From contig JBGSSS010000213.1 in NCBI GenBank assembly GCA_041736895.1, positions 25,534-89,533 of the forward strand: a stretch of DNA of 64,000 bases, written 5' to 3'. This DNA is from Pirellulales bacterium. Lineage in GTDB: Bacteria; Planctomycetota; Planctomycetia; Pirellulales; JALHPA01. A model generated the notes under the pieces. The model was not told the origin of the DNA, ran no database searches, and saw nothing but the letters and a program-made list of their open reading frames with translations. The position numbers and the translations under genes are program-made. Shown here piece by piece: positions 1 through 64,000 of this stretch (its first letter is position 1; every line of letters starts with the position of its first letter).

Positions 1-149
1 GTTGTTCCGCGCGGCATCACATACCCCGGCAGCAAGAGCGACTCGCCTCCGGCATGCGCGGCTGAACCGTTGACGGCAAACAGCAGCAGGATGCCGAGCG
101 CGGAGAGCCGCGTTAATTTGATGCTCGTATCGATGGCGAAACTGCCCAT
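1..149 (-). CDS. secreted protein, N-terminal fragment (gene continues past window start)
   Basis: Own translation of minus strand from ATG (rc of 147-149): MGSFAIDTSIKLTRLSALGILLLFAVNGSAAHAGGE..., signal-peptide-like, open to position 1; absent from ORF track because truncated. Confidence 0.35.
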   Translation of the reverse strand, partial: MGSFAIDTSIKLTRLSALGILLLFAVNGSAAHAGGESLLLPGYVMPRGT

Positions 150-209
150 GAAAATATCTTGAGAGAAGCGAGTAACTGACCAAATTTCGCGCGGCAAAAA
201 GCTAGACAA

Positions 210-521
210 TCACTCCCCCACCGAAAATTGATTCAACGGCCGCCGCGCGGCGGTCGATTCCTGTTCCGCCCCGGGCACCAAGGGCGGGGTAAACGAATCG
301 CGAAACGCGGGCAACGATCCAATCGCATACATTAACCCAAAGAACCCGCCATGAACAATCAGCAGTAAGGCCGCAAAACCGAGGATCGCCGCCACGGCAA
401 TCGCCCAACCACTGCCCTGCAAAGCCAACACCAAGATCATCATGGCCAGGGCCAACGCCGCGATGAGCAATAGCATGGTGCGAGAAGTATAACTTGGCAA
501 GATCATGAGAATGGACTCCAC
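210..521 (-). CDS. small integral membrane protein (hypothetical)
   Basis: 103-aa ORF with 2-3 hydrophobic spans (LLLIAALALAMMILVLAL, AIAVAAILGFAALLLIV); preferred over the overlapping Arg/Gly/His-rich 202..543 frame. Confidence 0.45.
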   Translation of the reverse strand: MESILMILPSYTSRTMLLLIAALALAMMILVLALQGSGWAIAVAAILGFAALLLIVHGGFFGLMYAIGSLPAFRDSFTPPLVPGAEQESTAARRPLNQFSVGE

Positions 522-637
522 GGGAAGGAATGCGCCTCGACAATCGCCGCTGGCTTTCCTAATTTACGGGATACCCACCAAGAGATGCCAGCAGAAAACA
601 TTCGCCGCCGCCATTTTTCTTTCCCAGACGCAGGGCT

Positions 638-1033
638 ATGAAAGCCGCCGAACGAGCTGAATTCGATCGCTATCTGGATCAAGTCCTTGGCGAATTGCCG
701 CCGCTCGCCAAGTCGGTTTTGGACGAAATACCGCTCATCGTCGAGGATTACCCTTCGCCTGAGATCTGCGAAGCCGAAGGTCTCGAGTCTCGTGACGAAC
801 TCTGCGGCTACTTCGAGGGCATTCCCAAGCTTGAACAATCGGTCGACGCAGGGTATCACTTGCCGAATCGGATTTATCTCTTTCGCGAAGGGAACATGGC
901 TCTGGCGACCGATGACGAGGGCCAAGTCGACACCGCGGAACTCCTGCGGCAAATTCGAATCACCGTGCTCCATGAAGTCGGCCACTATGTGGGGATGACT
1001 GAAGACGAACTGACGGAACTCGGCTACGATTGA
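638..1033 (+). CDS. zincin-like metallopeptidase family protein (DUF1025/Zincin_1-like)
   Basis: 131 aa, C-terminal HEVGH (HExxH) motif followed by MTEDEL, size and layout typical of this small family. Confidence 0.7.
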   Translation: MKAAERAEFDRYLDQVLGELPPLAKSVLDEIPLIVEDYPSPEICEAEGLESRDELCGYFEGIPKLEQSVDAGYHLPNRIYLFREGNMALATDDEGQVDTAELLRQIRITVLHEVGHYVGMTEDELTELGYD

Positions 1034-1108
1034 ACGAAGATGACTTTTGACCGCCCAACGGTCTTGCCATAAAAAACGAACGACCCAGGTTCAATTCTCT
1101 TTCAACCC

Positions 1109-1930
1109 ATGCGCACCAAACTCTTCGCGGAATTCATCGGCACCTTCATTCTGGTCTTTGCCGGGACGGCGGCAATTGTCTTCAATCACATGAGCAAGGA
1201 ACCCGTCCCCTTGCCGAACGTGCTTGCCAATCCCGCGGCACAACTCAATCCAGACTTGTTGAATCCCACTCAGTTCGCCAACCAAGTCGCAGCAAAACTT
1301 TCCGCACCCGCGAATCCGGGAGCGATCACTCATCCGGGCATCGCGCTCGTCTTTGGACTCGTCGTGCTGGCCATCGCGTACACGTTCGGCGATGTTTCTG
1401 GGGCGCACATCAACCCGGCGGTCACGCTGGGTTTTGCCGTCGCGCGGCGGTTTGCTTGGCGCGACGTCCCGGGTTACATCATCGCGCAGTGCCTGGGGGC
1501 GATTGCCGCGAGCGGCTTGCTCTTTGCCATGTTTCCACTTGGCAAAGCCGTCAACTTCGGCGCCACAACTCCGTTCAACTCGGCATATGGAGATGAATGC
1601 TGGGTGCTGGAGATTTGGCTCACTTGGGCGTTGATGCTGGTGATCCTGCATGTCTCGACCGGGGCCAAGGAAAAAGGAATCACCGCCGGCATCGCGGTCG
1701 GCGCGGTGATCGCGCTTGAAGCGCTCTTTGCCGGGCCGATCTGCGGCGCGTCGATGAACCCCGCTCGTTCGTTGGCCCCGGCTCTCTTCAGCGGTCCTGG
1801 CGCGGCGCGAGATTCGCTTTGGATCTACCTTTCGGGTCCGATCATCGGCGCGGTCCTCGCCGTGCCAACATTTGCATTGACTCGCCAGAGTGAGAAGAAA
1901 GAATCCGATGGGAAGCCGCAAAGTGAATGA
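1109..1930 (+). CDS. MIP/aquaporin family channel
   Basis: Two NPA boxes (HINPAVTLG and SMNPARSLAP), six hydrophobic segments; unusually long loop A. Confidence 0.9.
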   Translation: MRTKLFAEFIGTFILVFAGTAAIVFNHMSKEPVPLPNVLANPAAQLNPDLLNPTQFANQVAAKLSAPANPGAITHPGIALVFGLVVLAIAYTFGDVSGAHINPAVTLGFAVARRFAWRDVPGYIIAQCLGAIAASGLLFAMFPLGKAVNFGATTPFNSAYGDECWVLEIWLTWALMLVILHVSTGAKEKGITAGIAVGAVIALEALFAGPICGASMNPARSLAPALFSGPGAARDSLWIYLSGPIIGAVLAVPTFALTRQSEKKESDGKPQSE

Positions 1931-1943
1931 GCCATCCGGCTCT

Positions 1944-2636
1944 TCATTTTTTAAGCAACCGCTCCGTCAGATATTGCAGCATCTCCTTCATTGCCGCCGA
2001 GTTCTGCTGCTCACCCGTGCGCTCGTAAATGCCGATCAGATTCAAGATGATCCGAGCGAGCCACAGCGGATGATCGGCGATTGGCAGGTCTTCCCAAGTG
2101 ATCTTCTGCGGCTGGCCGGTGACGTTTTCGATCAGCCGCCCTGCTTCGGCGACGGTGAGCATGCGCCCGTTTTGAAACGGGTCGATGATCATCCAGTCCT
2201 CTTCGGTCCGCACCGCCGCGAGAAAATGCCCCGGCGTGTTGATCCCCTCGACGGTTAGACCCATCCGCTCGGCGACCGCTTTGTAGATCAGGCACAGAAT
2301 CACCGGCAGCCCGCGGCGCGTTTCGAGTACGGCGGGTAATAGGCTATTCCTCGGCGAGTAGTAATTCTCGGCATTGCCGGTGAAGCCGAGTTCTTCGAAC
2401 AACTCGCGGTGCATGTGCGAAACGGCGGCGAGCGGCGAATGTGAATGCAACCCGCGCGATGATAGCACGGCCAGCGCGTCGAGGCTTGTGCCGACTTCGT
2501 CAATCTTCAGCAATGGGTCAACCTGCCACGCCACGGCGCACGCCGCTTCGACCAGCCCTTGGGTGTGATGCAGCAGCGGCACCTGGGTCGTGAAATGATC
2601 CCAAACCTCGGGCCGGCAATAGCGGGGAGCGGTCAC
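1944..2636 (-). CDS. transglutaminase-like (SirB1 N-terminal type) family protein
   Basis: 230 aa; LPVILCLIYKAVAERMGL...GINTPGHFL segment is the pattern I associate with the Transglut_core2/SirB1 family. Confidence 0.6.
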   Translation of the reverse strand: MTAPRYCRPEVWDHFTTQVPLLHHTQGLVEAACAVAWQVDPLLKIDEVGTSLDALAVLSSRGLHSHSPLAAVSHMHRELFEELGFTGNAENYYSPRNSLLPAVLETRRGLPVILCLIYKAVAERMGLTVEGINTPGHFLAAVRTEEDWMIIDPFQNGRMLTVAEAGRLIENVTGQPQKITWEDLPIADHPLWLARIILNLIGIYERTGEQQNSAAMKEMLQYLTERLLKK

Positions 2637-2668
2637 AGAAACGATGAACGAGGAACGATGAAGTAAAC

Positions 2669-2736
2669 CGTACGACGGACTTCCAGTCCGTCGAAATACC
2701 GGGTAATTCTGTGACGGACTGGAAGTCCGTCGTACG
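2669..2736. repeat. REP family C, perfect 24-nt inverted pair of hairpins
   Basis: CGTACGACGGACTTCCAGTCCGTC ... GACGGACTGGAAGTCCGTCGTACG; each arm is itself GACGGAC-ttcca-GTCCGTC. Confidence 0.85.
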
Positions 2737-2758
2737 AGAGGCTCAAAAATTCTCGCTC

Positions 2759-4891
2759 TTACTTCCCCGCGCTCGTCAATTCCTTGACCAACCCATCGGC
2801 TTGATAAATCGTGCGCAGTGCTTCGAGGATGCCGGCCGAATGGACCGACGTCGCGCGAGCCTGCTCATCGGAGTACGCAAAATCGAGGACCAGCGACTGG
2901 ATGTTGCCGTCGAAGATGATGCCGACGACTTCACCCGCGCGATTCACGACAGGGCTGCCGCTGTTGCCGCCGATGATGTCGGCCGTGCTGACAAAGTTGT
3001 ACGGCGTCCCGAGTTTGAGCTTGCCCTTATTCTTGATCCAGCTGGCCGGGAGCTCGAACGGGTCTTTGTTGCCATGCTTTTCGGCATGTTCAAACGTCCC
3101 GCCGAGTGTCGTCCAAGCCGGAATCTGCTTGCCGTCTTCGGTGTAACCCTTCACGGTGCCGAAGGCGAGGCGGAGCGTGAACGTGGCGTCGGGATACGAT
3201 TCGGTTCCTTCGGCGGCGAAGCGGGCCTTGGCCAGTTTCGCGTACGATTGCCGCAGCGGTTCTTCGACCGTGGTTTCGTATTTCTTGCGCGCCGCCCGCG
3301 CGGCGGGGTCGATCAACTTCGCGAGTTTGATCAGCGGGTCGGTGCTGGCGTCGATCGCTTTCTTGCCCTCTTTGAAGTAGCGTTCGCGTTCGGCGACGTC
3401 TTTGAGCTTCGTGCCGTTGATGAGTTCCGCAGCGCGGGTGCGCGGCGATTTGCCGTCCATGACCTTGCTGAGCATTTCAGCATAACGCTTGGATTCCGGC
3501 GACACATAAGGCGTCACGGGGCCTTCGCCGCCGCGCATCTCCATGTAGAACCCGAGCGAGTCGGCCAGCTTCGCAATCTCGAGCGAGTCATAAATCGGCG
3601 CGGGCGAGAAGAGTTCTTGCTTCAGCGAATCCAAACCCGACTCGCGATACTCGCGCAACCGATCCGCGTTCGCCTTGGGCAGTTCATCGGCCAAACGGAC
3701 AAGTTCGACCGCGATATGAAATAGTTGCGAATTGAAGGCCGCATTCTGTTCGAGCAAGTTGAACTCGACGACATCGGGCAGGAACTTTTCAAAGGCTTGG
3801 TCGATCGTTTCAAAAGCCTTCGCCGCTTCGGCGTTCTTGGTGTCTTTCGCAATCGCTTGACGAAGTTTCTCTTCGGCCGCGCGCTTGGCACTCATGACCT
3901 TGGGATCTTGCAAGCCGGCGAGTCCCCCGAGGCGCGCCTTGCGGCTGTTTTGGATGCCAAAGAGTTCGTCCTGAGCTTCTTGAGCGTTTTTATCGCTCCG
4001 TTCGGCGTAATTATTGAGCATGACCTCGCGGCGGCGGAGCATGTTGAGCATCACCGGAAACTGGCGATCGCGCATGTATTCCAGATGCGCGACGGTGTTT
4101 TGGCGGTCGGTCTTGCCTGGATGACCGGCGACGAAAATCAGTTCGCCTTCCTTCGCCCCCGCTTCGCTCCACTTCAGATGATGCTCCGGCTTGACCGGCT
4201 TGCCGTCTTCGTACGCGCGGAAGAAACAGATATCGAGGTCATACCGCGGGAACTCGAAATTGTCCGGATCGCCGCCGAAAAACGCCGCTTTTTGCTCCGG
4301 CGCGAAGACCAGCCGAACGTCGGTATACTTCTTGTACTGATAAAGATGGTATAGCCCGCCTTGATAGAGCGTGACGACGTCGCTACGGAGTTTCGACTTG
4401 TCGGTCGCTTCTTTTTCGATGTTGTTCATCGCCGCGCGGCGCGCCTTCTCGGCTTCCTCGGGCTTCATGTCGGCCTTCACCGCGGTGTTGACCTGGTCCG
4501 TGACGTCGGTGATTTTTTGCAAGACATTCAATTCGAGGTCGAGGCACTTGATCTCGTCTTTTTCTGATTTGGCATGGAAACCGTCGTTCAGGTAATCATT
4601 CTTGGACGTGGTCAGCTTTGCCAAGGCATCGGCCCCGACGTGATGGTTGGTCATGACCAGCCCATCGCCCGAGACAAACGACCCGCTGCCGCCGCTGTTG
4701 AAGCGGACGGCGCTCTTTTGCAGGTGCGTCAGCCATTCGTCGCTCGGCTCGAAGCCGTATTTTTCTTTCAGGATCTTGCGCGGCGGGTTGTTGAACAACC
4801 ACATCCCTTCGTCGGCGAATGTTGTCATGACGGGCGTCAGGGCGAATGCTAATAGCAGGGCGATGCGTGTGAAGGACATGTAGGGGCTCAT
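2759..4891 (-). CDS. S46 family serine peptidase (dipeptidyl-peptidase 7/11-like)
   Basis: Signal peptide then DEGMW hallmark, catalytic His in TNHHV, catalytic Ser in GGNSGSPV; start ambiguous (ATGs at 4924, 4891, 4879). Confidence 0.9.
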   Translation of the reverse strand: MSPYMSFTRIALLLAFALTPVMTTFADEGMWLFNNPPRKILKEKYGFEPSDEWLTHLQKSAVRFNSGGSGSFVSGDGLVMTNHHVGADALAKLTTSKNDYLNDGFHAKSEKDEIKCLDLELNVLQKITDVTDQVNTAVKADMKPEEAEKARRAAMNNIEKEATDKSKLRSDVVTLYQGGLYHLYQYKKYTDVRLVFAPEQKAAFFGGDPDNFEFPRYDLDICFFRAYEDGKPVKPEHHLKWSEAGAKEGELIFVAGHPGKTDRQNTVAHLEYMRDRQFPVMLNMLRRREVMLNNYAERSDKNAQEAQDELFGIQNSRKARLGGLAGLQDPKVMSAKRAAEEKLRQAIAKDTKNAEAAKAFETIDQAFEKFLPDVVEFNLLEQNAAFNSQLFHIAVELVRLADELPKANADRLREYRESGLDSLKQELFSPAPIYDSLEIAKLADSLGFYMEMRGGEGPVTPYVSPESKRYAEMLSKVMDGKSPRTRAAELINGTKLKDVAERERYFKEGKKAIDASTDPLIKLAKLIDPAARAARKKYETTVEEPLRQSYAKLAKARFAAEGTESYPDATFTLRLAFGTVKGYTEDGKQIPAWTTLGGTFEHAEKHGNKDPFELPASWIKNKGKLKLGTPYNFVSTADIIGGNSGSPVVNRAGEVVGIIFDGNIQSLVLDFAYSDEQARATSVHSAGILEALRTIYQADGLVKELTSAGK

Positions 4892-4925
4892 GAAAAAAGT
4901 ATTGATATGTGTGGATTGTTTCAAA

Positions 4926-4954
4926 CATTAGCCCCCCGTCAATGACGGGGGGGG
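4926..4954 (+). repeat. REP family B hairpin
   Basis: CATTAGCCCCCCGTCAATGACGGGGGGGG. Confidence 0.75.
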
Positions 4955-5048
4955 AGTTGCGTTGCAAAAGGATAATGTAATTTCGCGCGTGTTGCGCTGA
5001 ACAACATGCTTTTCGCGTGGGTTAAAACCCATGCCACGGAGGCATTTC

Positions 5049-5068
5049 GTGTGGGCTGAAGCCCACAC
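5049..5068. repeat. hairpin family D (terminator-like), abuts the OPT stop
   Basis: GTGTGGGC-tgaa-GCCCACAC. Confidence 0.75.
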
Positions 5069-7806
5069 TACTTACGCCGCTCCAGGTCGTTCGGTTTGGG
5101 GGACGGTGCGGCGGGTTTCTGCGGAGCCGCGGGTTGCGTTGGTTTCGGCGTGTCCGGCTTCGGAACTTTTTCCTTCGGCGGACGTTCTTTGCCGCTGAAG
5201 AGCCAACCGAGGCCGACCATTAGTAGAATCAGAACCAATATGCCGAAGGGAATCAACGGGATTTCGTTTTTGTAGTGTTCCCAGGATTCTCCTAATTCCG
5301 AGGAGAAAAACTTTCTGATGCTAAACATCTCCATTTGGTCTTTAGAAAAGATTCCTTGGAGAAACCCATAAAGCACTCCGGCAATGGCCCCGCCGGCGAT
5401 GTAGCCGGAGCTTAAAAGCACGCCGGGACTGGTGTCGCTTTCTGCGGCCGAAGTCTTCGTTCGCCATTCGATCAGCCAGCGAATCATCCCGCCGATAAAG
5501 ATCGGCGTCGAAACGGCCAGCGGCAAATAGATCCCCACAGCGAATGGCAGCGAAGGAATCCCCGACAGTTCCAACACGATCGCGATCAAGGCGCCCAAGA
5601 TGACCAAGGACCAGGGCAGTTTCTGATTCAGCACGCCATCGATGATGACCTGCATCAGTTTGGGCTTCGGAGCCTTGTAAAATTCTCGTCCACTAGTCGA
5701 ACTGGTCGCCGTTTCCGCTTCGCTATCGGTCAATCGTTTGGTGTCCGTTTTGGAATTCACCTTGAAGCGAACGATCCCCGTCTCATCCGCGAGATAAACG
5801 CCAGGATCGAAGTCGAGCAACTCGCCCGCCTTGTTCACATTGATGACGAAGTAGGTTTTATCGTCATCCGATCGCTTTTCCTGTTTTTGCGCGCGGAGAA
5901 AGTTCGGGTCAATCGGGTTGGCTTTGATCTTCGGCGTTTCGGTGACCGCTTCATAAGATTTGGTCGTGATTGGAATGCTAATCCGACCGTTGATTGGCGA
6001 GTCGGCGTAGAACTGAAAGACGCCTGCTTTGTCGACTAGGTATTTTCCCGCCTTGATCTGGCCGTCGAAGTCGCCTTCTTTAGCGTAGTAGACATAGTAG
6101 TCGTTCGAATCGTAGAGTTTTGAATTTGGATCGCCATATTCCCCGCCCGGTTTTTCCATTTTGAGATCCTTGAGCTGCGCTTCGGTCAGCGGCGGAATCT
6201 TGGGCAACTCGCTTGGATTTTTGGTGTAGATCGTGCCTGTTTGATTCAAAAAGATCAGCGTGAACCCGATGACCAGAGCCGACGTGAGCGCGCCGATCAA
6301 AATGGCCCATTGTTGGGAGCGCGGCGTCGCGCCGACGAGATAACCCGTCTTCAGGTCTTGTGCCGTTGTTCCGCCGTTGCTCGATGCAACACAAACAACG
6401 CCCGCGATGATGATTGCGGTGAGCGTGTCGGCCTTGCCCGTTTTGTCCATCGCGAAGAATATCAAACACGTCAGCAGTAGCGTCGAGATTGTCATGCCCG
6501 AGATCGGATTTGATGAAGAACCAATCGACCCCGTCAAGCGAGCCGATACCGTGACAAACAAAAACCCAAAGGCCAGAATTAACCCCGCGCCGATTGCCCC
6601 TTGGGTATTGAAACCTAACCCGAGTTGCGGCACGGCCATCATTGCCGCCAGCAAACCGAGCGATCCGGCGACGACAAAGCCCATGGGCAGATCGCGCTCG
6701 GTTCGCAGCGTCTTCTTGGCGGAGTTCACGGCGGGGTCTTCTTTCCCGCCGCGCAAATCGCGCAAACCGGCGACCACGGAGCCGAGGATCATCGGCAAGG
6801 CTTGGAACATGCTGATGATCCCGCCCGTCGCGACAGCACCTGCTCCGATATAAAGAATATAGTTGTGATGAATTTTGTCCGGCGTCATGTTCTTGATAAG
6901 GCCGGCGTCGGTCGGATCAACTTTTCCTTCGATCAATTCTTTTTCCGCTGTCGCCGGATAGATCACTTTCGGCACTTCACTGCCAAACATCTTGATCGTC
7001 GGCAGAAGCACAAGATATGCGAGCAAACCACCTGCGAAGGTGATGCCTGCGATCTTGGGTCCAATGATATACCCGACGCCGAGCAATTCGGGTGTCAATT
7101 CGCCAGAGACTTGTCCGCCGGGAAGTTCATGGATCTTGCTAATCCCAGTTTCAGCGTCAGTCGTCTTATATGCGACATCCCAGGCGACTTCGCGTTCCCA
7201 AAGTTTCCCGACAGACATCAATGCGTTGTACAGAAAAGCCAAACCAAAACCAAAGAACACGGTTTTGGCAGTTGAGCCTCCTTTCTCGCCGGCGATGAGC
7301 ACTTCGGCGCACGCAGTTCCTTCGGGGTACGGCAAGACATCGTGTTGCTTGACAATGAAGGCCTTGCGCAGCGGGATCATGATCAAGATGCCCAGCAAGC
7401 CGCCGAGGACGCCAACGGTCATGACTTGCACCGCTTCCATCTCGAAACCGAGTAATAGCAGCGTCGGCATTGTCACGCCGATGCCGAACGCGATCGATTC
7501 GCCGGCCGAGCCGGTCGTTTGCACGATGTTGTTTTCGAGGATCGTCGCGGGCCGCAGGCCGAACATGCGCGAGAGCCAACGGAAAAGCGTGATCGACATC
7601 ACCGCGACCGGGATGCTAGCGGAAACCGTCATCCCGACCTTGAGGACGAGATAGAGCGATGACGTGCCAAAGATGATGCCCAGGATCGCCCCGAGTAATA
7701 CTGCGGACCATGTGAGTTCCGCCGGCGCTTCCGTGGCGGGTATGTAAGGTTTCACCACCGTGGCTGGTTCCTTGCCCGACGGATTGGTTTTCATTGGTGC
7801 GGCCAT
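5068..7806 (-). CDS. OPT superfamily oligopeptide transporter with large soluble insertion
   Basis: Many TM segments typical of OPT proteins, about 200-aa hydrophilic insert, Pro/Lys-rich C-tail. ORF-track start 8001 reads through a REP pair, so I use the ATG at 7806. Confidence 0.88.
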
Positions 7807-7864
7807 GCACAAGCTCCGCGCGATGGTGGTTGGGCTGAATATTGTAGTACTGGCGAATTCATCC

Positions 7865-7927
7865 CAACCCGACGCGTAAGCAAGGGCGAACGGTGATTTT
7901 GACACGCCCTCGCTTACGCGTTGGGTT
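7865..7927. repeat. REP family A, inverted pair
   Basis: CAACCCGACGCGTAAGCAAGGGCG ... CGCCCTCGCTTACGCGTTGGGTT, 16-nt spacer. Confidence 0.8.
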
Positions 7928-8193
7928 AGTATCAAACTGGGAAGACTGTATAACTTGCCTGGAATTCCCAAATGTTGCAAGCCGAATGGCAAAGTAGCCA
8001 AGGTCGTAAGACCTTGGATTGAAAGACGTTGGAATCCTCACATAATCAGCGACGAAGATTGCTAGTGCAGCAACTTGTCGTATTTGCTATAGATTGTGAC
8101 ACCTCCGCCGGCTTTTGGCCCTCTGTGCCGCCACTCCGCCAGTTGCCGGCGTTTCCGATTTCGGAGTCCGCGGCCACGTTGATTGACGGATCA

Positions 8194-9744
8194 ATGACGC
8201 GAATACAACACTTGCTGGCGGTCTTGGGCATCCTGCTCGTGCAATTGGCGGCGCAGGTCTCTGCGGCCGAATTGGCGAACATTACCGCGGCGCGGCGCAC
8301 GGCTCTGGAGAGCATCACGGTCAACGACCTGCGCACGCATGTCGAATTTCTAGCCGACGATGCGCTCGAAGGCAGAAACAGCGGAACCAACGGCGGCCGC
8401 GCCGCAGGCTCGTATTTGATTCAACAACTCCAAGCGATGGACATCGCTCCTGGCGCAGGTAACAAACGCTACGACCAGCCGTTCGACGGCAATATGCGGA
8501 ACATCATTGGGTTGATCCCCGGCTCGGATCCGGAATTAAAAAACGAATACATCATTATCGGCGCGCACTACGATCACGTTGGGTACGGCAACGCCAAGAA
8601 TAGCAACGGCCCCATCGGCTACATTCACAACGGCGCCGACGACAATGCCAGCGGCACCGCCGCGCTGTTGGAACTGGCCCAGGCGCTCAAGAAGCTGCCG
8701 GTCGCGCCGAAGCGCTCGATCATCTTGGCATGGTGGGATGGCGAAGAGATTGCGTTGCTCGGGAGCAAGCATTGGCTCAAGCATCCGACGGTCGATCTGA
8801 AACAGCTCAAGGCTTCGATCAACATGGACATGGTCGGCCGCCTGCGCAAGGACAAGGTCGAAGTCTACGGCACGCGAACCGCCGCCGGCTGGCGGAATCT
8901 CGTGAGCCAAGCCAACCAATCCGACCCGCTGCGGTTGGATTACACCTGGGTCATGAAAGCCGACAGCGATCATCACCCATTCTTCGACGCGAAGTTTCCG
9001 GTGATCATGCTGCACACGGGCTTGCACGACAACTACCATCGCCCCAGCGACGATATCCAGACCTTGAACATCGAAGGGATCGAGCGAGTCTCGAAGTTGC
9101 TCTTTGAGATCACGGTGAAGCTGGCTGATGAGTTGCCGATTGGATCGTTCCGCGACGCGTCGCGCCGCGAAACGCCGGACATGCGGACGCAAAAGGAACG
9201 CGGCTTGCCGCCGCTCGGCGGACGCTTGGGTGTGCGTTGGAAAGACGCGGAGACAACCAGCGAGGGTCTGGAAGTGATCGAAGTCGCCGCGCGCAGTCCG
9301 GCCGCGCTGGCCGGTCTTAAAGTCGGCGATCGGATGTTGTCGCTCGAAGGGAACCCGATCACGAGCACCGATAGCTTTCGGCATCAGGTTCTCGCGGCTC
9401 CGGCCGATGTGACGATGCGGGTGCAACGAGCCGGCAACGACGAGCCGTTGGATTTGCCGCTCAAGCTCAGCGGCGAACCGGTGCGTTGGGGAATCACCTG
9501 GCGCGACGACGACGCGGAGCCGGGCATGCTGTATCTGCTGCGCGTGATGGACGGTTCTCCGGCCGCGCAAGCCGGCGTCAAAGTCGGCGATCGCATCGTC
9601 AGCGTGAACGGGCAGACCTTTGCCAGTCAGGACGAGTTCGAAAAACTCGTCACCGCCGATGAAGTCATCCTGCAACTCGAATTCGAAGGCAAATACCGCG
9701 ACGCTTCGGTCAAGGCGCTGAAGTTTCCCGCGGCGAGCGAATAA
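8194..9744 (+). CDS. M28 family metallopeptidase with two C-terminal PDZ domains
   Basis: Signal peptide MTRIQHLLAVLGILLVQLAAQVSA, GADDNASGTAALLELA and WWDGEEIALLGS zinc-ligand motifs, two GLKVGDR/GVKVGDR PDZ-like repeats; ATG at 8194 preferred to 8029. Confidence 0.85.
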   Translation: MTRIQHLLAVLGILLVQLAAQVSAAELANITAARRTALESITVNDLRTHVEFLADDALEGRNSGTNGGRAAGSYLIQQLQAMDIAPGAGNKRYDQPFDGNMRNIIGLIPGSDPELKNEYIIIGAHYDHVGYGNAKNSNGPIGYIHNGADDNASGTAALLELAQALKKLPVAPKRSIILAWWDGEEIALLGSKHWLKHPTVDLKQLKASINMDMVGRLRKDKVEVYGTRTAAGWRNLVSQANQSDPLRLDYTWVMKADSDHHPFFDAKFPVIMLHTGLHDNYHRPSDDIQTLNIEGIERVSKLLFEITVKLADELPIGSFRDASRRETPDMRTQKERGLPPLGGRLGVRWKDAETTSEGLEVIEVAARSPAALAGLKVGDRMLSLEGNPITSTDSFRHQVLAAPADVTMRVQRAGNDEPLDLPLKLSGEPVRWGITWRDDDAEPGMLYLLRVMDGSPAAQAGVKVGDRIVSVNGQTFASQDEFEKLVTADEVILQLEFEGKYRDASVKALKFPAASE

Positions 9745-9750
9745 CGCAGT

Positions 9751-9774
9751 CTCCCTTGCTTACGCGTCGGGCTG
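9751..9774 (-). repeat. REP family A copy
   Basis: CTCCCTTGCTTACGCGTCGGGCTG, ends 1 nt before the DUF971 stop codon. Confidence 0.75.
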
Positions 9775-10077
9775 CTATTTCGGCTCGCCGACGAATCCAA
9801 AAAGATAATCCCATGCATACAATCCCTGGTCATGCCCATCGGACCAGGTGATCTTCAGCGCGTAATTGCCGACGAGCTTCGCATCGCGCACGGTGATGTC
9901 ACGCGGAACATTCGCCGGGACGAGGATTCGCTGCCCCGTGTTCTCATCCACGCATCCGGCACAACGGCAGCCGCAGCGTAAGTCCCAGAACGGGTAGTCG
10001 CGGGTCTGCGAGTCTTCCCAAGTAATCCGCAAGAGCAATTGCTCACGCAGGGCTTTGATATCGAGGGGAGAATGCAT
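9775..10077 (-). CDS. DUF971 domain protein
   Basis: 100 aa, ITWSDGH...YAWDYL and CxCxxC pattern typical of DUF971 (gamma-butyrobetaine hydroxylase N-terminal-like). Confidence 0.75.
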   Translation of the reverse strand: MHSPLDIKALREQLLLRITWEDSQTRDYPFWDLRCGCRCAGCVDENTGQRILVPANVPRDITVRDAKLVGNYALKITWSDGHDQGLYAWDYLFGFVGEPK

Positions 10078-10210
10078 GAAAAAGCTATCCTAAGGAGGCC
10101 CTCCGCTGCGCGTCGGGGCTAACCGGGTCATTCAGGAACTTGAGACGATTGACTTGCAGTGTTATCTTATCCTCATCTTGCGGGAACGTCTCCTTAACAA
10201 ATTCGCGTCG

Positions 10211-11044
10211 ATGCAGCACCTCGTTGGGCAGATTCAAGCCGCGGCCGATTACCTCCGCCAGCGCTGGAGCAAAACGCCGCTCGTCGGGGTAATCCTCGGC
10301 ACGGGGCTCGGCAACTTCACGCGCGAAATCAAAGTCGAAGTCACGATCCCCTACGGCGAGGTTCCGCACTTCCCGCATTCGACGGCACTCGGCCACAAGG
10401 GCCAATTCGTCTGCGGCACGATTGACGGCACGCCTGTCATCACGATGGAAGGACGCTTCCATGCCTACGAAGGTTACGCCCTAGAACAAGTCACACTCCC
10501 CGTCCGCGTGATGAAGGAACTCGGGATCAAACTCCTCATCATCAGCAACGCCAGCGGCGGGATGAACCCGAATTACGCCAGCGGCGACATCATGGTCATC
10601 GACGACCATATTCATCTGATGGGCGGAATCAGCCCGTTGATGGGCGTGAACGACGACCGGCTCGGCCCACGGTTTCCGGACATGTGCCGGCCGTACGATC
10701 CCGAGTTGATCGAGGCGGCGCTCGAAATCGCGAGGCGGGAAAACTTCGCCGCGCACCGCGGCGTCTACATCGCCCTGATGGGTCCGAATTACGAAACCCG
10801 CGCTGAGTATCGCTGGCTGCGGAAACTCGGTGATGTCGTCGGCATGTCGACTGTGCCCGAAACAATCGCCGCGGTCCACGCCGGTTTGCGGGTCATGGCG
10901 CTCTCGACGGTGACCAACGTCGCGAAACCAGATTCGCTCGACAAAGCGAGCGGCGAAGAAGTCATCACCGCCGCCAAATCGGCCGAACCAAAGCTTACCA
11001 AAATCGTCCGCGGGATCATTGCGCTCGAGGCGAAGAAATCCTGA
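10211..11044 (+). CDS. purine nucleoside phosphorylase (PNP family 2, inosine/guanosine type)
   Basis: ILGTGLG, GRFHAYEGY, MSTVPE motifs; ATG at 10211 gives the canonical N-terminus. Confidence 0.9.
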   Translation: MQHLVGQIQAAADYLRQRWSKTPLVGVILGTGLGNFTREIKVEVTIPYGEVPHFPHSTALGHKGQFVCGTIDGTPVITMEGRFHAYEGYALEQVTLPVRVMKELGIKLLIISNASGGMNPNYASGDIMVIDDHIHLMGGISPLMGVNDDRLGPRFPDMCRPYDPELIEAALEIARRENFAAHRGVYIALMGPNYETRAEYRWLRKLGDVVGMSTVPETIAAVHAGLRVMALSTVTNVAKPDSLDKASGEEVITAAKSAEPKLTKIVRGIIALEAKKS

Positions 11045-11046
11045 AT

Positions 11047-11149
11047 GGGACACTGATGGGACTGATTTTATGATCTTCACTGATAAGCAAATTCCAAAAA
11101 AGTCTTTGCTGATCAGTGTGTATCAGTCACATCATAAAAATCAGTGTCC
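11047..11149. repeat. composite palindrome family F
   Basis: Two about 45-nt arms of phased ACTGAT/TATGAT units around a 10-nt centre; fills the whole convergent pnp/sulfatase spacer. Confidence 0.85.
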
Positions 11150-12636
11150 TATTCTTTTGGCATGATCGGCTTGAGCAGCGCCGCGTGTTCTTTGACCACT
11201 TCGGCGTTCGCCGGATCATTCGCGACGTTGATCGTTTCATCGGGGTCCTTCTCGTGGTCGTACAGTTCTAGCACCGTGTGGCCGTCTTTCTTCGCGCGCC
11301 AGTCCGCTTTCGCGCGCCATTCGACATACCGCCAGCGATCCGTTCGCACCGCGTAACCCATCGCCGGGCCATGCTCGGGCATCGGCCGCGGATATTGGCT
11401 AAACGCTGCGGTTTTGACAGTCGCTTTTGGATCTTTCAGGAGCGGGACGAAGCTCTTCCCCTCGATCGCCGCGTCGGGCTTCACGCTGCAGAGCTCGCAT
11501 AACGTCGGGTAGATGTCGACGAACTCCGTCAGCGCGCGCGTTGCTTGGCCCTTGCTCTGCTCGTAACCCGGCGCGCGAATCAAGAGCGGCACGCGGGTGC
11601 TCGTTTCGTAATTGCTGTGCTTGCACCACATCCCGTGCTCGCCCAGGTTCCACCCATGATCGCCCCAGAGGATCACGATCGTCTTATCGGCCAGCCCCTC
11701 CTTCTCCAACGCATCAACCACGCGGCCGACTTGTGCGTCGAGGTAACTCGTCGCCGCGTAGTAGCCGTGAATTAGGCGCCGCGCCTGATCGTCCGTGAAT
11801 GGCTCGGCCTTCGGCATGTCGTTGTAGTTCCGCAACTCGCCCGAGTTGTGTCCAGCAAACGCCGGCGCGTTCTTAGGCAGGTTTTTCTCTTTGGCCAGCG
11901 TGATCTGCGCCGGATCGTAGAGGTCCCAATACTTCTTCGGTGCAACGAATGGCAAGTGCGGTTTTACAAAACCGACGGCCAAAAAGAACGGCTGGTCTTT
12001 TTTCTTCAACTCCGTGAGGCGTTCGATCGCGTGGTCGGCGACGCGCGTGTCGGCGAGTGCCGCGCCATCGCCCTCGATGATCGTCGTCGCCGGCACATCC
12101 TTGGGCCCGGACTTGGCCGCGCCTTTCTTAGGAGCTTGCGTCAGTGTCTCGCCCGGGAAGCGTGCGGCGGTTGTTTGCTTCGCCGGGGCTTGCTTGCCTT
12201 TGCCGCCGGGATTCCAGGACGGCGCGCTCCACGACGGCGCATCGTCGTAACCGCCGTGATAGATTTTGCCCATCCCTTCGGTGTGATAGCCCGCTTCTTT
12301 GAACGCTTGTGGCAACGTCTTCACTTCGGGCAGCGCCGTGCGAAAATGCGTGACCAGGTCATACACCCGCGTCGAGTCGGGCCGGCGGCCGGTCATCAGC
12401 GACGATCGTGTCGGGCTGCAGACCGCTTGCTGGCAATACGCGCGCTCGAAGCGCAAGCCCGAGGCCGCGAGCTTGTCGATGTTCGGTGATTTGACTATAG
12501 GATGTCCATAGCAAGCCAACTCCGGCCGCAAATCATCGACGGCGATGAACAGGACATTCATCTTCGCCGGCGCATCCGCGGCCAAGAGGTTGCTGCCAAG
12601 AGCAAGGAAACAGAGCAGAGCAAATCGAGAGATCAT
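11149..12636 (-). CDS. sulfatase (formylglycine-dependent, iduronate-2-sulfatase-like)
   Basis: Signal peptide, DDLRPE, CSPTRSSLMTGRRP (C-x-P-x-R) motif. Confidence 0.9.
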   Translation of the reverse strand: MISRFALLCFLALGSNLLAADAPAKMNVLFIAVDDLRPELACYGHPIVKSPNIDKLAASGLRFERAYCQQAVCSPTRSSLMTGRRPDSTRVYDLVTHFRTALPEVKTLPQAFKEAGYHTEGMGKIYHGGYDDAPSWSAPSWNPGGKGKQAPAKQTTAARFPGETLTQAPKKGAAKSGPKDVPATTIIEGDGAALADTRVADHAIERLTELKKKDQPFFLAVGFVKPHLPFVAPKKYWDLYDPAQITLAKEKNLPKNAPAFAGHNSGELRNYNDMPKAEPFTDDQARRLIHGYYAATSYLDAQVGRVVDALEKEGLADKTIVILWGDHGWNLGEHGMWCKHSNYETSTRVPLLIRAPGYEQSKGQATRALTEFVDIYPTLCELCSVKPDAAIEGKSFVPLLKDPKATVKTAAFSQYPRPMPEHGPAMGYAVRTDRWRYVEWRAKADWRAKKDGHTVLELYDHEKDPDETINVANDPANAEVVKEHAALLKPIMPKE

Positions 12637-12730
12637 TGGGCTATCTCAGGAGAAGGGATTGGGGGTTCGGGATTGGGGATTAGTGGTTCGAGACCGGACA
12701 AAAAAACTTGGAATGACAGCAAACCGTGTA

Positions 12731-12775
12731 CAGCGCCAACCAAAGCCTGCTGATGGTATGCCCATCGGGAAGAGG
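12731..12775 (+). repeat. REP family G copy
   Basis: CAGCGCCAACCAAAGCC-TGCTGATGG-tatgc-CCATCGGGA-AGAGG. Confidence 0.8.
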
Positions 12776-12803
12776 AGGACATGAGTTTTAGATAGCACAC
12801 TCA

Positions 12804-12844
12804 GAACCCCCTCCCCAGCTCTCCCCGCAAGGGGGAGGGAGCCA
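12804..12844 (+). repeat. C-rich element family L (upstream of sulfatase 1)
   Basis: GAACCCCCTCCCCAGCTCTCCCCGCAAGGGGGAGGGAGCCA. Confidence 0.85.
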
Positions 12845-12915
12845 AACCAATTTTCTGAGGTGGAGGGCTGTTTAGCAATTCATTGTCCATTATCAATTGT
12901 CAATTATCCATTGCT

Positions 12916-13659
12916 TCATTCCTCTTTCGGCAGCGCCGCCTTCTGCTCCTCGGCGCTCAACTTGCGGTACTTGATGTCCTTGACCGAGGCCGTCGTCTTC
13001 CAGGCCGTGATGCCGAGCGGCTTGGAGAGTTCGACCTCGTTTCGGACATCGATTTCGAGTTTGCGAATGTCGACGTCGCAGATTTGTTTGTCGTCGATCC
13101 ATGTGGTGATGCGTTCTGGAATGACGCGGACGCGGATCTTGTACCATTGTTTGGTTTTGAAATCCATGAACGTCGCCGTGTCGTTGTTGGCCGCGTCTTG
13201 ACCGTTGATGTTCGAAAGACCAACCACCGTGCCGCCCCAACCGCCGACGACAAAGGTACAGCTCGTTTTGTTCACCGGAAACGTCAGGCCGCAAAAGAAG
13301 TCGTTCCCTTCGATGCGCTGCGCAGCCAGTTCGATTTCGTAACCAGCGGTGGGAAACTCGACCTTCTTGTCGAGCGTGATGCCGGTAATGCCGTCGCCAA
13401 AGTTGAGCAGCATCGCGCCGTCCTTGACCTCGACCTCGCCTTGCGGGCCGAAGTTCGGCGCCGTCCAGCCCTTGAGCGTCTTGCCGTCAAAGAGCACGGT
13501 CCACTCGACCTTGGCCGCAACTGCTTTAGGTGTTTCCTTGGCCTGTTCTTTCGCTGGTGTTGCGGGTTCCGCGGCGCACAACAAAGCCGCCGATGGTATC
13601 GGCGGGCATGTCAAACCAAGACCGCAGAATAGAGCGAGTAGTGACAATGTTTGTTTCAT
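12916..13659 (-). CDS. DUF1080 (3-keto-disaccharide hydrolase-like) domain protein, secreted
   Basis: Signal peptide MKQTLSLLALF..., WTVLFDGKTLKGW opening typical of DUF1080; ATG at 13659. Confidence 0.85.
   Translation of the reverse strand: MKQTLSLLALFCGLGLTCPPIPSAALLCAAEPATPAKEQAKETPKAVAAKVEWTVLFDGKTLKGWTAPNFGPQGEVEVKDGAMLLNFGDGITGITLDKKVEFPTAGYEIELAAQRIEGNDFFCGLTFPVNKTSCTFVVGGWGGTVVGLSNINGQDAANNDTATFMDFKTKQWYKIRVRVIPERITTWIDDKQICDVDIRKLEIDVRNEVELSKPLGITAWKTTASVKDIKYRKLSAEEQKAALPKEE
13582..13609 (-). repeat. 28-nt palindromic repeat, copy inside the DUF1080 signal-peptide coding region
   Basis: CAAAGCCGCCGATGGTATCGGCGGGCAT is the exact reverse complement of 25968-25995. Confidence 0.85.
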
Positions 13660-13736
13660 GATCGTTTGCTCGATTGTCAACGTGGCCGCTGGCGGCGAGT
13701 GATTCATTAGGTTGGTTGTGGCATTCTATCATCAAT

Positions 13737-13779
13737 GAAAAAAGGTCAGAACTATTCAATTCATAGTTCTGACCTTTTT
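13737..13779. terminator. bidirectional intrinsic terminator hairpin
   Basis: AAAAAAGGTCAGAACTAT / ATAGTTCTGACCTTTTTC, 18-bp arms with an A-run and a T-run; 28 nt downstream of the PEP-CTERM gene stop. Confidence 0.75.
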
Positions 13780-13806
13780 CTATTATCAAAAGCTTTGCCA
13801 AACTTT

Positions 13807-14466
13807 TCAACGTTTGACACTTCGTCGGCGAATCGACCAGCCAGCCAGCAGCAAACCCAATCCGGCCGCGACGCAAGTGCTTGGCTCGGGGATTGGGGCA
13901 AAGGTCAAAGCCGAGCCGGTGCTTCCGTTGATTACCGAAGCCGTGGTCGTGGTGTAAATCGGCGAGTTGGTCTGGATCACGATCAAGGCGCTGGTATCGC
14001 CAGGAATAATCGGGCCATCGCCAAACGTCAGAAACGAATTGAAGCTCACTCCAACGGTCGAGGCGTTGAAGCGGTCGAAGCTAATCGGAAAAGTCCCGGT
14101 GTTGGGAAGGCCATAACTGACATCGGTCAGAAAACCGGTAAAGTCGTTGATGGTCAACCGCCCCAAAGCATGCGGACTGGTCAAATCGTTCGTAAGCAAG
14201 TAAGTGAATGTCAGTCCGCCGTAGGGATTGCTGAGATCGCCCGCAATGACTTCGGACTTGAGCGAGCCTGAGAAAGTCGGCGCGACGAAAGGAATCGTCA
14301 TCGTATCGATGACCGTACCGCCAACTGGTTCGAATTCGCCGCCGGCCAGAACAGAATTTGTTGGATGAATCGGTAGAAGGGCCGCGTGTAGTTCTGTCGA
14401 ACAACAGAAAACGGCAAATAGCACCAATAATGATGCTGGTAGAAACGACAATGTTGTAGTCTTCAC
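13807..14466 (-). CDS. PEP-CTERM sorting-domain protein
   Basis: N-terminal signal peptide; C-terminus PIPEPSTCVAAGLGLLLAGWSIRRRSVKR (PEP motif + TM + basic tail). Confidence 0.8.
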   Translation of the reverse strand: MKTTTLSFLPASLLVLFAVFCCSTELHAALLPIHPTNSVLAGGEFEPVGGTVIDTMTIPFVAPTFSGSLKSEVIAGDLSNPYGGLTFTYLLTNDLTSPHALGRLTINDFTGFLTDVSYGLPNTGTFPISFDRFNASTVGVSFNSFLTFGDGPIIPGDTSALIVIQTNSPIYTTTTASVINGSTGSALTFAPIPEPSTCVAAGLGLLLAGWSIRRRSVKR

Positions 14467-14744
14467 TAGCTGCTCCTCAAAAGTGCGACATCTTCAAAGT
14501 TGCGCTCTCAGAGTTGATCCCCTAAGACCTATCCAATGTGAATGAATATAACTACTGATTGCAAGAATTCCCAGCAATAAATCGAATAAATGAAGAATAA
14601 CGGCAAGAAAAAAGCGGACTCAAAAACAGCATTTTATCGCAAAATATTTTTGGATTTTGTGAATCAGGATACTAATCGTCTCGGCAAGCAAGCGTAGTCT
14701 GTGGTGTATCCCGATGGATTGACGCGAGATATGAAAAAAAACAC

Positions 14745-14774
14745 TTGACTGGTAAGCGAATGCTTACCGATAAT
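14745..14774 (+). promoter_or_regulatory. sigma-70-like promoter with operator-like inverted repeat in the spacer (arsR)
   Basis: TTGACT (14745-50), 18-nt spacer that is itself GGTAAGC-gaat-GCTTACC (14751-68), GATAAT (14769-74); ATG at 14782 implies a leaderless or near-leaderless mRNA. Confidence 0.5.
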
Positions 14775-14781
14775 CTTGCGT

Positions 14782-15108
14782 ATGGTTGCCACTGCTAAAT
14801 TTGCCAACGATGTTTTCACCGCAATCAGCCACCCGGCCCGGCGGCAGATGCTCGACTTGCTCGCCGCGGGCGACCAACCGGTAAATGCCCTCGCCGCGCA
14901 TTTTGCGATGACCCGCCCCGCGGTGTCGCAGCATCTGCGAATCTTGCTCGATGCGGGCCTAGTGACCGAAGAGCGGCATGGGCGCGAACGGCGGTATCAC
15001 TTTTGTCCGGAGCAACTCGGCCCAGTCCGCGATTGGCTCGCGACGTACGAACGGTTTTGGGACGAACGATTCAAGAAGCTGCAGAAGCTATTGGCGAAGA
15101 AGAAATGA
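14782..15108 (+). CDS. ArsR/SmtB family transcriptional regulator
   Basis: Winged-HTH pattern HPARRQMLDLL...RPAVSQHLRILLDAGLV; ATG 14782 preferred to TTG 14776 because a -35/-10 pair ends at 14774. Confidence 0.85.
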   Translation: MVATAKFANDVFTAISHPARRQMLDLLAAGDQPVNALAAHFAMTRPAVSQHLRILLDAGLVTEERHGRERRYHFCPEQLGPVRDWLATYERFWDERFKKLQKLLAKKK

Positions 15109-15118
15109 CGCGTGATTT

Positions 15119-15224
15119 TGTAGCCCGTAGCGTTAGCGAGGGCGACAAATCACGTCCTCGAAAAAGCACTGGCCGAGCCAGTGGCACCCAGAGAAGAACT
15201 CCCTCGCTAAAGCTACGGGCTATA
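15119..15224. repeat. REP family A, inverted pair inside the arsR-SRPBCC spacer
   Basis: TGTAGCCCGTAGCGTTAGCGAGGGCG ... CCCTCGCTAAAGCTACGGGCTATA; the inner spacer has its own hairpin CACTGG-ccgag-CCAGTG. Confidence 0.85.
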
Positions 15225-15229
15225 AACCC

Positions 15230-15685
15230 ATGAACAACTCCATTCAACGCGAAGTCACGTTCCCGCAACCGCGCGAAGCGGTCTGGGCCGCGCTCACGAC
15301 GCGCGAGATGTTGGCCGAGTGGATGTACCCCAACGATTTCGAGCCGCGCGTTGGTCATCAATTTACTTTCCAAGTCCCGCCGAATCCGAAGATGAACTTC
15401 GAAGGCCTCACCGTGAACTGCGAAGTCCTCGAATGCGACCCGCCGCGCGAGAGTGACGACAAAACTAGTGTTGGCGGGCGACTCGTCTTTTCGTGGACCG
15501 TCGGCGGACCGGTCGTCGATACGCGCGTCAGTTTTCAACTCCTCCGCGACGGCGCGGGAACGAGGATGCTTTTCGAACACACGGGCTTCGATCTGTTGCA
15601 GCCGTACGCGGACCAGGCCTTTGCCGGCGCGGGTTACGGGTGGGCGAAGATGCTCAAGCAATTGGGCGAGGTGTTGAAACGATGA
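15230..15685 (+). CDS. SRPBCC (AHSA1/START-like) domain protein
   Basis: 151 aa with the usual ArsR-SRPBCC pairing; REAVWAALTT...LAEWM opening typical of the Aha1-like family. Confidence 0.85.
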   Translation: MNNSIQREVTFPQPREAVWAALTTREMLAEWMYPNDFEPRVGHQFTFQVPPNPKMNFEGLTVNCEVLECDPPRESDDKTSVGGRLVFSWTVGGPVVDTRVSFQLLRDGAGTRMLFEHTGFDLLQPYADQAFAGAGYGWAKMLKQLGEVLKR

Positions 15686-16131
15686 CAGCGCAAGTTCCCG
15701 ATACATTTGAAAATAACCATCCCCGAGTGAACCTTGGAGGATTAGCTCTTCGTGCAATTGTTTGCGGTGACATCAAGACGAATCATGGCTGGGGAGAGTT
15801 TTATCAGTTTGCTCATAAGCCAACGCCAGCGGATAAGCCTCATAGCTCCGCCTTGTGGCGTGGCTATATCGCAGTGTTTCAGCTAGATTCCGAAGGCGGA
15901 TTGGAATTGGTTTCCTATCGCTATCCGCCAATGATTAAAAGGGGCAAATGGAAAGTCGAGAGAGTACACGAGAAACTTGTTGGTGACTTTTGGCTCGTGA
16001 TGAAGCATGGCTTTTTTGGTCCGCGCACTTATGTTCCTTTTAAGGATGGAAAAATCATTGAAGATCCTGCGGCTTGGGTAATCGAGCAACGTCCCGACGA
16101 ACGCAGATCATTGCGGCTCGATCAGGGCTAA
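15682..16131 (+). CDS. hypothetical protein (low-GC orphan)
   Basis: ATG 15682 overlaps the upstream TGA (ATGA coupling); 149 aa, no family recognised; visibly lower GC than neighbours. Confidence 0.55.
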   Translation: MTAQVPDTFENNHPRVNLGGLALRAIVCGDIKTNHGWGEFYQFAHKPTPADKPHSSALWRGYIAVFQLDSEGGLELVSYRYPPMIKRGKWKVERVHEKLVGDFWLVMKHGFFGPRTYVPFKDGKIIEDPAAWVIEQRPDERRSLRLDQG

Positions 16132-16226
16132 AACTTTTATCCTCCACCCTGTCGAAATTCGCGTTCGTTGTACGACTACTTCATGACCTTCCCCTTTCAT
16201 CACCCAAATCTTGAAGGAGCAAACTC

Positions 16227-16619
16227 ATGAAGTACCTGTGCCTTGGATACCTCGATGTCGAAAGCTGGTCGAAGAAATCCGAAGCCGAACAGCTCGCGAT
16301 GATGGATGACTGTTTCGCGTATGACGAAGTCCTGAAGAAGAACGGCCATTGGATCGCCGGGGAAGGGCTGCAAGGAGCCGATACTGCGACGACGCTCCGC
16401 TATCAAGGCGGCCAGGTGCAACTCCTCGACGGTCCGTTTGCTGAGACCAAGGAACTGCTCGGCGGCCTGATCATCCTCGAAGCACGCGACCAGAATCATG
16501 CGATTCAACTGTTGTCGAATCATCCCGGCGTGAAGATGGGCCCGTGGGAGATTCGACCGATTGCCGATATGACGCCGATCGTCGAAGCGAGCGCGAAACG
16601 CCGTGCGGCGAAGAAATGA
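16227..16619 (+). CDS. YciI family protein
   Basis: 130 aa, MKYLCLGY..., DGPFAETKELLGG motif typical of YCII-related domain. Confidence 0.85.
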   Translation: MKYLCLGYLDVESWSKKSEAEQLAMMDDCFAYDEVLKKNGHWIAGEGLQGADTATTLRYQGGQVQLLDGPFAETKELLGGLIILEARDQNHAIQLLSNHPGVKMGPWEIRPIADMTPIVEASAKRRAAKK

Positions 16620-16637
16620 TTTTGCGATGATGTTCCC

Positions 16638-16778
16638 CATTAGCCCCGGGTCAATGACCCGGGGGAAGAGCGCGTGAAGCGAAGACAATCTTTCAATCCC
16701 ATTAAATGATGTCAAACGAAATTCGGCACGTGCACACGTGCGAAGTCTTGTCCCCCCGGTCATTGACCGGGGGCTAAA
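16638..16778. repeat. REP family B, inverted pair enclosing about 85 nt
   Basis: CATTAGCCCCGGGTCAATGACCCGGGGG ... CCCCCCGGTCATTGACCGGGGGCTAA; the inner part has the GCACGTG-ca-CACGTGC palindrome. Confidence 0.8.
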
Positions 16779-16817
16779 TTGGTGCCCCTTCGCCCACCCT
16801 CCCGCTCTTAACTAACA

Positions 16818-17039
16818 ATGAAAGCCTCGACCAAACGCTCGATTCTCCGCTGGGTTCACATCGTGTTCGGCCTCACGCTCGTCGGGTTCATCTACGGTCC
16901 GCCGGAAGAGGTCGTGCCGTACCGCGACAACTTTCGGTTCATCTTCATGCCGGTCGTGATCGTAACGGGACTTTTGCTCTGGAAAGGACCGGCAATTATA
17001 GGACTGATTTCAAAATCCCAGAATGTTGCCACTGATTAA
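16818..17039 (+). CDS. small membrane protein (hypothetical)
   Basis: 73 aa with two hydrophobic spans; 3' end runs into a repeat arm. Confidence 0.4.
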   Translation: MKASTKRSILRWVHIVFGLTLVGFIYGPPEEVVPYRDNFRFIFMPVVIVTGLLLWKGPAIIGLISKSQNVATD

Positions 17040-17195
17040 CAGTGATAATAATTCTGATTTTCACTGATCAGCAATTTTATTAGGTCGCGATTGCGAGAGC
17101 CCCTGATAAAACGTTGACGCCCTCGCTAACGCTACGGGCTACAATCAAAATCAGATCAGTGAAAATCAGTTGCTCCATCCGTATTAATCAGTGGC
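17028..17195. repeat. composite palindrome family F (shell) with a family A REP inside
   Basis: GCCACTGATTAA...CTGATTTTCACTGATCAGCAA and its inverted partner ...ATCAGTGAAAATCAG...TTAATCAGTGGC. Confidence 0.85.
17118..17143 (-). repeat. REP family A copy (nested in a family F palindrome)
   Basis: CGCCCTCGCTAACGCTACGGGCTACA. Confidence 0.8.
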
Positions 17196-17205
17196 AAAAA
17201 ATCCC

Positions 17206-17862
17206 ATGACAAAAGATCTGAATAAACTAATGACGCCCGAGGTCGATGACTTCCTCAAGACCGCCAGCAAGTGGCCGGCGGAGTTGACGAAGCTCCGCGC
17301 GATCTTGATCGAAGGCGGCCTCACCGAAGGAATCAAATGGCGGCAGCCGTGCTACTCATACGATGGCAACAACGTCGCGATCATCGGCGAGCTGAAAAAC
17401 TGCTGCACACTCGGCTTCTTCAAGGGCGCGCAGTTCAAAGACCCTCAGGGCATCCTCGCCAAGCCGGGCGAAAACACGCAATCCGCCCGCGTGATTCGGT
17501 TCACGAGCGTCAAGGAAATCGACAAGGTCAAGTCGGCGCTCAAAGCACTGATCGAAGAAGGAATCGAACTCGAAAAGTCCGGCGCAAAGTTCGAGTTCAA
17601 AAAAGAACCCGAGCCGATGCCGCACGAACTGCAAGAGATCTTCAACAACGATTCAGCGTTCGAAAAAGCGTTCGACGCGCTCACCCCGGGTCGGCAGCGG
17701 GCGTACCTAATGTTCTTTAACGCGGCGAAGCAGTCGAAGACCAAGGTCGCGCGGATCGAGCAATACCGCGAGCGGATCTTCGACGGCAAAGGGATGAACG
17801 ACTGCACCTGCGGCCACTCGAAAAAAATGCCGGGGTGCGATGGGTCGCATAAGTATCTGTAG
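17206..17862 (+). CDS. DUF1801/YdeI-family protein fused to a C-terminal CDGSH iron-sulfur motif
   Basis: YdhG/YdeI-like body (LTPGRQRAYLMFFNAAKQSKTKVARIE) and terminal CTCGHSKKMPGCDGSH matching C-x-C-x2-S-x3-P-x-C-D-G-S-H; GTG 17191 lies in a repeat arm so ATG 17206 used. Confidence 0.8.
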   Translation: MTKDLNKLMTPEVDDFLKTASKWPAELTKLRAILIEGGLTEGIKWRQPCYSYDGNNVAIIGELKNCCTLGFFKGAQFKDPQGILAKPGENTQSARVIRFTSVKEIDKVKSALKALIEEGIELEKSGAKFEFKKEPEPMPHELQEIFNNDSAFEKAFDALTPGRQRAYLMFFNAAKQSKTKVARIEQYRERIFDGKGMNDCTCGHSKKMPGCDGSHKYL

Positions 17863-17977
17863 GATAAAAGCCCGAGGGCGTAAGCCAGGGAGTTAGGATT
17901 TTCCCAACCTATCCCGATTGGTGTATGCTGTAGCTGGCCCAGCCCAGCGAATCGCACACATCGAATAGGGGAATACG

Positions 17978-19057
17978 GTGCGGAACTCTTCGTCGCGACT
18001 TTGTCATTTGTTTTTGACACTCGCCCTTTGCGTCTTGAATGCTCACGCGGCGGAAATGCAGTCGATCAAGGTCTCTCCCGATCAAAAGGGCTTCATCCTC
18101 TCGCCCACGGGCGAGAAATTCATCCCCTGGGGCCACAACTACGCCTCGGTCGATATCCTAGAGCGGCTCGCCAAGGAACCCGCTCGTGTTGAACGCGAGT
18201 TCGCCGAGATGAAAGCCGCGGGCACGAACGTCGCGCGGATTCATCCCGAGTTTTTGCACCTCATGGCGGGGCCCGACAAGACGAAGCCCGAGGGTGTGCA
18301 ATTGCTGCTGAAACTCCTCAAAATCGCCGAAGCGAACGGCATCTACCTGAAGATCACGGGCCTGGCCTGCTACAAGATCAAGGACCGCGCCGAGTGGTAC
18401 GACAAGCTCGACGAAGCGGCGCGTTGGAAGGCGCAGACCTTCTTCTGGGAGACGATCGCCAACGCGTGCAAGGATAGCCAAGCGGTCTTTGCGTACGACC
18501 TGGTCAACGAGCCGGGCATCGTCGGCAAGCCGGAAGAGGGCTGGTACATGGGCCGGATGGGCGATGTCGAATTTTGTCAGCGGCTGAGCCTAACGCCGGG
18601 CGAGCGCAAGCCCGAGACGATCATCGGGGACTGGACGCGGACGATGATCGCCGCGATTCGCAAGCACGATGAGCGGCATCTGATCACGATGGGCATGTTC
18701 CCGTTCCCCGGCGTCTACAAGCCGATCGCCGAACAACTCGATTTCATCTCGCCGCATCTCTATCCCAAGACGGGCAAGGTCGAGGAAGAGCTCAAGCTGC
18801 TCAAGAAATTCGACTGGGGCAAACCGATCGTCATCGGCGAGACGTTCCCGCTCAGTTGCCCCGTCGAAGACGAACGCGAGTTCCTCCTCAAGAGCCGCGG
18901 CATCGCCCACGGCTGGATCGGCCACTGGCCCGACGAATCGCCGACGGAGTTGGCGGAGCTCAAGAAGTCCGGCAAGGCGACGATGCAAAACGCGATCTGG
19001 CTCGGGTGGGTGGAGTTGTTTCAGGAGGTTGGTCCGGAGATGGTGAAGGGGAAATAG
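17978..19057 (+). CDS. glycoside hydrolase family 5 protein, secreted
   Basis: Signal peptide; VFAYDLVNEPG (acid/base NEP) and IVIGETFP (nucleophile Glu) motifs. Confidence 0.85.
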   Translation: MRNSSSRLCHLFLTLALCVLNAHAAEMQSIKVSPDQKGFILSPTGEKFIPWGHNYASVDILERLAKEPARVEREFAEMKAAGTNVARIHPEFLHLMAGPDKTKPEGVQLLLKLLKIAEANGIYLKITGLACYKIKDRAEWYDKLDEAARWKAQTFFWETIANACKDSQAVFAYDLVNEPGIVGKPEEGWYMGRMGDVEFCQRLSLTPGERKPETIIGDWTRTMIAAIRKHDERHLITMGMFPFPGVYKPIAEQLDFISPHLYPKTGKVEEELKLLKKFDWGKPIVIGETFPLSCPVEDEREFLLKSRGIAHGWIGHWPDESPTELAELKKSGKATMQNAIWLGWVELFQEVGPEMVKGK

Positions 19058-19175
19058 CAGGTAATGTATTCCAATCGATCAATGACAATAAATCGTGGTT
19101 GGAAAATTTTCAATTGCAGAATACTATGAAAGCAACAAAGGTGGCGAGCAATCAATCTCAAGTCAAGGTGTGAAT

Positions 19176-19391
19176 ATGGAGCTTCAAGGTGTCGTACATA
19201 ACGGAGTCATTGTGCCGGATTCTGCGATGGCACTTGAGGAAGGAACGCGAGTACGCTTTGAACCAATGATCGTTGCCAATCAGAAAACGTTTGGACAAAT
19301 CTTCGGCGATCTGATGCTCGATTGTCCCGATTTGCCGACCGATTTGGCTGACCAGCATGAGCATTACCGGCTAGGGACGCCAAAGCGATGA
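19176..19391 (+). CDS. type II antitoxin (small DUF104-like protein) paired with VapC
   Basis: 71 aa; VHNGVIVPD...LEEGTRVRF pattern; stop overlaps the PIN gene start (ATGA). Confidence 0.65.
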   Translation: MELQGVVHNGVIVPDSAMALEEGTRVRFEPMIVANQKTFGQIFGDLMLDCPDLPTDLADQHEHYRLGTPKR

Positions 19392-19786
19392 ATGTTTTTC
19401 TGGACACCTACTGTTTGATCGCGTGGATCAACACGCGCGATGCTGCGCATCAACGAGTGAAATCCTACTTAGACTTTTTCACTGGCCGCATCGTGACCAC
19501 GGAATGGATTCTGATGGAATTCGCCGATGCCTTTTCACAATCGAGCACGAAGCCATTCGCCATCGAGGCGATCGATCGCATTCATCGCCTGACGATGTTT
19601 GATGTCGTCGGACTCGACCCGCTCGTCTATCAAGCTGGTTTTGAGTTGTACAAGAACCGCTTAGACAAAGATTGGTCGCTAACCGATTGCACGTCCTTTG
19701 CGGTGATGACACAACGCGGTCTGCTGGATGCACTGACCGCGGACCATCATTTTGAGCAGGCAGGATTTCGGGCGGTGTTCAAATAA
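19388..19786 (+). CDS. vapC: PIN-domain toxin VapC
   Basis: 132 aa; acidic quartet in FLDT, MEFAD, LTDCTS, TADHHF. Confidence 0.85.
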   Translation: MNVFLDTYCLIAWINTRDAAHQRVKSYLDFFTGRIVTTEWILMEFADAFSQSSTKPFAIEAIDRIHRLTMFDVVGLDPLVYQAGFELYKNRLDKDWSLTDCTSFAVMTQRGLLDALTADHHFEQAGFRAVFK

Positions 19787-19810
19787 TCGCACCGTTTTGA
19801 CGAAGTTTAA

Positions 19811-19906
19811 AAGTCCGGCAAGGCGACGATTCAAAACGCAATTTGGCTCGCGTGGGTGGAGTTGTTTAAAGAGGTTGGGCCGGAGATGCTAAAACAAGTC
19901 GAGTAA
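19811..19906 (+). pseudogene. GH5 3'-end fragment, copy 1
   Basis: 19811-19888 aligns to 18965-19042 with about 7 mismatches by eye; keeps GH5 frame: KSGKATIQNAIWLAWVELFKEVGPEMLKQVE*. Confidence 0.75.
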
Positions 19907-20088
19907 CGACTCTGTAACGTACGCGCGAAAGAATTTGACAGTACAATGTGCGCGGGATAGCCTGACCCAAATAGATCTATTGTCAGCTGCCACAATGCTT
20001 CCCGTCTCGGAAGCCGTTTCGTTGATAGTTGCTCGGCTCCGTACTGTCGGAGCGAGTCAGCACATTCTCCCACGCGATCAATACCACG

Positions 20089-21147
20089 ATGATGAAACTC
20101 AAATTCGCGGCTGGTGTTGTCATCATCTTCTTTATATTTGGCTGGATCTCTGTCGATCAAAGCGAAACCTGCCGCGCGGAGGACGCATCCAAATCCGTCA
20201 AGGAAGACGGGAAACCCCAGGGTGATCCGTGGGTCGGGGAGTTTCGGGTTTACGAGGGCCGCCATGGGGAGAAGGGAGAATTTCTTGCCACACCAAGCCA
20301 GCACTACGGCGGCAAGGTGACCATCGCCGCCAAAGGTGACGGTTATGAATTCGAGGGGCGAGACAAGATCGAACTCGTCCAGGATGGAAAACGCCTGGTA
20401 CCTTCGTCTAAAGCTAGCTTTATATTCATTGAACTGGGTGCGTCGGATGCCAAAGGATGCAACACATTGCAAGTCGTGGCCAGCTTCAGAGTGTTGTATC
20501 TGGTTCGCGACATTCCGCCCACGACTTGGATCATTCTGCCCGACGACGGCAAGACTAAACGTAGGCCGTCGCCGCAGACGGCAGTCCTGTCGGACTGGAG
20601 GTCGGTGGTGGAGTATAAACTAGACGGTTTGAACCACGTCAAGGCGGACGATCACAACGAACTACACCTCCAGGCACTGACGCTTTCCGCTTGGTTCAAC
20701 ACCGAGCAAATCAATGCAGTGCAACCCATCATGGCCAAGGCTCTGTCGAAGGGGAATTGGAACTCGTATCTGCTTCGCGTCCAAGATGGTGGCAGGGTCT
20801 CACTAGTAATCGGTAACGTGAAAGAGAATCGAGAGGCGCACTGGATCTCCAAAACAGCGTTGTCAGCCAAGAAATGGCACCATGTCGCTGTTACGTGGGC
20901 TTGCACCAAGGGTGATGCGTCTGACGCGAAAATCTATATCGATGGGATCGAACAGGAGGTCGAGATGAACCGATCGGTAAATTATGGCTTGGGCTTCAAG
21001 ATTGGATACTCCGGCGAACCGTTCTATATTGGTCGCGACGAGATGCCCTCCGGCCACTTTGTGGGTTCGCTTCGAAATGTGGACATTACCGATCGTGTGC
21101 TGACTGCCAAGGAGTTGCAGGCGATCGTGGCGCAGCGCGCAAAATGA
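20089..21147 (+). CDS. LamG/concanavalin-A-like lectin domain protein with N-terminal membrane anchor
   Basis: MMKLKFAAGVVIIFFIFGWI anchor; C-terminal half has Laminin_G_3-like pattern (LSAWFN, WHHVAVTW, KIYIDG, FYIGRD, LTAKELQAI); lower GC. Confidence 0.8.
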   Translation: MMKLKFAAGVVIIFFIFGWISVDQSETCRAEDASKSVKEDGKPQGDPWVGEFRVYEGRHGEKGEFLATPSQHYGGKVTIAAKGDGYEFEGRDKIELVQDGKRLVPSSKASFIFIELGASDAKGCNTLQVVASFRVLYLVRDIPPTTWIILPDDGKTKRRPSPQTAVLSDWRSVVEYKLDGLNHVKADDHNELHLQALTLSAWFNTEQINAVQPIMAKALSKGNWNSYLLRVQDGGRVSLVIGNVKENREAHWISKTALSAKKWHHVAVTWACTKGDASDAKIYIDGIEQEVEMNRSVNYGLGFKIGYSGEPFYIGRDEMPSGHFVGSLRNVDITDRVLTAKELQAIVAQRAK

Positions 21148-21203
21148 ATGGGCGAGCTTTCTATATTGCACGATAGGGGCTCGCAGTAGTTGATGGTACG
21201 GCT

Positions 21204-21371
21204 CACGGCTGGATCGGCCACTGGCCCGACGAATCGCCGACGGAGTTGGTGGAGCTCAAGAAGTCCGGCAAGGCGACGATACAGAACGCGGTTTGGCTCG
21301 GGTGGTTGGAGCTGTTCAAGGAGGTTGGGCCGGAGATGGTGAAAACCGCTACAGAACCTTCTCCGAAGTAA
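21204..21371 (+). pseudogene. GH5 3'-end fragment, copy 2
   Basis: 21204-21343 aligns to 18908-19047 with about 10 mismatches by eye; frame kept: HGWIGHWPDESPTELVELKKSGKATIQNAVWLGWLELFKEVGPEMVKTATEPSPK*. Confidence 0.8.
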
Positions 21372-21424
21372 CATCCTCTAGCTTCAGACTTGATACGCAC
21401 AACTAATGAGGATACTTTGAAAAT

Positions 21425-21646
21425 ATGACTAAGCAATTGACCGCCGTGATTCACCGCGAAGGTGATGGCTTTGTATCGCTCTGTCCCGAATTGGACATCG
21501 CGAGCCAAGGGAATACCGTTGAGGAAGCAAAGAATAATCTGCGCGAGGCGCTAGAACTCTTCTTCGAGTGCGCTCCACCTGAGGAAGTCAAAGAACGGCT
21601 AGGCACGGATGTTTTTGTCACGCAGGTCGAGGTGGAGTGTGGGTAA
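21425..21646 (+). CDS. hicB: HicB family antitoxin
   Basis: 73 aa, AVIHREGDGFVSLCPELDIASQGNTVEEAKNNLREALELFFE typical of HicB/UPF0150. Confidence 0.85.
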   Translation: MTKQLTAVIHREGDGFVSLCPELDIASQGNTVEEAKNNLREALELFFECAPPEEVKERLGTDVFVTQVEVECG

Positions 21647-21860
21647 ATTGCGAGTCCTCTCGGGGCAGGAGGTTTGCTCGATTATGAATCTGCATGGCTT
21701 CACCTTGGTTCGGCAGCGTGGAAGCCACATGATTATGCAGCGAGTGGCAGCCGGGGGTACGACTACTGTTCCCGTTCGAAATCACGATGAATTGCGCAAG
21801 GGAACTCTGCTCTCGATCATCCGTCAATCGGGAATTCCTAGGAGCGAATTTGAAGTTTAA
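21639..21860 (+). CDS. hicA: HicA family mRNA interferase toxin
   Basis: GTG 21639 overlaps hicB by 8 nt; LRVLSGQEV...GFTLVRQRGSHMIMQR matches HicA. Confidence 0.85.
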   Translation: MGKLRVLSGQEVCSIMNLHGFTLVRQRGSHMIMQRVAAGGTTTVPVRNHDELRKGTLLSIIRQSGIPRSEFEV

Positions 21861-21925
21861 GCGAGAGACTTTTCTGCATCTGAGGGTTGAATATAAGGGC
21901 ATTCTTTCCTCTCGAACTTTCAGCC

Positions 21926-22705
21926 ATGAAACCCTACCACTTCGCCCTGCTCTTTCTCACTGCCACGACTCTAAACGCGGCCGAACCCACCGCGAAGACC
22001 TGGGATATCGACAACGTCAAACGCGAGGCCCTTGTCTACGCCCCGACCAAGAAAACTGAGGGCAAGGTCCCGCTCGTCTTCGATTTCCATGGGCATGGCG
22101 GAACGGCGAAGCATGCGGCGCGGGCGCATCACATCCACGAGACCTGGCCCGAAGCGGTTGTCGTTTATATGCAAGGCCTGCCGACGCCGGGGAAGCTGAC
22201 CGATCCCGAAGGCAAGAAAAACGGTTGGCAGCATGGGCCGGGTGATCAAGAGGATCGCGACCTGAAGTTTTTCGACGCGGTCCTTGCGTCAATGAAGAAG
22301 GACTACGCGATCGACGAGAGCCGCATCTACTCGACGGGCCACTCGAACGGCGGTGGGTTCACGTACCTGCTCTGGGCGAAACGCGGCGAGACGTTCGCGG
22401 CGTTCGCACCGGTCGCCGCGGCGGCGGGGATCTACTTCCTCGATGCCAAACCGAAGCCGCTGTTCCATGCGGCGAGCGAGAAAGACCCGCTCGTCAAATA
22501 CGCGATGCAAGAGCGCACCTTCGACCGCGTCAAGAAAATGAACGGCTGCGAAACGAAGGGCGAAGATTGGGACAAAGGCTGCCTCAAGTATTCGTCCAAG
22601 AGCGGCACGCCGGTGGTGATCTACCTGCACGACGAAGGCCACAAGTATCCCGAGAATACGCCGGAGTTGATTGTGAAGTTTTTCAAGGAGCAGGTAAAGA
22701 AGTAG
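21926..22705 (+). CDS. secreted alpha/beta-hydrolase esterase (PHB depolymerase/LpqC-like)
   Basis: Signal peptide MKPYHFALLFLTATTLNA; FHGHGG oxyanion region; GHSNGGGF nucleophile elbow. Confidence 0.8.
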   Translation: MKPYHFALLFLTATTLNAAEPTAKTWDIDNVKREALVYAPTKKTEGKVPLVFDFHGHGGTAKHAARAHHIHETWPEAVVVYMQGLPTPGKLTDPEGKKNGWQHGPGDQEDRDLKFFDAVLASMKKDYAIDESRIYSTGHSNGGGFTYLLWAKRGETFAAFAPVAAAAGIYFLDAKPKPLFHAASEKDPLVKYAMQERTFDRVKKMNGCETKGEDWDKGCLKYSSKSGTPVVIYLHDEGHKYPENTPELIVKFFKEQVKK

Positions 22706-22732
22706 CGAAAGAATCCACGCTCAAAAAGCTCG

Positions 22733-22771
22733 TTTAGCGGCGACGCGCAGCGGAGGGCTCCGCCGCTAAAC
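22733..22771. repeat. hairpin family I
   Basis: GTTTAGCGGCG-acgcgcagcggagggctc-CGCCGCTAAAC between convergent genes. Confidence 0.75.
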
Positions 22772-22784
22772 AACATTTTGCCGC

Positions 22785-23759
22785 TTATCTCCTCCGTATC
22801 GCCTGCGAAAAATCCGGATCCTCCCGATGCCGATATGCCTGCTCCGTGACCCGGGCTTCGGCGTGGATTTGCTCGAAGCTTTTGTTCTCGGGATTTTCAA
22901 TCAGGCCAAGGCTGTACGCCAATTTCGGCGAGTGGCCGGGGAGCAGGACTTCGCTGCCGTAACGGACCAGGTTGGGCGCTAGCTCATTCACATGCCACAC
23001 GACATTCGTCGTGCAGTTGTTCGTGATCGTGTTATAAAACTCCGGTTCGCGGGCCAGTTTGTTCGCCCGCTGCATCATGCTGACGAACATCTTTTGCGCC
23101 TGCTCGGGTGTGGCTTTGACACGGTAGATGTAAACTTCATCGCGGCGATAGTTCGCGCGCAGATGAATCAGATCACGCTCGTCGCCAACGACGTACATGA
23201 TCTCGTACTGGTTGAAGAAGCCTTTGACCGGATCGAACGATTCGTGAATCTCGCGGCGGATTTCGATCGAAACGCAGATGTAGCTCCCGTCGGCCAAGCC
23301 GAAGCTCGTCATGACGTGCGCCAGGTTGGGAAAATCGCCGAACGGCACGACGATCAGATCGACGGTTTGAATTTGATTCAGATCGACTTGCTGATCGAAG
23401 TAGCGCACGTCGAAGTCGTCCGTGCTGCGATACGCGCAGTGGCGAATGTTGCGCACCGTCGCGAGGTTGCCGCTGAACTCGGTCGTCGACAGCGAGGCCA
23501 TGTCCGGCTGCCAGTGGCGATCGTTGCTTGGCAAGACCGTGTGACAGCCCGCGGCAAGCAACAGCATGAATCCGCAAACGAATCGCAGCCATACGCGCGC
23601 AGTGTCCCAAACGCGCGGCTCAGGGCGCGCGTCGGGAGGAACCCGGCACGATGCGAGTGGTTGCGGGGACAGTGGCCTGCGTGACCTGATGAGAGGAGAG
23701 AAAAGAACGAAAACTGGCCGCAGATAAGTACTTAAATCGACATTTTCAGGCAAGATCAA
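22785..23759 (-). CDS. DUF4105 (Lnb N-terminal-like) domain protein
   Basis: YEIMYVVGDERD and NNCTTNVVWHVN motifs as I recall for DUF4105; LLLAAGC lipobox-like; true start uncertain (probably downstream of 23759). Confidence 0.65.
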   Translation of the reverse strand: MILPENVDLSTYLRPVFVLFSPLIRSRRPLSPQPLASCRVPPDARPEPRVWDTARVWLRFVCGFMLLLAAGCHTVLPSNDRHWQPDMASLSTTEFSGNLATVRNIRHCAYRSTDDFDVRYFDQQVDLNQIQTVDLIVVPFGDFPNLAHVMTSFGLADGSYICVSIEIRREIHESFDPVKGFFNQYEIMYVVGDERDLIHLRANYRRDEVYIYRVKATPEQAQKMFVSMMQRANKLAREPEFYNTITNNCTTNVVWHVNELAPNLVRYGSEVLLPGHSPKLAYSLGLIENPENKSFEQIHAEARVTEQAYRHREDPDFSQAIRRR

Positions 23760-23954
23760 GGGCGAATTCGAGCATTTTTTCGCGGCCCATATTCATGCCC
23801 TATCGAGCCGCTAGCGAGGGCCAAGCTTGCATTTTTACCAGATTGGCGTGGGACTGCGACAATCTGCCCGCAGATTCGACTATGCTAGTACGTTGTGCGT
23901 CCTTTTCGCTTCTCTATTGAACGGCATTTTGCCTTTTTCCGCAGGGCATAAACA

Positions 23955-24824
23955 ATGATGCGATGCTTCGTGCTAGCAATGTTGGTCTTGGCAGCGTTAG
24001 CCGCGCACGCGGCGGCTCAACAGAAGCCATTCAATCCCTACGCCGACGAGAATGCCGATCTGCCGCCGATCACGCCAGACGGCAAAATCAACTGGCCGAC
24101 GTTTTACAAGTCGGGCGCGATCAAAGCCAAGTTCGATTGGATGTTCGCCACCGGCTCGTGCCGCGGCACCAAGGCCCAATTGAACGCCGTGATTATCAAC
24201 AACAAAGTCAACGTCAACCAGATTGCCGAAGAAGAATACACCACGGTGGTGCAATCCAACACCGGCGGCAATTTGATCGTCCTCGACAAGAATCAAGTTC
24301 CCACCAGTATCACAATCCACCCCAAGGGTGTCTCGAAGATCGAAGTCAACGGGCCTTACACGCTCAAGCAACTCCGCACGGGAATGCTGGTTCGGTTGAC
24401 CGCCAAGCTCAACGAAGACGGCACCAGCGACCAGGCTATCCCCACGATCGAAATCTTCTCGACCAAACCTGATTATCCGTTCTCGGAAGTGACGACGGGC
24501 GAGCGATTTACCTTCGCGGCGCGCGTCGTTGCGCTGCGCGACAAGACGCTCGAACTGCGCGTCGATGCGGGCAAGCTGCGCAAGCTCAAGCTACCGGTCG
24601 ACGAGGCAACCGTCGTGACACTTAACATGGATGATTTGAAGTTGGCATCGCCTGGAGACAAACTCATAGTCAAAGGCCACCTCTATGCAGGCCCAGGCAT
24701 CACGGCGAACCAGGCAATCTTCGCCAACCAGGTTGTCGTCACCAAGCCGCTCGTCGTCGACAAGAAGCCGGCGAAGCGGTCGTCCTCGGATCTGGGGGCT
24801 GCGCCGGTGCCGGCCAAACGCTGA
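23955..24824 (+). CDS. secreted hypothetical protein
   Basis: 289 aa with clear signal peptide MMRCFVLAMLVLAALAAHAAAQ; strong hairpin terminator follows. Confidence 0.7.
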   Translation: MMRCFVLAMLVLAALAAHAAAQQKPFNPYADENADLPPITPDGKINWPTFYKSGAIKAKFDWMFATGSCRGTKAQLNAVIINNKVNVNQIAEEEYTTVVQSNTGGNLIVLDKNQVPTSITIHPKGVSKIEVNGPYTLKQLRTGMLVRLTAKLNEDGTSDQAIPTIEIFSTKPDYPFSEVTTGERFTFAARVVALRDKTLELRVDAGKLRKLKLPVDEATVVTLNMDDLKLASPGDKLIVKGHLYAGPGITANQAIFANQVVVTKPLVVDKKPAKRSSSDLGAAPVPAKR

Positions 24825-24852
24825 CGCACCCTCTTTGAGAAGAATATATTCA

Positions 24853-24889
24853 ACAAACGGCTTGCTAAGAACACTAGCAAGCCGTTTGT
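24853..24889 (+). terminator. hairpin terminator after 23955..24824
   Basis: ACAAACGGCTTGCTA-agaacac-TAGCAAGCCGTTTGT, 15-bp perfect stem. Confidence 0.65.
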
Positions 24890-25004
24890 CATTTGACACA
24901 ATTTCGAGGTCATTCCCGGTTTTTTACGCATGGTGAAAGCCTTGGTCAACTGTTAGATTAATTTGAGTCTAAGTACTTAGTCTCGCTCCTTGGCTCACCC
25001 ACAC

Positions 25005-25910
25005 ATGGCAACGCAATTTCCCCGCTGGCAAGGCGTTTTTCCCGCGATCACCACCCAATTCAAGGCCGACGGCGCGCTCGATCTCGACGCCACGGCCAAG
25101 CACATCGAGGTGCTGATTGATTCGGGCATCAGCGGCATCGTCATGGCCGGCTCGCTGGGCGAAAACCAAACGATGGCCCCCGAGGAAAAACGCCAATTGA
25201 TCAAGCATGCCGTCCAAGTGGCTGGAAAACGAATTCCGGTACTGACGGGCGTGGCCGAGACGAGCACTGCTGCCGCCACGACCTACATGAGCGATTGTGA
25301 AAAGCTCGGTGTCGCCGGATTCATGGTCATGCCGGTGATGATCTACAAGGCCGACGCTGTCGAGGCAGAAACCTTTTTCCGCACCGTCGGCACTTCGACC
25401 AAGCTGCCGTGGATGTTGTACAACAATCCGGTCGGTTACTACGTCGATATCACGGCTCCGCAATTGCAACGGCTAGTGGATATGCCGAACCTGGTGGCGA
25501 TCAAAGAAAGCTCGGCCAACACGCGGCGGATCACCGAACTCCGCATCGCGCTGGGCGACCGGCTGCAGATCTTCTCGGGTGTCGACGATCTGATCCTGCA
25601 ATCGGCCGCGTTGGGCATCGATGGCTGGGTCGCCGGATCGGGGATCGCGTTTCCGAAAGAGAATCAATACTTCTGGGAACTCATGCAAGCCGGCAAATGG
25701 GAAGCCGCGCGCCAGATGTATCTCTGGTTTTATCCGCTGATGAAGTTGGACACACACCTGAAGTTCGTGCAGTACATCAAACTCGCCGTGCAAGAAACCG
25801 GACTTGGCAAAGAATACGTCCGCGCGCCGCGCATGACCCTCAGCGGCAGCGAGCGCGAAGCCGTGCTCAAGGTCATCCACGACGGGATCGCGAATCGGCC
25901 GAAGCTCTAA
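25005..25910 (+). CDS. dihydrodipicolinate synthase/N-acetylneuraminate lyase family protein
   Basis: GIVMAGSLGE, YNNP and VAIKESS (Schiff-base Lys) motifs; substrate not assignable. Confidence 0.85.
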   Translation: MATQFPRWQGVFPAITTQFKADGALDLDATAKHIEVLIDSGISGIVMAGSLGENQTMAPEEKRQLIKHAVQVAGKRIPVLTGVAETSTAAATTYMSDCEKLGVAGFMVMPVMIYKADAVEAETFFRTVGTSTKLPWMLYNNPVGYYVDITAPQLQRLVDMPNLVAIKESSANTRRITELRIALGDRLQIFSGVDDLILQSAALGIDGWVAGSGIAFPKENQYFWELMQAGKWEAARQMYLWFYPLMKLDTHLKFVQYIKLAVQETGLGKEYVRAPRMTLSGSEREAVLKVIHDGIANRPKL

Positions 25911-25935
25911 CAACCCGACGCGTTAGCGAGGGGCG
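25911..25935 (+). repeat. REP family A copy
   Basis: CAACCCGACGCGTTAGCGAGGGGCG, starts 1 nt after the stop at 25910. Confidence 0.8.
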
Positions 25936-25967
25936 TCAGGGATTGCACTTTTCGCAACGTCAAACGA

Positions 25968-25995
25968 ATGCCCGCCGATACCATCGGCGGCTTTG
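25968..25995 (+). repeat. 28-nt palindromic repeat, intergenic copy
   Basis: ATGCCCGCCGATACCATCGGCGGCTTTG; core hairpin CCGCCGAT-acc-ATCGGCGG. Confidence 0.85.
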
Positions 25996-26116
25996 TTTTT
26001 CTTGCTCGGTTGCCAAATTGACAGTCTTTGTTTTCGCCCGCTGCGTAATTAACAACTTTACGCAACTTCTTATTCTGCTCGACCTTGCAACGACGCTATT
26101 GCCTCGAAATATCAAT

Positions 26117-26132
26117 TGGCACGGCTGTTGCA
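26117..26132 (+). promoter_or_regulatory. sigma-54 (-24/-12) promoter candidate for hsp20
   Basis: TGGCACGGCTGTTGCA matches TGGCACG-N4-TTGCA exactly, 148 nt upstream of the hsp20 ATG. Confidence 0.6.
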
Positions 26133-26279
26133 AATATTACTATGCATCGCGGCGATGACTGCAGCATTGGCCGCGAAGAACAATGCGATTGGTGATTCCG
26201 CAGTTTCGTGAAACAGCGTCGTTGAACGAACGGCCAGGAATCGTTTTTTCAACCATCATTTGCAATCGAGGCAAAGACT

Positions 26280-26774
26280 ATGTGGCAACTGCAACAACTT
26301 CAAAAACCGAATCGTGTTCATCAATTCTGGCCCCTCGCCGGCGAAGTCGATCGCTTCTTCGATCGTGTTTTCAATGCCGGGGCGGAAGCCACGGGCTGGG
26401 CTGCTCCGTTGGATCTCACCGAGAACGAGCAAGCGATCATGGTGCGGCTAGAAATCCCCGGCGTGCGCTCCGAAGATCTCGATATCCAAGTCGATCAGAA
26501 GAAGCTCACGATCAGCGGCGCGAAGCACGATCCCTACGCACCAGTTCAGCAAACTCCGAGTGCCGAAGGCGAAGCCCAAGCAGCTGTGGAAACTCCGGCC
26601 ATCAAATACCATCACCGCGAGACACGCTATGGCACATTCAGCCGCAGCGTGACGCTCCCTGATGGAAATTACACCGACGCGATCAAGGCCGACTACAGCA
26701 ACGGCGTCCTGGTCGTCACGCTCCCCAAAATTCCGGTCGAACCGGTCAAGAAGATTCAGGTCAACGCGAGCTAA
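26280..26774 (+). CDS. Hsp20/alpha-crystallin small heat-shock protein
   Basis: ACD pattern PLDLTENEQAIMVRLEIPGV...FSRSVTLP...YSNGVLVVTLPK. Confidence 0.9.
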   Translation: MWQLQQLQKPNRVHQFWPLAGEVDRFFDRVFNAGAEATGWAAPLDLTENEQAIMVRLEIPGVRSEDLDIQVDQKKLTISGAKHDPYAPVQQTPSAEGEAQAAVETPAIKYHHRETRYGTFSRSVTLPDGNYTDAIKADYSNGVLVVTLPKIPVEPVKKIQVNAS

Positions 26775-26801
26775 AACCCTGAGCGTTGCTTGTATCCTGC
26801 A

Positions 26802-26848
26802 AAACGCCAACGCCCGCGAGGAAGCTCGCGGGCGTTGGCGTTTATTTG
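26802..26848 (+). terminator. intrinsic terminator of hsp20
   Basis: AAACGCCAACGCCCGCGAG-gaag-CTCGCGGGCGTTGGCGTTT followed by a T-rich tract. Confidence 0.8.
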
Positions 26849-26862
26849 AATGCAAAAGTGAA

Positions 26863-26926
26863 AAGTCAAAATGCAAAAGTTAATGCGTAAGAAATGCATT
26901 TTCCTTTTGCATTTTGCATTTGACTT
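26863..26926 (-). terminator. hairpin abutting the glutathione peroxidase stop
   Basis: AAGTCAAAATGCAAAAG ... CTTTTGCATTTTGCATTTGACTT imperfect inverted repeat. Confidence 0.55.
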
Positions 26927-27497
26927 ACTTCTTCTCGAGTTCGCTCTCGATTGCCTTGACGACTTCGTCGGTGTCAGGTTCGACGCCTGGTTCGTAGCGG
27001 GCGACGATTTCGCCGTTGCGGCCGACGAGGAATTTGGTGAAGTTCCACTTGATCTCGCCGCCTTTGGTGGTCAGCGACTTGTAGAGGTCGACCTTGTCGG
27101 CCCCTTTGACTGTTGTGACCTTGGCGAGCATCGGGAAGCTGACGTCGTACTTCTTGGTGCAGAACTCGGCGATTTCGGCATCGGTGCCAGGTTCTTGCTT
27201 ACCGAAATCGTTCGCTGGAACACCAATCACGACGAGCCCCTTGTCCTTGTATTTGTCGTAGATCGCTTCGAGTCCTTTGTATTGCGGCGTCTTGCCGCAC
27301 TTGCTGGCGACGTTGACGAAGAGGACAACCTTGCCCTTGTAGGTCGCGAGATCGACTTCTTTGCCGTCAAGTCCAGGCATCTTGTAGGTCAATGGTCCAG
27401 GCACCGCATCTCCTTTTTTAGCGTCTTCCGCAAAACCGATCGAGGCCACACAACTGAGGGCGACTAGCGCCGCCACACCAAGCAACTTGTTCATCAT
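26925..27497 (-). CDS. glutathione peroxidase, secreted form
   Basis: VLFVNVASKCGKTPQY, WNFTKFLV motifs; signal peptide; the ORF-track extension to 27872 overlaps the next gene and a REP. Confidence 0.9.
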   Translation of the reverse strand: MMNKLLGVAALVALSCVASIGFAEDAKKGDAVPGPLTYKMPGLDGKEVDLATYKGKVVLFVNVASKCGKTPQYKGLEAIYDKYKDKGLVVIGVPANDFGKQEPGTDAEIAEFCTKKYDVSFPMLAKVTTVKGADKVDLYKSLTTKGGEIKWNFTKFLVGRNGEIVARYEPGVEPDTDEVVKAIESELEKK

Positions 27498-27553
27498 TAC
27501 GCTCCAGGAAAGATCAAAAAATGCCCCTGTGAAAAAGCTTTTCCATTGCAATC

Positions 27554-27602
27554 GTTCTCCTGCCGATGGGCGTACCATCAGCAGGCTTGGGTTGGCGCTG
27601 AA
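27554..27602 (-). repeat. REP family G copy
   Basis: rc: TTCAGCGCCAACCCAAGCC-TGCTGATGG-tacgc-CCATCGGCA-GGAGAAC. Confidence 0.85.
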
Positions 27603-27646
27603 ATATGTCTCGCAAAATATCGAGGGGAAGCATGTTGAGACATTCA

Positions 27647-28828
27647 TTACTCTGACTGCGGCTTGTTCAGCGCCGCGGCCGCTTCGTCTTGAAACGACTT
27701 CCGCAAGGCTGAACCGTCGGAATTGCCAAGGTTTGTGCGCTGGATCATCAGCAGATAAATGCGGTTGTTCGTCGGATCGATCCAGGCTTGCGTCCCGTGC
27801 GCGCCGCCGTGGCCGAAGCTGCCCGCCGCGAGCGCCGCGGTCGTGCCCTGAGGTTCGCGGACGACGCAGCAACCAACGCCCCAGCCATTGCCGGGCGTGA
27901 AGCCCGTCTTGATATCGCCAGTGTGAATCGTGCGAAAAGCCCGCACGGTTTCGGCTTTGAGAAGCCGCTTCCCGTTGTATTCACCATCGCTGAGCAGCAT
28001 CTGACAGAACTTTAGGTAATCGCCGGCGGTGGAAAACAGCCCGCCGTTGGCGGCGGGAAAGCGTTCGCGGTCCGTCGCCGCGCGGCCGTTGAGAATTTGG
28101 ATTACGCCAACTTCAAGCTTCCCCTCAGGCGTGCGCTTGTAGGTTTTCGAGAGGCGTTTGTTTTGGTCTTCGCTGAGATAAAACGTCGTGTCGGTCATGC
28201 CCAGCGGTTGAAACAGATGCTTCTCCAAAAACTCCGGAAACTTTTCGCCACTGACAACTTCGACGATCCGCGCCGCCGTGTTGATGCCCGATTGGCAGTA
28301 GACCCATTGGCTGCCGGGAGCGAACTTGACCGGCTGCGCGACGTAGAGCGGAATCACGTCGGCCAGTGTCTTCGCCCCCTTGGCTTGCTCGGGCGTAATT
28401 TCTGCTAGACTCGAGGTGTGCGTCAATAATTGCTTCACGGTAACAGCGACGTGCTCGCCGTCTTTGTTCTTCAGGTTCTTGAACTCGGGCAGGTATTTTT
28501 CCACAGGGTCGTCGAGCACGACCTTGCCTTGTTCGACCATCATCATCATAGCGACGCCGGTGACCGGCTTGCTCATCGAGGCGATCCAGAAAAGCGTATC
28601 GTCGGCGAGCGGCTGCTTGTTTTCGATATCGGCAAAACCCTGCATATCCTTGTGCAGGATGCGGTCCTTGTCGGCGACGATCGTGATCGCCCCGGCGAGT
28701 TCTTGCTTGGCGATCGCTTCGCGGATGAGCGAGGCGACTTTTGGAACGGGCACCGGCTCGCGCGCTGCGGCACTAAATGAAAGTACGACAAGAACGATCA
28801 AGCATATATACGCGTGAGCTTTACCCAT
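27647..28828 (-). CDS. beta-lactamase-related serine hydrolase
   Basis: SMSKPVT (S-x-x-K) motif, signal peptide from ATG 28828. Confidence 0.85.
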   Translation of the reverse strand: MGKAHAYICLIVLVVLSFSAAAREPVPVPKVASLIREAIAKQELAGAITIVADKDRILHKDMQGFADIENKQPLADDTLFWIASMSKPVTGVAMMMMVEQGKVVLDDPVEKYLPEFKNLKNKDGEHVAVTVKQLLTHTSSLAEITPEQAKGAKTLADVIPLYVAQPVKFAPGSQWVYCQSGINTAARIVEVVSGEKFPEFLEKHLFQPLGMTDTTFYLSEDQNKRLSKTYKRTPEGKLEVGVIQILNGRAATDRERFPAANGGLFSTAGDYLKFCQMLLSDGEYNGKRLLKAETVRAFRTIHTGDIKTGFTPGNGWGVGCCVVREPQGTTAALAAGSFGHGGAHGTQAWIDPTNNRIYLLMIQRTNLGNSDGSALRKSFQDEAAAALNKPQSE

Positions 28829-28958
28829 GAGGGAGCACCAGAAAAAGCAGAGTACGCAGGTAGGCATAAAATTGGCAGGCGAGTGCATTATAAAGCAATC
28901 AGCCAGCCAATCCAGGAAGAGAGGCTAAATAATTTCAGCTTAGGAAAGCGTCTTGTGC

Positions 28959-29972
28959 TTAAGGATTGGCAATAGTTTCGCGCCCTGCCATCGTGGCAAA
29001 GGCACCAAGCACCGTCAATTCGGTGTCCATAGAGACCGAGTGAGTCGAACCGTCAGCATAGGCATATTGGACTGTGTTACCGCCTCCGTGCAAGCTCGTT
29101 AGCGTACGTTTGCAAGGGGACCAAGCATCGCTGTATTGCTTGAAACAGGCCTCATAGTCCGGACTCAACGTCAATTGATTCGTATCCATCGTGATCGAGC
29201 CCATATTCTGCGCAAAATAACTCTTGGCCCAAAATACAGTTCGATTGCGCTGCGTGTGCGCCGAGTATTCTCCGACGATCATGGTCTTTGAAGTACCATC
29301 AATGACATGACGAATCTTTGCCGGTTTCAGCTTGCTGATCTCGGCATGGGACCAGCCCACGGCCGGAGTGATCGTGAGGATGCCGCGATCGGTGATCTTC
29401 ATGTTGGAATCGATTTTTACTTTATTGCTGTCGAAGAAATATTCGGTTCCTGACTTTGAGGGGCCATTATAGGACTTTCCAGTGACAGCGCGATACGATC
29501 CTGTGGCCCATTCCCCGTAACCCTGCTCTGGCTCAGGAATTTCCAGTTTTCCCGCATTGTCATCCGACGGACAGGTCATCACCTTGAGGATTGTTGACAC
29601 CACGGGCCGATTGGCAACATCGACATTCGGTTTCTTGAAGTTATACCTTTTGTAGAGATTTGGCTCTTCGAGATACGGCAGCAACTCGATCGTCCAGCAA
29701 TGCAGGTTATTGGTCGAGCCGGTGCCGTTGACAACTTTGCCTAGCGGAAATCGTTTCTGGCCTTCGTTGAAGTTCTGACAAGCCAGCCCAATTTGCTTGA
29801 GATTGTTCAAGCATTCATTGCGCCGCGCCGCTTCGCGGGCGGATTGAATTGCCGGCAGGAGCAAGGCGATCAAGATGCCAATAATAGCGATCACGACCAA
29901 CAGCTCGACGAGCGTGAAACCAGTGATCGAACGGCGACGCGCGCGCATCGGTAGAGGATTAACAAGCAGCAT
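28959..29972 (-). CDS. DUF1559 protein with prepilin-type N-terminal cleavage/methylation domain
   Basis: [47 protein letters not shown], the planctomycete-expanded family; C-terminal H...DG motif; lower GC. Confidence 0.9.
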
Positions 29973-30206
29973 CGAAAAATTCCCACAGAAGTTTTTATGT
30001 CATGATCCCCCCTTGGATCACGACTTGGATCAATCTTTCATTATCATATTCGGTTTTCCTGAAAAATTCCAAGAGTTTTTTGGGAACGCCGCACATTTCC
30101 GACGTGAAACCGGTTGCAATTGAAGAGGGAATCCTGCCAAATGCTGAAAGCCGTAATGGCGGTGCCATTTTTGTTTCCACCCTTTGCCCAACCGAGAGCC
30201 GTCTTT

Positions 30207-31106
30207 ATGAGACAAAATTTCCCCAGCGCTGCCCGATTTTTGGCCGTTGCATTTCTATTGCTTTGCACAATTACAATCCGCGCCGAAGAGCCGCGGGTTA
30301 TTTTACTCTGGCCCAACGGAACACCGGGGGCCAAAGGAACGGCACCGACGGATCAGCCGCGCGTCACCGTGTTCCCCGCGTCGGCTGATAAATCGGTCAA
30401 GGCCGCTGTCGTGATCTGCCCCGGCGGCGGTTATGGCACGTTGGCCAGCGGCCACGAGGGCCGCGACATCGCCGCCTGGTTCAATGAACGCGGCATCACG
30501 GCGCTGATGCTCGAATATCGTCTCGGCAGCCGCGGCTACCAGCACCCTGCTCCGCTGCTCGATGCCCAGCGCGCACTTCGCTACGCACGCAGCCAAGCCG
30601 AGACGCTCGGCTACGCCGCGAACAAGGTGGGGCTCATCGGGTTCTCGGCCGGCGGGCACTTAGCTTCGACCGCCGGGACGCACTTCGATGACGGCGACAA
30701 AGACGCCGCCGATCCCATCGACAAGTTCAGTTGCCGCCCCGATTTTCTGATGCTCGGATATCCAGTCATCACGATGGGCGAACAAACGCACGGCGGATCG
30801 AAGCGGAATCTGCTTGGAGAGAAGCCAGACCCGCAGTTAGTCGAACTTCTCAGCAATGAAAAACAAGTCACCGCGCAAACGCCGCCGACGTTCCTATTTC
30901 ACACCAGCGAAGACACGGTTGTCTTGCCCGAGAACAGCGTGCTGTTTTATCTTGCCCTGCGCAAGAACAAAGTTCCGGCCGAACTGCACATTTATGAAAA
31001 AGGCAAACATGGCGTGGGACTTGCTCGGCAAGACCCGGTTCTGAGCAGTTGGTCCGGTCGCTTGGAAGATTGGCTCCGTTTACGCGAGATTTTGCCGAAA
31101 AAGTAG
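30207..31106 (+). CDS. secreted alpha/beta hydrolase (esterase/lipase fold-3 type)
   Basis: Signal peptide from ATG 30207; VICPGGGY and GFSAGGHL (GxSxG) motifs. Confidence 0.85.
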   Translation: MRQNFPSAARFLAVAFLLLCTITIRAEEPRVILLWPNGTPGAKGTAPTDQPRVTVFPASADKSVKAAVVICPGGGYGTLASGHEGRDIAAWFNERGITALMLEYRLGSRGYQHPAPLLDAQRALRYARSQAETLGYAANKVGLIGFSAGGHLASTAGTHFDDGDKDAADPIDKFSCRPDFLMLGYPVITMGEQTHGGSKRNLLGEKPDPQLVELLSNEKQVTAQTPPTFLFHTSEDTVVLPENSVLFYLALRKNKVPAELHIYEKGKHGVGLARQDPVLSSWSGRLEDWLRLREILPKK

Positions 31107-31239
31107 CGGGGATTCCAATCCCCGCGTCAATAACGACTCGCGCCCAGCACGATGACTCTCCCAATTCATGAGGAAAGCGCTAAGATTAAGAAGGTTCGTT
31201 TGTCTTGCGCTCAATCATGAGTTATCAGAGGAATATCGG

Positions 31240-32160
31240 ATGAAAGCCGTCGTTACCGGGGCAACTGGATTCGTCGGACCCTACCTGCTCAAGCATCTCG
31301 ACAATGCCACGGTGCTGACCCGCGATCCCGCACGTGCGGCTAAAAAACTTCCGCCGAGCGTTCACGCCGCAGGGTGGAATTTGATGGAGAATCCCGCGCC
31401 CTCTTCTGCGTTGAACGGGGCCGATGTGGTGTTTCATTTGGCGGGCGAACCGGTCGCCGAAGGACGTTGGAGCAAGGCCAAGAAAACAGCGATCCGCGAA
31501 AGCCGGGTCGTGGGCACGCGAAATTTGGTCGCTGGGCTTGAAGCCTGCACGCAGCGGCCTAAAGTCCTGGTGTCAACTTCTGCCGTGGGCTATTACGGCG
31601 ATCGCGGCGACCAAGTTTTGACCGAGGCGTCCGCGCCGGCGGACGATTTTTTGGCCGAGGTTTGCGTCGCCTGGGAACGCGAAGCCATGAAGGCCGAGCA
31701 GCTCGGCATTCGTGTCGTCACGATTCGCACCGGCATCGTACTCGGCAAAGAAGGGGCCTTGGCCAAGATGATGTTCCCGTTCAAAATGGGCGTCGGCGGG
31801 CCGTTGGGGAGCGGCAAGAACTGGATGCCGTGGATTCACGTTGCCGATCTCGCGTCGCTCTACATGCACGCCGCGACCAACGATTCGGTGCGCGGCCCGA
31901 TGAACGGCACCGCGCCGAATCCCGTGATCAATCGTGATTTCACCAAGGCGTTTGCCGCGGCGCTCCATCGCCCGGCCTTCTTGCCGATTCCGTATTTTGG
32001 ATTGCGCGTGCTCTTCGGCGAGTTCGCGAAGATTCTCTTCGCAAGTCAGCGTGTTATGCCCACAGTCGCCGAACGCACGGGTTTCAAGTTTCAATACCCC
32101 GACATCGGCCCGGCGCTAGAGCAGATTATTCGCGGAGATGCAAAAGCGAAAGCGGCGTGA
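31240..32160 (+). CDS. TIGR01777/YfcH-type NAD-dependent epimerase family protein (with DUF1731)
   Basis: MKAVVTGATGFVG Rossmann start at ATG 31240; C-terminal GFKFQYPDIGPAL typical of DUF1731. Confidence 0.85.
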   Translation: MKAVVTGATGFVGPYLLKHLDNATVLTRDPARAAKKLPPSVHAAGWNLMENPAPSSALNGADVVFHLAGEPVAEGRWSKAKKTAIRESRVVGTRNLVAGLEACTQRPKVLVSTSAVGYYGDRGDQVLTEASAPADDFLAEVCVAWEREAMKAEQLGIRVVTIRTGIVLGKEGALAKMMFPFKMGVGGPLGSGKNWMPWIHVADLASLYMHAATNDSVRGPMNGTAPNPVINRDFTKAFAAALHRPAFLPIPYFGLRVLFGEFAKILFASQRVMPTVAERTGFKFQYPDIGPALEQIIRGDAKAKAA

Positions 32161-32164
32161 TTTT

Positions 32165-32190
32165 TGTAGCCCGTAGCGTTAGCAAGGGCG
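32165..32190 (+). repeat. REP family A copy
   Basis: TGTAGCCCGTAGCGTTAGCAAGGGCG, 5 nt after the stop at 32160. Confidence 0.8.
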
Positions 32191-32244
32191 ACAAAAATGC
32201 ATCGCTCTAAGCAAAGGCGCTCCGCTTCTTGGACGCTCGATTCT

Positions 32245-32268
32245 CCAGGGGACTGAGCCCCTGGGCTT
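32245..32268. repeat. hairpin family E
   Basis: CCAGGGG-actgag-CCCCTGGGCTT. Confidence 0.7.
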
Positions 32269-32310
32269 AGGATGATCTCAGCGTACAATCCCGAATTGCT
32301 TGTTTCACTC

Positions 32311-32838
32311 ATGTCCAAAACCTATCACCTGCATCGCAAGCAAATCATTCGCCGGCCGTTGGACGAAGTCTTTTCTTTTTTCAGCGACGCGGGCAACCTG
32401 CAGGAAATCACGCCCCCGTTTTTGAACTTTGGCTTTGTGACGAAATTGCCGATCGAGATGAAAGCCGGCGCAGTGATCGATTACCGGTTGTCACTCTGCA
32501 AGGTTCCCATCAATTGGCGGACGGTGATCAAGTCGTATGACCCGCCCGAGTCGTTCATCGACACTCAGGTCCGCGGCCCATACAAGCTCTGGCATCACAC
32601 GCATACCTTTCGCGAAGTCACGCTCGACGACGGCACGACGGCGGTCGAGATGCACGACGACCTCGATTATCAGATCGCGTTCGGCCCGCTGGGTCGCTTC
32701 GCGCATTGGCTCTTCGTGAGCCGCATGCTCGACAAGATTTTCGATTACCGCTACCAGCGGATCGATGAGTTGCTGCCCAGTAGTGTGGGCTTCAGCCCAC
32801 ACGTCAAAGAGGTAGCTACTTCACCGGCAACTTCTTGA
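32311..32838 (+). CDS. SRPBCC (cyclase/dehydrase-like) family protein
   Basis: 175 aa, commonly found next to YfcH-type genes; 3' end runs through a repeat hairpin and overlaps the convergent sulfatase. Confidence 0.72.
   Translation: MSKTYHLHRKQIIRRPLDEVFSFFSDAGNLQEITPPFLNFGFVTKLPIEMKAGAVIDYRLSLCKVPINWRTVIKSYDPPESFIDTQVRGPYKLWHHTHTFREVTLDDGTTAVEMHDDLDYQIAFGPLGRFAHWLFVSRMLDKIFDYRYQRIDELLPSSVGFSPHVKEVATSPATS
32783..32802. repeat. hairpin family D, second copy
   Basis: GTGTGGGC-ttca-GCCCACAC, inside the annotated 3' end of the SRPBCC gene. Confidence 0.75.
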
Positions 32839-34726
32839 CCGTGACAAAGAATGCCCCGCAGAGATTGGCGTCGTCTTTGTCCGTGAACCAGGCTTTCATT
32901 TCAATGACGCCTTCGCTAATTGTGATCTTCATGGTCACATGATCTTGTTGCGGATCGGCTTTTTTCGAGATGGCAACCGTTGAAGTTGCCATAGGCTTTA
33001 ACTCGGCCACACTATATTCCTTGAATTCCAGCTTGGCCTGAGCAATCGTCGGAAACCCCTTCGTCACGAGCTTCGCCTTGTTCCCCGGCGATTTCTCATG
33101 CGGTTCATACTTGTCGCCAAGCGCCACACCGCTGATCGCGGGCCAGCGCCGCAGCGTGAATTCGTATTCACCGGGCGTTTCGACCTTGATGTGCCACGTT
33201 CCGCCCGTCGGGCCGCCGACGGCTTCGCGGACGAAGCCCGAGTTGTCGGCGTAGATCCCTTCCCATTCGCCGCTGGTAAGTTCGACGACCGGTTGCTCTT
33301 TGGAGCCGATGCTTTGCGGGACGAAGTCGTTGAGGTCTTTCTCGGATTCGTTCCACCAGGCTTCGTAAGCAGAACGCATATCGGCAACCATTTCCGGTTC
33401 CGCTTTCGCCAGATCATTCTTCTGCGCGCGGTCTTTCGAGATGTCATACAACTCCGTCCCGTTGACTAACCGCCACTTGCCCTCGATGACGCAGGCCTGG
33501 TATTTTACCGGCGTCTGGCCGTATTGCACGAACATGTCCCGGCGTTCGATTTTGTCCGTTTTGCCGCGCAGAATCGGTTCCAGACTCCAATACGCGGCGT
33601 GTTGTTCCAGGAACTTCTCTTGAATCTTGGGCCGTTGCATCTGGCATAAATCGCAGAGCGTTGGAAACAGGTCCATGACCTGCGTCGGCTCGTCGATGTC
33701 GCGCGGCTTGCCGAGTTTCCCCGCCGGCCAGCGAATCCAGCACGGCACGCGATGCCCGCCGTCGTAGTACGTTGTCTTGCCGGCACGCAAGCCGGCGTTG
33801 TGTGTGGCGACGCCCGCGGTTCCGCCGTTGTCGGTCAGGAAGATGACGATCGTATTGTCGCGGAGGCCCTGCGCCGTGAGAAACTTGTCGAGATCGCCGA
33901 AGCGTTTGTCGAGGTGCGCGATCATACCGAAAAACTTTGCCGCGGAGTGTTCTTTGTATGGCTCGATATACTCTGCCAGATCGATGTGCGGCGCATGCGG
34001 CGCGTTCGTCGGCAGGTAACAGAAGAACGGCTGCTGCTTTTCCTTTTGTGCCTTCATCCACTCCATCGCCGAGTCGAACCAGAAGTCCGTGCAGTGCCCC
34101 CGGTAGTTCTTCTCGACACCGTTGTGAAAGTAGCGGCCATCGATCAGAGGCCGGTCAAATTCGACGGCGCTTTGCAACTGGCCCCAGCCGAGGTGATACA
34201 CCGCTTCCTGAAATCCGCGGTCCATCGGGCGATGAGGGTAATTGTCGCCGAGGTGCCACTTGCCGAAGATGCCTGTCGCGTAACCGTTTGCCCCGAGATG
34301 CTCCGGCAACGTCATGATGCCGGGCCGCAAAAATGTCCGCCCCGCGGTAACACTCGTAGCGCCATTGCGCAGCGCAGAAAGACCCGTCATCAGTTGCCCG
34401 CGCGTTGGCGTGCACATCGGTGCGACATGAAAGTCCGTGAGCCGAACAGATTCGCTCGCGAAGGCGTCCATGTTCGGTGTCTTGAGGACCGGATTGCCGG
34501 TGAAGGAAAAATCGCCGAGGCCCTGGTCGTCGGTCATGACGATGAGGACGTTGGGACGAGTTGTATTGTCGGCAGCGTGAAGCGATCCTGCACATGCAAG
34601 GCAAAGCATCAACGTCAGGAGAGACGCAATTCCAAGGAAAATCCATTTGGTCCCCTCCCCCTCGCGGGGAGGGTTAGGGAGGGGGGCTAGAGTTGACGTT
34701 GACTGAAAATATTCTGTCAGTTCCAT
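32816..34726 (-). CDS. arylsulfatase (formylglycine-dependent) with C-terminal beta-rich domain
   Basis: MTDDQG, CTPTRGQLMTG (C-x-P-x-R), DNGG motifs; 5' end overlaps a repeat copy so the start is somewhat uncertain. Confidence 0.88.
   Translation of the reverse strand: MELTEYFQSTSTLAPLPNPPREGEGTKWIFLGIASLLTLMLCLACAGSLHAADNTTRPNVLIVMTDDQGLGDFSFTGNPVLKTPNMDAFASESVRLTDFHVAPMCTPTRGQLMTGLSALRNGATSVTAGRTFLRPGIMTLPEHLGANGYATGIFGKWHLGDNYPHRPMDRGFQEAVYHLGWGQLQSAVEFDRPLIDGRYFHNGVEKNYRGHCTDFWFDSAMEWMKAQKEKQQPFFCYLPTNAPHAPHIDLAEYIEPYKEHSAAKFFGMIAHLDKRFGDLDKFLTAQGLRDNTIVIFLTDNGGTAGVATHNAGLRAGKTTYYDGGHRVPCWIRWPAGKLGKPRDIDEPTQVMDLFPTLCDLCQMQRPKIQEKFLEQHAAYWSLEPILRGKTDKIERRDMFVQYGQTPVKYQACVIEGKWRLVNGTELYDISKDRAQKNDLAKAEPEMVADMRSAYEAWWNESEKDLNDFVPQSIGSKEQPVVELTSGEWEGIYADNSGFVREAVGGPTGGTWHIKVETPGEYEFTLRRWPAISGVALGDKYEPHEKSPGNKAKLVTKGFPTIAQAKLEFKEYSVAELKPMATSTVAISKKADPQQDHVTMKITISEGVIEMKAWFTDKDDANLCGAFFVTVKKLPVK
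34649..34687 (-). repeat. family L, degenerate inverted copy inside the 5' end of the sulfatase 2 ORF
   Basis: rc reads GCCCCCCTCCCTAACCCTCCCCGCGAGGGGGAGGGGACC. Confidence 0.7.
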
Positions 34727-34769
34727 CGATGTGTTCCTAAGAGACGAACAACTTGGAAATCTCTAGCGA

Positions 34770-34810
34770 GAACCCCCTCCCCAGCCCTCCCCGCAAGGGG
34801 GAGGGAGCCA
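34770..34810 (+). repeat. C-rich element family L (upstream of sulfatase 2)
   Basis: GAACCCCCTCCCCAGCCCTCCCCGCAAGGGGGAGGGAGCCA, 1 mismatch in 41 nt versus 12804-12844. Confidence 0.85.
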
Positions 34811-34842
34811 GACGGGATTTTGGGTGAGCGATGGCTGTCTTG

Positions 34843-35643
34843 CTAAATATGATTGTCAATGATCTTCAAGATTTGTTCGTGCAGCAATCCATTCGTCGCC
34901 ACGGCGTCATTCGTATGGATGCTCGGCGCGCCGCGCCAATCGCTGTATCGCCCGCCGGCTTCGTTGATAATCGGTTGCACCGCGGCCGCGTCCCAAACAT
35001 TCAGCATCGGGTCGATCATCACGTCGGCGCGCCCCGTCGCGACAAGCATGTAGCCGTAGCAGTCACCCCAGGTACGCGTCAGCCGCACGGCGTTTTCGAC
35101 GTTTTGATAAACGTCGGGCCGGCCTTTTTTCGCGAACGTTTTCACTTCGCTCGTCAGGAAGCACGCCTCTTTCAATTCGCTCGTCGTCGAGACACGGCAG
35201 CGCGACGCCGGTTCGTCGCCGTGAACGTACCAGGCTCCTTCGCCAACGGCGGCAAAAATATTTTCACCGAGCGCGGGGAAGTTCAATACGCCGATGATCC
35301 CCTGCCCTCCCTGTTCGACGGCGACCATGTTGCCATAAAGAGGCACGCCGTGGATGAACGATTTCGTCCCGTCGATCGGATCAAGAATCCAGCAATAGCC
35401 GCTCGTGCCGGGCTTCTCCGGAAACTCTTCGCCGAGGATCGCGTCGCCGGGATATTCGGCCGCGATGAGATCGCGCAGGAGTAATTCCGCTTCGCGGTCC
35501 GCGACCGTGACGGGCGAGGCATCGTGCTTACGCTCGACCTTGACGTCGCGGCGCTGAAAATAACGAAGCGTCAGCTCGCCCGCCTCCTTAGCGATGCGGC
35601 GGGCGAATTCAAGACGCGGAGAAAATTTTGCGGGAGTCGTCAT
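34843..35643 (-). CDS. inositol monophosphatase family protein, probable histidinol-phosphatase (HisN-like)
   Basis: LDPIDGTKSF and WDAAAVQPIINEAGG motifs; WGDCYGYMLVATG segment resembles HisN. Confidence 0.85.
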   Translation of the reverse strand: MTTPAKFSPRLEFARRIAKEAGELTLRYFQRRDVKVERKHDASPVTVADREAELLLRDLIAAEYPGDAILGEEFPEKPGTSGYCWILDPIDGTKSFIHGVPLYGNMVAVEQGGQGIIGVLNFPALGENIFAAVGEGAWYVHGDEPASRCRVSTTSELKEACFLTSEVKTFAKKGRPDVYQNVENAVRLTRTWGDCYGYMLVATGRADVMIDPMLNVWDAAAVQPIINEAGGRYSDWRGAPSIHTNDAVATNGLLHEQILKIIDNHI

Positions 35644-35681
35644 GCTCCCAGACTAACGATGTAGCTACGAATCGCCAAGTC

Positions 35682-35865
35682 CGTAGGTTAGGCTTTCCAG
35701 CCTGACGCTGCGGACTCTACGCGTTGTTCTTGTGCCGAGTCTAACGCGGACGATTGTCAGCATGCACTCTACAAAAGCATCGACCGGCAAAGAGTGTCGG
35801 TTCATCGATAATTTAACGGCGCTCAGGGCGTTGCCCTCGTGTCAGGCTAGAAAGCCTAACCTACG
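35682..35865. repeat. REP family C-like inverted pair enclosing 130 nt (MITE-like)
   Basis: CGTAGGTTAGGCTTTCCAGCCTGACG ... CGTGTCAGGCTAGAAAGCCTAACCTACG, 1 mismatch in 24 nt. Confidence 0.75.
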
Positions 35866-35868
35866 AAC

Positions 35869-36291
35869 TCACGCTCCCACTGGTTCTAGTTTCGCGGAAT
35901 CCTCGAGCAGACTTGCCAACTTGATCTTGTCGAGTTGAGCTCGCGTGGCGTCGGAAACTTTGTTCAAGGCACAGCGCAGCCGATCGTGGCAGTCTTGCGG
36001 CAGTTCGTCGCTGGCAACCGTTTTGCCGTTCAACGGGCCGTCGATGGCTTCGATGATTTCGAGCAACGAAATCTCACTCGGATCGCGATCAAGGGAATAA
36101 CCCCCTTCGACGCCGCGCGTGGATTGCAGGATGCCGTGGGTGACGAGACTACGAAGAATTTGGAGCAAGAACCGCTCCGGCATTCCGCCTTCGTTGGCCA
36201 ACCGGCTGCATGGGATTGGCTGGGAACTGGCGGTTTGAGCCAATTGCAGTGTGGCTTGCAGCGCGTAACTTACGGTACGAGAAAGCTTCAT
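35869..36291 (-). CDS. Rrf2 family transcriptional regulator
   Basis: MKLSRTVSYALQATLQLA N-terminus, wHTH LLQILRSLVTHGILQSTRGVEGGY. Confidence 0.85.
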   Translation of the reverse strand: MKLSRTVSYALQATLQLAQTASSQPIPCSRLANEGGMPERFLLQILRSLVTHGILQSTRGVEGGYSLDRDPSEISLLEIIEAIDGPLNGKTVASDELPQDCHDRLRCALNKVSDATRAQLDKIKLASLLEDSAKLEPVGA

Positions 36292-36663
36292 GACTCTCAC
36301 TTCCCCCTAAAAGTAGGAACCACCTTTGATTGGCAACTCGCATGTTTGATCCCAGGCCCCTGGCGATCCACCGTTCGTCCCTTTGCGAACGATGATCATG
36401 ATCCAAGCGACGAGTTTGCCACTCCACTCAATTCTTTGTCCAATGACTGAACTTCAGCGTGTCACAGCGCTGCCAAGACGGATCCAGGTTGATCCTCGCG
36501 GCAATGCTTTCCCCAAGCAGGCCATTGGAAGCATAGATCCCGGGCAATGAATCCCGAGATTCTCTATGCGCTTTATTCTTCGGCGGGAACGCGCAGAATA
36601 TTCCCGGATAATCCAGAAAATTATCCCAATCTATATTTGAAACAATCGTTTATTTCAGTTGTT

Positions 36664-37335
36664 TCAAACGCTTTTTACTTCGACCTGCTGCGGAGTTCGC
36701 AACGATTGTACAAACAACAAACCCGCCCCGACGACCAAAAAACAATCTGCCAAATTAAAGACGGGCCAATTAAAAATCGCTTTGCCGTCTTGACCCATGA
36801 CACAGAAATGCAGCCAATCTCGCACGGCGTAAACAGTCTGTCCGACACGTGCTGGGGGATCGTGCCACGTCAGTCCATGCCAACCCAACCGGTCGTAGAG
36901 ATTCCCCCCGATCCCGGCCATGATCAAACCCAGCGCGACCACCAAGATCGGCTCGCGGATGGCTCCTTTGAACGCCAGCCAGTAAGTAATCCCTAGCGCC
37001 GCCCCGATCGAAAGGACGGCAAAACCGAGGGCAAAACCCTGCCCGATGCTAAACAACGCCCCTTCGTTCAGGCTCGTCGTCAGGGAAAAGACCCCGTCCC
37101 AGAGAACCCACGGTTGGTGCGTGTTGGGCATCCCCAGAAGTTTAAAAATCCAGGTTTTCGTCCACAAATCGAGAGCGCAGCCGCCAACGGCGAGGAACAA
37201 AAACAATGCGACATAGACCCTAATACGCGCGTTGGTCGCTGTTTTCACAGCAGTTTGCGGCGCTTCGTGGGGTTTAGCTGCGGTCATCGCCGGAGTTTCG
37301 CGAGTGGATTTGACGGTCAATGTGGGAGTGCTCAT
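36664..37335 (-). CDS. lspA: lipoprotein signal peptidase II
   Basis: NEGALFS, GGNLYDR, WPVFNLAD motifs; long N-terminal extension and an internal insert. Confidence 0.85.
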   Translation of the reverse strand: MSTPTLTVKSTRETPAMTAAKPHEAPQTAVKTATNARIRVYVALFLFLAVGGCALDLWTKTWIFKLLGMPNTHQPWVLWDGVFSLTTSLNEGALFSIGQGFALGFAVLSIGAALGITYWLAFKGAIREPILVVALGLIMAGIGGNLYDRLGWHGLTWHDPPARVGQTVYAVRDWLHFCVMGQDGKAIFNWPVFNLADCFLVVGAGLLFVQSLRTPQQVEVKSV

Positions 37336-37396
37336 GGGTGCATAGATAACCGTACGGCGATTTGCTGGCTAGGGCAATGGGGACATCAAATATCCC

Positions 37397-37484
37397 GTTT
37401 AGCGGCGACTCACAGAGGAGCGTTAATTGACACTGCGGAGCGCTCCTCTGTGTTTAATGCGCTACGCGTGAGTCGCCGCTAAAC
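37397..37484. repeat. hairpin family I, long form
   Basis: GTTTAGCGGCGACTCACAGAGGAGCG ... CGCTCCTCTGTG ... CGTGAGTCGCCGCTAAAC. Confidence 0.8.
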
Positions 37485-37501
37485 GTCAGAGTAACGAAAC
37501 G

Positions 37502-37540
37502 AAAAAAAGCCGGCGTTTAGCTTGAAAACGCCGGCTTTTC
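37502..37540 (-). terminator. intrinsic terminator of the dksA-like gene
   Basis: 13-bp GC-rich stem (AAAGCCGGCGTTT/AAACGCCGGCTTT); a U-run follows on the minus-strand transcript. Confidence 0.8.
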
Positions 37541-37564
37541 GTTAGTTTTCGTCAGCAAACCGCT

Positions 37565-37936
37565 TTAGCGAGGTTCGCTCTTCGCGGCACACTTCACGCA
37601 CAGATTGGCAAAGGGGATCGCGTCCAAGCGGAGCTTGGGGATCTTGCAGTTGCACTCTTCGCATTCGCCGTAAGTGCCGTCTTCGATCCGTTCCAGGGCG
37701 CTTTCGATCAATTCGAGCGTGTCTTCGTCGTTTTCCAACAGACTCAGACTGAATTCCTGATCATAATTCTCGCTCCCCATTTCGGCCATGTGTATTGGCA
37801 TCCGGGCGACATCGCTGCCGGTATCGTCCTCGCCCTTTTTCAGGGCCGTTTGGGTCAAATGACTGACATCCCCCCGCAACCGGGCACGCAACGCAAGTAG
37901 AGCCTGCTTATAGACTTTCGCCTCGGACTTCTTCAT
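37565..37936 (-). CDS. DksA/TraR family C4 zinc-finger regulator
   Basis: CEECNCKIPKLRLDAIPFANLCVKC; coiled-coil N-half; ATG 37936. Confidence 0.85.
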   Translation of the reverse strand: MKKSEAKVYKQALLALRARLRGDVSHLTQTALKKGEDDTGSDVARMPIHMAEMGSENYDQEFSLSLLENDEDTLELIESALERIEDGTYGECEECNCKIPKLRLDAIPFANLCVKCAAKSEPR

Positions 37937-38090
37937 GGGCCATTGCTCCTGATGTTTCCCTAAGTGGGATAGCCGAATCACGGTAGACTTATTATTCTAA
38001 ATTGGCACTGTACGAGTGTCAATCAGCGGGAGATAGGAAGAATATTGAGCGTGAATTTATTGTTTCTTGGGTGTTGATTAGAGAGAATTA

Positions 38091-38153
38091 AGGAGGAAGG
38101 AAAAAGGGAAAAGGTAGTTTTACCCACCTTTTTCCTTGTCCCCTTTCCTTTCG
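38091..38153. repeat. purine/pyrimidine hairpin family J (upstream of thrC)
   Basis: AGGAGGAAGGAAAAAGGGAAAAGG-tagttttaccc-ACCTTTTTCCTTGTCCCCTTTCC. Confidence 0.75.
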
Positions 38154-38289
38154 TTGACTCCAGACGACTTTCAAGATTCGATCCTCTTCGCTCGAAGAAA
38201 AGCTTTCGCCCCCTGACTTGACCGGCCTCTCGTGAATCAAATGCTTGGTTTAGAGACAGTGCTGTCAGCCCGATCCGCCGAGTCCGATC

Positions 38290-39690
38290 GTGATTACTAC
38301 GGAAACCGCGTTTCAGCGTTGCCTCGCGGCAACTTGCGGGAAAACTTATGGCTTACACGAAGTCCGCACCGCCTGCACCTGCGGCAGCTTGCTGGACGTC
38401 GTTTATGACTGGAACAAAATTCCGGTCCCCAAGACGCTTGCTCACTTCGAGCAATACTGGTCGCGCCGTTACGAGCCGCTGAGCTACAGTGGCGTCTGGC
38501 GCTTCCGCGAGCTGTTCCCCTTCGCCCCGGACGACAAGGTCGTCACGATCGGCGAAGGGCAGACGCTTTTGCAACTTAACCCAGGCGTCTCGCACTACAT
38601 CGGTCTCGATGCAAAGGGCCAAACGTATCTGCAATACGAAGGGATGAATCCCAGCGGCAGCTTCAAAGACAACGGCATGTCCGCCGCATTCACGCACGCG
38701 CACATGACCAGCGCGCAACGCGCCGCGTGCGCGAGCACCGGCAATACCAGCGCGTCGCTCGCGGCGTATTGCTGTGTCACGAAGTTGATGAAAGCCGTGA
38801 TCTTCATCGGCTCCGGTAAAATCAGTTACGGCAAGCTCTCGCAAGCGCTAGACTACGGCGCGCTCACCGTGCAGATTGCCGGTGACTTTGACGATGCGAT
38901 GAGCCGCGTCAAGGAAGTGAGCAAAGAGCTCGGCATCTATCTGGTCAACAGCGTCAATCCATTTCGCTTGGAGGGCCAGAAGTCGATCATGTACCGCGTC
39001 CTCGAAGGGCTCCGCTGGCAGGTGCCGGACTGGATCGTCGTGCCGGGCGGAAACCTCGGCAACTCGAGCGCGTTCGGCAAGGCGTTTATCGAACTCAAGG
39101 AACTTGGTCTGATCGATCGGATTCCACGGCTGGCGATCATCAACGCCGCCGGGGCGAATACGCTGTACGAACTTTACGAAAAGCGCGGCGTGCGTTGGCA
39201 AGGGGGGCGCGGCGACTTGTCCGCCGTATGCCACTTCTACGACGAAATGGACCGCACCAATGCGCGGGCCGACACCATCGCCAGCGCGATCGAAATCAAT
39301 CGGCCGGTGAACTTGAACAAGTGTCTACGGGCTCTCGAAGCGTGTGATGGCATTGTGCGCGAGGTCAGCGAACAAGAAATCCTGGATGCGAAAGCGCAAG
39401 TCGGCGCGAACGGCCTCGGCTGCGAACCAGCGAGCGCCGCGAGTGTCGCCGGCGCGAAACAACTCGTCGCCCAGGGGATCATCGGCCGCAACGAGCGCAT
39501 CGTCTGTATCCTCACCGGCCATCAGCTCAAGGATCCTACGGCCACCGTCGCGTACCACACCACGGACCAGGACACGTTCAAAAAAGTCCTCGGCAGCCGC
39601 GGGGTGAAACGCGCGACGTACGCGAATCGCGCCGTCGCGGTGAACAACGACCTCGCCGAAATCATCCGCGCGATTGAGTTGAATAGTTAA
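38290..39690 (+). CDS. thrC: threonine synthase
   Basis: N-terminal Cys cluster, [11 protein letters not shown]-lysine motif, length 466 aa; GTG start. Confidence 0.9.
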
Positions 39691-39704
39691 CTCGGGCAGA
39701 TAGT

Positions 39705-39916
39705 ACACTGTTTTTTTATGATGGGACTGATACACACTGATCAGCAAAATACCGGAATGACTTGAGACTCAGTTCATCGCCAACCCAAGCCTGCTGATGG
39801 TAAGCCCATCGGCAGGAGAACGCGTGATTTCATTTTGATCAACATTCACCTTAGCTAGCTTGCATCAAGAAATTTCTGATCAGTGAAAATCAGTATCATC
39901 ATAAAAATCAGTGTCC
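39705..39916. repeat. composite palindrome family F (shell) with a family G REP inside, thrC-dapB spacer
   Basis: TTTTTATGATGGGACTGATACACACTGATCAGCAAA ... TTTCTGATCAGTGAAAATCAGTATCATCATAAAAATCAGTGTCCC. Confidence 0.85.
39778..39821 (+). repeat. REP family G copy
   Basis: CGCCAACCCAAGCC-TGCTGATGG-taagc-CCATCGGCA-GGAGAAC. Confidence 0.85.
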
Positions 39917-39948
39917 CGCTCTCTGCATTCATTTACTAACAACGAAAA

Positions 39949-40740
39949 ATGCTTCATCTCGCAATTCATGGCGCGGCTGGCCGCATGGGTCAACGGTTGA
40001 TCGCTCTCGGTTCGGTCGATCCGGATTTTAAGATCGTCGCGGCGCTCGAATCGGCGCGCAGTCCCAAGCTCGGTACTGATGCCGGCACGATCGCCGGGAT
40101 TGAGCCGATCGGCGTGCCGCTTTCAAGCGATTGGACGACCAAGCCCGATGTCGTGATCGATTTTTCGGTCCCCGAAGCCGGCATCGAAATCGTGCGCAAG
40201 TGCGCGGCGGCGAACGTTCCGCTGGTGCTCGCGACGACCGGTTTTGAAGCCGAGGCGCAAGCGGAGATCCGCGAGCTGGCGACGAAGTTTCCGCTGCTCT
40301 GGTCGCCGAGCATGAGCATGACGGTGAACCTGACGATGAAGCTCGCCGAGATCGCGGGCCGCGCGCTGGCGAATCACCCGACGGGTGCCGATGTCGAAAT
40401 CCTTGAGCGGCATCATCGCTTCAAGGAAGACTCCCCCAGCGGGACGGCCCTCAAGTTCGGTCAGATCGTCGCCGACGCCATGGGCATCACCAAGCAAATC
40501 CACGGCCGCGAAGGCCGCCCCGGCAAGCGCCCCCACAACGAAATCGCCTACCACGCGATCCGCACCGGCGACAACCCAGGCGAGCACACGATCCTGTTCG
40601 GCCTGCTCGGCGAAACGATCGAACTCACCGTCCGCGCGAGCAACCGCGATTCCTACGCGAGCGGTGCGTTGGCCGCGGCGAAGTTTCTCGCCGGCAAGCC
40701 AGCGGGGATGTATGCGATGAACGATGTGCTGGGGTTGTAG
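39949..40740 (+). CDS. dapB: 4-hydroxy-tetrahydrodipicolinate reductase
   Basis: GAAGRMG, ERHHRFKEDSPSGTAL signature. Confidence 0.92.
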   Translation: MLHLAIHGAAGRMGQRLIALGSVDPDFKIVAALESARSPKLGTDAGTIAGIEPIGVPLSSDWTTKPDVVIDFSVPEAGIEIVRKCAAANVPLVLATTGFEAEAQAEIRELATKFPLLWSPSMSMTVNLTMKLAEIAGRALANHPTGADVEILERHHRFKEDSPSGTALKFGQIVADAMGITKQIHGREGRPGKRPHNEIAYHAIRTGDNPGEHTILFGLLGETIELTVRASNRDSYASGALAAAKFLAGKPAGMYAMNDVLGL

Positions 40741-40767
40741 TCGATTCAAACGGAGGGCTGTCATTAC

Positions 40768-41328
40768 ATGCGATTCTCGTTGTTGTCGCTGGTGGGCTTG
40801 ATCGCGCTTGTCGCGTTTGAAGTGATTACTCTGAAAACCCCTTCGGAAACACGCTTAGTGATCGTGGGTTATCTCGTCTACGCATCATTACTCGTGGCCA
40901 CCTGGGGGGCCTTTTGCGGTGGCGGGAAATTTCGACAGTTCTGCAAAGGGTTTGCTGTCTTGGCTTGGGCGAGCGTTTTATACGGTATCTTTGTTCGAGA
41001 AGAGAGTTTTGTCAACTTCGCCGTCTCGCCGCTCGCCAAGCTCGCGGCCGAGTTTCTCGAACACCCCGTGCCGACCGATCTTGATCCGTTTAGCTCCCGC
41101 AATGCAGATCGAACGGAATATCTCTTCTTTAAAATCTGGAATTACTGGGGCATCTTGAACGCCGGTGTGTTTGGAGGGTTTTTGGCTTTGCAGATTCGTG
41201 TTCCCATGATTAGCGCTCCGCTTCTAGAAACGAATTCCCCGTCGCAGGAACTTGTGAAGCAAGAATCTCCTGAATTCATCAGTTCCGTAAAATCAACGCC
41301 TGCAGCGGCTCAGGATCGCGTTGAATAG
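40768..41328 (+). CDS. membrane protein (hypothetical)
   Basis: 186 aa with 4-5 hydrophobic spans; no family recognised. Confidence 0.5.
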   Translation: MRFSLLSLVGLIALVAFEVITLKTPSETRLVIVGYLVYASLLVATWGAFCGGGKFRQFCKGFAVLAWASVLYGIFVREESFVNFAVSPLAKLAAEFLEHPVPTDLDPFSSRNADRTEYLFFKIWNYWGILNAGVFGGFLALQIRVPMISAPLLETNSPSQELVKQESPEFISSVKSTPAAAQDRVE

Positions 41329-43913
41329 ATTTCTTGGCCCTTGTGTTTTTTCTGTCCTCGACGGCGCAGGAATTTCTCCAACTCCACCGCGTGAAAAATC
41401 ACACTCGCGACAAGGAAGCAGATCAACAACTCCTGCCACGTCAGCGGTTCGAGCGAAAATAGTCGCTGAAGCGCGGGCACATAGATCAACGCAATTTGTA
41501 GCGCCGTTGTAAACACGACGGCCCCGAACAGCATCCGATTGCTAAATAGCCCTTGCTGAAAAAGGTGCTGCGTCTCGCTGCGAATCGCCAAGACATGCGC
41601 GAGCTGACTCAGGCAGAGGACAGTGAAGACTATCGTTTTTGCGTGCCCCTTGTCGTATTCCAATGCCCACCATTGCACGCCGACGCAGAGTGCGCCGATC
41701 AGCAATCCGACCCAGACGATGTGCAGGCCCAGCCCGTGGGCGAAGATGCTCTCTTTGGGCGGACGCGGCGGTCGTTTCATGATTCCGTCCTCGGCCGGTT
41801 CGCTGGCAAGGGCTAACCCCGGCAACCCGTCCGTGACGAGATTGATCCAGAGGATATGAATCGGCAAGAGCGGAATCGGCAGCCCGAAAAGCGGCGCGAG
41901 AAAGATCGTCCAGAGTTCGCCGCTGTTGCCGGACATCGCGTAGCGGATGAATTTGCGGATGTTGTCGTAGATGCGGCGGCCTTCGCGCACCGAATTCACG
42001 ATTGTCGCAAAGTTGTCGTCGAGCAGGATCATGTCCGACGCCTCTTTCGAGACATCGGTTCCCGTGATCCCCATCGCCACGCCGATGTCCGCCTTCTTGA
42101 GCGCCGGCGCGTCGTTCACCCCATCGCCGGTCATCGCGACGAATTGATGCTTCGCTTGCAAGGTCTCGATGATTTGCAGCTTCTGCGCCGGCGACACGCG
42201 GGCGTAGACCTTGATCTGTTCGACTTGCTCAGCGAAGTCGGCTTCGGACAATTCCTCGAGCTCGTGCGCGGTAACGATTTTGTCCGATTCCGTCCGGAGA
42301 ATCCCGAGTTCCTTGGCGATCGTGCGCGCGGTCACCGGATGATCGCCGGTAATCATGACGGGGACAATGCCGGCACTTTGACACTCGGCAACGGCGGCTT
42401 TGGCTTCTTCGCGCGGCGGATCGATCATGCCGACGAGACCGAGGAACTGTTGCTTGGTTTCCCAGGCATTTAGATCACCCGCGGGCGCGCTATTTTGCAC
42501 GCGATACGAATAGGCCAGGACGCGCTGTCCGGCAGCGGCAAGTTCATCTGACTTTCTCTGAATCGAAGCGCGGTCTGCAGCGGGACAAATTTCGAGGATC
42601 GATTCGACGGCCCCTTTGGTAATCGCCAAATGTTGTTCGCCCTCGATGATGTGAATGGTTGTCATCATCTTGCGCTGCGAATCGAAGGGGATCTCCTCGA
42701 CACGCGGATTTTGAGCAAGCCATTTTTCCTGATGGGCATCATGCTTTCGTGCAAAGTGCACCAAAGCAAGCTCCGTCGGATCGCCGCGCTGCTGGCTCTC
42801 TTCCTCGCGCGTGTCCTGATTCAAAGCCATCGCGAAAACAAGCAACTCTTCAGCCTCAAACGGGACGTCTTCTGCAGAAACTTGCTGGGGTTGCCACATT
42901 TCGCGGACCGTCATTTTGTTTTGCGTTAACGTGCCGGTTTTGTCCGTGCAGATGAACGTCACCGAACCGAGCGTCTCAACGGCCGGTAGTTTCCGCACGA
43001 GCGCATGCTGATTGACGAGTCGTTTTGCTCCTTGTGCCAGCGAGATCGTAATCACCGCGGGCAAGGCTTCGGGGATCGCCGCGACGGCCACGGAGATCGA
43101 GGTCAACAGCATCAGCACCGGATCTTCGCCGCGCATCCAACCGAGAAAAAACAGCACGACGCAAATGATTAGCACGACCACGGAGAGCTTCTTGCCGAAA
43201 TCGGCCATCCGCTTTTGCAGCGGCGTCACCGTATCATCCTGCTGCAGCATCGCCGCGATTTTGCCGATCTCGGTCTCCATGCCGGTGCTGACGACGATGC
43301 CCGTCCCGCGCCCGTGCGTGACGAGCGTGTGCTTGAACGCCATGTTCACGCGATCGCCGAGCGACGCTTTATCGCTCTTCACCGCCTCGGTGATTTTATC
43401 AACCGCTTGCGATTCGCCGGTGAGGGATGCTTCGTCGATCTTGAGCGTGTGAATCTCGGTCAGCCGCAGATCGGCCGGGACGACGTCGCCGGCTTCGAGC
43501 AAGACGACATCGCCGGGGACGAGTTCGGCGAGCGGAATTTCGGCACGGTGATTGTCGCGCAGCACTCGGGCCGATGCGGCGGCCATTTTTTTAAGCGCTT
43601 CCATCGCCTTCTCGGCGCGATATTCCTGCACGAATCCAATCACCGCATTGATGACGACGATCGCCAGGATCACGATCGTATCCTTGAGATCACCCGCCGC
43701 CCCGGAAATGATCGCTGCGGCGATCAGAATGAGAATCATCACGTCCTTGAATTGCTGCAAGAACATCATCCAAGCGGGGCGTTTTTTCTTTTCGACAAGC
43801 TCGTTGGGGCCGTATTGCTGCAAGCGCGACTTGGCCTCGGCCGTGGCAAGGCCCTCGGATTTGCTTTTAAGCTCTTGAAAGACGGAATCGACGGATTCAA
43901 GGTAAGGCTTCAT
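41310..43913 (-). CDS. cation-transporting P-type ATPase (Ca2+/Mg2+ type, P2/P3-like)
   Basis: [34 protein letters not shown] motifs; ATG 43913 preferred to TTG 43937. Confidence 0.92.
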
Positions 43914-44028
43914 CACAGTTTCCGAGAGGTCGAGCAATTGCCAGAAATTATGCTAATATCAGCGGTAGTTGAGCGTATAGAGACGTTTCCCGGTACCCAA
44001 CGCAACTCACGAGCAAATCTCAAGCCAC

Positions 44029-44394
44029 ATGGCCAAGTGCGACGAAGGTTACATCTGCGATGTCTGCGGCCAGGATGTGGCCGAGCTGTGCGACAGCGAT
44101 CTGTACTTGCGCTATGTGATCGGCTTGCTCGATCCCGAGGTGCTGCACACGACCCGCGAGCGGCACATCCGCTGCAATCCGGCGCTGGCGCAGTACATCA
44201 TCGACGCCGATTTTCAACCGCCGATCGCGTATGAAGGAGCGTTCGACAAACGGACGCTCGATCCGGCATTCGTCCGCGAGCAAGAGACGCTGCTTACCCG
44301 CGGATTTCGACGGTTGCGCGAATTGATGGGCCTTGAATTGCCGTTGTTGGATTACCCACTGCCGGAGGTGCGGTACAAGCACTCGCAAAAGTAA
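44029..44394 (+). CDS. hypothetical protein (Cys-x2-Cys N-terminus)
   Basis: 121-aa ORF with genome-typical composition, MAKCDEGYICDVCG opening; no family recognised. Confidence 0.55.
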   Translation: MAKCDEGYICDVCGQDVAELCDSDLYLRYVIGLLDPEVLHTTRERHIRCNPALAQYIIDADFQPPIAYEGAFDKRTLDPAFVREQETLLTRGFRRLRELMGLELPLLDYPLPEVRYKHSQK

Positions 44395-44416
44395 GTGTAA
44401 ACAGCGCGCAAAAAGT

Positions 44417-44440
44417 CCCAGGGGGTGAACCCCTGGGCTT
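44417..44440. repeat. hairpin family E
   Basis: CCCAGGGG-gtgaa-CCCCTGGGCTT. Confidence 0.7.
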
Positions 44441-44449
44441 TGCAATGAA

Positions 44450-44473
44450 CTCCCTCGCTGACGCGTCGGGTTG
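44450..44473 (-). repeat. REP family A copy
   Basis: CTCCCTCGCTGACGCGTCGGGTTG, ends 1 nt before the stop codon at 44474-76. Confidence 0.8.
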
Positions 44474-45247
44474 TTATTTCTTCCGCAGCGAGCCCTTCCA
44501 GTCCGCCTCAATCTCGCTCAGCGGCTTCTTGGTGATTTCTTCGAACGCCTTGTCCGAGTATTTTCCTTCGCGGAGCAAAACGTTGAGCTTCGGAATGATA
44601 TCCGGTTCGTCGTTCTTGACGATGTAATTCAAGAACGACGCCGTGGTGCGATAGCTGTCTTTGTACTTCGCGCGATCGGGGTTCGCGTATTGGGCGCGCT
44701 TGAGTTCCTCGGGTTTCATCGCCGTTGGCTCGTAGACATACCAGCGGAGATAATCGGCGATTCCCTCGACCAGCCAGCCCGCCCCGCGATTCGGTTTGCG
44801 GTATTGCTGGACGACGTGGACCAGCTCGTGATGGACCATGCCGATGTCCTCGGGGTGCTTGGTGATCCAGTCGCTGGCGATGACGATGCGGTCGTTGATC
44901 GTGTGGGCGACCCCTTTCATGTCTTTCTTGAACTGGAGCGTGACTTTTGTCGGTGGTTTGTAGCCGTCGCTCGGCAGCGTCGCGACGAGCTTGGGATACC
45001 ATTCCTTGCAGAGCTTCGCCGCCTTGTCCGCCCACTCCTTGTGTTGCGGGACTTCGCTGATGTCGATGACGATTTCGAGCTCGATGGGCTTTTCTTTTGC
45101 TTCTTCGTTTGAGTCCGCTTGTTTAGTTTCCGCTACTTTTGCCGCCGGTTTCGCTTCGCCCGCGGCGCGGAGGTTCGAGGTGAAAAGCAAAGCCGCGGTT
45201 AGCAGAAGATAGGCGCCGTTCAAAGAGAAACAGTCCTTCACGATCAA
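44474..45247 (-). CDS. secreted basic-secretory-protein (BSP)-like putative peptidase
   Basis: Signal peptide; HELVHVVQQY zinc-site-like motif as in the plant/bacterial BSP family. Confidence 0.7.
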   Translation of the reverse strand: MIVKDCFSLNGAYLLLTAALLFTSNLRAAGEAKPAAKVAETKQADSNEEAKEKPIELEIVIDISEVPQHKEWADKAAKLCKEWYPKLVATLPSDGYKPPTKVTLQFKKDMKGVAHTINDRIVIASDWITKHPEDIGMVHHELVHVVQQYRKPNRGAGWLVEGIADYLRWYVYEPTAMKPEELKRAQYANPDRAKYKDSYRTTASFLNYIVKNDEPDIIPKLNVLLREGKYSDKAFEEITKKPLSEIEADWKGSLRKK

Positions 45248-45262
45248 CTCCCCATTTTGAGT

Positions 45263-46693
45263 TTACTCGGCAACGGGATCGGACACCCCTTTGGCGAGTG
45301 CCTCGCCTTGCTTGATGTCCACACGGCTCACGATCGCCCAGCCGATTAGCAACTGTACCAGCAGGCTCAGAATCGCAAGCTTGTACTTCCCAGTGTATTG
45401 ATACACCGCGCCGAATACCACTGGCCCGATAAAACAGGTCGCTTTGCTGCTGAGATTGTAAAAGCCGAAGAACTCGGCCGTGCGGTTCTCGGGCGTCATC
45501 GTTCCCATAATCGCACGCGAGACCGACTGAATCCCGCCCATGACCAATGCGACCACGGCACCCATGATCCAAAAATGCAGCTTCGTCTCGACAAACCAGG
45601 CGGAACACAAAATCGCCACCCAAATGGCCAAATTGATCATCAGCACCGGTCGCTGCCCGATTCGATCCGAGAGCCAGCCCATGAAAAGCGACCCTGGCAA
45701 GGCGACGAATTGGATCATCAGAATGACCTGAATCAATTCGCCCGTGTCGAATTTGAGATCCTCCTTGGCGAAGTTTGAAGATTGGCTGAAGACGGTTTGG
45801 ACGCAGTCGTTGTAGAGCAAGAAGCCGACGAGAAAGAGCGCGAGCATTTTAAACTGGCGGATATTGCCGAGCGTCGTGCCGACTTCGCCCACGGCGCGTC
45901 GCGCCGCAGAGAGCATGCCCAATTCTGCAGCGCGCGGCACACCGCGATCTCTGAGTAAGAAGATCGCGGGCAAGCTGAACAGTCCCCACCAGAAACCGAT
46001 CACGAGCAAGCCGACGCGCAAGATTTCAGGCTTGGTCCAGCCGTAGCCTTCGCACACATTGAACAATACCAGCGCGACGATCAACGCCAACGCGCCGCCG
46101 ATGTAACCCAAGGAAAAGCCAAACGCCGAGATTTTATTGACCGTGCTGTCGTCGGAAAGCTCGGGCAGAAACGCATTGGCAAAACCATAGGACAGTTCAA
46201 AGAAAAAGACGGCTCCCATGAACAACGCGGTCACGAGCACGCGAGTGGTAAACGCATCATCGGGGTAACCGAGGATCGCCGCGCCTTGTGCGAACTCGAC
46301 GGCAAAGCGTAAACTTTCTGAAGGCGGATTGGCAAAGTAAACTTGGCGCGGTGCATCGAGCGGAACCAGTCCCATGCCCAAGCAACAACCCGCGCCGAGC
46401 AGCGCGGTCCAGCGCAGCCAGATGGATTTGGTCGCCCGCGCATCGGCCAAGGCCCCGACAATCGGCGACAAGAGCCCCGCGACGAGCGTGGCGGCCGCCA
46501 GGCTATAGGCATAAGCCGAACCGCTGAAATTGTCGTAGCGGAGCGCGGGAAAAATAATGTCGCTGAAATAGAACACGATGATCGTGATCGACAGCGTCGA
46601 AAACGCGCTATTCGCCCAATCGTACATTGCCCAGGCCAAGACATCGGGCCGGGTCAGCAGTCGCGGCTTGCGCGGTTCGTCCATGAGGGGCAT
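45263..46693 (-). CDS. MFS transporter, UMF1/Atg22-like family
   Basis: LAWAMYDWANSAFSTL opening typical of UMF1; 12 TM-like spans; ATG 46693. Confidence 0.85.
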   Translation of the reverse strand: MPLMDEPRKPRLLTRPDVLAWAMYDWANSAFSTLSITIIVFYFSDIIFPALRYDNFSGSAYAYSLAAATLVAGLLSPIVGALADARATKSIWLRWTALLGAGCCLGMGLVPLDAPRQVYFANPPSESLRFAVEFAQGAAILGYPDDAFTTRVLVTALFMGAVFFFELSYGFANAFLPELSDDSTVNKISAFGFSLGYIGGALALIVALVLFNVCEGYGWTKPEILRVGLLVIGFWWGLFSLPAIFLLRDRGVPRAAELGMLSAARRAVGEVGTTLGNIRQFKMLALFLVGFLLYNDCVQTVFSQSSNFAKEDLKFDTGELIQVILMIQFVALPGSLFMGWLSDRIGQRPVLMINLAIWVAILCSAWFVETKLHFWIMGAVVALVMGGIQSVSRAIMGTMTPENRTAEFFGFYNLSSKATCFIGPVVFGAVYQYTGKYKLAILSLLVQLLIGWAIVSRVDIKQGEALAKGVSDPVAE

Positions 46694-46695
46694 CA

Positions 46696-46719
46696 CAACC
46701 CGACGCGTTAGCGAGGGCG
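46696..46719 (+). repeat. REP family A copy
   Basis: CAACCCGACGCGTTAGCGAGGGCG, abuts the MFS gene start. Confidence 0.8.
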
Positions 46720-47006
46720 AACTGCTTTGAGCGCGTCATGCTAAAGCAGCCGGTTAATTTGAGGCTTGGTCTTCTGAGTTATTCTTCGGAACTTTTGTTT
46801 TGGCTAGTGCTTCGCAGATTCGTTGGTAAGCGATGTCTTTGAAACGTCGCAATCTTCGCTAAACTTCTGAAACGTAGTGGGGTTCTTAACGCTTCAAATT
46901 TTTCCATCGCTCCACCGTCATCTCCATTGACAGCTAAATCTTCTCTCCCGGAGTCATGCCCCGGAATTTTTCTATTTCTTCTTTGGGGTATTTCCTGGCC
47001 ATTTAA

Positions 47007-48437
<1,431 letters not shown>

Positions 48438-48740
48438 CTAGCGTGTTTGTCCAAGCAGGCGGGCCCCTCGCTGAGGACAAAGCAGATTATAACCTTCATG
48501 CCCATAGAACTTTATCCTATCCCCCACAACTAGAGTGTCAATTCATTTTTGTAGTTACTCCAGCGGATTTGCGAAGCCGTGCATATGTAGCCTACACGTC
48601 CGCTTCAAGCTAAAGGTACTCCACACTGTTGCTTAAATCCGGTGCGGCATATTGACGTGCTTGCGAGAGCGGCTGTTTTTGCCGAAAACAGGGGACAACT
48701 TCGATAGTTTTTAATGTGGCGGGTTAGCGCATTCACGGGT

Positions 48741-49115
48741 TTACTTTGATTTGCCCTTGTTGCCTTTGGCTTTGCCGCTGCTTTTCGAAGTCGATTCGGC
48801 TTTGGCAGGGGAAGGGCTTTTTTCTGTTTTTGTATCGCTTTTGCTCTCGCTCGGCTTGCTATCCGCAGACTTCGCTTCGCTGTTGGAGTCGCTCGATTTC
48901 TTATCGGCGTCCGCGCCCTTTTTGTAGCTATCGCTGCGATAGTCGGTGATGTAGAAGCCCGAGCCTTTGAACATGATCGCGCCGCCCGTGCCGAAGAGCC
49001 GGCGCAGTTTTTTTTTCTTGCACTCCGGGCATTTCGTCAGCAGCGGATCGTTGATCCCTTGGAAATGCTCGAACTTGTGCTCGCACGCATCGCAAACGTA
49101 GTCGTAAGTAGGCAT
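48741..49115 (-). CDS. FmdB-family zinc-ribbon protein with Ser/Lys-rich tail
   Basis: MPTYDYVCDACEHKFEHFQ...CPECKKKKLRRLF (CxxC...CxxC) then low-complexity tail. Confidence 0.85.
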   Translation of the reverse strand: MPTYDYVCDACEHKFEHFQGINDPLLTKCPECKKKKLRRLFGTGGAIMFKGSGFYITDYRSDSYKKGADADKKSSDSNSEAKSADSKPSESKSDTKTEKSPSPAKAESTSKSSGKAKGNKGKSK

Positions 49116-49168
49116 CGTATTATCTTCAATTCTAAAATGAACATCGACACATGCTTGCCGCTTAGCAA

Positions 49169-49693
49169 CTACTCCGGCTTCTTGCTCACAATCACCTGCG
49201 CCGGGCGGATCGTGCGGTCATAGACTTTATAACCCGACGCCGCGACGACGAGCACCGTGTTCTCGGGATGATCGGGGCTTGGTTGTTGCATGATCGCTTG
49301 ATGGAAGTTCGGGTCGAACGGTTCGCCGATCATGCCGGTGCGCGTGCAATTGTGCTTGGCGAGGACTTCGGTCAACTGCGTCGAGACCATCTTCACGCCT
49401 TGGAGCAGCGACGACGTGTCGGCTTGCTTCGAGGCCGCTTCGATCGCGCGGTCGAGGTTATCGACGACCGGCAACAAGTCCGTGAGAAGCGAAACTTCGC
49501 GGTACTTCGAAAAGTCTTCTTGCTCGCGCTGGACGCGCTTGCGGAAGTTTTCGAGCTCGGCTTGCGCCCGCAATGCACGGTCTTTGGCAGCTTGCGCTTC
49601 TTCGCGCAGTTGCGCTAGCTCGCCTGCGGCATCGGGCGATTCCGGATCGATGGGGAAGGTTTGGTCGAGTTCGCTAGTATTGTCGGCGCTCAT
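49169..49693 (-). CDS. grpE: nucleotide exchange factor GrpE
   Basis: ELENFRKR...DNLDRA...[14 protein letters not shown] pattern; start overlaps dnaJ stop (ATGA). Confidence 0.92.
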
Positions 49694-50826
49694 GATGTGG
49701 GCGTTTCCTCAGAAGGCACAAAAAATTCTTTCAGGCGATCCAAAAACGTCTTGCGCTTGTGGGTCACGTTGACTTTCTCTTCACCGGCTAATTGTTCGAG
49801 TAGTTCCCGTTCCTTGGCAGTTAGCTTTTTCGGAACTTCGAGCACGACCTGGATCAGTTGATCCCCGCGGCCGCGTGCCCGCGGGTCGCGCATGCCGCGG
49901 CCCTTGAGCTTGAAGACATCGCCGGGCTGCGTGCCGGCGGGAATTTCGAGAGTTTCGGTGCCGTCGAGCGTGGGGACCTCGACCTTGGCTCCGAGCGCGG
50001 CTTGCGAGTACATGATCGGCAGTTGGCAGATCAGGTGCTGGCCCTCGCGTTGGAACAACGGGTGTTCCGTGACATGGACCAGGCAGTAACAATCGCCCGC
50101 CGGTCCGCCATCGGGACTCGGTTCGCCTTCGCCGGTGAGACGCATGCGCATCCCGTCGTCGATGCCGGACGGGATGGTGAGTTCCTTTTCAACTCGGATC
50201 GGATTGAAGCCCTTGCCGCTGCACTTCTTGCACTTGTCTTTGACGACCTGGCCTTTGCCGGAGCAGACGGGGCAAGTCGTCTGCACGCGGAAGATGCCGT
50301 TGCTTTGCACGACCTGGCCGCGGCCGCCGCAGTATTGGCACGACTGCATCTTCGTGCCGGGCTTTGCGCCGCTGCCGTCGCACGTTTCGCACTTTTCGTG
50401 GCGTTCGAATTCGATCGTCTTGGTTACCCCGCGCGCCGCTTCGAGCAAGTCGATCGTGATTTCGCAGCCGACGTCCGCGCCCTTACGCACGCGCCGCCCG
50501 CCGCGCTGGCCGAAGATATCGCCAAATGCTCCGCCGCCAAACAGATCGCCAAACGCGCTAAAAATATCGCCGAGGTCGTTGAACTGGTGCGTTTGGCCTT
50601 CGACGCCCGCGTGGCCGTAGCGGTCGTAGCGGGCACGCTTCTGCTCGTCGCTCAGGACTTCAAACGCTTCGGCCGCTTCTTTGAATTTGGCGATTGCTTC
50701 TTCGTTGCCGGGATTCTTGTCCGGGTGGTACTTGATCGCGAGTTTGCGATACGACGTGGAAATCTCGTCGCGCGTCGCCGTGCGGGTGACTTCGAGAATC
50801 TCGTAGTAACAACGTTTCGTCGCCAT
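49690..50826 (-). CDS. dnaJ: molecular chaperone DnaJ
   Basis: J-domain with HPDKN, G/F region, four CxxCxGxG repeats. Confidence 0.95.
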
Positions 50827-50874
50827 CAGTTCACCGTGACCGTGTGCTTCCGTGCGTACTTTCGTGAATCAAAA

Positions 50875-50901
50875 AGCCCAGGGGGCGGAGCCCCTGGGCT
50901 T
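50875..50901. repeat. hairpin family E (groEL1 terminator position)
   Basis: AGCCCAGGGGC-gga-GCCCCTGGGCTT, 37 nt downstream of the groEL1 stop. Confidence 0.75.
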
Positions 50902-50937
50902 AGTTCGTACCGTGATACTTTCTACGCAACCCAGGGC

Positions 50938-52557
50938 TTAGCGGACCGAGCCTTCGGCGCGCGGCCCGTGCTTGTCTTCGGCTTCCAGGTTCGTGACCAG
51001 CGCTTCCGTCGTCAGCATCAGAGCGCTGATGCTGGCCGCGTTGCCTAGGGCACTGCGGACGACCTTGACCGGGTCGATGATGCCGGCCTTGAACATGTCG
51101 ACGTACTCGCCAGCGTTGGCGTCGTAGCCGATGTTCGTTGGCTTTTGCGAGACTTCGTCGGCGATCACACTGCCGTCGATGCCGCAGTTGTCGGCGATCT
51201 GACGGATCGGCGATTCGACGGCATGATAGATGATGCTCGCGCCGACCTTTTCGTCGCCCTTGAGCTTCGAGCGGACCGCGTCGATTGCTTCGCGGCAGCG
51301 GAGCAAGGCAACACCGCCGCCAGGCAAGATCCCTTCTTCAACGGCCGCACGCGTGGCGTGCAGGGCGTCTTCGACGCGGGCCTTCTTTTGCTTCATGTCG
51401 GCTTCGCTGTTCGCGCCGACCTTGATGATCGCGACGCCGCCGGTAAGCTTGGCCAGGCGTTCTTGGAACTTTTCCTTGTCGTATTCGCTCTCGGTTTGGT
51501 CGATTTGATTGCGAATTTGTTGGATGCGAGCTTGGATCTCGCTCGACTTGCCGCCGCCTTGGACGATCGTCGTGTCGCTCTTGTCGACGATGATTTGCTT
51601 AGCTTTGCCGAGGTGCGAGAGTTCGAGCGATTCGAGCTTGATGCCGAGATCTTCGCTGATCAGCGTGCCGCCGGTCACCGTGGCAATGTCGCCGAGCATC
51701 GCCTTGCGGCGATCGCCGAAGCCAGGCGCCTTGACCGCACAGACGTTCAAGATGCCGCGAAGTTTGTTGACGACGAGCGCGGTGAGCGCTTCGCCTTCGA
51801 CGTCTTCGGCGATGATCAAGAGCGGTTTGCTGGTGCCAGCGACTTGTTCCAGGATCGGAATCAATTCCCGCAGGTTGCTAATCTTCTTTTCGAAGATCAA
51901 GACCAGCGCGTCTTCGAGCAGACATTCCATGTCGGCCGTTTGATTGATGAAGTACGGCGAGACATAGCCCTTGTCGAATTGCATCCCTTCGACGAATTCG
52001 AGGGTCGTGTCGATGGTCTTGCCTTCTTCGACGGTGATGACGCCGTCCTTGCCGACCTTTTCCATCGCGTCCGCGAGCAGGTCGCCGATCGCCTTGTCGT
52101 TGTTCGCGCTGATCGCGCCGACTTGGCTGATTTCGGCCTTGCTGCTGACGGGCTTGCTCATCTTCTTGAGTTGTTCGACCGCGGCGTCAACGGCCTTGTC
52201 GATCCCGCGGCGTACGGCCATCGGGTTCGACCCGGCAGCAATCATCTTGGTCCCTTCCTTGAAGATCGCGCGGGCGAGAACGGTTGCGGTCGTCGTGCCG
52301 TCGCCGGCGATGTCGCTGGTCTTGCTGGCGACTTCATTGACGAGCTTCGCGCCCATGTTCTCGAAGCGATCTTCGAGGTCGATTTCCTTGCTCACGGTGA
52401 CGCCGTCCTTGGTAACCGTAGGGCCGCCAAAGGACTTGTTGATGATCACGTTGCGGCCGGTCGGGCCCATCGTGACCGCCACGGCAGCAGCCAATTTCTC
52501 GACGCCCTTGAGCATTTTCGCACGGGCGGAGTCTTCGAACAGCAATTGCTTGGGCAC
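50938..52557 (-). CDS. groL: chaperonin GroEL (paralogue 1, no GGM tail)
   Basis: Full GroEL pattern ([24 protein letters not shown]...). GTG 52557 gives [12 protein letters not shown]. Ends ...[13 protein letters not shown]. Confidence 0.95.
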
Positions 52558-52609
52558 TGGAGATTCCCTTGAAATATTTGAAGTGGAAGGTGTTTTGAGA
52601 TTCGGAATT

Positions 52610-52812
52610 GGACACTGATTTGACTGATGCAACTGATTTTCACTGATCAGTCAGGTTGTAGGTTTTAAGTTGTAGGTAATGAGCCATGACTGCATCTACT
52701 TACAACCTACTACCCATAACTTACAACCGGAACACTCCCTGGCTTACGCCGCGGGCTTTCAATGCGTTTGCTGATCAGTGTTAATCAGTTATATCCGCGT
52801 CATCCGTGTCCC
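52610..52812. repeat. composite palindrome family F (shell) with family H and a degenerate family A element inside, groES-groEL1 spacer
   Basis: GGACACTGATTTGACTGATGCAACTGATTTTCACTGATCAG ... TTTGCTGATCAGTGTTAATCAGTTATATCCGCGTCATCCGTGTCCC. Confidence 0.85.
52654..52728. repeat. long hairpin family H
   Basis: GGTTGTAGGTTTTAAGTTGTAGGTA ... TACTTACAACCTACTACCCATAACTTACAACC. Confidence 0.75.
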
Positions 52813-52826
52813 ATTCCGGAATTGAT

Positions 52827-53126
52827 TTAGGCGAGGACCTTGGCCAGGATGTCCGTTTCGCGGAGGATCTTGACTTCTTGGCCGTCGATTTCGATGTCGC
52901 TGCCGCTGTACTTGCCGAAGATCACTTCGTCACCAACAGCAACGCCGAGGGCGCCGCGGCTGCCGCTGTCGAGGAGCTTTCCGGGACCGACCGAGACGAC
53001 CTTGCCGCGTTGGGGCTTTTCCTTGGCGCTGTCTGGGAGGACGATGCCGCCGGCGGTCACCATTTCGGCTTCGAGGGTTTTGACAACAACACGATCATCG
53101 AGAGGACGGAGACGAAGATTGGCCAT
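52827..53126 (-). CDS. groES: co-chaperonin GroES
   Basis: [16 protein letters not shown]...[22 protein letters not shown]; ATG 53126. Confidence 0.95.
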
Positions 53127-53168
53127 GAGTAAGTTTCCTGTTATTGAAGTGAGTTGAGTGTTTGTTCT

Positions 53169-53194
53169 CGTTACCAAGCCCCAGCTTGGTAACG
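53169..53194. promoter_or_regulatory. inverted repeat CGTTACCAAG-N6-CTTGGTAACG, copy 1 (upstream of groES)
   Basis: Perfect 10-bp arms, 6-nt spacer, 43 nt upstream of the groES ATG. Confidence 0.45.
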
Positions 53195-53239
53195 TGGTCT
53201 AAAGTGACCGTTGATAATTGAAAGTCTTCTCGCAGTTCA

Positions 53240-53265
53240 CGTTACCAAGGTGGGCCTTGGTAACG
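53240..53265. promoter_or_regulatory. inverted repeat CGTTACCAAG-N6-CTTGGTAACG, copy 2 (just downstream of groEL2)
   Basis: Identical 10-bp arms and 6-nt spacing, 24 nt after the groEL2 stop; may also act as a terminator. Confidence 0.45.
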
Positions 53266-53288
53266 AGTTGTTGCAGGACTCGCCTTGC

Positions 53289-54980
53289 TTACATCATGCC
53301 GGGCATTCCGCCCATGCCGCCCATTCCGGGCATGCCACCCATGCCGCCACCGCCCATGCCGTGGTCGTGGTGGTCGTGATCGCCGCCTTCGTCCTTCGCG
53401 GCGGGGATGTCGCAGATTAGCGATTCGGTGGTGAGCAATAGTGCGGCAACGCTCGCCGCGTTTTGCAGTGCGATGCGGACAACCTTGGCCGGGTCGATGA
53501 CGCCGGCGGCAACCATGTCGCCGTATACATCCTTGTCGGCGTCGTAGCCATCGTTCTTGCCCTTGAGCTGACGCACACGATTCACAACGACAGCGCCGTC
53601 GAGACCGGCGTTTTCGGCAATCGCCCGCAGCGGCATGTCGAGGACGTTCTTGATGATCCGCGCGCCGTGACCTTCGTCACCTTCGAGAGCCAACTTGTCG
53701 ATAGCTTTGTCGCAACGCATCAGAGCGACACCGCCGCCAGGAACGATGCCTTCGGAAAGAGCAGCCTGAGTCGCCTTTTGGGCGTCTTCGATCAGGTACT
53801 TCTTTTCCTTCATTTCGGTTTCGGTCGCGGCACCGACATTGATTTGAGCCACGCCGCCAGCGAGCTTCGCCAGACGTTCTTGCAGCTTCTCGCGGTCGTA
53901 TTCGCTGTCGGTCTTGGTGATCTCTTGGCGAATTTGTTCCGCGCGGCCGGTGATTTCTTCCTTCTTACCGGCTCCGCTCACCACGGTCGTGTTTTCGCTC
54001 GTGATGTGGAACTTCTTGGCGCGGCCGAGGTCGCTTAGCTTGATCGCTTCGAGTTGAATGCCGAGGTCTTTGTAAATGGCCGTCGCGCCAGTCAGCACGG
54101 CGATGTCGCCGAGGATCGCTTTGCGGCGGTCGCCGTAGCCAGGAGCCTTGACGGCGCAGACATTCAAGATGCCGCGGAGCTTGTTGACGACGAGAGTCGC
54201 GAGCGCTTCGCCTTCGATGTCTTCGGCAATGATCAAGAGGGGCTTGCCCGACTTGCTGATCGCTTCGAGCAGCGGGACGAGCGACTTGGCGTTGCTGATC
54301 TTTTCTTCGTAGATCAGGACATACGGATTGTCGAGTTCCACCGTTTGTTCGTCAGCATTGGTGACGAAGTGCGGCGAGAGATAGCCGCGGTCGAATTGCA
54401 TCCCTTCGACGACGTCAACGGTCGTTTCGGATTGCTTCCCTTCTTCGATCGTGATGACGCCGTCCTTGCCGACCTTCAAAAAGGCTTCGGCCAGGACTTC
54501 GCCGATCGACGGGTCGTTGTTCCCGGCGATCGTGGCGATCTGCATGATTTCTTTTTTGTTCTTGTCGCTGATCGGCGTCGCCATCTTGGTAATGGCATCG
54601 CTGACGGCCGTGACGGCTTTTTGAATGCCGCGCGAGAGAGCCATTGGGTCGGCGCCGGCGGCGATCATCTTGATGCCTTCGCGGAAGATGGCTTCGGCGA
54701 GGACCGTGGCGGTCGTGGTGCCGTCGCCTGCGACCTTGTCGGTCTTGCTGGCGGCTTCCTTGATCAGTTGCGCGCCGAGGTTTTCATATGGATCATCGAG
54801 ATCGATGTCTTCGGCGACCGTGACGCCGTCCTTGGTCACCTTGGGCGAGCCCCAACCTTTGTCGAGAACCGCATTGCGGCCGCGGGGGCCGAGTGTGCTG
54901 CGGACTGCCCGAGCCAGCTTCGACGCTCCAGCCAGCAGCGGCTGGCGAGCATCGTCATTGAAAACCATCTGCTTTGCCAC
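53289..54980 (-). CDS. groL: chaperonin GroEL (paralogue 2, His-rich + GGM tail)
   Basis: [12 protein letters not shown]..., full GroEL pattern, C-tail [32 protein letters not shown]; GTG start. Confidence 0.95.
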
Positions 54981-55144
54981 GAGAGAATCCTCCGGGGTAT
55001 GTGCGAATCAACGCAGTCGAACGAAACAAGATTTGTGCGGGTGTAGGCAGCGAAATCGGCCGGAGAGCTTGCGTTTGGCAAGCTAGGCAATTTCTGTTGC
55101 TGTGGGCCAAACTGGCAGACGCCAGATTGGTTGGCAAGAAAGGA

Positions 55145-55160
55145 TGCAAGCGGTGTGCCA
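55145..55160 (-). promoter_or_regulatory. sigma-54 (-24/-12) promoter candidate for groEL2
   Basis: Reverse complement reads TGGCACACCGCTTGCA with canonical GG-N10-GC spacing, about 165 nt upstream of the groEL2 GTG at 54980. Confidence 0.6.
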
Positions 55161-55333
55161 CGAGGCCGGAATTTTGACGCAAGTCATTTCATGCCAGCAT
55201 GTTGCATAAAAGTAGACGATTTCGGCATCAGGCCCGGACTTTGTAACAGAAACTCGTCTGTGCCGTTTTGGCAGAAATGTGGATGATCTGCCCCGCGATG
55301 TTTTGATGTCATCAATTCTTCAGCGAGCAAACT

Positions 55334-55699
55334 ATGTTGGGCTCTAGAAAAGCGTTGTTCTGTTCGCTTGCGTTTGTCGTAGCATCCGGCTGCATGTCGC
55401 CGAACACGGACAAAAACAAGTTCTCGCCGACGATCATCCCGATGACGGCCAAGCCGCGGTCGTGTGAAGAGTTGCGCGAGACGATGCTGAAAATGTGTCC
55501 CGTCGGCACGCCCGGCACGAAGGCGACGAGTTGGTTGGAGAGCGAAGGCTTTGCCTGCCATCGCACCGGTGCCGAAGGCCAGACGATCTATGCGACGCGA
55601 ACCGATCAACAATCGTACTGGTCGTCACAGAAGTGGATGGTCGTGTGCACGCTGAACCAGGAACAGGTCGTGGAATTCACGGTGACTCAGGGAAAATAG
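55334..55699 (+). CDS. lipoprotein (hypothetical)
   Basis: Lipobox FVVASGC after a basic N-region; 121 aa. Confidence 0.55.
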   Translation: MLGSRKALFCSLAFVVASGCMSPNTDKNKFSPTIIPMTAKPRSCEELRETMLKMCPVGTPGTKATSWLESEGFACHRTGAEGQTIYATRTDQQSYWSSQKWMVVCTLNQEQVVEFTVTQGK

Positions 55700-55761
55700 C
55701 CGAGACGTCACTCGCCGTGCATGAGCACGCCTTTTTCACTCGCTTCGACCATAATGCGGGC

Positions 55762-56451
55762 ATGGATTATCGGATTGCACTACCACTGCTCGGCGGACTG
55801 CTCATTGCTGTTGGCGTGTATCATGCTGGGCTTTATCTGGCTTGCAGTTGGCTCGGTGTCTGTTTTCTCGTGCTAGGCCTCGCGCATATTTTTCAGTGGC
55901 CGCGAATTTTTGGCAAACGCGCGAATGGCCGGTTGCCGTTGTGGAGTTGGCTTGCCTTCTTGCCGTTGCACTTGCTCAGTTTGGGAGTCTGGCATCTCGC
56001 ACGATTGCTGAGCCGCGAAGCCCCGCTCAGCCAAATCAACGAGCGCATGATGATCGGCCGACGCCCGATCACTGCCGCTGAATTGCCCGAGTGCGATTTG
56101 TTGATCGATCTCACCTCGGAATTTGCCGAGGTTCGCGCCGCGCGCGAACACCCGGGCTATCACGCGCTGCCGATATTGGACGGTTCGATCCCAGAGCGTG
56201 CGGAGCTTGATCGCTTACTTGAAGATATGGCCGGCCGCACGGTCTTTATCCATTGCGCGCAGGGTCACGGACGCAGCGGTACCGTAGCAATTGCGTTTCT
56301 ATTAAAGACAGGCCAGGTCGAAACCGTGGAAGAGGGATTGCGATTGCTGCAGGCACAGCGGCCAGCGCTCGATTTGGGAAGACGCCAGCGTGCGTTTCTC
56401 GGAGATTATGCCAAGTATCTCGGCAAGGCTGAATCCACTGCAGTTTTTTGA
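55762..56451 (+). CDS. membrane-anchored dual-specificity/tyrosine phosphatase family protein
   Basis: Three N-terminal TM spans then HCAQGHGRSGT (HCx5R[ST]) P-loop; ATG 55762. Confidence 0.75.
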   Translation: MDYRIALPLLGGLLIAVGVYHAGLYLACSWLGVCFLVLGLAHIFQWPRIFGKRANGRLPLWSWLAFLPLHLLSLGVWHLARLLSREAPLSQINERMMIGRRPITAAELPECDLLIDLTSEFAEVRAAREHPGYHALPILDGSIPERAELDRLLEDMAGRTVFIHCAQGHGRSGTVAIAFLLKTGQVETVEEGLRLLQAQRPALDLGRRQRAFLGDYAKYLGKAESTAVF

Positions 56452-56521
56452 ACTGCAGTGCAACACAGATTAGAATTAGCTCTTCACTTAATCGGGGCGC
56501 GTATTCTTCTAAGGGAATCAC

Positions 56522-57271
56522 ATGTTCAAGAACATTTTTAGTTTGATAGCTTGTGGATTGATCTTCGGTAGTGCAATTACGGTCACGGCTCAGCCGCCGG
56601 AGACCAAGAAAGAACTCGCCCCCGCGAAAAAAGCCGCGCCGAAAAACGACGCGATGACGCCGATCACCGACACGCCGGGTTTGCCGCGCGTGCTGCTCAT
56701 CGGCGATTCGATTTCGATCGGGTACACGCTGCCCGTGCGCGAGTTGCTCAAGGGCAAGGCGAACGTCCATCGCGTGCTGACCAATTGCGGTCCGACGAAA
56801 AATGTGAGCAAAGTCAGTGACTGGCTGGCCGACAAAAAAACCGGCGGCGAGAAGTGGGACGTGATTCACTTCAACTTTGGGCTGCACGACCTGAAGCATT
56901 CAGACGACAAGGGAACGCTGGTCCCGGTGACGGCGACATCCAAGCGCCAAGTCTCGCCCGAGGATTACGAAAAGAATCTGCGCGAGATTGTCAGCAAGCT
57001 CAAGGCGACCGGCGCGAAATTGATCTTCTGCACAACGACGCCAGTTCCGGAAGGTGCCCGTGGCCGCGTCCCCGGCGACGAAGTCAAGTACAACGAAATC
57101 GCGCTCAGTGTCATGAAGGAAAACAACATTGCGGTGGATGATCTTTACGCGTTCGCGTTTGCGAAACTGGACAAGATCCAGAAAAAAGCGGACGTGCATT
57201 TTAGCGACGCTGGCTCAAAGGAACTCGCGGGGCAAGTTGTGTCGACGATTGAAGCGGCGCTGAAGAAGTAG
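56522..57271 (+). CDS. secreted SGNH/GDSL hydrolase family protein
   Basis: Signal peptide; LLIGDSISIGY block I, FNFGLHD block III, C-terminal DxxH-like (DVHFSD). Confidence 0.85.
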   Translation: MFKNIFSLIACGLIFGSAITVTAQPPETKKELAPAKKAAPKNDAMTPITDTPGLPRVLLIGDSISIGYTLPVRELLKGKANVHRVLTNCGPTKNVSKVSDWLADKKTGGEKWDVIHFNFGLHDLKHSDDKGTLVPVTATSKRQVSPEDYEKNLREIVSKLKATGAKLIFCTTTPVPEGARGRVPGDEVKYNEIALSVMKENNIAVDDLYAFAFAKLDKIQKKADVHFSDAGSKELAGQVVSTIEAALKK

Positions 57272-57277
57272 TAGAGG

Positions 57278-58041
57278 TTTCTCCTCGTCATCGCTACGGC
57301 GATGACGAGGCTTGGGTTGGCGCTGAATTGGCTTTTGCAGTAGCTCGAGAGTATGCAGCTTGAGTACACTTTCTTTGGAGGCAGATGATGAAGCGTCCGC
57401 GTCCTCCGCTACGTCCGCACAAGCGCGATGGACGAACGTGGTATCACGTCGTTTTGACTGCGTACGGTAATTGGCTCCCCGGCGATCCGCGTGGATTTCG
57501 TACGCCAAAACATGAAGAGCACGTCGAGGGTGATTACAAGAATCCGCCACCCGAGGGAAAGTACGATGGCTTGCACAGGGCAAGCAAGGAATCGATGGTT
57601 GATCCGCGTTATCGAATTCCGAAGAGCGTTTTCGAGAAAGTTGGAAATGCTTTAATTGACGTTTATACTGACAAAAATGTCTTTGTCATGTGTTTGAGCA
57701 TCCAAGGCGCGCATTGCCATTTGCTGTTAAAAGCATACCGCTTTTACCTGCACAAGTTCACGGCGTTGGCCAAACGCAAAGCAGCAGTCGTCTGCCGTAA
57801 AGTCTCTGGAAAACGCAGAATCTGGGCGCGTAAACGTTCGAAAAAAGTGATTCAGGACTTGCCACACATGCGGCGTACTTACAAATACATTCTCCGACAC
57901 GCGGAGCAGGGAGCTTACACCTGGAAAAGCGATCTGCCCTGCCCCTAACAAATGTTGACTGCAAAGAAGATCACTGAATTTCGTCTATGTTCCTTCAGCG
58001 CTAACCCAAGCCTCGTCATTGCGCAGCAATGGCGAGGAGAA
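57278..58041 (+). mobile_element. REP-RAYT-REP unit
   Basis: REP copies at 57278-57327 (minus orientation) and 57994-58041 (plus orientation) bracket the Y1 transposase gene in inverted orientation. Confidence 0.7.
57385..57948 (+). CDS. IS200/Y1-type HUH transposase, REP-associated (RAYT-like)
   Basis: WYHVVLTAYGNWLPGDPRGF opening, HUH motif in GAHCHLLL, Tyr motif RRTYKYILRH about 55 aa downstream (IS200-like spacing), 187 aa, lower GC, flanked by inverted REPs. Confidence 0.75.
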   Translation: MMKRPRPPLRPHKRDGRTWYHVVLTAYGNWLPGDPRGFRTPKHEEHVEGDYKNPPPEGKYDGLHRASKESMVDPRYRIPKSVFEKVGNALIDVYTDKNVFVMCLSIQGAHCHLLLKAYRFYLHKFTALAKRKAAVVCRKVSGKRRIWARKRSKKVIQDLPHMRRTYKYILRHAEQGAYTWKSDLPCP

Positions 58042-58050
58042 TGCGTTTAC

Positions 58051-58839
58051 TCAGTATTCCCCCGGAATTTTCGACAACGTGGTCGAACGCACCGCCGCTC
58101 GTGGATGTTCCATTGCAATCTTGAAAAATTCGCTATTCGGAAGCGGCGCAGGTTTCCTAGCGAACAATCCCCCGCTCTTTTTTCGCGCCGCATCGACGAG
58201 CTTTTGCCCCTGCGCTATATCGAACAGCTTGGCTTGCGCGGATTCATCATACGTCACCGCGAAGACCACGACCCCGGCGCTGCCGGGCCGATCAAAAGGA
58301 TTGCTCAGCCCTAGACCCGGAAAGCCAGGCACCTGATCCAGGGCCAGCATGTGAATCTCTTGCATCCGTTGATGCACCGCGTTGCGTTGGGCTTCGGCCC
58401 GGCGAAGCTTTTGCGCGGCGATCTCTTCGGCATGAGCTTCGTTATACGCATCGCAGCGGCGCTGTTCGTAGGATTCGTGCGAACTTTTTCGCTGCACCCA
58501 ATCCAAGCGTTCTTCAAAGTCGTCGGGTTCGTCTTCGCGAAATGGTTCCGGATGCTTTTCGATGTCGGGTTCATACGGGACATGAACTTTGACATCCGGC
58601 ATGCCCAACCCGAGATACCGGCCAGCACCGGCAAAGCCTTGATAGAACCCGTAGACATCGGTCGTGATGTTGTCCGCCGTGAGCGTGAGGATCGGCGAGC
58701 CAAACTCGGCAGTGATTTGGTGGCGAGGAATTCCGGGCTCGAGGAGGGCCAGATTTATATGCGCGGCGTTTGAAACGACGCAGCCGGAACATGCCAGCAC
58801 GAAGTAAAAAAGCCCGAATATGCCGCAGATTCCATTCAT
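58051..58839 (-). CDS. lipoprotein (hypothetical)
   Basis: ATG 58839 gives MNGICGIFGLFYFVLACSGC lipobox; acidic/charged middle; no family recognised. Confidence 0.55.
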   Translation of the reverse strand: MNGICGIFGLFYFVLACSGCVVSNAAHINLALLEPGIPRHQITAEFGSPILTLTADNITTDVYGFYQGFAGAGRYLGLGMPDVKVHVPYEPDIEKHPEPFREDEPDDFEERLDWVQRKSSHESYEQRRCDAYNEAHAEEIAAQKLRRAEAQRNAVHQRMQEIHMLALDQVPGFPGLGLSNPFDRPGSAGVVVFAVTYDESAQAKLFDIAQGQKLVDAARKKSGGLFARKPAPLPNSEFFKIAMEHPRAAVRSTTLSKIPGEY

Positions 58840-58969
58840 TTTTCTACCCGCTGGAAAATACCTCCCATCCTGGGGGGCTAAGATCATCAGCGGAAGCCGC
58901 GGCACAGAGCGGAAAGTTGATTCAGAAAAATCAGAAGATCCCACGCAGGATCGCATTCGCTACGAAGCC

Positions 58970-59257
58970 CTAAAACTTATGCTCCCAACAGGCCGGGCAT
59001 TTGCCATCGGCCAGCGGCTTGACGCGTGCGCCGCAGCGGGGGCAGACTTTTTCGGCACTGCCCGGATTCTTCACATCAGTGACATCGCTTAGCGTGCTGC
59101 TTTGCTGGCTTTTGCTGTATTGATAGATGCCATAGACGGCAAAGCCAAGCACGATGACCCCGAGGATGCCCCAGGCGACCGGGTCGCCGTTGACCAAGCC
59201 TTTGAAAAACTCAACGGTGCCGCGTCCGCGTGCGAAGAGGGGAGAAAAGATTTGCAT
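58970..59257 (-). CDS. small membrane protein with C-terminal zinc ribbon
   Basis: 95 aa; one TM (WGILGVIVLGFAVYGIY) and CPRCG...CPAC. Confidence 0.5.
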   Translation of the reverse strand: MQIFSPLFARGRGTVEFFKGLVNGDPVAWGILGVIVLGFAVYGIYQYSKSQQSSTLSDVTDVKNPGSAEKVCPRCGARVKPLADGKCPACWEHKF

Positions 59258-59288
59258 CGATCTGCCTCCGATGAAATGTGGAACTTTT

Positions 59289-59338
59289 GAGCGACTCGTA
59301 GCACAAAGAGAACGCTCCTCTGCGAGTCGCCGCTAAAC
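59289..59338. repeat. hairpin family I, half/short form
   Basis: GAGCGACTCG ... CGCTCCTCTGCGAGTCGCCGCTAAAC. Confidence 0.7.
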
Positions 59339-59357
59339 TGGGAGATATCGGTTCATG

Positions 59358-60416
59358 CTACGGCGTGAAATCATCGTTCCCGCTCAGCGACACGATGAAC
59401 TCCGCCAACACATCGGCCGCGCGGTCGATGTCGTCCAGCGAGATGACCTCGACGGCGCTGTGCATGTAACGATTCGGGATGCTCACCAGTCCCGCCGCGA
59501 CGCCGGCACGGTTGATCTGCAGCGCGTTTGCGTCGGTCGCACTTGCGCGGCCCATGCCGGCGCGTTGGATCGGAATCTCGCGCCGCGCGGCACATTCATA
59601 GAGCCGCGAAACGACGCGGGGGTTCATGTTCGGCCCGCGGAACACGACCGGCCCGCGGCCGATGCCGATGTCGCCCTCGCTCTTCTTTTCGATCGTCGGG
59701 CAATCGGTCGCGTGCGTCACGTCGACGGCGATACCGATGTGCGGATCAACGCCGTAAGCGCTCGTCTGCGCGCCGCGGAGCCCGATTTCTTCTTGCACCG
59801 TGCTGACCGCATGCAGCGCGACGTTTAGCGAGTGCTGCGCCGCGCGGCGAGCTGCTTCGACGATCACCCAGAGACCCGCCTTGTCGTCCATTGCCGGCGA
59901 ATTCGCGCGGTTGTTGAGCATCCGCTCGACGCCGAGATGCAGCGTCACCGGATCGCCGATGTTGACCAACGATTCGGTCTCGGCTTTATCCTTCGCGCCG
60001 ATATCGATCCAAAGGTCCTTGAGCTTCGCGACTTGCTTCCGCTCTTCGTCCGTGAGCAGGTGAATTGCCTTCCTCGCGATCACGCCGCTAATCGGACCGT
60101 TGTCGGTCCAGATTTGCATCCGATGCCCGATCAGATTCTGCGGATCCCAACCGCCGATCGGTTGCACGTAGATGTAGCCGTCGCTGTCGATGTACTGGAC
60201 GAGGAACCCGATCTGATCGCAGTGTCCTGCCAACATCACGCGCTGCTTCGCGCTGGGGTTCTTCGAGATAATGACGTTGCCATGCAGGTCCGTACGAATC
60301 TCGTCGGCAAACGACGACGCGTACTCGCGCACGATTTGCTGAATCTTCTGCTCGTAGCCCGAAGGACTCGGCGTGTGGAGGAGCTTTTCAAAGAACGCGA
60401 GGGCTTCGGCTTCCAT
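59358..60416 (-). CDS. M42 family metallopeptidase (FrvX/glutamyl aminopeptidase-like)
   Basis: LLHTPSPSGYEQ opening, AGHCDQIGF, MDDKAG, EEIGLRGA motifs. Confidence 0.9.
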   Translation of the reverse strand: MEAEALAFFEKLLHTPSPSGYEQKIQQIVREYASSFADEIRTDLHGNVIISKNPSAKQRVMLAGHCDQIGFLVQYIDSDGYIYVQPIGGWDPQNLIGHRMQIWTDNGPISGVIARKAIHLLTDEERKQVAKLKDLWIDIGAKDKAETESLVNIGDPVTLHLGVERMLNNRANSPAMDDKAGLWVIVEAARRAAQHSLNVALHAVSTVQEEIGLRGAQTSAYGVDPHIGIAVDVTHATDCPTIEKKSEGDIGIGRGPVVFRGPNMNPRVVSRLYECAARREIPIQRAGMGRASATDANALQINRAGVAAGLVSIPNRYMHSAVEVISLDDIDRAADVLAEFIVSLSGNDDFTP

Positions 60417-60489
60417 CAGGGGGCAACTCGGGGAATGAATGAAAATTATGTTTGGAAACTGAAAAGATAACTGATCGACGATAAAGGCA

Positions 60490-60550
60490 GAAGGGAAAAG
60501 GAAAAAGGAAAAGAGGAGACCGCGCCACCTTTTCCCTTTTTCCTACTTCC
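60490..60550. repeat. purine/pyrimidine hairpin family J (upstream of hom)
   Basis: GAAGGGAAAAGGAAAAAGGAAAAG-aggagaccgcgcc-ACCTTTTCCCTTTTTCCTACTTCC; shares the 17-mer GGAAAAAGGGAAAAGGT (opposite strand) with the thrC copy. Confidence 0.75.
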
Positions 60551-60711
60551 TTCAGTACGCTGTGCAGTAGCGGAACTCACCCCCGTATTGACGCTTCTAG
60601 CCCTGCCAAATTAGGATAGCTAGATTCTGGATTGCTGGTATTGGCCGGCCTTGCAGCACGAACTTAAATCCTTGCCAGCGAAATAATTACGACGGACAAG
60701 CGAACACGACG

Positions 60712-62007
60712 ATGAACACCACCGGAGTAGCCCTTGTCGGTCTTGGAACTGTTGGCAGCGGCGTCGCCAAGCTGCTGCTTTCGCACGCCGAGCGAATCGG
60801 CCAGCGGGCGGGCAAAACGCTCGAATTGCGGCAAGTCGTCGTCCGTGATTGCGAAAAGCCCCGCGACGTGAAGCTTCCTGCCGGCATCCTTTCGGGCGAT
60901 CTGAAACGTATTACCAGCGATCCATCCATTAGTGTCGTTGCCCACTTGGTCGGTGGCTTGGAACCGGCGCGGACGATCATGCTGGCCTTGCTCGAAAGCG
61001 GCAAGGACGTCGTCACGGCCAACAAAGCGCTCCTCGCCGAACATGGGCCAGAGCTGTTCGATCGGGCACGTTCCCTCGGCCGCTCAATCGCGTTCGACGC
61101 GGCCGTCGGTGGCGGCATCCCGATCATCACCAATGTCAGCCAGTGCCTCTCGGCGAACCGGATCGAGTCGCTCACCGGGATTCTGAACGGGACGAGCAAT
61201 TTCATCCTAACGCAGATGGAGGAGCAAGGCGAAGCGTACGACGCCGCCGTCGCCGAGGCTCAGCGACTGGGCTTCGCCGAAGCCGACCCGACGATGGACG
61301 TCGACGGCAGCGACGCCACGCAGAAGATCGCGATCCTGGCGCACCTCGGCTTCGGTTCGCGGATCGATTGGCGGACGGTCCCACGCGTCGGGATTGACAC
61401 GCTCGCGACAGCCGACTTGCAATATGCCAAGGAACTCGGCTACCGGATCAAGCTCGTTGCCAGCGCGCAGCTCAACGACAACAAATTGCAGATTCACGTC
61501 AGTCCGACGCTAGTCAAGATCGGCACGCCCCTCGCCGAAGTGCGCGGCGCGCACAACGCCATCGTCGTCGAAGGCAACGCCGTCGGGCGTTTGCTCTTTC
61601 ACGGACTCGGCGCCGGCCAGATGCCGACTGCATCGGCGGTGCTCGCCGACATGATCGACATGGTCAACGGCCGGGCGAAGATCACGTTCAACACGCTCGA
61701 GCTCTGGAAGCAACAACCGGCGCAGTTCTCGCCCGTCGAATTCAAAAACGCGACCGGAAAATTCTATCTCCGCTTGAATGTCGCCGACCAACCCGGGGTG
61801 ATGGCCGAAATTACGTCGATTTTGGGAAAAAACGGCGTGTCGATCGCCTCGATCATCCAACACGAATCCGACGTCCACGGCGGCGCGGTCCCGCTGGTGA
61901 TCATGACGCACACGACGACCGAGGGCGCAATCGGCGCGGCGTTCGATCAAATCGGCAAACTGCCGAGCATGCAAAGCCGCGCGGTGAAGATGCGCGTGCT
62001 GGCGTAA
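60712..62007 (+). CDS. hom: homoserine dehydrogenase with C-terminal ACT domain
   Basis: GLGTVGSGV, TANKALLA, GILNGTSNFILT, DVDGSDATQKIAILA motifs. Confidence 0.95.
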   Translation: MNTTGVALVGLGTVGSGVAKLLLSHAERIGQRAGKTLELRQVVVRDCEKPRDVKLPAGILSGDLKRITSDPSISVVAHLVGGLEPARTIMLALLESGKDVVTANKALLAEHGPELFDRARSLGRSIAFDAAVGGGIPIITNVSQCLSANRIESLTGILNGTSNFILTQMEEQGEAYDAAVAEAQRLGFAEADPTMDVDGSDATQKIAILAHLGFGSRIDWRTVPRVGIDTLATADLQYAKELGYRIKLVASAQLNDNKLQIHVSPTLVKIGTPLAEVRGAHNAIVVEGNAVGRLLFHGLGAGQMPTASAVLADMIDMVNGRAKITFNTLELWKQQPAQFSPVEFKNATGKFYLRLNVADQPGVMAEITSILGKNGVSIASIIQHESDVHGGAVPLVIMTHTTTEGAIGAAFDQIGKLPSMQSRAVKMRVLA

Positions 62008-62013
62008 GTGAAG

Positions 62014-62093
62014 GGTTTTAAGTCTTAGGTTGTAAGTTATAGGTAGCGACTTTGTTTCTTCTACCTACAACTTATAACCTACAACCTATAACC
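62014..62093. repeat. long hairpin family H (directly downstream of hom)
   Basis: TTAGGTTGTAAGTTATAGGTAG ... CTACCTACAACTTATAACCTACAACCTATAACC. Confidence 0.8.
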
Positions 62094-62146
62094 TTCTTCA
62101 AAGTAGACCTCTCAACAATCAATAAGCGCCGAGCCTGACAACACCA

Positions 62147-63355
62147 ATGAAATACGTCATCATCATCCCCGACGGCACCGCCGATGAGCCGCAGGAATCG
62201 CTCGGCGGCAAGACGCCGCTCGAAGCTGCGAACACGCCCGCGATGGACATCATCGCGCGGGCCGGCGTTGTCGGCCGCGCGAACAACGTTCCGCCGAGTC
62301 TGCCCGCCGGCTCCGATGTCGCGTGCATGAGTCTGCTCGGCTATAGCCCGATGGAATACTTCTCAGGCCGCGCGCCGCTCGAAGCCGCTGCACAGGGCAT
62401 TGCCCTTGGGCCAAACGATTGGGCCGTGCGGTGCAACCTGGTTACCGTGCAAGACCAGACGATGAAAAGCTTCACCGCGGGGCACATCACCAATGACGAA
62501 GCCCGGGCGCTGCTCGCCACGGCGCAGGAAAAGCTCGGCAGCGATGAATGGCAATTCGTGCCGGGCGTAAGCTATCGGAACCTGCTCCTGTTTCGCGGCC
62601 ATAAGCGCAGCGCGCCGTTCAACATGGACACGCGCACGACGCCGCCGCATGACCTGACCGACAAATCGGTCGCTGATGATTTTCCACGCGGACCGGGCAG
62701 CCGTTCCTTGACTGAGCTGATGGAAGCCAGCGTCGATCTCTTCGCCGATCATCCGGTCAACGCCGCGCGCGTCGCGGCCGGCAAGCCGCCGGCGACGAAT
62801 CTCTGGCTCTGGGGTCTCGGCCGCGCTCCGGCGCTGAAACCTTTCGCCGAAGTTTACGGCGGCCGCCGCGGCGCGATGATCACGGCCGTTGATCTGTTGC
62901 GTGGTCTCGCGGTATTGCTCGGGTGGGATCGGATCGAAGTTCCTGGCGCGACGGGTTATCTCGACACCGATTACGCCGCCAAGGGTCGCTACGCGATCGA
63001 GGCTCTCGACAAGTACGACGTCGTCTGCGTCCACGTCGAAGCGACCGATGAAGCGAGCCACGAAGGCCGCACCGACGCCAAGATCGAGGCCCTCGAACGC
63101 ATCGACCGCGACATCGTCGCGCCGCTGCACACGGCGTTGCTCGCGCTCGGCGAACCGTATCGCATCCTGATCACGCCCGATCACCCGACGCCAGTCCGCA
63201 TCAAAACCCACAGCCACGGCGCGGTGCCAATCACGGTCGCCGGCTTCGGCATCACGCCCGACGCGAGCGACACCTACGGCGAAACCAACGCCAGCCGCTC
63301 GACACTCGCCTTCGACGAAGGCTACAAACTCATGAGCTGGTTCTTGGATTCGTAA
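62147..63355 (+). CDS. cofactor-independent phosphoglycerate mutase (ApgM) family protein, probable non-canonical homoserine kinase
   Basis: MKYVIIIPDGTADEP opening, HVEATDEASHEG and TPDHPTP metal-site motifs; sits between hom and lysC. Confidence 0.85.
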   Translation: MKYVIIIPDGTADEPQESLGGKTPLEAANTPAMDIIARAGVVGRANNVPPSLPAGSDVACMSLLGYSPMEYFSGRAPLEAAAQGIALGPNDWAVRCNLVTVQDQTMKSFTAGHITNDEARALLATAQEKLGSDEWQFVPGVSYRNLLLFRGHKRSAPFNMDTRTTPPHDLTDKSVADDFPRGPGSRSLTELMEASVDLFADHPVNAARVAAGKPPATNLWLWGLGRAPALKPFAEVYGGRRGAMITAVDLLRGLAVLLGWDRIEVPGATGYLDTDYAAKGRYAIEALDKYDVVCVHVEATDEASHEGRTDAKIEALERIDRDIVAPLHTALLALGEPYRILITPDHPTPVRIKTHSHGAVPITVAGFGITPDASDTYGETNASRSTLAFDEGYKLMSWFLDS

Positions 63356-63366
63356 CCTTCAGAAAT

Positions 63367-63482
63367 GGATCACGGATGACACGGATTTTACGGATGAGCA
63401 CAGATTAGAAAACTTGGGTATTTCTTCTAACTTGACTCTTCTGATCCGTGTACATCAGTGTCATCCGTCAAATCCGTGATTC
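63367..63482. repeat. composite palindrome family F variant (ACGGAT units), apgM-lysC spacer
   Basis: GGATCACGGATGACACGGATTTTACGGATGAGCACAGAT ... TCTGATCCGTGTACATCAGTGTCATCCGTCAAATCCGTGATTC. Confidence 0.8.
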
Positions 63483-63536
63483 GCTTTTTTCAGATTCATT
63501 CTAACTTCTAACTCCTTCTTTCTAGATTCTTCCCCC

Positions 63537-64000
63537 ATGTCCCTGATCGTGCAAAAGTTTGGCGGAACCAGTGTGGCCACGCCGGAAAAAATCATGGCCG
63601 CCGCCCGCAAGGCGATCCGCACCCAGCAGCAAGGGCATCAGGTCCTCATGGTCGTCAGCGCCATGGGACACGAGACAGATCACCTGATCGAACTCGCCAA
63701 GCAGATCACGGATTCTCCGAGCGCGCGCGAAATGGACATGCTCCTCAGCACGGGCGAGCAAGTGAGCTGCGCGCTGATGGCGATTGCAATTCAGACGCTC
63801 GGTTCGAAGGCGATTAGCCTGACCGGCGCGCAGATCGGCATCAAGACGGACAGCACGTTTTCGAAGGCGCGCATCAAAAGTATCTCGACCGAGCGCATGC
63901 GCAAGTCGCTCGACGAAGGCAACATCGTCATCGCCGCTGGCTTCCAGGGGATCGACGAAGAATTCAATATCACGACGCTCGGGCGCGGCGGCAGCGATAC
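63537..64000 (+). CDS. lysC: aspartate kinase (5' part, runs off window end)
   Basis: Own translation: [19 protein letters not shown]...[16 protein letters not shown]...[10 protein letters not shown]; not in ORF track because no stop in window. Confidence 0.9.

Follow-up and report, generated by a model that had tools for sequence, protein, structure and literature searches.

Candidate sigma-54 promoters with a shared upstream palindrome precede hsp20 and a chaperonin operon in a Pirellula-like planctomycete

We examined a 64-kb stretch of bacterial DNA (the window) with a GC content of 56.6%. It has a planctomycete look: the best relatives of its GroEL proteins are labelled Pirellula sp., Pirellulales or Planctomycetota, and sulfatases (several) and a DUF1559/N-methyl protein are encoded in it. 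Its small heat-shock gene, hsp20, is a 164-aa coding sequence at 26280–26774 (+), with its ATG at 26280 and a Pfam HSP20 match (E 2.1e-19). It lies in the order DHDPS–hsp20–GSHPx–beta-lactamase, which is common to all hsp20 orthologues retrieved. Upstream, a predicted intrinsic terminator of the DHDPS-family gene (25972–26000, +), comprising an 8-bp GC-rich stem and a T run, shields hsp20 from read-through. A second, likely terminator lies 3′ of hsp20 (26806–26848, +), where an inverted repeat forms a long GC-rich hairpin, GCCAACGCCCGCGAG-GAAG-CTCGCGGGCGTTGGC, followed by the T-rich tail GTTTATTTG; this one was read straight off the sequence and is absent from the output of the consensus scan. 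Because terminators flank it on both sides, hsp20 is probably monocistronic.

The minus strand carries a chaperone cluster in the order groEL1, groES, groEL2, dnaJ, grpE and a zinc-ribbon gene. Both groEL1 (53289–54980, −; GTG start) and groEL2 (50938–52632 as the longest ORF, −) match Pfam Cpn60_TCP1, and groES (52827–53177 as the longest ORF, −) matches Cpn10. They are followed by dnaJ (49690–50826, −; Pfam DnaJ, DnaJ_C and DnaJ_CXXCXGXG) and grpE (49169–49693, −; Pfam GrpE). The groEL1 start is a GTG (54969–54980, −; VAKQMVFN...) conserved in all six orthologues with GGAGGA upstream; the database annotation of the identical protein, P0108, begins at an internal ATG and is four codons shorter. 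The groEL–groES–groEL order recurs in loci L092–L095, and the second sigma-54 site described below probably drives groEL1–groES–groEL2 (50938–54980, −) as one transcription unit. Between groEL2 and dnaJ, we located a strong intrinsic terminator (50874–50901, −), with an 11-bp stem that includes eight GC pairs and is followed by TTTGATT. Expression of dnaJ–grpE from the sigma-54 promoter would therefore need read-through, and the six-gene cluster is probably split into two transcription units, or else forms an operon with attenuation. Given this terminator, dnaJ–grpE may fall outside the groEL–groES–groEL unit; a search of the 111-nt gap ahead of dnaJ found no sigma-54 motif.

Upstream of hsp20, the sequence TGGCACGGCTGTTGCA (26117–26132, +) matches the sigma-54 −24/−12 consensus TGGCACG-N4-TTGCW at all fixed positions, with the GG at 26118–26119 and the GC at 26130–26131. 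The preliminary description had reported a perfect motif 148 nt upstream of the hsp20 ATG, and the motif does end at that distance. The window holds a single copy of the full consensus, where dinucleotide-preserving shuffles predict 0.01. A second element, TGGCACACCGCTTGCA (55160–55145, −), has the form TGGCAC-N5-TTGCA, with GG and GC spanning 55159–55146, and sits 165 nt before the groEL1 GTG. Its position 7 is A, and because this A replaces G, the element falls short of the full TGGCACG-N4-TTGCW consensus. The earlier claim of two matches before heat-shock genes thus stands as to location, since both precede chaperone genes, but not as to perfection, since the second is not a perfect TGGCACG match. 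The 10-base core TGGCAC-N5-TTGC is found exactly twice in the window versus 0.17 expected, a count of two that only one of 100 shuffles reached. At both sites the GG and GC doublets are 10 bp apart. Both elements are intergenic and directed at chaperone genes, and the genes downstream are assigned to that class by Pfam (HSP20, Cpn60, Cpn10, Cpn60, DnaJ, GrpE). From the position of the elements, transcription is predicted to start at about 26143 (+) for hsp20 and at about 55134 (−) for the chaperonin operon.

Elsewhere in the window, one-mismatch variants of the motif remain at chance level (7 versus 4.85 expected). Two near-matches were considered and dropped. One, TGGCAACCGTTTTGC at 36012, falls within the coding sequence of an Rrf2-family gene that runs the other way. 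The other, TGGCTGGCTGATTGCT at 28909 (−), precedes the beta-lactamase-family gene, whose orthologues keep a TATAAT box and not the GG/GC doublets. At the first of these places, the longest-ORF call (35935–36450, +) is spurious; the true gene is the Rrf2-family regulator at 35869–36291 (−), as in the syntenic locus L002.

Conservation was assessed in two sets of upstream regions. The hsp20 set comprises seven distinct syntenic orthologues from related uncultured planctomycetes, with 63–93% protein identity. The groEL set comprises six regions, including five orthologues (L013 and L092–L095) with 78–88% GroEL identity and the order groEL–groES–groEL–dnaJ–grpE. An Hsp20 search of genome contigs returned nothing but an unrelated Bacteroidales locus. 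A GroEL search of metagenomes returned mostly GroELs of about 60% identity from other lineages; L013 was the only usable close orthologue, and the rest served as negative controls.

GGCAC-N5-TTGC is kept in 13 of 13 upstream regions (7/7 hsp20, 6/6 groEL) despite diverged flanks. Among the seven hsp20 orthologues, TGGCACG-N4-TTGCAAA is invariant in the intergenic alignment, and most of the DNA further upstream is scrambled. The groEL upstream alignment has a mean column identity of 44%, and full invariance is confined there to (T/C)GGCAC-N5-TTGC, a CTGCC...GRCA stretch, the Shine–Dalgarno (SD) sequence and the start codon. Across the 754 kb examined on both strands, the strict form TGGCAC-N5-TTGC occurs 17 times, and 16 of these matches stand directly before hsp20 or groEL orthologues, each accompanied by the palindrome described below. 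Of 80 GroEL-encoding metagenome loci, only L043 and L064, besides the orthologue L013, have a good match within 700 nt upstream. Conservation in front of orthologous genes, which the preliminary description had named in advance as one of three points on which its proposal could fail, speaks strongly in favor of the motif.

Locus L064 comes from an unrelated lineage with 52% GC. It carries the sigma-54 motif TGGCACAGATTTTGCC at 1420–1435 (+) between lon and groES–groEL, 54 nt before the groES start, and lacks the planctomycete palindrome. Judging from this arrangement, groESL may have come under sigma-54 control on several occasions, or another activator may be used in that lineage.

The second element shared by the two sets is a palindrome, TGCC-N5-GRCA, present in 13 of 13 regions with its start 93–118 bp upstream of the GG on which the regions were anchored. 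Its consensus is (C/T)TGCCAA-N3-TGRCA. In the hsp20 set the offset is constant among orthologues, at 106–107 bp upstream of the GG; in the groEL set the spacing is variable (93–117 bp), and helical phase is only loosely kept across the regions. The hsp20 copy in the window, TGCCAAATTGACA (26011–26023, +), is an invariant alignment block and a candidate enhancer, or upstream activating sequence (UAS). The candidate enhancer of groEL, TGCCAAAACGGCA (55273–55261, −), starts 114 bp upstream of the GG. These two copies are the best matches in the 64 kb to a position weight matrix (PWM) built from these same sites (22.2 and 18.3 bits, respectively). The 8-mer CTGCCAAA occurs in six of six groEL regions versus none expected from shuffles.

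More distant loci retain related arrangements. In L014 (3787–3892; 68% GroEL identity), the palindrome CTGCCAAAAAGGCAG accompanies the variant promoter motif cGGTAC-N5-CTTGCA, and in L059 (3685–3836; 61% GroEL identity), two CTGCCARAA copies accompany TGGTAT-N5-TTGCA. Both loci keep CTGCCAAA-type palindromes upstream of variant −24/−12 boxes, so that conservation of the enhancer motif matches or exceeds that of the promoter itself. The position and conservation of the palindrome fit an enhancer for one shared sigma-54 activator. Lying about 100 bp upstream, common to two unlinked operons and deeply kept, it looks like the site of a single cognate bacterial enhancer-binding protein (bEBP). We found no description of this shared motif in the open literature searched.

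Between the palindrome and each promoter lies a further inverted repeat, GCAAC-N17-CTTGC. The hsp20 copy (26062–26088, +) coincides with the conserved columns CGyAAcTTCTT and CTTGC of the hsp20 alignment. The groEL copy (55205–55179, −) is 10 bp closer to its promoter and has an orthologue consensus of approximately CGCAAGTC-N16-GACTTGCG; its arms change together in some lineages (TAAGTC/GACTTA). Such a repeat might be the site of a bending protein or of a second regulator. In addition, a UAS-like site, CTGCCAGTTTGGCCC (55104–55118, −; PWM score 13.1), lies within the transcribed part of the groEL upstream region, at about +17 relative to the predicted transcription start. In the five other groEL orthologues (L013, L092–L095), a pattern search found a half-site, TGCCA(A/C) or TTGGCA, at +42 to +49 counted from the GG; the copy in the window (TGCCAG) was detected by the PWM only. 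Over all groEL leaders the position is fixed at +41 to +49. The leader site could bind an activator downstream of the start, could be a repressor operator, or could work as an RNA element.

The predicted hsp20 leader (26143–26279, +), about 137 nt long and ending in the SD sequence GAGG, is very highly conserved, more so than the DNA upstream of the promoter. Runs that are invariant across the seven orthologues include CATCGCGGCGATGACTGCAGCATTG, GATTCC...GGAATCGTTT(T/C)TTC and GAGGCAA, and the leader holds two invariant helices, GCGGCGAUG/CAUUGnCCGC and GAUUCC/GGAAUC. It is likely to have some function at the RNA or DNA level. An Rfam search of the leader, with ROSE and other thermometers included, returned no family at the gathering threshold or at E ≤ 1. 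Its folding energy does not stand out from that of shuffled sequences (z = 0.5), compensatory change affects only 2 of 34 base pairs, and the predicted masking of the SD sequence is inconsistent among orthologues and barely altered between 25 and 42 °C. On these four counts, an RNA thermometer is unsupported. Leaders of this length (137 nt for hsp20, about 154 nt for groEL) leave room for other promoters or for RNA-level control.

We weighed several other explanations of the two sites. A GC-rich 16-mer might recur by chance and have no promoter function, in keeping with the base composition of the window and the unremarkable number of one-mismatch variants. The expectation for exact matches is far below one, however, the motif is invariant in all 13 diverged orthologous regions, and 16 of the 17 strict matches precede hsp20 or groEL; invariance across the orthologues effectively refutes chance, to which we assign a negligible probability. 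A promoter of the sigma-70 family (housekeeping, ECF or sigma-32-like) could instead overlap the motif, and precisely at the hsp20 site a sigma-70-like TTGGCA-16-TACTAT (26116–26143) matches 9 of 12 consensus positions. Its −10 hexamer is unconserved, reading TACTAT, CGATTC, AACTCT, CACTTC or CGCTAC among orthologues, whereas the TTGC within the would-be spacer is invariant, and we therefore discarded the sigma-70 interpretation for hsp20. Nothing like this −10 hexamer is present at the groEL site, and in the orthologue alignments no sigma-70 −10 box is conserved before either hsp20 or groEL. At the beta-lactamase-family gene (28888–28920, −), a true TATAAT box is conserved in all orthologues (L002, L006, L007 and L008), which indicates that this lineage conserves a −10 box where a sigma-70 promoter is used. 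We regard a sigma-70-family promoter as very improbable. (The 413-aa ORF call for the beta-lactamase-family gene probably starts too early, because its orthologues are 393–395 aa long.)

Two further alternatives accept much of the sigma-54 assignment and shift the control elsewhere. The promoters could be genuine sigma-54 promoters while heat control comes from a repressor, a functional analogue of HrcA/CIRCE or HspR/HAIR, that uses the palindrome as its operator; the upstream and leader copies of the palindrome would cooperate by looping, and the bEBP would then bind elsewhere, for example at GCAAC-N17-CTTGC. The related site or half-site fixed at about +17 in groEL leaders is at a typical repressor position, and the classical operators are absent: neither CIRCE (TTAGCACTC-N9-GAGTGCTAA) nor HAIR (CTTGAGT-N7-ACTCAAG) has a match with up to three mismatches in the 64-kb window. 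Yet the best-conserved copy of the palindrome is always found 93–118 bp upstream, at the spacing classically seen for enhancers; the hsp20 leader shows only a weak resemblance, CTGCAGCATTGGCC, below the PWM cut-off, and sigma-54 promoters require an activator site regardless. We consider a repressor operator unlikely. Heat control of hsp20 might also be mainly post-transcriptional: the 137-nt leader would sense temperature as an RNA thermometer or would stabilize the message, which leaves only basal or general-stress transcription to the promoter. The strong conservation of the leader and its invariant helices point that way, but the Rfam, folding-energy, SD-masking and covariation results above point against it, and we judge this explanation decidedly unlikely; it is in any case compatible with sigma-54 transcription of the gene.

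We therefore return to sigma-54. Motif, position, orientation, deep conservation, shared palindrome and absence of classical operators are all directly established. We consider it likely that both sites are functional sigma-54 (RpoN) promoters of one chaperone regulon in a Pirellula-like planctomycete. The earlier reading of them as sigma-54-type chaperone promoters gains support from conservation among orthologues, from the palindrome at enhancer distance and from the lack of conservation of the sigma-70 reading. A conserved sigma-54 promoter combined with a shared enhancer-like palindrome suggests that chaperone induction most likely proceeds via an ATP-dependent activator. By Pfam annotation, the 64-kb window contains neither rpoN nor a gene with a Sigma54_activat domain, the mark of a bEBP, and no bEBP gene adjoins the targets, either here or among the genes listed for orthologue loci L002–L011 and L092–L095.

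From these features we infer sigma-54 binding, the identity of the activator as a bEBP, the transcription starts, heat induction and the route of the signal, and we propose the following mechanism. Sigma-54 RNA polymerase would occupy the GG(−24)/GC(−12) doublets at 26118–26131 (+) and 55159–55146 (−) as a closed complex that does not open by itself. An AAA+ bEBP encoded outside the window would bind the upstream TGCCAA-N3-T(T/G)GRCA palindrome, reach the polymerase by DNA looping, possibly aided by a protein on the GCAAC-N17-CTTGC block, and open the promoter with ATP. Starts at about 26143 and about 55134 would yield, respectively, an mRNA of hsp20 alone, headed by the conserved leader of about 137 nt, and a groEL–groES–groEL mRNA with partial read-through into dnaJ–grpE. 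The heat or unfolded-protein signal would act on bEBP activity and not on the amount of sigma-54. More speculatively, one dedicated bEBP recognizing TGCCAA-N3-TTGRCA could act as master regulator of the heat-shock response in Pirellula-like planctomycetes, and possibly in many others, in place of sigma-32, HrcA and HspR, with chaperone feedback and a composite enhancer/operator that takes in the leader site and GCAAC-N17-CTTGC; we hold this extension to be possible, if on balance somewhat doubtful. We know of no sigma-54 system with a composite enhancer/operator architecture of this kind.

The idea of a sigma-54 chaperone regulon in this group has a precedent. A 2025 PLoS One survey of 1,414 genomes with position-specific scoring matrices found predicted sigma-54 promoters significantly enriched before the genes for GroEL (COG0459), IbpA/Hsp20 (COG0071), GroES, GrpE, DnaJ and DnaK (PMC12316311). 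The enrichment was seen in Planctomycetota, mainly Planctomycetia, and in Bacteroidota, and was weaker in Phycisphaerae (PMC12316311). A single rpoN copy was present in 32 of 33 Planctomycetia genomes, with about 20 bEBPs in each (PMC12316311 supplement). As a computational trend, then, the regulon had been put forward before, and both sites described here exemplify it. The survey draws its statistics from whole COGs and cites no experimental validation in planctomycetes; we found no palindrome, intermediate inverted repeat, leader site or conserved hsp20 leader described in it. Novelty is modest: the locus is a clean case of a pattern already predicted in silico and adds a defined composite regulatory architecture. 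That architecture is concrete, with two promoters, one deeply conserved enhancer motif usable to find the activator, and defined bases to mutate. The preliminary description had called a sigma-54 chaperone regulon unusual, which overstates the case in view of the enrichment in Planctomycetia (PMC12316311) and of the known examples of E. coli ibpB and Myxococcus lonD.

Our search of the open literature found no experimental work on sigma-54 control of chaperones in planctomycetes. Expression data are available from a Rhodopirellula baltica microarray, in which RB8966 (cpn60), RB8969 (cpn10), RB8970 (groEL), RB8972 (dnaJ) and RB8974 (grpE) were heat-induced, as were the Hsp20 genes RB10279 and RB10283; rpoN (RB6491) was not heat-regulated (PMC2754498). 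The genes RB8966–RB8974 share the order groEL–groES–groEL–dnaJ–grpE with the cluster in the window and look orthologous to it. Because the chaperone operon and the Hsp20 genes respond to heat in R. baltica and rpoN does not, the signal would be expected to pass through the activator. Conversely, the proposed mechanism offers a rationale for why R. baltica rpoN is not heat-regulated while its chaperone operons are.

Experimentally studied systems in other phyla bear on parts of this picture. A sigma-54 promoter acts on the Hsp20-family gene ibpB of E. coli, and its DNA was recovered in anti-sigma-54 ChIP (Kuczynska-Wisnik et al. 2001, as cited in PMC2831329). The likeness is that a small heat-shock gene is read from a sigma-54 promoter. 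The E. coli promoter, however, is accessory and internal to the sigma-32-driven ibpAB operon, with the weak motif TGGTAA-N5-TTGCT, and E. coli groESL and dnaK depend on sigma-32, whereas here the principal conserved promoter of hsp20, and likewise that of groEL, appears to be of the sigma-54 type. In Myxococcus xanthus, the HsfB/HsfA phosphorelay includes the NtrC-like HsfA, which directly activates lonD (Ueki and Inouye 2002, as cited in PMC9109919). HsfA and lonD are the best experimental model of how the system here may work. Myxococcus belongs to another phylum, however, the target is the Lon protease, and the HsfA regulon also takes in secondary metabolism and pili.

A mechanistic parallel comes from PspF and PspA, a sigma-54 stress regulon in which a bEBP acts on upstream enhancers and is inhibited by a product of the regulon until stress titrates that product away. 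The psp system responds to envelope stress and not to protein-folding stress, and there are no psp genes here, so that the analogy is purely mechanistic; on that footing, a PspF-like titration logic is plausible for chaperone feedback. Textbook heat-shock control relies on sigma-32 or on the repressors HrcA and HspR. Core chaperones on sigma-54 promoters would, if the assignment is true, represent a third solution, because such promoters are silent without an ATP-hydrolyzing activator, and the question would then be by what means unfolded protein is sensed by an AAA+ activator. The classical systems of sigma-32 (RpoH), HrcA/CIRCE and HspR/HAIR share their target genes, groESL, dnaJ–grpE and hsp20, with the regulon proposed here. 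They differ from it in their signals on the DNA: in place of CIRCE, HAIR or conserved sigma-70-family hexamers, the planctomycete locus carries promoters for which we propose ATP-dependent opening from an enhancer.

Follow-up and report, generated by a model that had tools for sequence, protein, structure and literature searches.

Inverted phased-unit arrays in a Pirellulales genome may be the empty shells of a small GxxExxY gene cassette

Main

We analysed a 64,000-nt stretch of a Pirellulales contig (hereafter the window; G+C content 56.5%) that carries five copies of a composite palindrome, which we call family F. Each copy consists of two inverted arms of ~50 nt, with four units per arm and the unit consensus CAC-N-GAT, around an ORF-less interior. 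In close relatives, the same arms enclose a gene of the GxxExxY family, suggesting that the window elements are empty shells of a cassette that resembles the intervening sequences (IVS) of 23S rRNA. On balance, we take the family F copies to be MITE-like shells, devoid of an ORF, that derive from a small, selfish and IVS-like cassette with a GxxExxY gene. The ApgM of the window is identical to a protein on a 118-kb NCBI contig, and the nearest named relatives are Pirellulales and Blastopirellula; an exact-sequence look-up of its GroEL gave no entry. Because neither the window nor the record of its 118-kb source contig contains a GxxExxY gene, the link to the gene depends on the relatives.

Results

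Five palindromic elements in the window

An earlier note on this DNA had described palindromes at five loci, and elements were present at all five. An arm profile, built from the ten window arms and run against all the DNA that we fetched, together with Pfam assignments for the neighbouring genes, delimits them as follows.

F1, 11043-11154, unstranded: compact shell; left arm 11043-11095, gap or loop of 5 nt, right arm 11101-11154 (arm profile, E 1e-11 and 2e-13); fills the spacer between the convergent genes of a PNP_UDP_1 phosphorylase (+) and a sulfatase (-) (Pfam).
F2, 17025-17197, unstranded: shell in the TTGCCACTGAT dialect; left arm 17025-17078, right arm 17150-17197 (arm profile); interior 17079-17149 contains an A-type REP (CCCTCGCTAACGCTACGGGCT; comparison copy I10 at 15117-15226); lies upstream of a DUF1801/OmdA gene, the shell ending 10 nt before its ATG (Pfam).
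F3, 39700-39921, unstranded: left arm 39700-39751, right arm 39867-39921 (arm profile); interior holds a G-type REP (AACCCAAGCC and a hairpin, ~39778-39820); between a PALP (thrC-like) gene (+) and dapB (+) (Pfam).
F4, 52603-52818, unstranded: left arm 52603-52657, right arm 52762-52818 with ACGGAT and ACTGAT units mixed (arm profile); inside are an H-type palindrome of phased units (GTTGTAGGT, ~52654-52725) and, at ~52730-52756, an A-like REP; between groES (-) and groEL (-) (Pfam).
F5, 63364-63483, unstranded: shell in the ACGGAT dialect; left arm 63364-63416, right arm 63433-63483 (arm profile); between apgM (+) and lysC (+) (Pfam).
Remnant arm, 63484-63536, unstranded: sequence TCTAACTTCTAACTCC...; immediately upstream of lysC.

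The flanking pairs named previously (thrC-like/dapB, groES/groEL and apgM/lysC) are borne out by Pfam. The cores reported as TATGAT and, at 63367, ACGGAT were also found, as was the mixed right arm of F4. The nesting of other repeats (A in F2, G in F3, H and A-like in F4) is visible in the sequence, and these families recur elsewhere in the window; the G-type REP inside F3 is of the same type as the REPs that border a RAYT-like ORF at 57385-57948. The span first assigned to F4, 52558-52826, is a little wider than the element proper.

Conservation of unit sequence and phase

Alignment of the ten arms yielded the consensus (A)GAAT-N-GGACACTGAT (also AGAAT-AGGACACTGAT)-nnn-ACTGAT-nnn-ACTGAT-nnnC-ACTGAT-CAG(CAAA), in which the GAT ends of successive units are spaced 9, 9 and 10 nt. 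The 9-10 nt phasing claimed earlier thus stands, and the excess over shuffled sequence agrees with it: when up to three mismatches were allowed, GATNNNACTGATNNNCACTGATCAG, a degenerate 19-base pattern derived from units two to four of the arm, recognized nine of the ten arms (9 matches, where shuffles gave 0.01). The sequence CTGATCAG occurred 7 times against 0.9 expected (an approximately eight-fold excess), with 6 of the 7 occurrences inside family F elements. Inverted four-unit arms had been correctly recognized, but not their length of ~45 nt: the arms reach ~5 nt further out, because a common (A)GAAT-N-GG precedes the first unit. The interiors measure 5-125 nt and are variable and non-coding.

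In 31 paired elements, we compared each left arm with the reverse complement of its right arm. Identity at the fixed core positions was 0.94, while the 3-nt spacers were no more alike within an element (0.30) than between elements (0.35; permutation p = 0.97). At the core position that varies between T, G and A, the match rate was 0.67 within and 0.62 between elements, a difference that is not significant. As the cores are conserved and the spacers are not, the conserved feature is unit sequence and phase rather than stem complementarity. What is maintained, by selection or by faithful copying, is therefore the units and their phase and not stem pairing, and RNA-stem covariation is rejected, as neither the spacers nor the variable core position co-vary between arms. 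At an orthologous site in two soil acidobacterial genomes, the arm is identical at 28 of 28 positions where the flanking coding DNA is ~84% identical, and the spacer outside the arm has diverged and changed in length.

Folding of plus- and minus-strand transcripts, which the earlier note had put forward as a check, gave long predicted hairpins for the family F shells on both strands (z -5.7 to -9.8; F1, MFE -43.8, z -7.4). The predicted stem is a series of 6-7-bp core helices separated by regular 3x3 internal loops.

Several familiar classes of site were considered for the arms and rejected. DnaA boxes match at only 5 of 9 positions, and CsrA sites (A(N)GGA) fit the ACGGAT dialect alone. Arm-type integrase sites, the iterons of partition sites and direct repeats of the OmpR/PhoB type cannot account for hundreds of copies.

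Distribution and placement between genes

An exact-pattern scan, run once on each collection, returned 22 loci from a genome collection and 63 from a metagenome collection (85 in total). Barring three obvious chance matches, these share the family F design, and their hosts include Bacteroidota, Terriglobia/Acidobacteriota, Verrucomicrobiota, Ignavibacteriota and a gammaproteobacterial MAG. Some copies in Bacteroidota are perfect eight-unit palindromes centred on CACTGATCAGTG, a sequence for which a literature search found nothing relevant. In verrucomicrobial contigs, an ACTAAT dialect occurs in parallel with the ACTGAT dialect. Soil (Acidobacteria-like) contigs often carry a CTTACC-prefixed arm that is solo and well preserved; such solo arms are not predicted by a strict terminal-inverted-repeat model, and we count them against the cassette reading.

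Many arms lie 5-45 nt from stop or start codons. Among 48 elements, 31 were in co-directional, 10 in convergent and 7 in divergent spacers, compared with 173, 47 and 43 background spacers, respectively, under crude gene calls. A bias towards intra-operon spacers is thus absent on these calls, and the statement that the palindromes sit between functionally linked genes describes three of the five window loci, all co-directional, without amounting to a preference.

These placements bear on the possibility that the elements belong to the host, as arrays bound by one of its regulators or nucleoid proteins, or as mRNA-stabilizing or processing hairpins comparable to BIMEs, which is how the earlier note read them. 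Conservation confined to unit cores in helical phase, the intact solo arm shared by the two soil genomes and the strong predicted hairpins are all compatible with such a role. We nevertheless consider it unlikely, since no class of spacer is enriched and the genes bordering the five shells have no common function by Pfam, since presence, dialect and content vary at the same spacer between close relatives, and since a universal host factor cannot explain why unit sequence depends on the clade to which the enclosed gene belongs (both described below). The suggestion of a protein-binding platform was partly right, in that core-only conservation fits sequence-specific reading of the units.

The general form of family F, with terminal inverted repeats of ~50 nt, a short, variable, non-coding interior, multiple copies and presence or absence between relatives, is also that of an ordinary MITE mobilized by an insertion sequence with a DDE transposase, whose binding sites the subterminal repeats would be. 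However, no direct repeat that could be a target-site duplication surrounds any of the five window copies, and at the 85 loci found by pattern we saw no transposase gene, either within an arm pair or adjacent to an arm. The pattern scan recovered no family F locus from viral contigs, and BLAST of plasmid and phage collections with F1 gave nothing similar. An origin of this kind seems very unlikely to us. A full-length partner with the same ends does occur in relatives, where it encodes a GxxExxY protein (predicted PD-(D/E)XK).

The genome is rich in REP families, and REP, REPIN and BIME repeats resemble family F as abundant intergenic palindromes that form head-to-head dimers or clusters and nest with other families. 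Mobilization by a RAYT (HUH Y1) transposase could also draw on the RAYT-like ORF in the window, whose homologues are named RayT by JGI, and on precedents in R. baltica, which has many tyrosine-transposase genes with flanking repeats, and in Acidobacteria, which have RAYT relatives flanked by terminal inverted repeats (Di Nocera et al., PMC3733652). The basic REP or BIME unit, however, is a self-folding imperfect palindrome of 20-40 nt with a GTAG or CGTC tag conserved at one end (PMC3733652), whereas family F arms are direct-repeat arrays that pair only with each other, and their ends read (A)GAAT-N-GGACAC. The RAYT-like ORF is bordered by G-type REPs and not by F arms. A phmmer search with an approximate Escherichia coli YafM query found no RAYT near the arms at 22 loci, and all-against-all clustering of ORFs near the arms at the 85 loci returned only syntenic housekeeping genes, without a recurrent neighbour family. 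We accordingly hold this explanation to be highly improbable and do not retain the BIME analogy. Genes adjoining the solo arms at three loci (L011, L012 and L017), and those enclosed by two arms 2.6 kb apart at L061, were likewise ordinary. Searched against Rfam, the window and 20 of the loci yielded no family at its gathering score; at the E-value threshold there were only weak, unrelated matches.

A GxxExxY gene between family F arms in close relatives

The contig L086 comes from a close relative, with 86-88% nucleotide identity to the window and an ApgM that is 96% identical in amino acids. It carries F shells in the same groES-groEL and apgM-lysC spacers and another after lysC. Between valS and leuA, it has a gene encoding 133 aa (TIGR04256, 3e-38; PF13366, PDDEXK_3, 4e-39), which is framed by one arm at 17383-17429 and another at 17861-17898. 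The cassette is laid out as an arm, ~15-20 nt with a Shine-Dalgarno-like AAGGAG, the ORF, 6-20 nt and an inverted arm. It recurs at leuA/valS in relatives whose proteins are 95%, 74% and 70% identical, with both arms every time and gene lengths of 131-138 aa. The arms use the GGACACTGAT or the TTGCCACTGAT dialect, the two dialects that are also present in the window. As this is one orthologous locus, it counts as a single origin within Pirellulales.

An AF2 model of the cassette protein (pLDDT 93) has a PD-(D/E)XK fold and weakly matches PD-(D/E)XK nucleases, including Cas4, Hjc, lambda exonuclease and a splicing endonuclease (E ~2e-3 to 3e-2); by sequence, the protein has no match in the PDB. 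PF13366 is entered as 'unknown' in a survey of the PD-(D/E)XK superfamily (PMC3424549). With E values up to 0.001, the GxxExxY family comprises 30,501 clusters at 50% identity. The titles and abstracts retrieved for the name 'GxxExxY' contained no paper on this subject. A role as a defence gene was considered and rejected: PADLOC matches were weak and sub-threshold (Cas4, E 0.003), and there was no PHROGs family.

Selection, replacement and turnover

The GxxExxY genes of L086 and L089, two contigs that are 86% identical in nucleotides and hence as distant from each other as the window is from L086, have a dN/dS of 0.02. By this comparison of substitutions, the cassette gene is under strong purifying selection and is a working gene. 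Between L086 and L092, nucleotide identity falls from ~89% to 63-72% precisely over the cassette, whose ORF is 74% identical with saturated dS, whereas the flanking leuA is 97% identical in amino acids with a dS of 0.59. A drop confined to the cassette, set against a conserved leuA, shows that the cassette was replaced in situ by a divergent copy.

The ORF-less shells also turn over. Both the window and L086 have a shell between groES and groEL, and the 65-nt spacer of L088, a relative whose ApgM is 75% identical in amino acids to that of the window, has none. The loop of this shell is 36 nt in L086, and the window copy, F4, carries extra nested repeats of ~85 nt. The apgM-lysC shells of the window and L086 occupy the same site in different dialects (ACGGAT and ACTGAT, respectively) and with different spacers. 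Neither an excision footprint nor a clean pair of empty and filled sites with identical flanks was found.

GxxExxY cassettes in other phyla

A tblastn search of plasmids and a look-up of homologues supplied further, independent GxxExxY genes. The loci taken in were from Bacteroides, Bernardetia, Prevotella, Sphingomonas, Verrucomicrobiota, Gemmataceae, Fusobacteriota and a Bacteroidota-like contig. Most of the independent genes, in six other phyla, are bordered by inverted arrays of phased units, and the genes lie mostly between co-directional host genes (for example, fabD-fabG, hemC-hemD/cobA, radA and ade). The flanking units are as follows.

Bernardetia and Bacteroides finegoldii: CACAGAG.
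Verrucomicrobial contig and one further contig: ACAGGAT.
Sphingomonas: CGCGAAG.
Gemmataceae: ACGCAGAT and ACGCGGAT.
Bacteroidota-like contig and fusobacterial plasmid: ACGGAT and ACTGAT.
Prevotella: ACAAATC.

A crude array scan of 15 loci, each compared with 60 shuffles, placed 8 above all or all but one of their shuffles; 11 of the 15 were equalled by no more than 3 of 60, and two (Gemmatirosa and Treponema) had no paired arrays. The window-derived arm profile gave E values of only 0.01-0.7 on these cassettes, so that the design is common to them and the F sequence is not.

Unit type tracks protein clade. The two proteins flanked by ACAGGAT units are 69% identical and each other's best match, as are the two flanked by CACAGAG units (55%), and identities in the ACNGAT group are 53-74%. 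Since neutral DNA is randomized at such protein distances, the unit cores must be constrained, and differently for each GxxExxY clade. The constraint is thus better attributed to the protein that the cassette itself encodes than to a factor shared by all hosts, such as RNase III.

Four-helix-bundle cassettes and 23S rRNA IVS

GxxExxY genes are not the only ones found in this setting. In L087 and L088, genes for the four-helix-bundle '23S rRNA intervening-sequence protein' (PF05635), which is related to the DGR protein Avd, have the same design with G-rich units. The PF05635 cassette of L088 occupies the apgM-lysC spacer, and the remnant arm at 63484-63536 of the window matches its right arm (CTAACCCC units). 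As four-helix-bundle cassettes encode no nuclease, the arms cannot be nuclease sites in every type of cassette.

The 23S IVS of Coxiella is a selfish element whose 28-bp terminal inverted-repeat stem is cut by RNase III, with a four-helix-bundle ORF inside and tandem GACAGAT heptamers before that ORF (PMC4990558). IVS of this kind (Coxiella and Leptospira; PMC4990558) resemble the full-length cassette as small selfish inserts in a transcribed region, with terminal inverted repeats that form a stem around a small ORF, and the core of the short direct repeats before their ORF is related to that of family F. Their ORF may decay while the RNA stem persists, and cassettes of the same PF05635 design are present in relatives of the window genome. 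The differences are that 23S IVS sit in helix 25 or 45 of 23S rRNA, whereas all five window elements lie between protein-coding genes, and that the window copies are ORF-less and multi-copy. The IVS stem, moreover, is a near-perfect 28 bp that is cut by RNase III, whereas the predicted stem of family F consists of four phased units with non-complementary spacers.

That two unrelated protein families occupy similarly designed shells raises the question of whether the shells are primary, that is, palindromes that spread alone and whose centres are favoured landing sites, with the GxxExxY and four-helix-bundle genes and the A, G and H REPs as unrelated inserts and the nuclease without a role in shell biology. 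The three different REP families held by the window shells, the insert in F4 that its L086 counterpart lacks and the compact shells with a perfect CACTGATCAGTG centre fit this account, and because F shells also enclose unrelated REPs, enclosure alone is no proof of a functional link. Random insertion would not, however, make unit type co-vary with GxxExxY clade across phyla. In addition, arms are kept with the ORF down to 70% protein identity, whereas the ORF-less groES-groEL shell is already gone at 75% ApgM identity, and the ORF is co-oriented with the host genes and has its own ribosome-binding site inside the arms. We therefore think it improbable that the shells came first.

Discussion

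The cassette reading that we favour can be put as a series of steps. The full-length cassette of the relatives comprises a four-unit CAC-N-GAT arm, a ribosome-binding site, a gene for a GxxExxY PD-(D/E)XK protein of 131-138 aa and an inverted arm, placed co-directionally between host genes. The unit cores are probably iterated recognition sites for the protein that the cassette encodes. Supplied in trans from full-length copies, this protein may maintain or spread the shells, and it could do so by cutting the ~50-nt arms and recombining through them or, alternatively, by a step akin to transposition. A shell transcribed from either strand would fold into the ~45-bp stem of 6-7-bp helices and 3x3 internal loops, which, by analogy with the 23S IVS, is probably a substrate of RNase III. 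Cutting there would separate the messages of the two neighbouring genes of an operon, at low cost to the host.

Such a cassette combines features of several known systems. With free-standing homing endonuclease genes and MITEs it shares a small nuclease gene, a fixed site, flanking homology, replacement in situ by a divergent copy and many ORF-less derivatives, although it belongs to no recognized homing-endonuclease family and no target-site duplication was seen. With REP, REPIN and BIME repeats, family F would share dependence on a single-copy enzyme encoded elsewhere; the enzyme of the REP/RAYT system is an HUH protein, whereas the gene enclosed by F arms encodes a predicted PD-(D/E)XK protein.

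Two families of heptamer arrays come closer in sequence or arrangement. Cyanobacterial STRR repeats are of the same kind as one of these, the GGGNATC arrays. The other, the TAACTGA arrays of Beggiatoaceae, Cyanobacteria and Bacteroidetes (MacGregor 2015, PMC4679880), has nearly the core of family F, as (TAACTGA)n reads ...ACTGAT.... According to the available part of that report, TAACTGA arrays are also intergenic, have 2-6 units per set, often abut start codons and show a patchy spread over several phyla that suggests horizontal transfer; they keep a strict 7-nt period, mostly in one orientation and almost never as inverted pairs, whereas family F has a 9-10-nt period, variable 3-nt spacers and inverted pairs. 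A nuclease or enclosed gene is not mentioned in that part of the report (PMC4679880). The GGGNATC or GGGGA(C/T)T arrays of Xanthomonas and Nostoc (Rehm 2015, PMC4692102), as far as the available text of that paper goes, share with family F a preference for about four units and frequent inverted pairing, with 70-75 convergent (inverted) pairs per Xanthomonas genome and locations within 50 bp of starts or stops. They differ in unit sequence and period and are interpreted by the authors as G-quadruplex formers, and in the same text no cassette or protein partner is proposed (PMC4692102). The PF05635 cassette arms in L087 and L088 use G-rich units of the GGGNATC kind. Both sets of heptamer arrays are perfect head-to-tail repeats of 7-nt units, in contrast to the 9, 9, 10 nt period and variable spacers of family F.

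A broader proposal can be made only tentatively, and we rate it as possible rather than probable: that GxxExxY proteins and, by extension, the four-helix-bundle proteins of 23S IVS are engines or passengers of unrecognized mini mobile cassettes whose ends are inverted phased-unit arrays read by the encoded protein. The ORF-less derivatives of such cassettes would include family F and probably the TAACTGA and GGGNATC/STRR arrays, and the cassettes would be the origin of rRNA IVS. The palindrome (centre CTGATCAG), or the cruciform extruded from it, might then be the substrate on which the PD-(D/E)XK nuclease works, much as an enzyme of homing or resolution does.

The TAACTGA and GGGNATC/STRR arrays, the rRNA IVS and the GxxExxY and S23p/four-helix-bundle protein families are each described in the literature as of unknown function. 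The present evidence links them through a single design, in which phased-unit arrays in inverted orientation border a small gene and many empty shells remain, and so gives widespread, puzzling intergenic repeats a genetic context. Should the encoded nuclease indeed read the units, this would represent a new mobility mechanism and a function for tens of thousands of proteins, and in Planctomycetota, Bacteroidota, Acidobacteriota and Verrucomicrobiota the spacers of many operons would contain probable RNase III sites of selfish origin.

Annotation of the arm-flanked proteins

Gene callers extend GxxExxY ORFs into the repeat arm: the annotated C-terminal extension of some of these PD-(D/E)XK-fold proteins is the translation of the right arm (L115 1501-1959; L122 571-999), as exemplified by NPVHPVIP, translated from ATCCTGT units. 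In the representative library, the best-scoring proteins (250-270 aa; P0367-P0371 and similar) contain two GxxExxY domains; they represent either genuine fusions or tandem cassettes in which the gene caller read on from one ORF into the next.

A RAYT-like ORF and other elements of the window

The following features lie outside the family F shells.

57385-57948 (region 57285-58040), + strand: RAYT-like ORF, 187 aa, with HUH-like and Y-motif signatures
7858-7935 and 7986-8017: sub-threshold Acido-Lenti-1 RNA match and adjoining A-type REP pair
19092-19786: small ORF, then a PIN-domain gene (PF01850, 5.8e-6)
53167-53267: inverted pair around the groES start, 30 nt, 93% complementary (CTCGTTACCAAG...CTTGGTAACGAG)

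The RAYT-like ORF had no match in Pfam, NCBIfam, PADLOC or PHROGs, and its signatures (HCHLLL and YKYILRH, respectively) were read by eye. Its 596 homologues are for the most part planctomycete; 'REP element-mobilizing transposase RayT' is the JGI name of several. The ORF lies between inverted G-type REPs (AACCCAAGCC plus hairpin); the ensemble therefore looks like a REPtron for the G-type repeat nested in F3, the family F shell between the thrC-like gene and dapB.

The small ORF and PIN-domain gene are probably a toxin-antitoxin pair. The inverted pair at groES takes in the first groES codons and some of the spacer that leads to the upstream copy of groEL; judged by eye, it bears no likeness to CIRCE.

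Short-unit arrays in soil contigs

F-like arms in soil contigs directly adjoin other short-unit arrays (L012 4335-4400; L034/L051/L056; L069; L035/L037/L080; L026; L038). These comprise TGCCAnAAn in three to five copies, unequal in number between the orthologous loci L012 and L023, four copies of CCGATCAC, ATTTGTAAnTG, and arms of CGGAT units that follow arms of CTGAT units in direct tandem. Two of these loci, both with F-like arms, also hold Acido-Lenti-1 matches above the gathering score (L035 99-145; L038 357-402). The match in the window scores 27 bits, the gathering score being 37.

Phased-unit arms beyond family F

Phased-unit arms are not exclusive to family F in the window genome, since family H and two further palindromes consist of phased units as well.

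52654-52725: family H palindrome, units GTTGTAGGT / ACCTACAAC
62026-62088: family H palindrome, units GTTGTAGGT / ACCTACAAC
26849-26920: palindrome of family-H-like style, TGCAAAA units
60490-60553: palindrome of family-H-like style, GGAAAA units

In two relatives, four-helix-bundle genes (PF05635, Avd-like) are inserted between apgM and lysC (L088 11349-11720) and between sucC and sucD (L087 6007-6384). Both are bordered by inverted arrays whose units are G-rich (GGGGTTAG; TAGGGAN, 7-nt period) and of the same kind as in the published GGGNATC/STRR repeats. The family H palindromes and the two of similar style in the window could represent shells left by different kinds of cassette.

Follow-up and report, generated by a model that had tools for sequence, protein, structure and literature searches.

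A probable sigma-54 promoter with a candidate palindromic enhancer ahead of the groEL2 chaperone operon of a Pirellulales bacterium

A -24/-12 promoter element of the sigma-54 type, TGGCACACCGCTTGCA, was located on the minus strand at positions 55145–55160 of a 64,000-nucleotide stretch of DNA from a Pirellulales bacterium (the 64-kb window, referred to below as the window), ahead of five chaperone genes in the order groEL2-groES-groEL-dnaJ-grpE. From the sequence comparisons described below, this element is very likely a real sigma-54 promoter that has its own conserved enhancer and drives the five genes as one operon. With considerable confidence, the operon is assigned to a chaperone regulon in which transcription from the sigma-54 (RpoN) promoter would depend on an activator acting at an upstream palindrome.

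The first gene of the operon, groEL2 (53289–54980, minus strand; Pfam PF00118, E = 2.9e-79), is followed on the same strand by groES (52827–53126; PF00166), which encodes 99 aa from the ATG at 53126, by a second groEL (50938–52557; PF00118; 539 aa from the GTG at 52557), by dnaJ (49690–50826; Pfam DnaJ, DnaJ_C and DnaJ_CXXCXGXG) and, as the last chaperone gene of the cluster, by grpE (49169–49693; Pfam GrpE, E = 1.2e-51). The starts of groES and of the second groEL are supported by orthologues of 99 and 539 aa, respectively. Read from the GTG at 54980, groEL2 encodes a Cpn60 of 563 aa that begins (M)AKQMVFNDD. A database protein that is 100% identical to it (P0001) has 559 aa and is four residues shorter (54969–54980), which suggests that the ATG at codon 5, inside the ORF, was taken as its start; the GTG at 54980 is favoured because homologues begin MAKQMVF. 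Relatives of GroEL2 reach 96% identity, and the closest database proteins are annotated as Pirellulales, Pirellulaceae or Planctomycetota. The five-gene order was also found in two relatives (L161 and L162, on contigs of 6 and 7 Mb), where the upstream neighbours differ.

Several repeats were observed between the genes of the cluster. The groEL2-groES spacer contains two tandem hairpins (53169–53194 and 53240–53265) with 11-bp stems, 71 bp apart, the arms of which are nearly identical (CGTTACCAAGS-N4-SCTTGGTAACG) and occur nowhere else in the window. Because relatives hold unrelated, GC-rich hairpins in the same spacer, these structures may serve as an intercistronic stabiliser, a processing site or an attenuator. 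Within the 270-nt spacer between groES and groEL, AGGTTGTAGGT paired with ACTTACAACCT and two copies of ACTTACAACC were found (52653–52728); in locus L161, groES is followed by a strong hairpin of 12 bp.

The promoter element was read directly on the minus strand, where it runs from 55160 to 55145 with the GG at 55159/55158 and the GC at 55147/55146; its position and canonical GG-N10-GC spacing are as given in the original prediction. It agrees with every position of the extended consensus TGGCAC-N5-TTGCW, to which two perfect matches are present in the window against 0.05 expected; none of 100 shuffles contained two. Both perfect matches are intergenic and aimed at a chaperone gene, one at hsp20 (26117–26132, plus strand) and the other at groEL (55145–55160, minus strand). 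When two mismatches were allowed, 73 matches were found in the window against 70 expected; this degenerate version thus occurs at chance level, and the signal is confined to the perfect matches.

The element is placed in a 353-bp spacer between groEL2 and a divergent plus-strand ORF (55334–55699, 121 aa; no Pfam match). The spacer is regarded as a divergent promoter region because this ORF begins with a lipoprotein signal (MLGSRKALFCSLAFVVASGC; …VASGC). The last base of the motif lies 165 nt ahead of the groEL2 GTG at 54980, in agreement with the distance of about 165 nt proposed earlier. From the fixed geometry of sigma-54 promoters, 12 nt past the C of the GC, transcription is predicted to start at about 55134 (55132–55136, minus strand), which would give a leader of approximately 154 nt.

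Conservation of the promoter was assessed in two sets of relatives. When metagenomes were scanned with the first 49 residues of GroEL2, 80 loci were obtained (69–98% identity), and the 68 of them in which the upstream sequence extended to 280 nt or more were used as the base for promoter counts. The core GG[CT]A[CT]-N5-TTGC was found on the sense strand not more than 300 nt from the start in 66 of these 68 loci, a count that overstates the number of independent events because the loci are phylogenetically related. Its density is 3.24 per kb upstream of the gene, and the remainder of these loci, both strands included, has 0.0074 per kb (440-fold). The cores comprise 58 distinct 16-mers with 51 distinct spacers, and when the loci were aligned on the GG, information above 0.5 bit was obtained at the motif positions only, the flanks not being conserved. 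Since the spacers vary and only the motif positions are conserved, the element has been kept by selection and not by recent common descent.

A genome scan with the whole of GroEL2 was swamped by peptides universal to GroEL and recovered no more than two close relatives, both Pirellulaceae (78% and 74% identity); these carry TGGCAC-N5-TTGCT 165 and 178 nt before groEL. In a Phycisphaerales locus a perfect sigma-54 match lies 157 nt before groEL. Altogether, the promoter is present in the independent genome loci L002 and L061 (Pirellulaceae), L015 (Phycisphaerales), L161 and L162. Conservation of the motif in relatives, on which the original prediction had been staked, was thereby found at the same place in the metagenomic set and in Pirellulaceae and Phycisphaerales genomes. 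The four hsp20 relatives (75–80% identity) all have a sigma-54 promoter, 161–174 nt before the gene.

The two promoter regions of the window had also been suspected of sharing an enhancer-binding site, and comparison of the sequences upstream of groEL2 and hsp20 did reveal a common enhancer-like palindrome, which is conserved in the relatives of both. The candidate enhancer (upstream activator site, UAS) of groEL2, CTGCCAAAACGGCAC, lies at 55260–55274 (minus strand) and is the best matrix match in the window (23.4 bits). Its centre precedes the first G of the -24 GG by 108 nt and lies at about -133 from the predicted start. The sister site, TTGCCAAATTGACAG, lies at 26010–26024 (plus strand; 16.5 bits) upstream of the hsp20 promoter, and is centred at -101 relative to the GG, compared with -108 at groEL2, a difference that counts against a common enhancer arrangement. 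With respect to the divergent 121-aa ORF, the groEL2 site falls 60–74 nt before the ATG.

The palindrome was discovered by positional 6-mer counts on promoter-anchored loci; enumeration of exact 5-mer dyads upstream of the promoters gave nothing above shuffles. Counted from the first G, CTGCCA forms clusters at -121 to -90 and at +40 to +43 in the anchored set. The upstream consensus is CTGCCA-A-A-W-Y-G-G-C-A, or TGCCA-N3-TGGCA in short form: 52 of 65 distinct loci have an exact CTGCCA at -130 to -80, and in those 52 the right half reads G, G, C and A in 51, 42, 50 and 44 cases, respectively. A matrix was trained on the upstream sites of the relatives and on the window's own groEL2 site, with the hsp20 site kept outside the training set; its top two matches in the window are exactly the two promoter regions, groEL2 first and hsp20 second. 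The pattern YTGCCAWWWYGRCA, written from the two window sites alone, was found at -145 to -70 in 28 of the 69 relatives, with a density of 5.4 per kb in this interval versus 0.003 per kb elsewhere (∼1800-fold), and the looser TGCCA-N3-YGRCA in the same interval in 45 of the 69.

The same arrangement was recovered in loci on which the matrix had not been trained. In L161, L162, L002 and L015, palindromes scoring 16.8–24.4 bits lie 93–132 nt upstream of the promoter, and in the first two of these the palindrome is the sole match of at least 13 bits in approximately 20 kb. All four hsp20 relatives carry TTGCCAAWTTGACAK at -106/-107. The pairing of palindrome and sigma-54 promoter also extends to a locus from Isosphaeraceae (L001), and three loci from other Planctomycetota (L017, L068 and L154) have two tandem upstream palindromes each. 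One of the latter, from Phycisphaerae, contains divergent sigma-54 promoters (L068:3255, minus strand; L068:3811, plus strand), each with TGYCA-N3-TGGCA palindromes, which precede groEL and clpB; the clpB gene was confirmed by its Clp_N, AAA_2 and ClpB_D2-small domains. We infer that the palindrome is the binding site of the activator.

A weaker copy of the palindrome, CTGCCAGTTTGGCCC, was found downstream of the predicted start at 55104–55118 (minus strand; about +17 to +31; matrix score 12.5). CTGCCA beginning 38–45 nt past the first G was counted in 35 of 70 loci, where chance would give 0.0024 per locus; the right half of this copy is weaker than that of the upstream one (YGG(T/C)C). The hsp20 promoter has CTGCAG at the identical downstream offset (26159–26164). 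The downstream copy was seen in Pirellulales-type loci and was not seen in L001, L015, L017 or L068. A position of +17 is uncommon for an enhancer, and this copy could point to repression; it may be a second contact of the activator or a brake.

The strongest competing explanation is considered unlikely. According to it, the sigma-54 site is real and the palindromes are not an enhancer; they are the operators of a stress-responsive repressor, an analogue of HrcA or HspR. With one copy at about -133 and the other at about +23, the promoter would be flanked by operators that could support a repression loop or a roadblock, and the activator would perhaps have no DNA-binding domain. Such operators would suit the fixed position that the second copy occupies past the predicted start in roughly half of the Pirellulales loci, and an activator of this kind has precedents in Helicobacter FlgR and Chlamydia CtcC, both of which are activators without a DNA-binding domain; moreover, none of the fetched planctomycete loci has an activator gene next to its chaperone genes. 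However, the centre of the upstream copy is 83–136 bp upstream of the GG across the loci, within the roughly 80–150 bp looked for in a sigma-54 enhancer, and this variable distance is typical of enhancers and atypical of operators. Lineages outside Pirellulales keep upstream copies only, sometimes two in tandem (L017, L068 and L154). Sigma-54 promoters are also silent without an activator, and for that reason rarely need a repressor. The palindrome as the site of an activator is therefore the preferred reading.

Between the candidate enhancer and the promoter lies a further block, GCAAC-N17-CTTGCGTC (55176–55205, minus strand), of which the GCAAC-N17-CTTGC part occupies 55179–55205. The hsp20 promoter has the same GCAAC-N17-CTTGC (26062–26088), exactly 10 bp further upstream. 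A Gibbs sampler placed the two halves of the block at approximately -49 and -28 in roughly 45% of the loci, and YAA-N17-19-CTTRC was found in 17 of 70 loci, with a density of 3.5 per kb versus 0.07 per kb elsewhere (∼50-fold). This block is possibly the site of a bending protein or of a second regulator. It was also considered as an ECF or sigma-70 promoter and rejected, as the spacing of 21–24 nt between AAC and CGT does not fit.

Somewhat less probable again is the proposal that the operon is transcribed mainly from some other promoter, of the sigma-70 type or another type, either upstream or overlapping. The spacing of GCAAC-N17-CTTGC is promoter-like, but the block is unlike TTGACA/TATAAT or ECF spacing and is found in 24–45% of the loci. 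There is one weak sigma-70-like site in the spacer (55312–55283), which matches at 9 of 12 positions and, against its candidacy, is situated upstream of the enhancer. The only near-universal element is the -24/-12 motif itself. A chaperonin operon is probably needed at all temperatures, and this one may require a basal promoter in addition to the sigma-54 promoter.

Other heat-shock control elements were searched for as well. The region had been described as free of CIRCE-like sequences, and the absence proved to be general: TTAGCACTC-N9-GAGTGCTAA has no match with up to three mismatches in the whole window, and none with up to four mismatches in the 80 related metagenomic loci. Most other phyla in the genome scan have CIRCE before groES; in many of them, and in some Planctomycetota (L007 and L034), a perfect or near-perfect copy precedes groES-groEL. 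In an Omnitrophota locus (L013:3827–3870), a near-perfect CIRCE is followed directly by TGGCATACCGCTTGCA before groEL; this arrangement may represent dual control, or a CIRCE that mimics the -24 element. The view that the groEL2 motif has no promoter function, being either a coincidental match or a degenerate half-site of CIRCE, can draw on the fact that the half-site TTAGCACTC can mimic TGGCAC, as in L077 and L013, but is effectively refuted by the sequence conservation, given the 0.05 matches expected per window, the 440-fold enrichment, the position kept in 66 of 68 loci with varying spacers, and the lack of a partner half-site in the window or in any of the 80 metagenomic loci.

For the sigma-32 promoter CTTGAAA-N13-17-CCCCATNT, the best match in the spacer has four mismatches in 14 specified positions and lies inside the leader. 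In the window, no rpoN gene was found by a regular expression for the RpoN box, and no enhancer-binding protein was found by a GAFTGA regular expression or by tblastn with the activator of L066; judging from relatives, both rpoN and the activator should be present in this genome. The sole activator gene in the fetched loci belongs to this Acidobacteria locus, and none was found beside a planctomycete chaperone gene. In L066 (Bryobacteraceae), a GAFTGA enhancer-binding protein is encoded at ∼1036 (plus strand), approximately 1 kb upstream of groEL, and neither the sigma-54 motif nor CIRCE was found upstream of that groEL.

A possible third member of the regulon within the window, a beta-lactamase-family gene preceded by TGGCTGGCTGATTGC (28909–28895, minus strand) and the palindrome CTGCCATCGTGGCAA (28985–28999), was rejected. 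TGGCTGGCTGATTGC has two mismatches and ends 6 nt before the ATG; CTGCCATCGTGGCAA lies inside the 3' end of a DUF1559 gene and, because a similar site is present in the DUF1559 3' end of L163, is perhaps coding-driven or coincidental.

In Verrucomicrobiota loci, including Akkermansia muciniphila, TGGCAY-N5-TTGC was observed 34–118 nt before dnaK (L008:1146, L012:1567, L025:1421, L027:1590 and L040:1389). The identity of the gene as Hsp70 was confirmed for L025, and the planctomycete-type palindrome is absent at these dnaK loci. Control of chaperones by sigma-54 may extend across the PVC group.

The predicted leader contains a palindrome, AGCTTGC-N5-GCAAGCT, as originally noted, although its coordinates had to be moved by one base: the hairpin AGCTTGC-CAAAC-GCAAGCT occupies 55066–55084 (minus strand) and not 55067–55085. 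It is not conserved in relatives, and was dropped as a conserved element, the predicted leaders of relatives being 43–243 nt long and different in sequence. A Shine–Dalgarno sequence, GGAGG (54989–54993, minus strand), lies 8 nt before the GTG, and GGAG-type sites are present at the same place in relatives. In the folded leader of the window the Shine–Dalgarno sequence is paired with an upstream CUCCGG (z = -2.0). In the leaders of relatives, which are not alignable, a mean of 53% of the 13-nt Shine–Dalgarno window is paired, a value that stands without a control; these leaders are too variable for a conserved thermometer to be called. An Rfam search of the spacer and leader gave no match at E values up to 1.

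Rhodopirellula baltica has the same cluster (RB8966 cpn60, RB8969 cpn10, RB8970 groEL, RB8972 dnaJ and RB8974 grpE), and all five genes are induced by heat shock together with the hsp20 genes RB10279 and RB10283 (PMC2754498). Related Pirellulales possess rpoN, an example being RB6491 of R. baltica, the mRNA of which is unchanged on heat shock (PMC2754498). The unchanged level is compatible with control exerted through the activator, and does not in itself support the model. In the same work, the sole planctomycete transcriptome study, rpoH, rpoE and rpoN were unresponsive and a significantly different response cascade was inferred (PMC2754498).

In a 2025 in silico survey (PLoS One), predicted sigma-54 promoters are enriched before GroEL (COG0459), GroES, IbpA/Hsp20, GrpE, DnaJ and DnaK in Planctomycetia; the signal is smaller in Phycisphaerae, and Bacteroidota likewise show enrichment (PMC12316311). 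The promoter type, phylum and gene classes are the same as here, so that the window promoter is an instance of the prediction; unlike the present analysis, the survey works at the level of orthologous groups. No description of the enhancer, the downstream element, the operon structure or the activator was found in the available text, nor was any experimental test in Planctomycetes, and the wider literature search likewise found no such test. Sigma-54 chaperone promoters in this phylum are thus already known as a computational prediction, and the details of the enhancer appear to be new. The enhancer as described here was not found reported in the literature search; the palindrome and its promoter-proximal second copy appear to be unreported before.

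A chaperonin operon under sigma-54 has reportedly been described by Fischer et al. (1993, EMBO J) in Bradyrhizobium japonicum, in which groESL3 is said to have a -24/-12 promoter activated by NifA. As in the window, this is an operon for one of several chaperonin paralogues with a sigma-54 promoter and an upstream activator site; it differs in being regulated jointly with nitrogen fixation, by way of the NifA site TGT-N10-ACA, and not with heat, in belonging to another phylum and in having an unrelated enhancer. Other stress or heat-shock genes controlled by sigma-54 and a dedicated enhancer-binding protein, and similar to the present operon in this respect, are Myxococcus xanthus lonD, controlled by HsfA/HsfB, Escherichia coli ibpB with its sigma-54 promoter, and pspA with PspF. 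These are single genes and not the core GroE/DnaJ/GrpE set, and their enhancers and sensors are different; sigma-32 remains the main heat-shock route in E. coli. HrcA-CIRCE control of groESL has the same target genes as the window operon, but it acts by repression, whereas the logic proposed here is positive control by an activator, CIRCE being absent.

Within the PVC superphylum, work from 2020 placed a sigma-54 promoter before a heat-shock chaperone operon, as described in PMC8762339. On that description, the system resembles the window in superphylum and in the position of the sigma-54 promoter ahead of a heat-shock chaperone operon, and differs in that the sigma-54 promoter stands in tandem with a sigma-66 promoter controlled by CIRCE/HrcA. 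The activator of the system, CtcC/AtoC, has no DNA-binding domain, and we know of no palindromic enhancer for it.

In the mechanism proposed for the groEL2 operon, sigma-54 holoenzyme would bind TGGCAC-N5-TTGCA as a closed complex and remain silent. An activator encoded elsewhere in the genome, acting as a dimer or a higher oligomer, would most likely bind CTGCCA-N3-TGGCA about 133 bp upstream of the start and reach the promoter through DNA looping; as an ATP-hydrolysing AAA+ enhancer-binding protein, it would remodel the closed complex, and transcription would start near 55134. Besides hsp20 in the window, the same pair of enhancer and promoter would control the groEL and clpB genes of other Planctomycetota. 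Heat or unfolded protein is the probable signal, given that the regulon consists of genes for GroEL/ES, DnaJ, GrpE, Hsp20 and ClpB and that the R. baltica genes are induced by heat. The sigma-54 chaperone regulon would then probably carry the response to heat or proteotoxic stress, replacing CIRCE/HrcA or sigma-32 at these genes.

A broader hypothesis is put forward tentatively, and with more doubt than belief: in Planctomycetota, and perhaps in the PVC group as a whole, the core heat-shock response may be governed by sigma-54 together with a single enhancer-binding protein dedicated to sensing stress, which would recognise CTGCCA-N3-TGGCAG. The genes concerned would be those for GroEL/ES, DnaJ/GrpE, Hsp20 and ClpB, with DnaK in Verrucomicrobiota, and in Pirellulales the protein would occupy the second site at +17 as well, which would provide feedback or a brake. 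If true, this would be a third bacterial heat-shock architecture, in addition to those based on sigma-32 and on the HrcA/HspR repressors.

A sigma-54 promoter with a defined enhancer of 13–15 bp before the main chaperone operon offers a concrete and testable circuit for the planctomycete heat response. The palindrome can be used as bait for the activator, in this model the stress sensor itself, and as a search pattern for the regulon. The arrangement would mean that even machinery central to housekeeping and stress alike can be transcribed in strict dependence on an activator.
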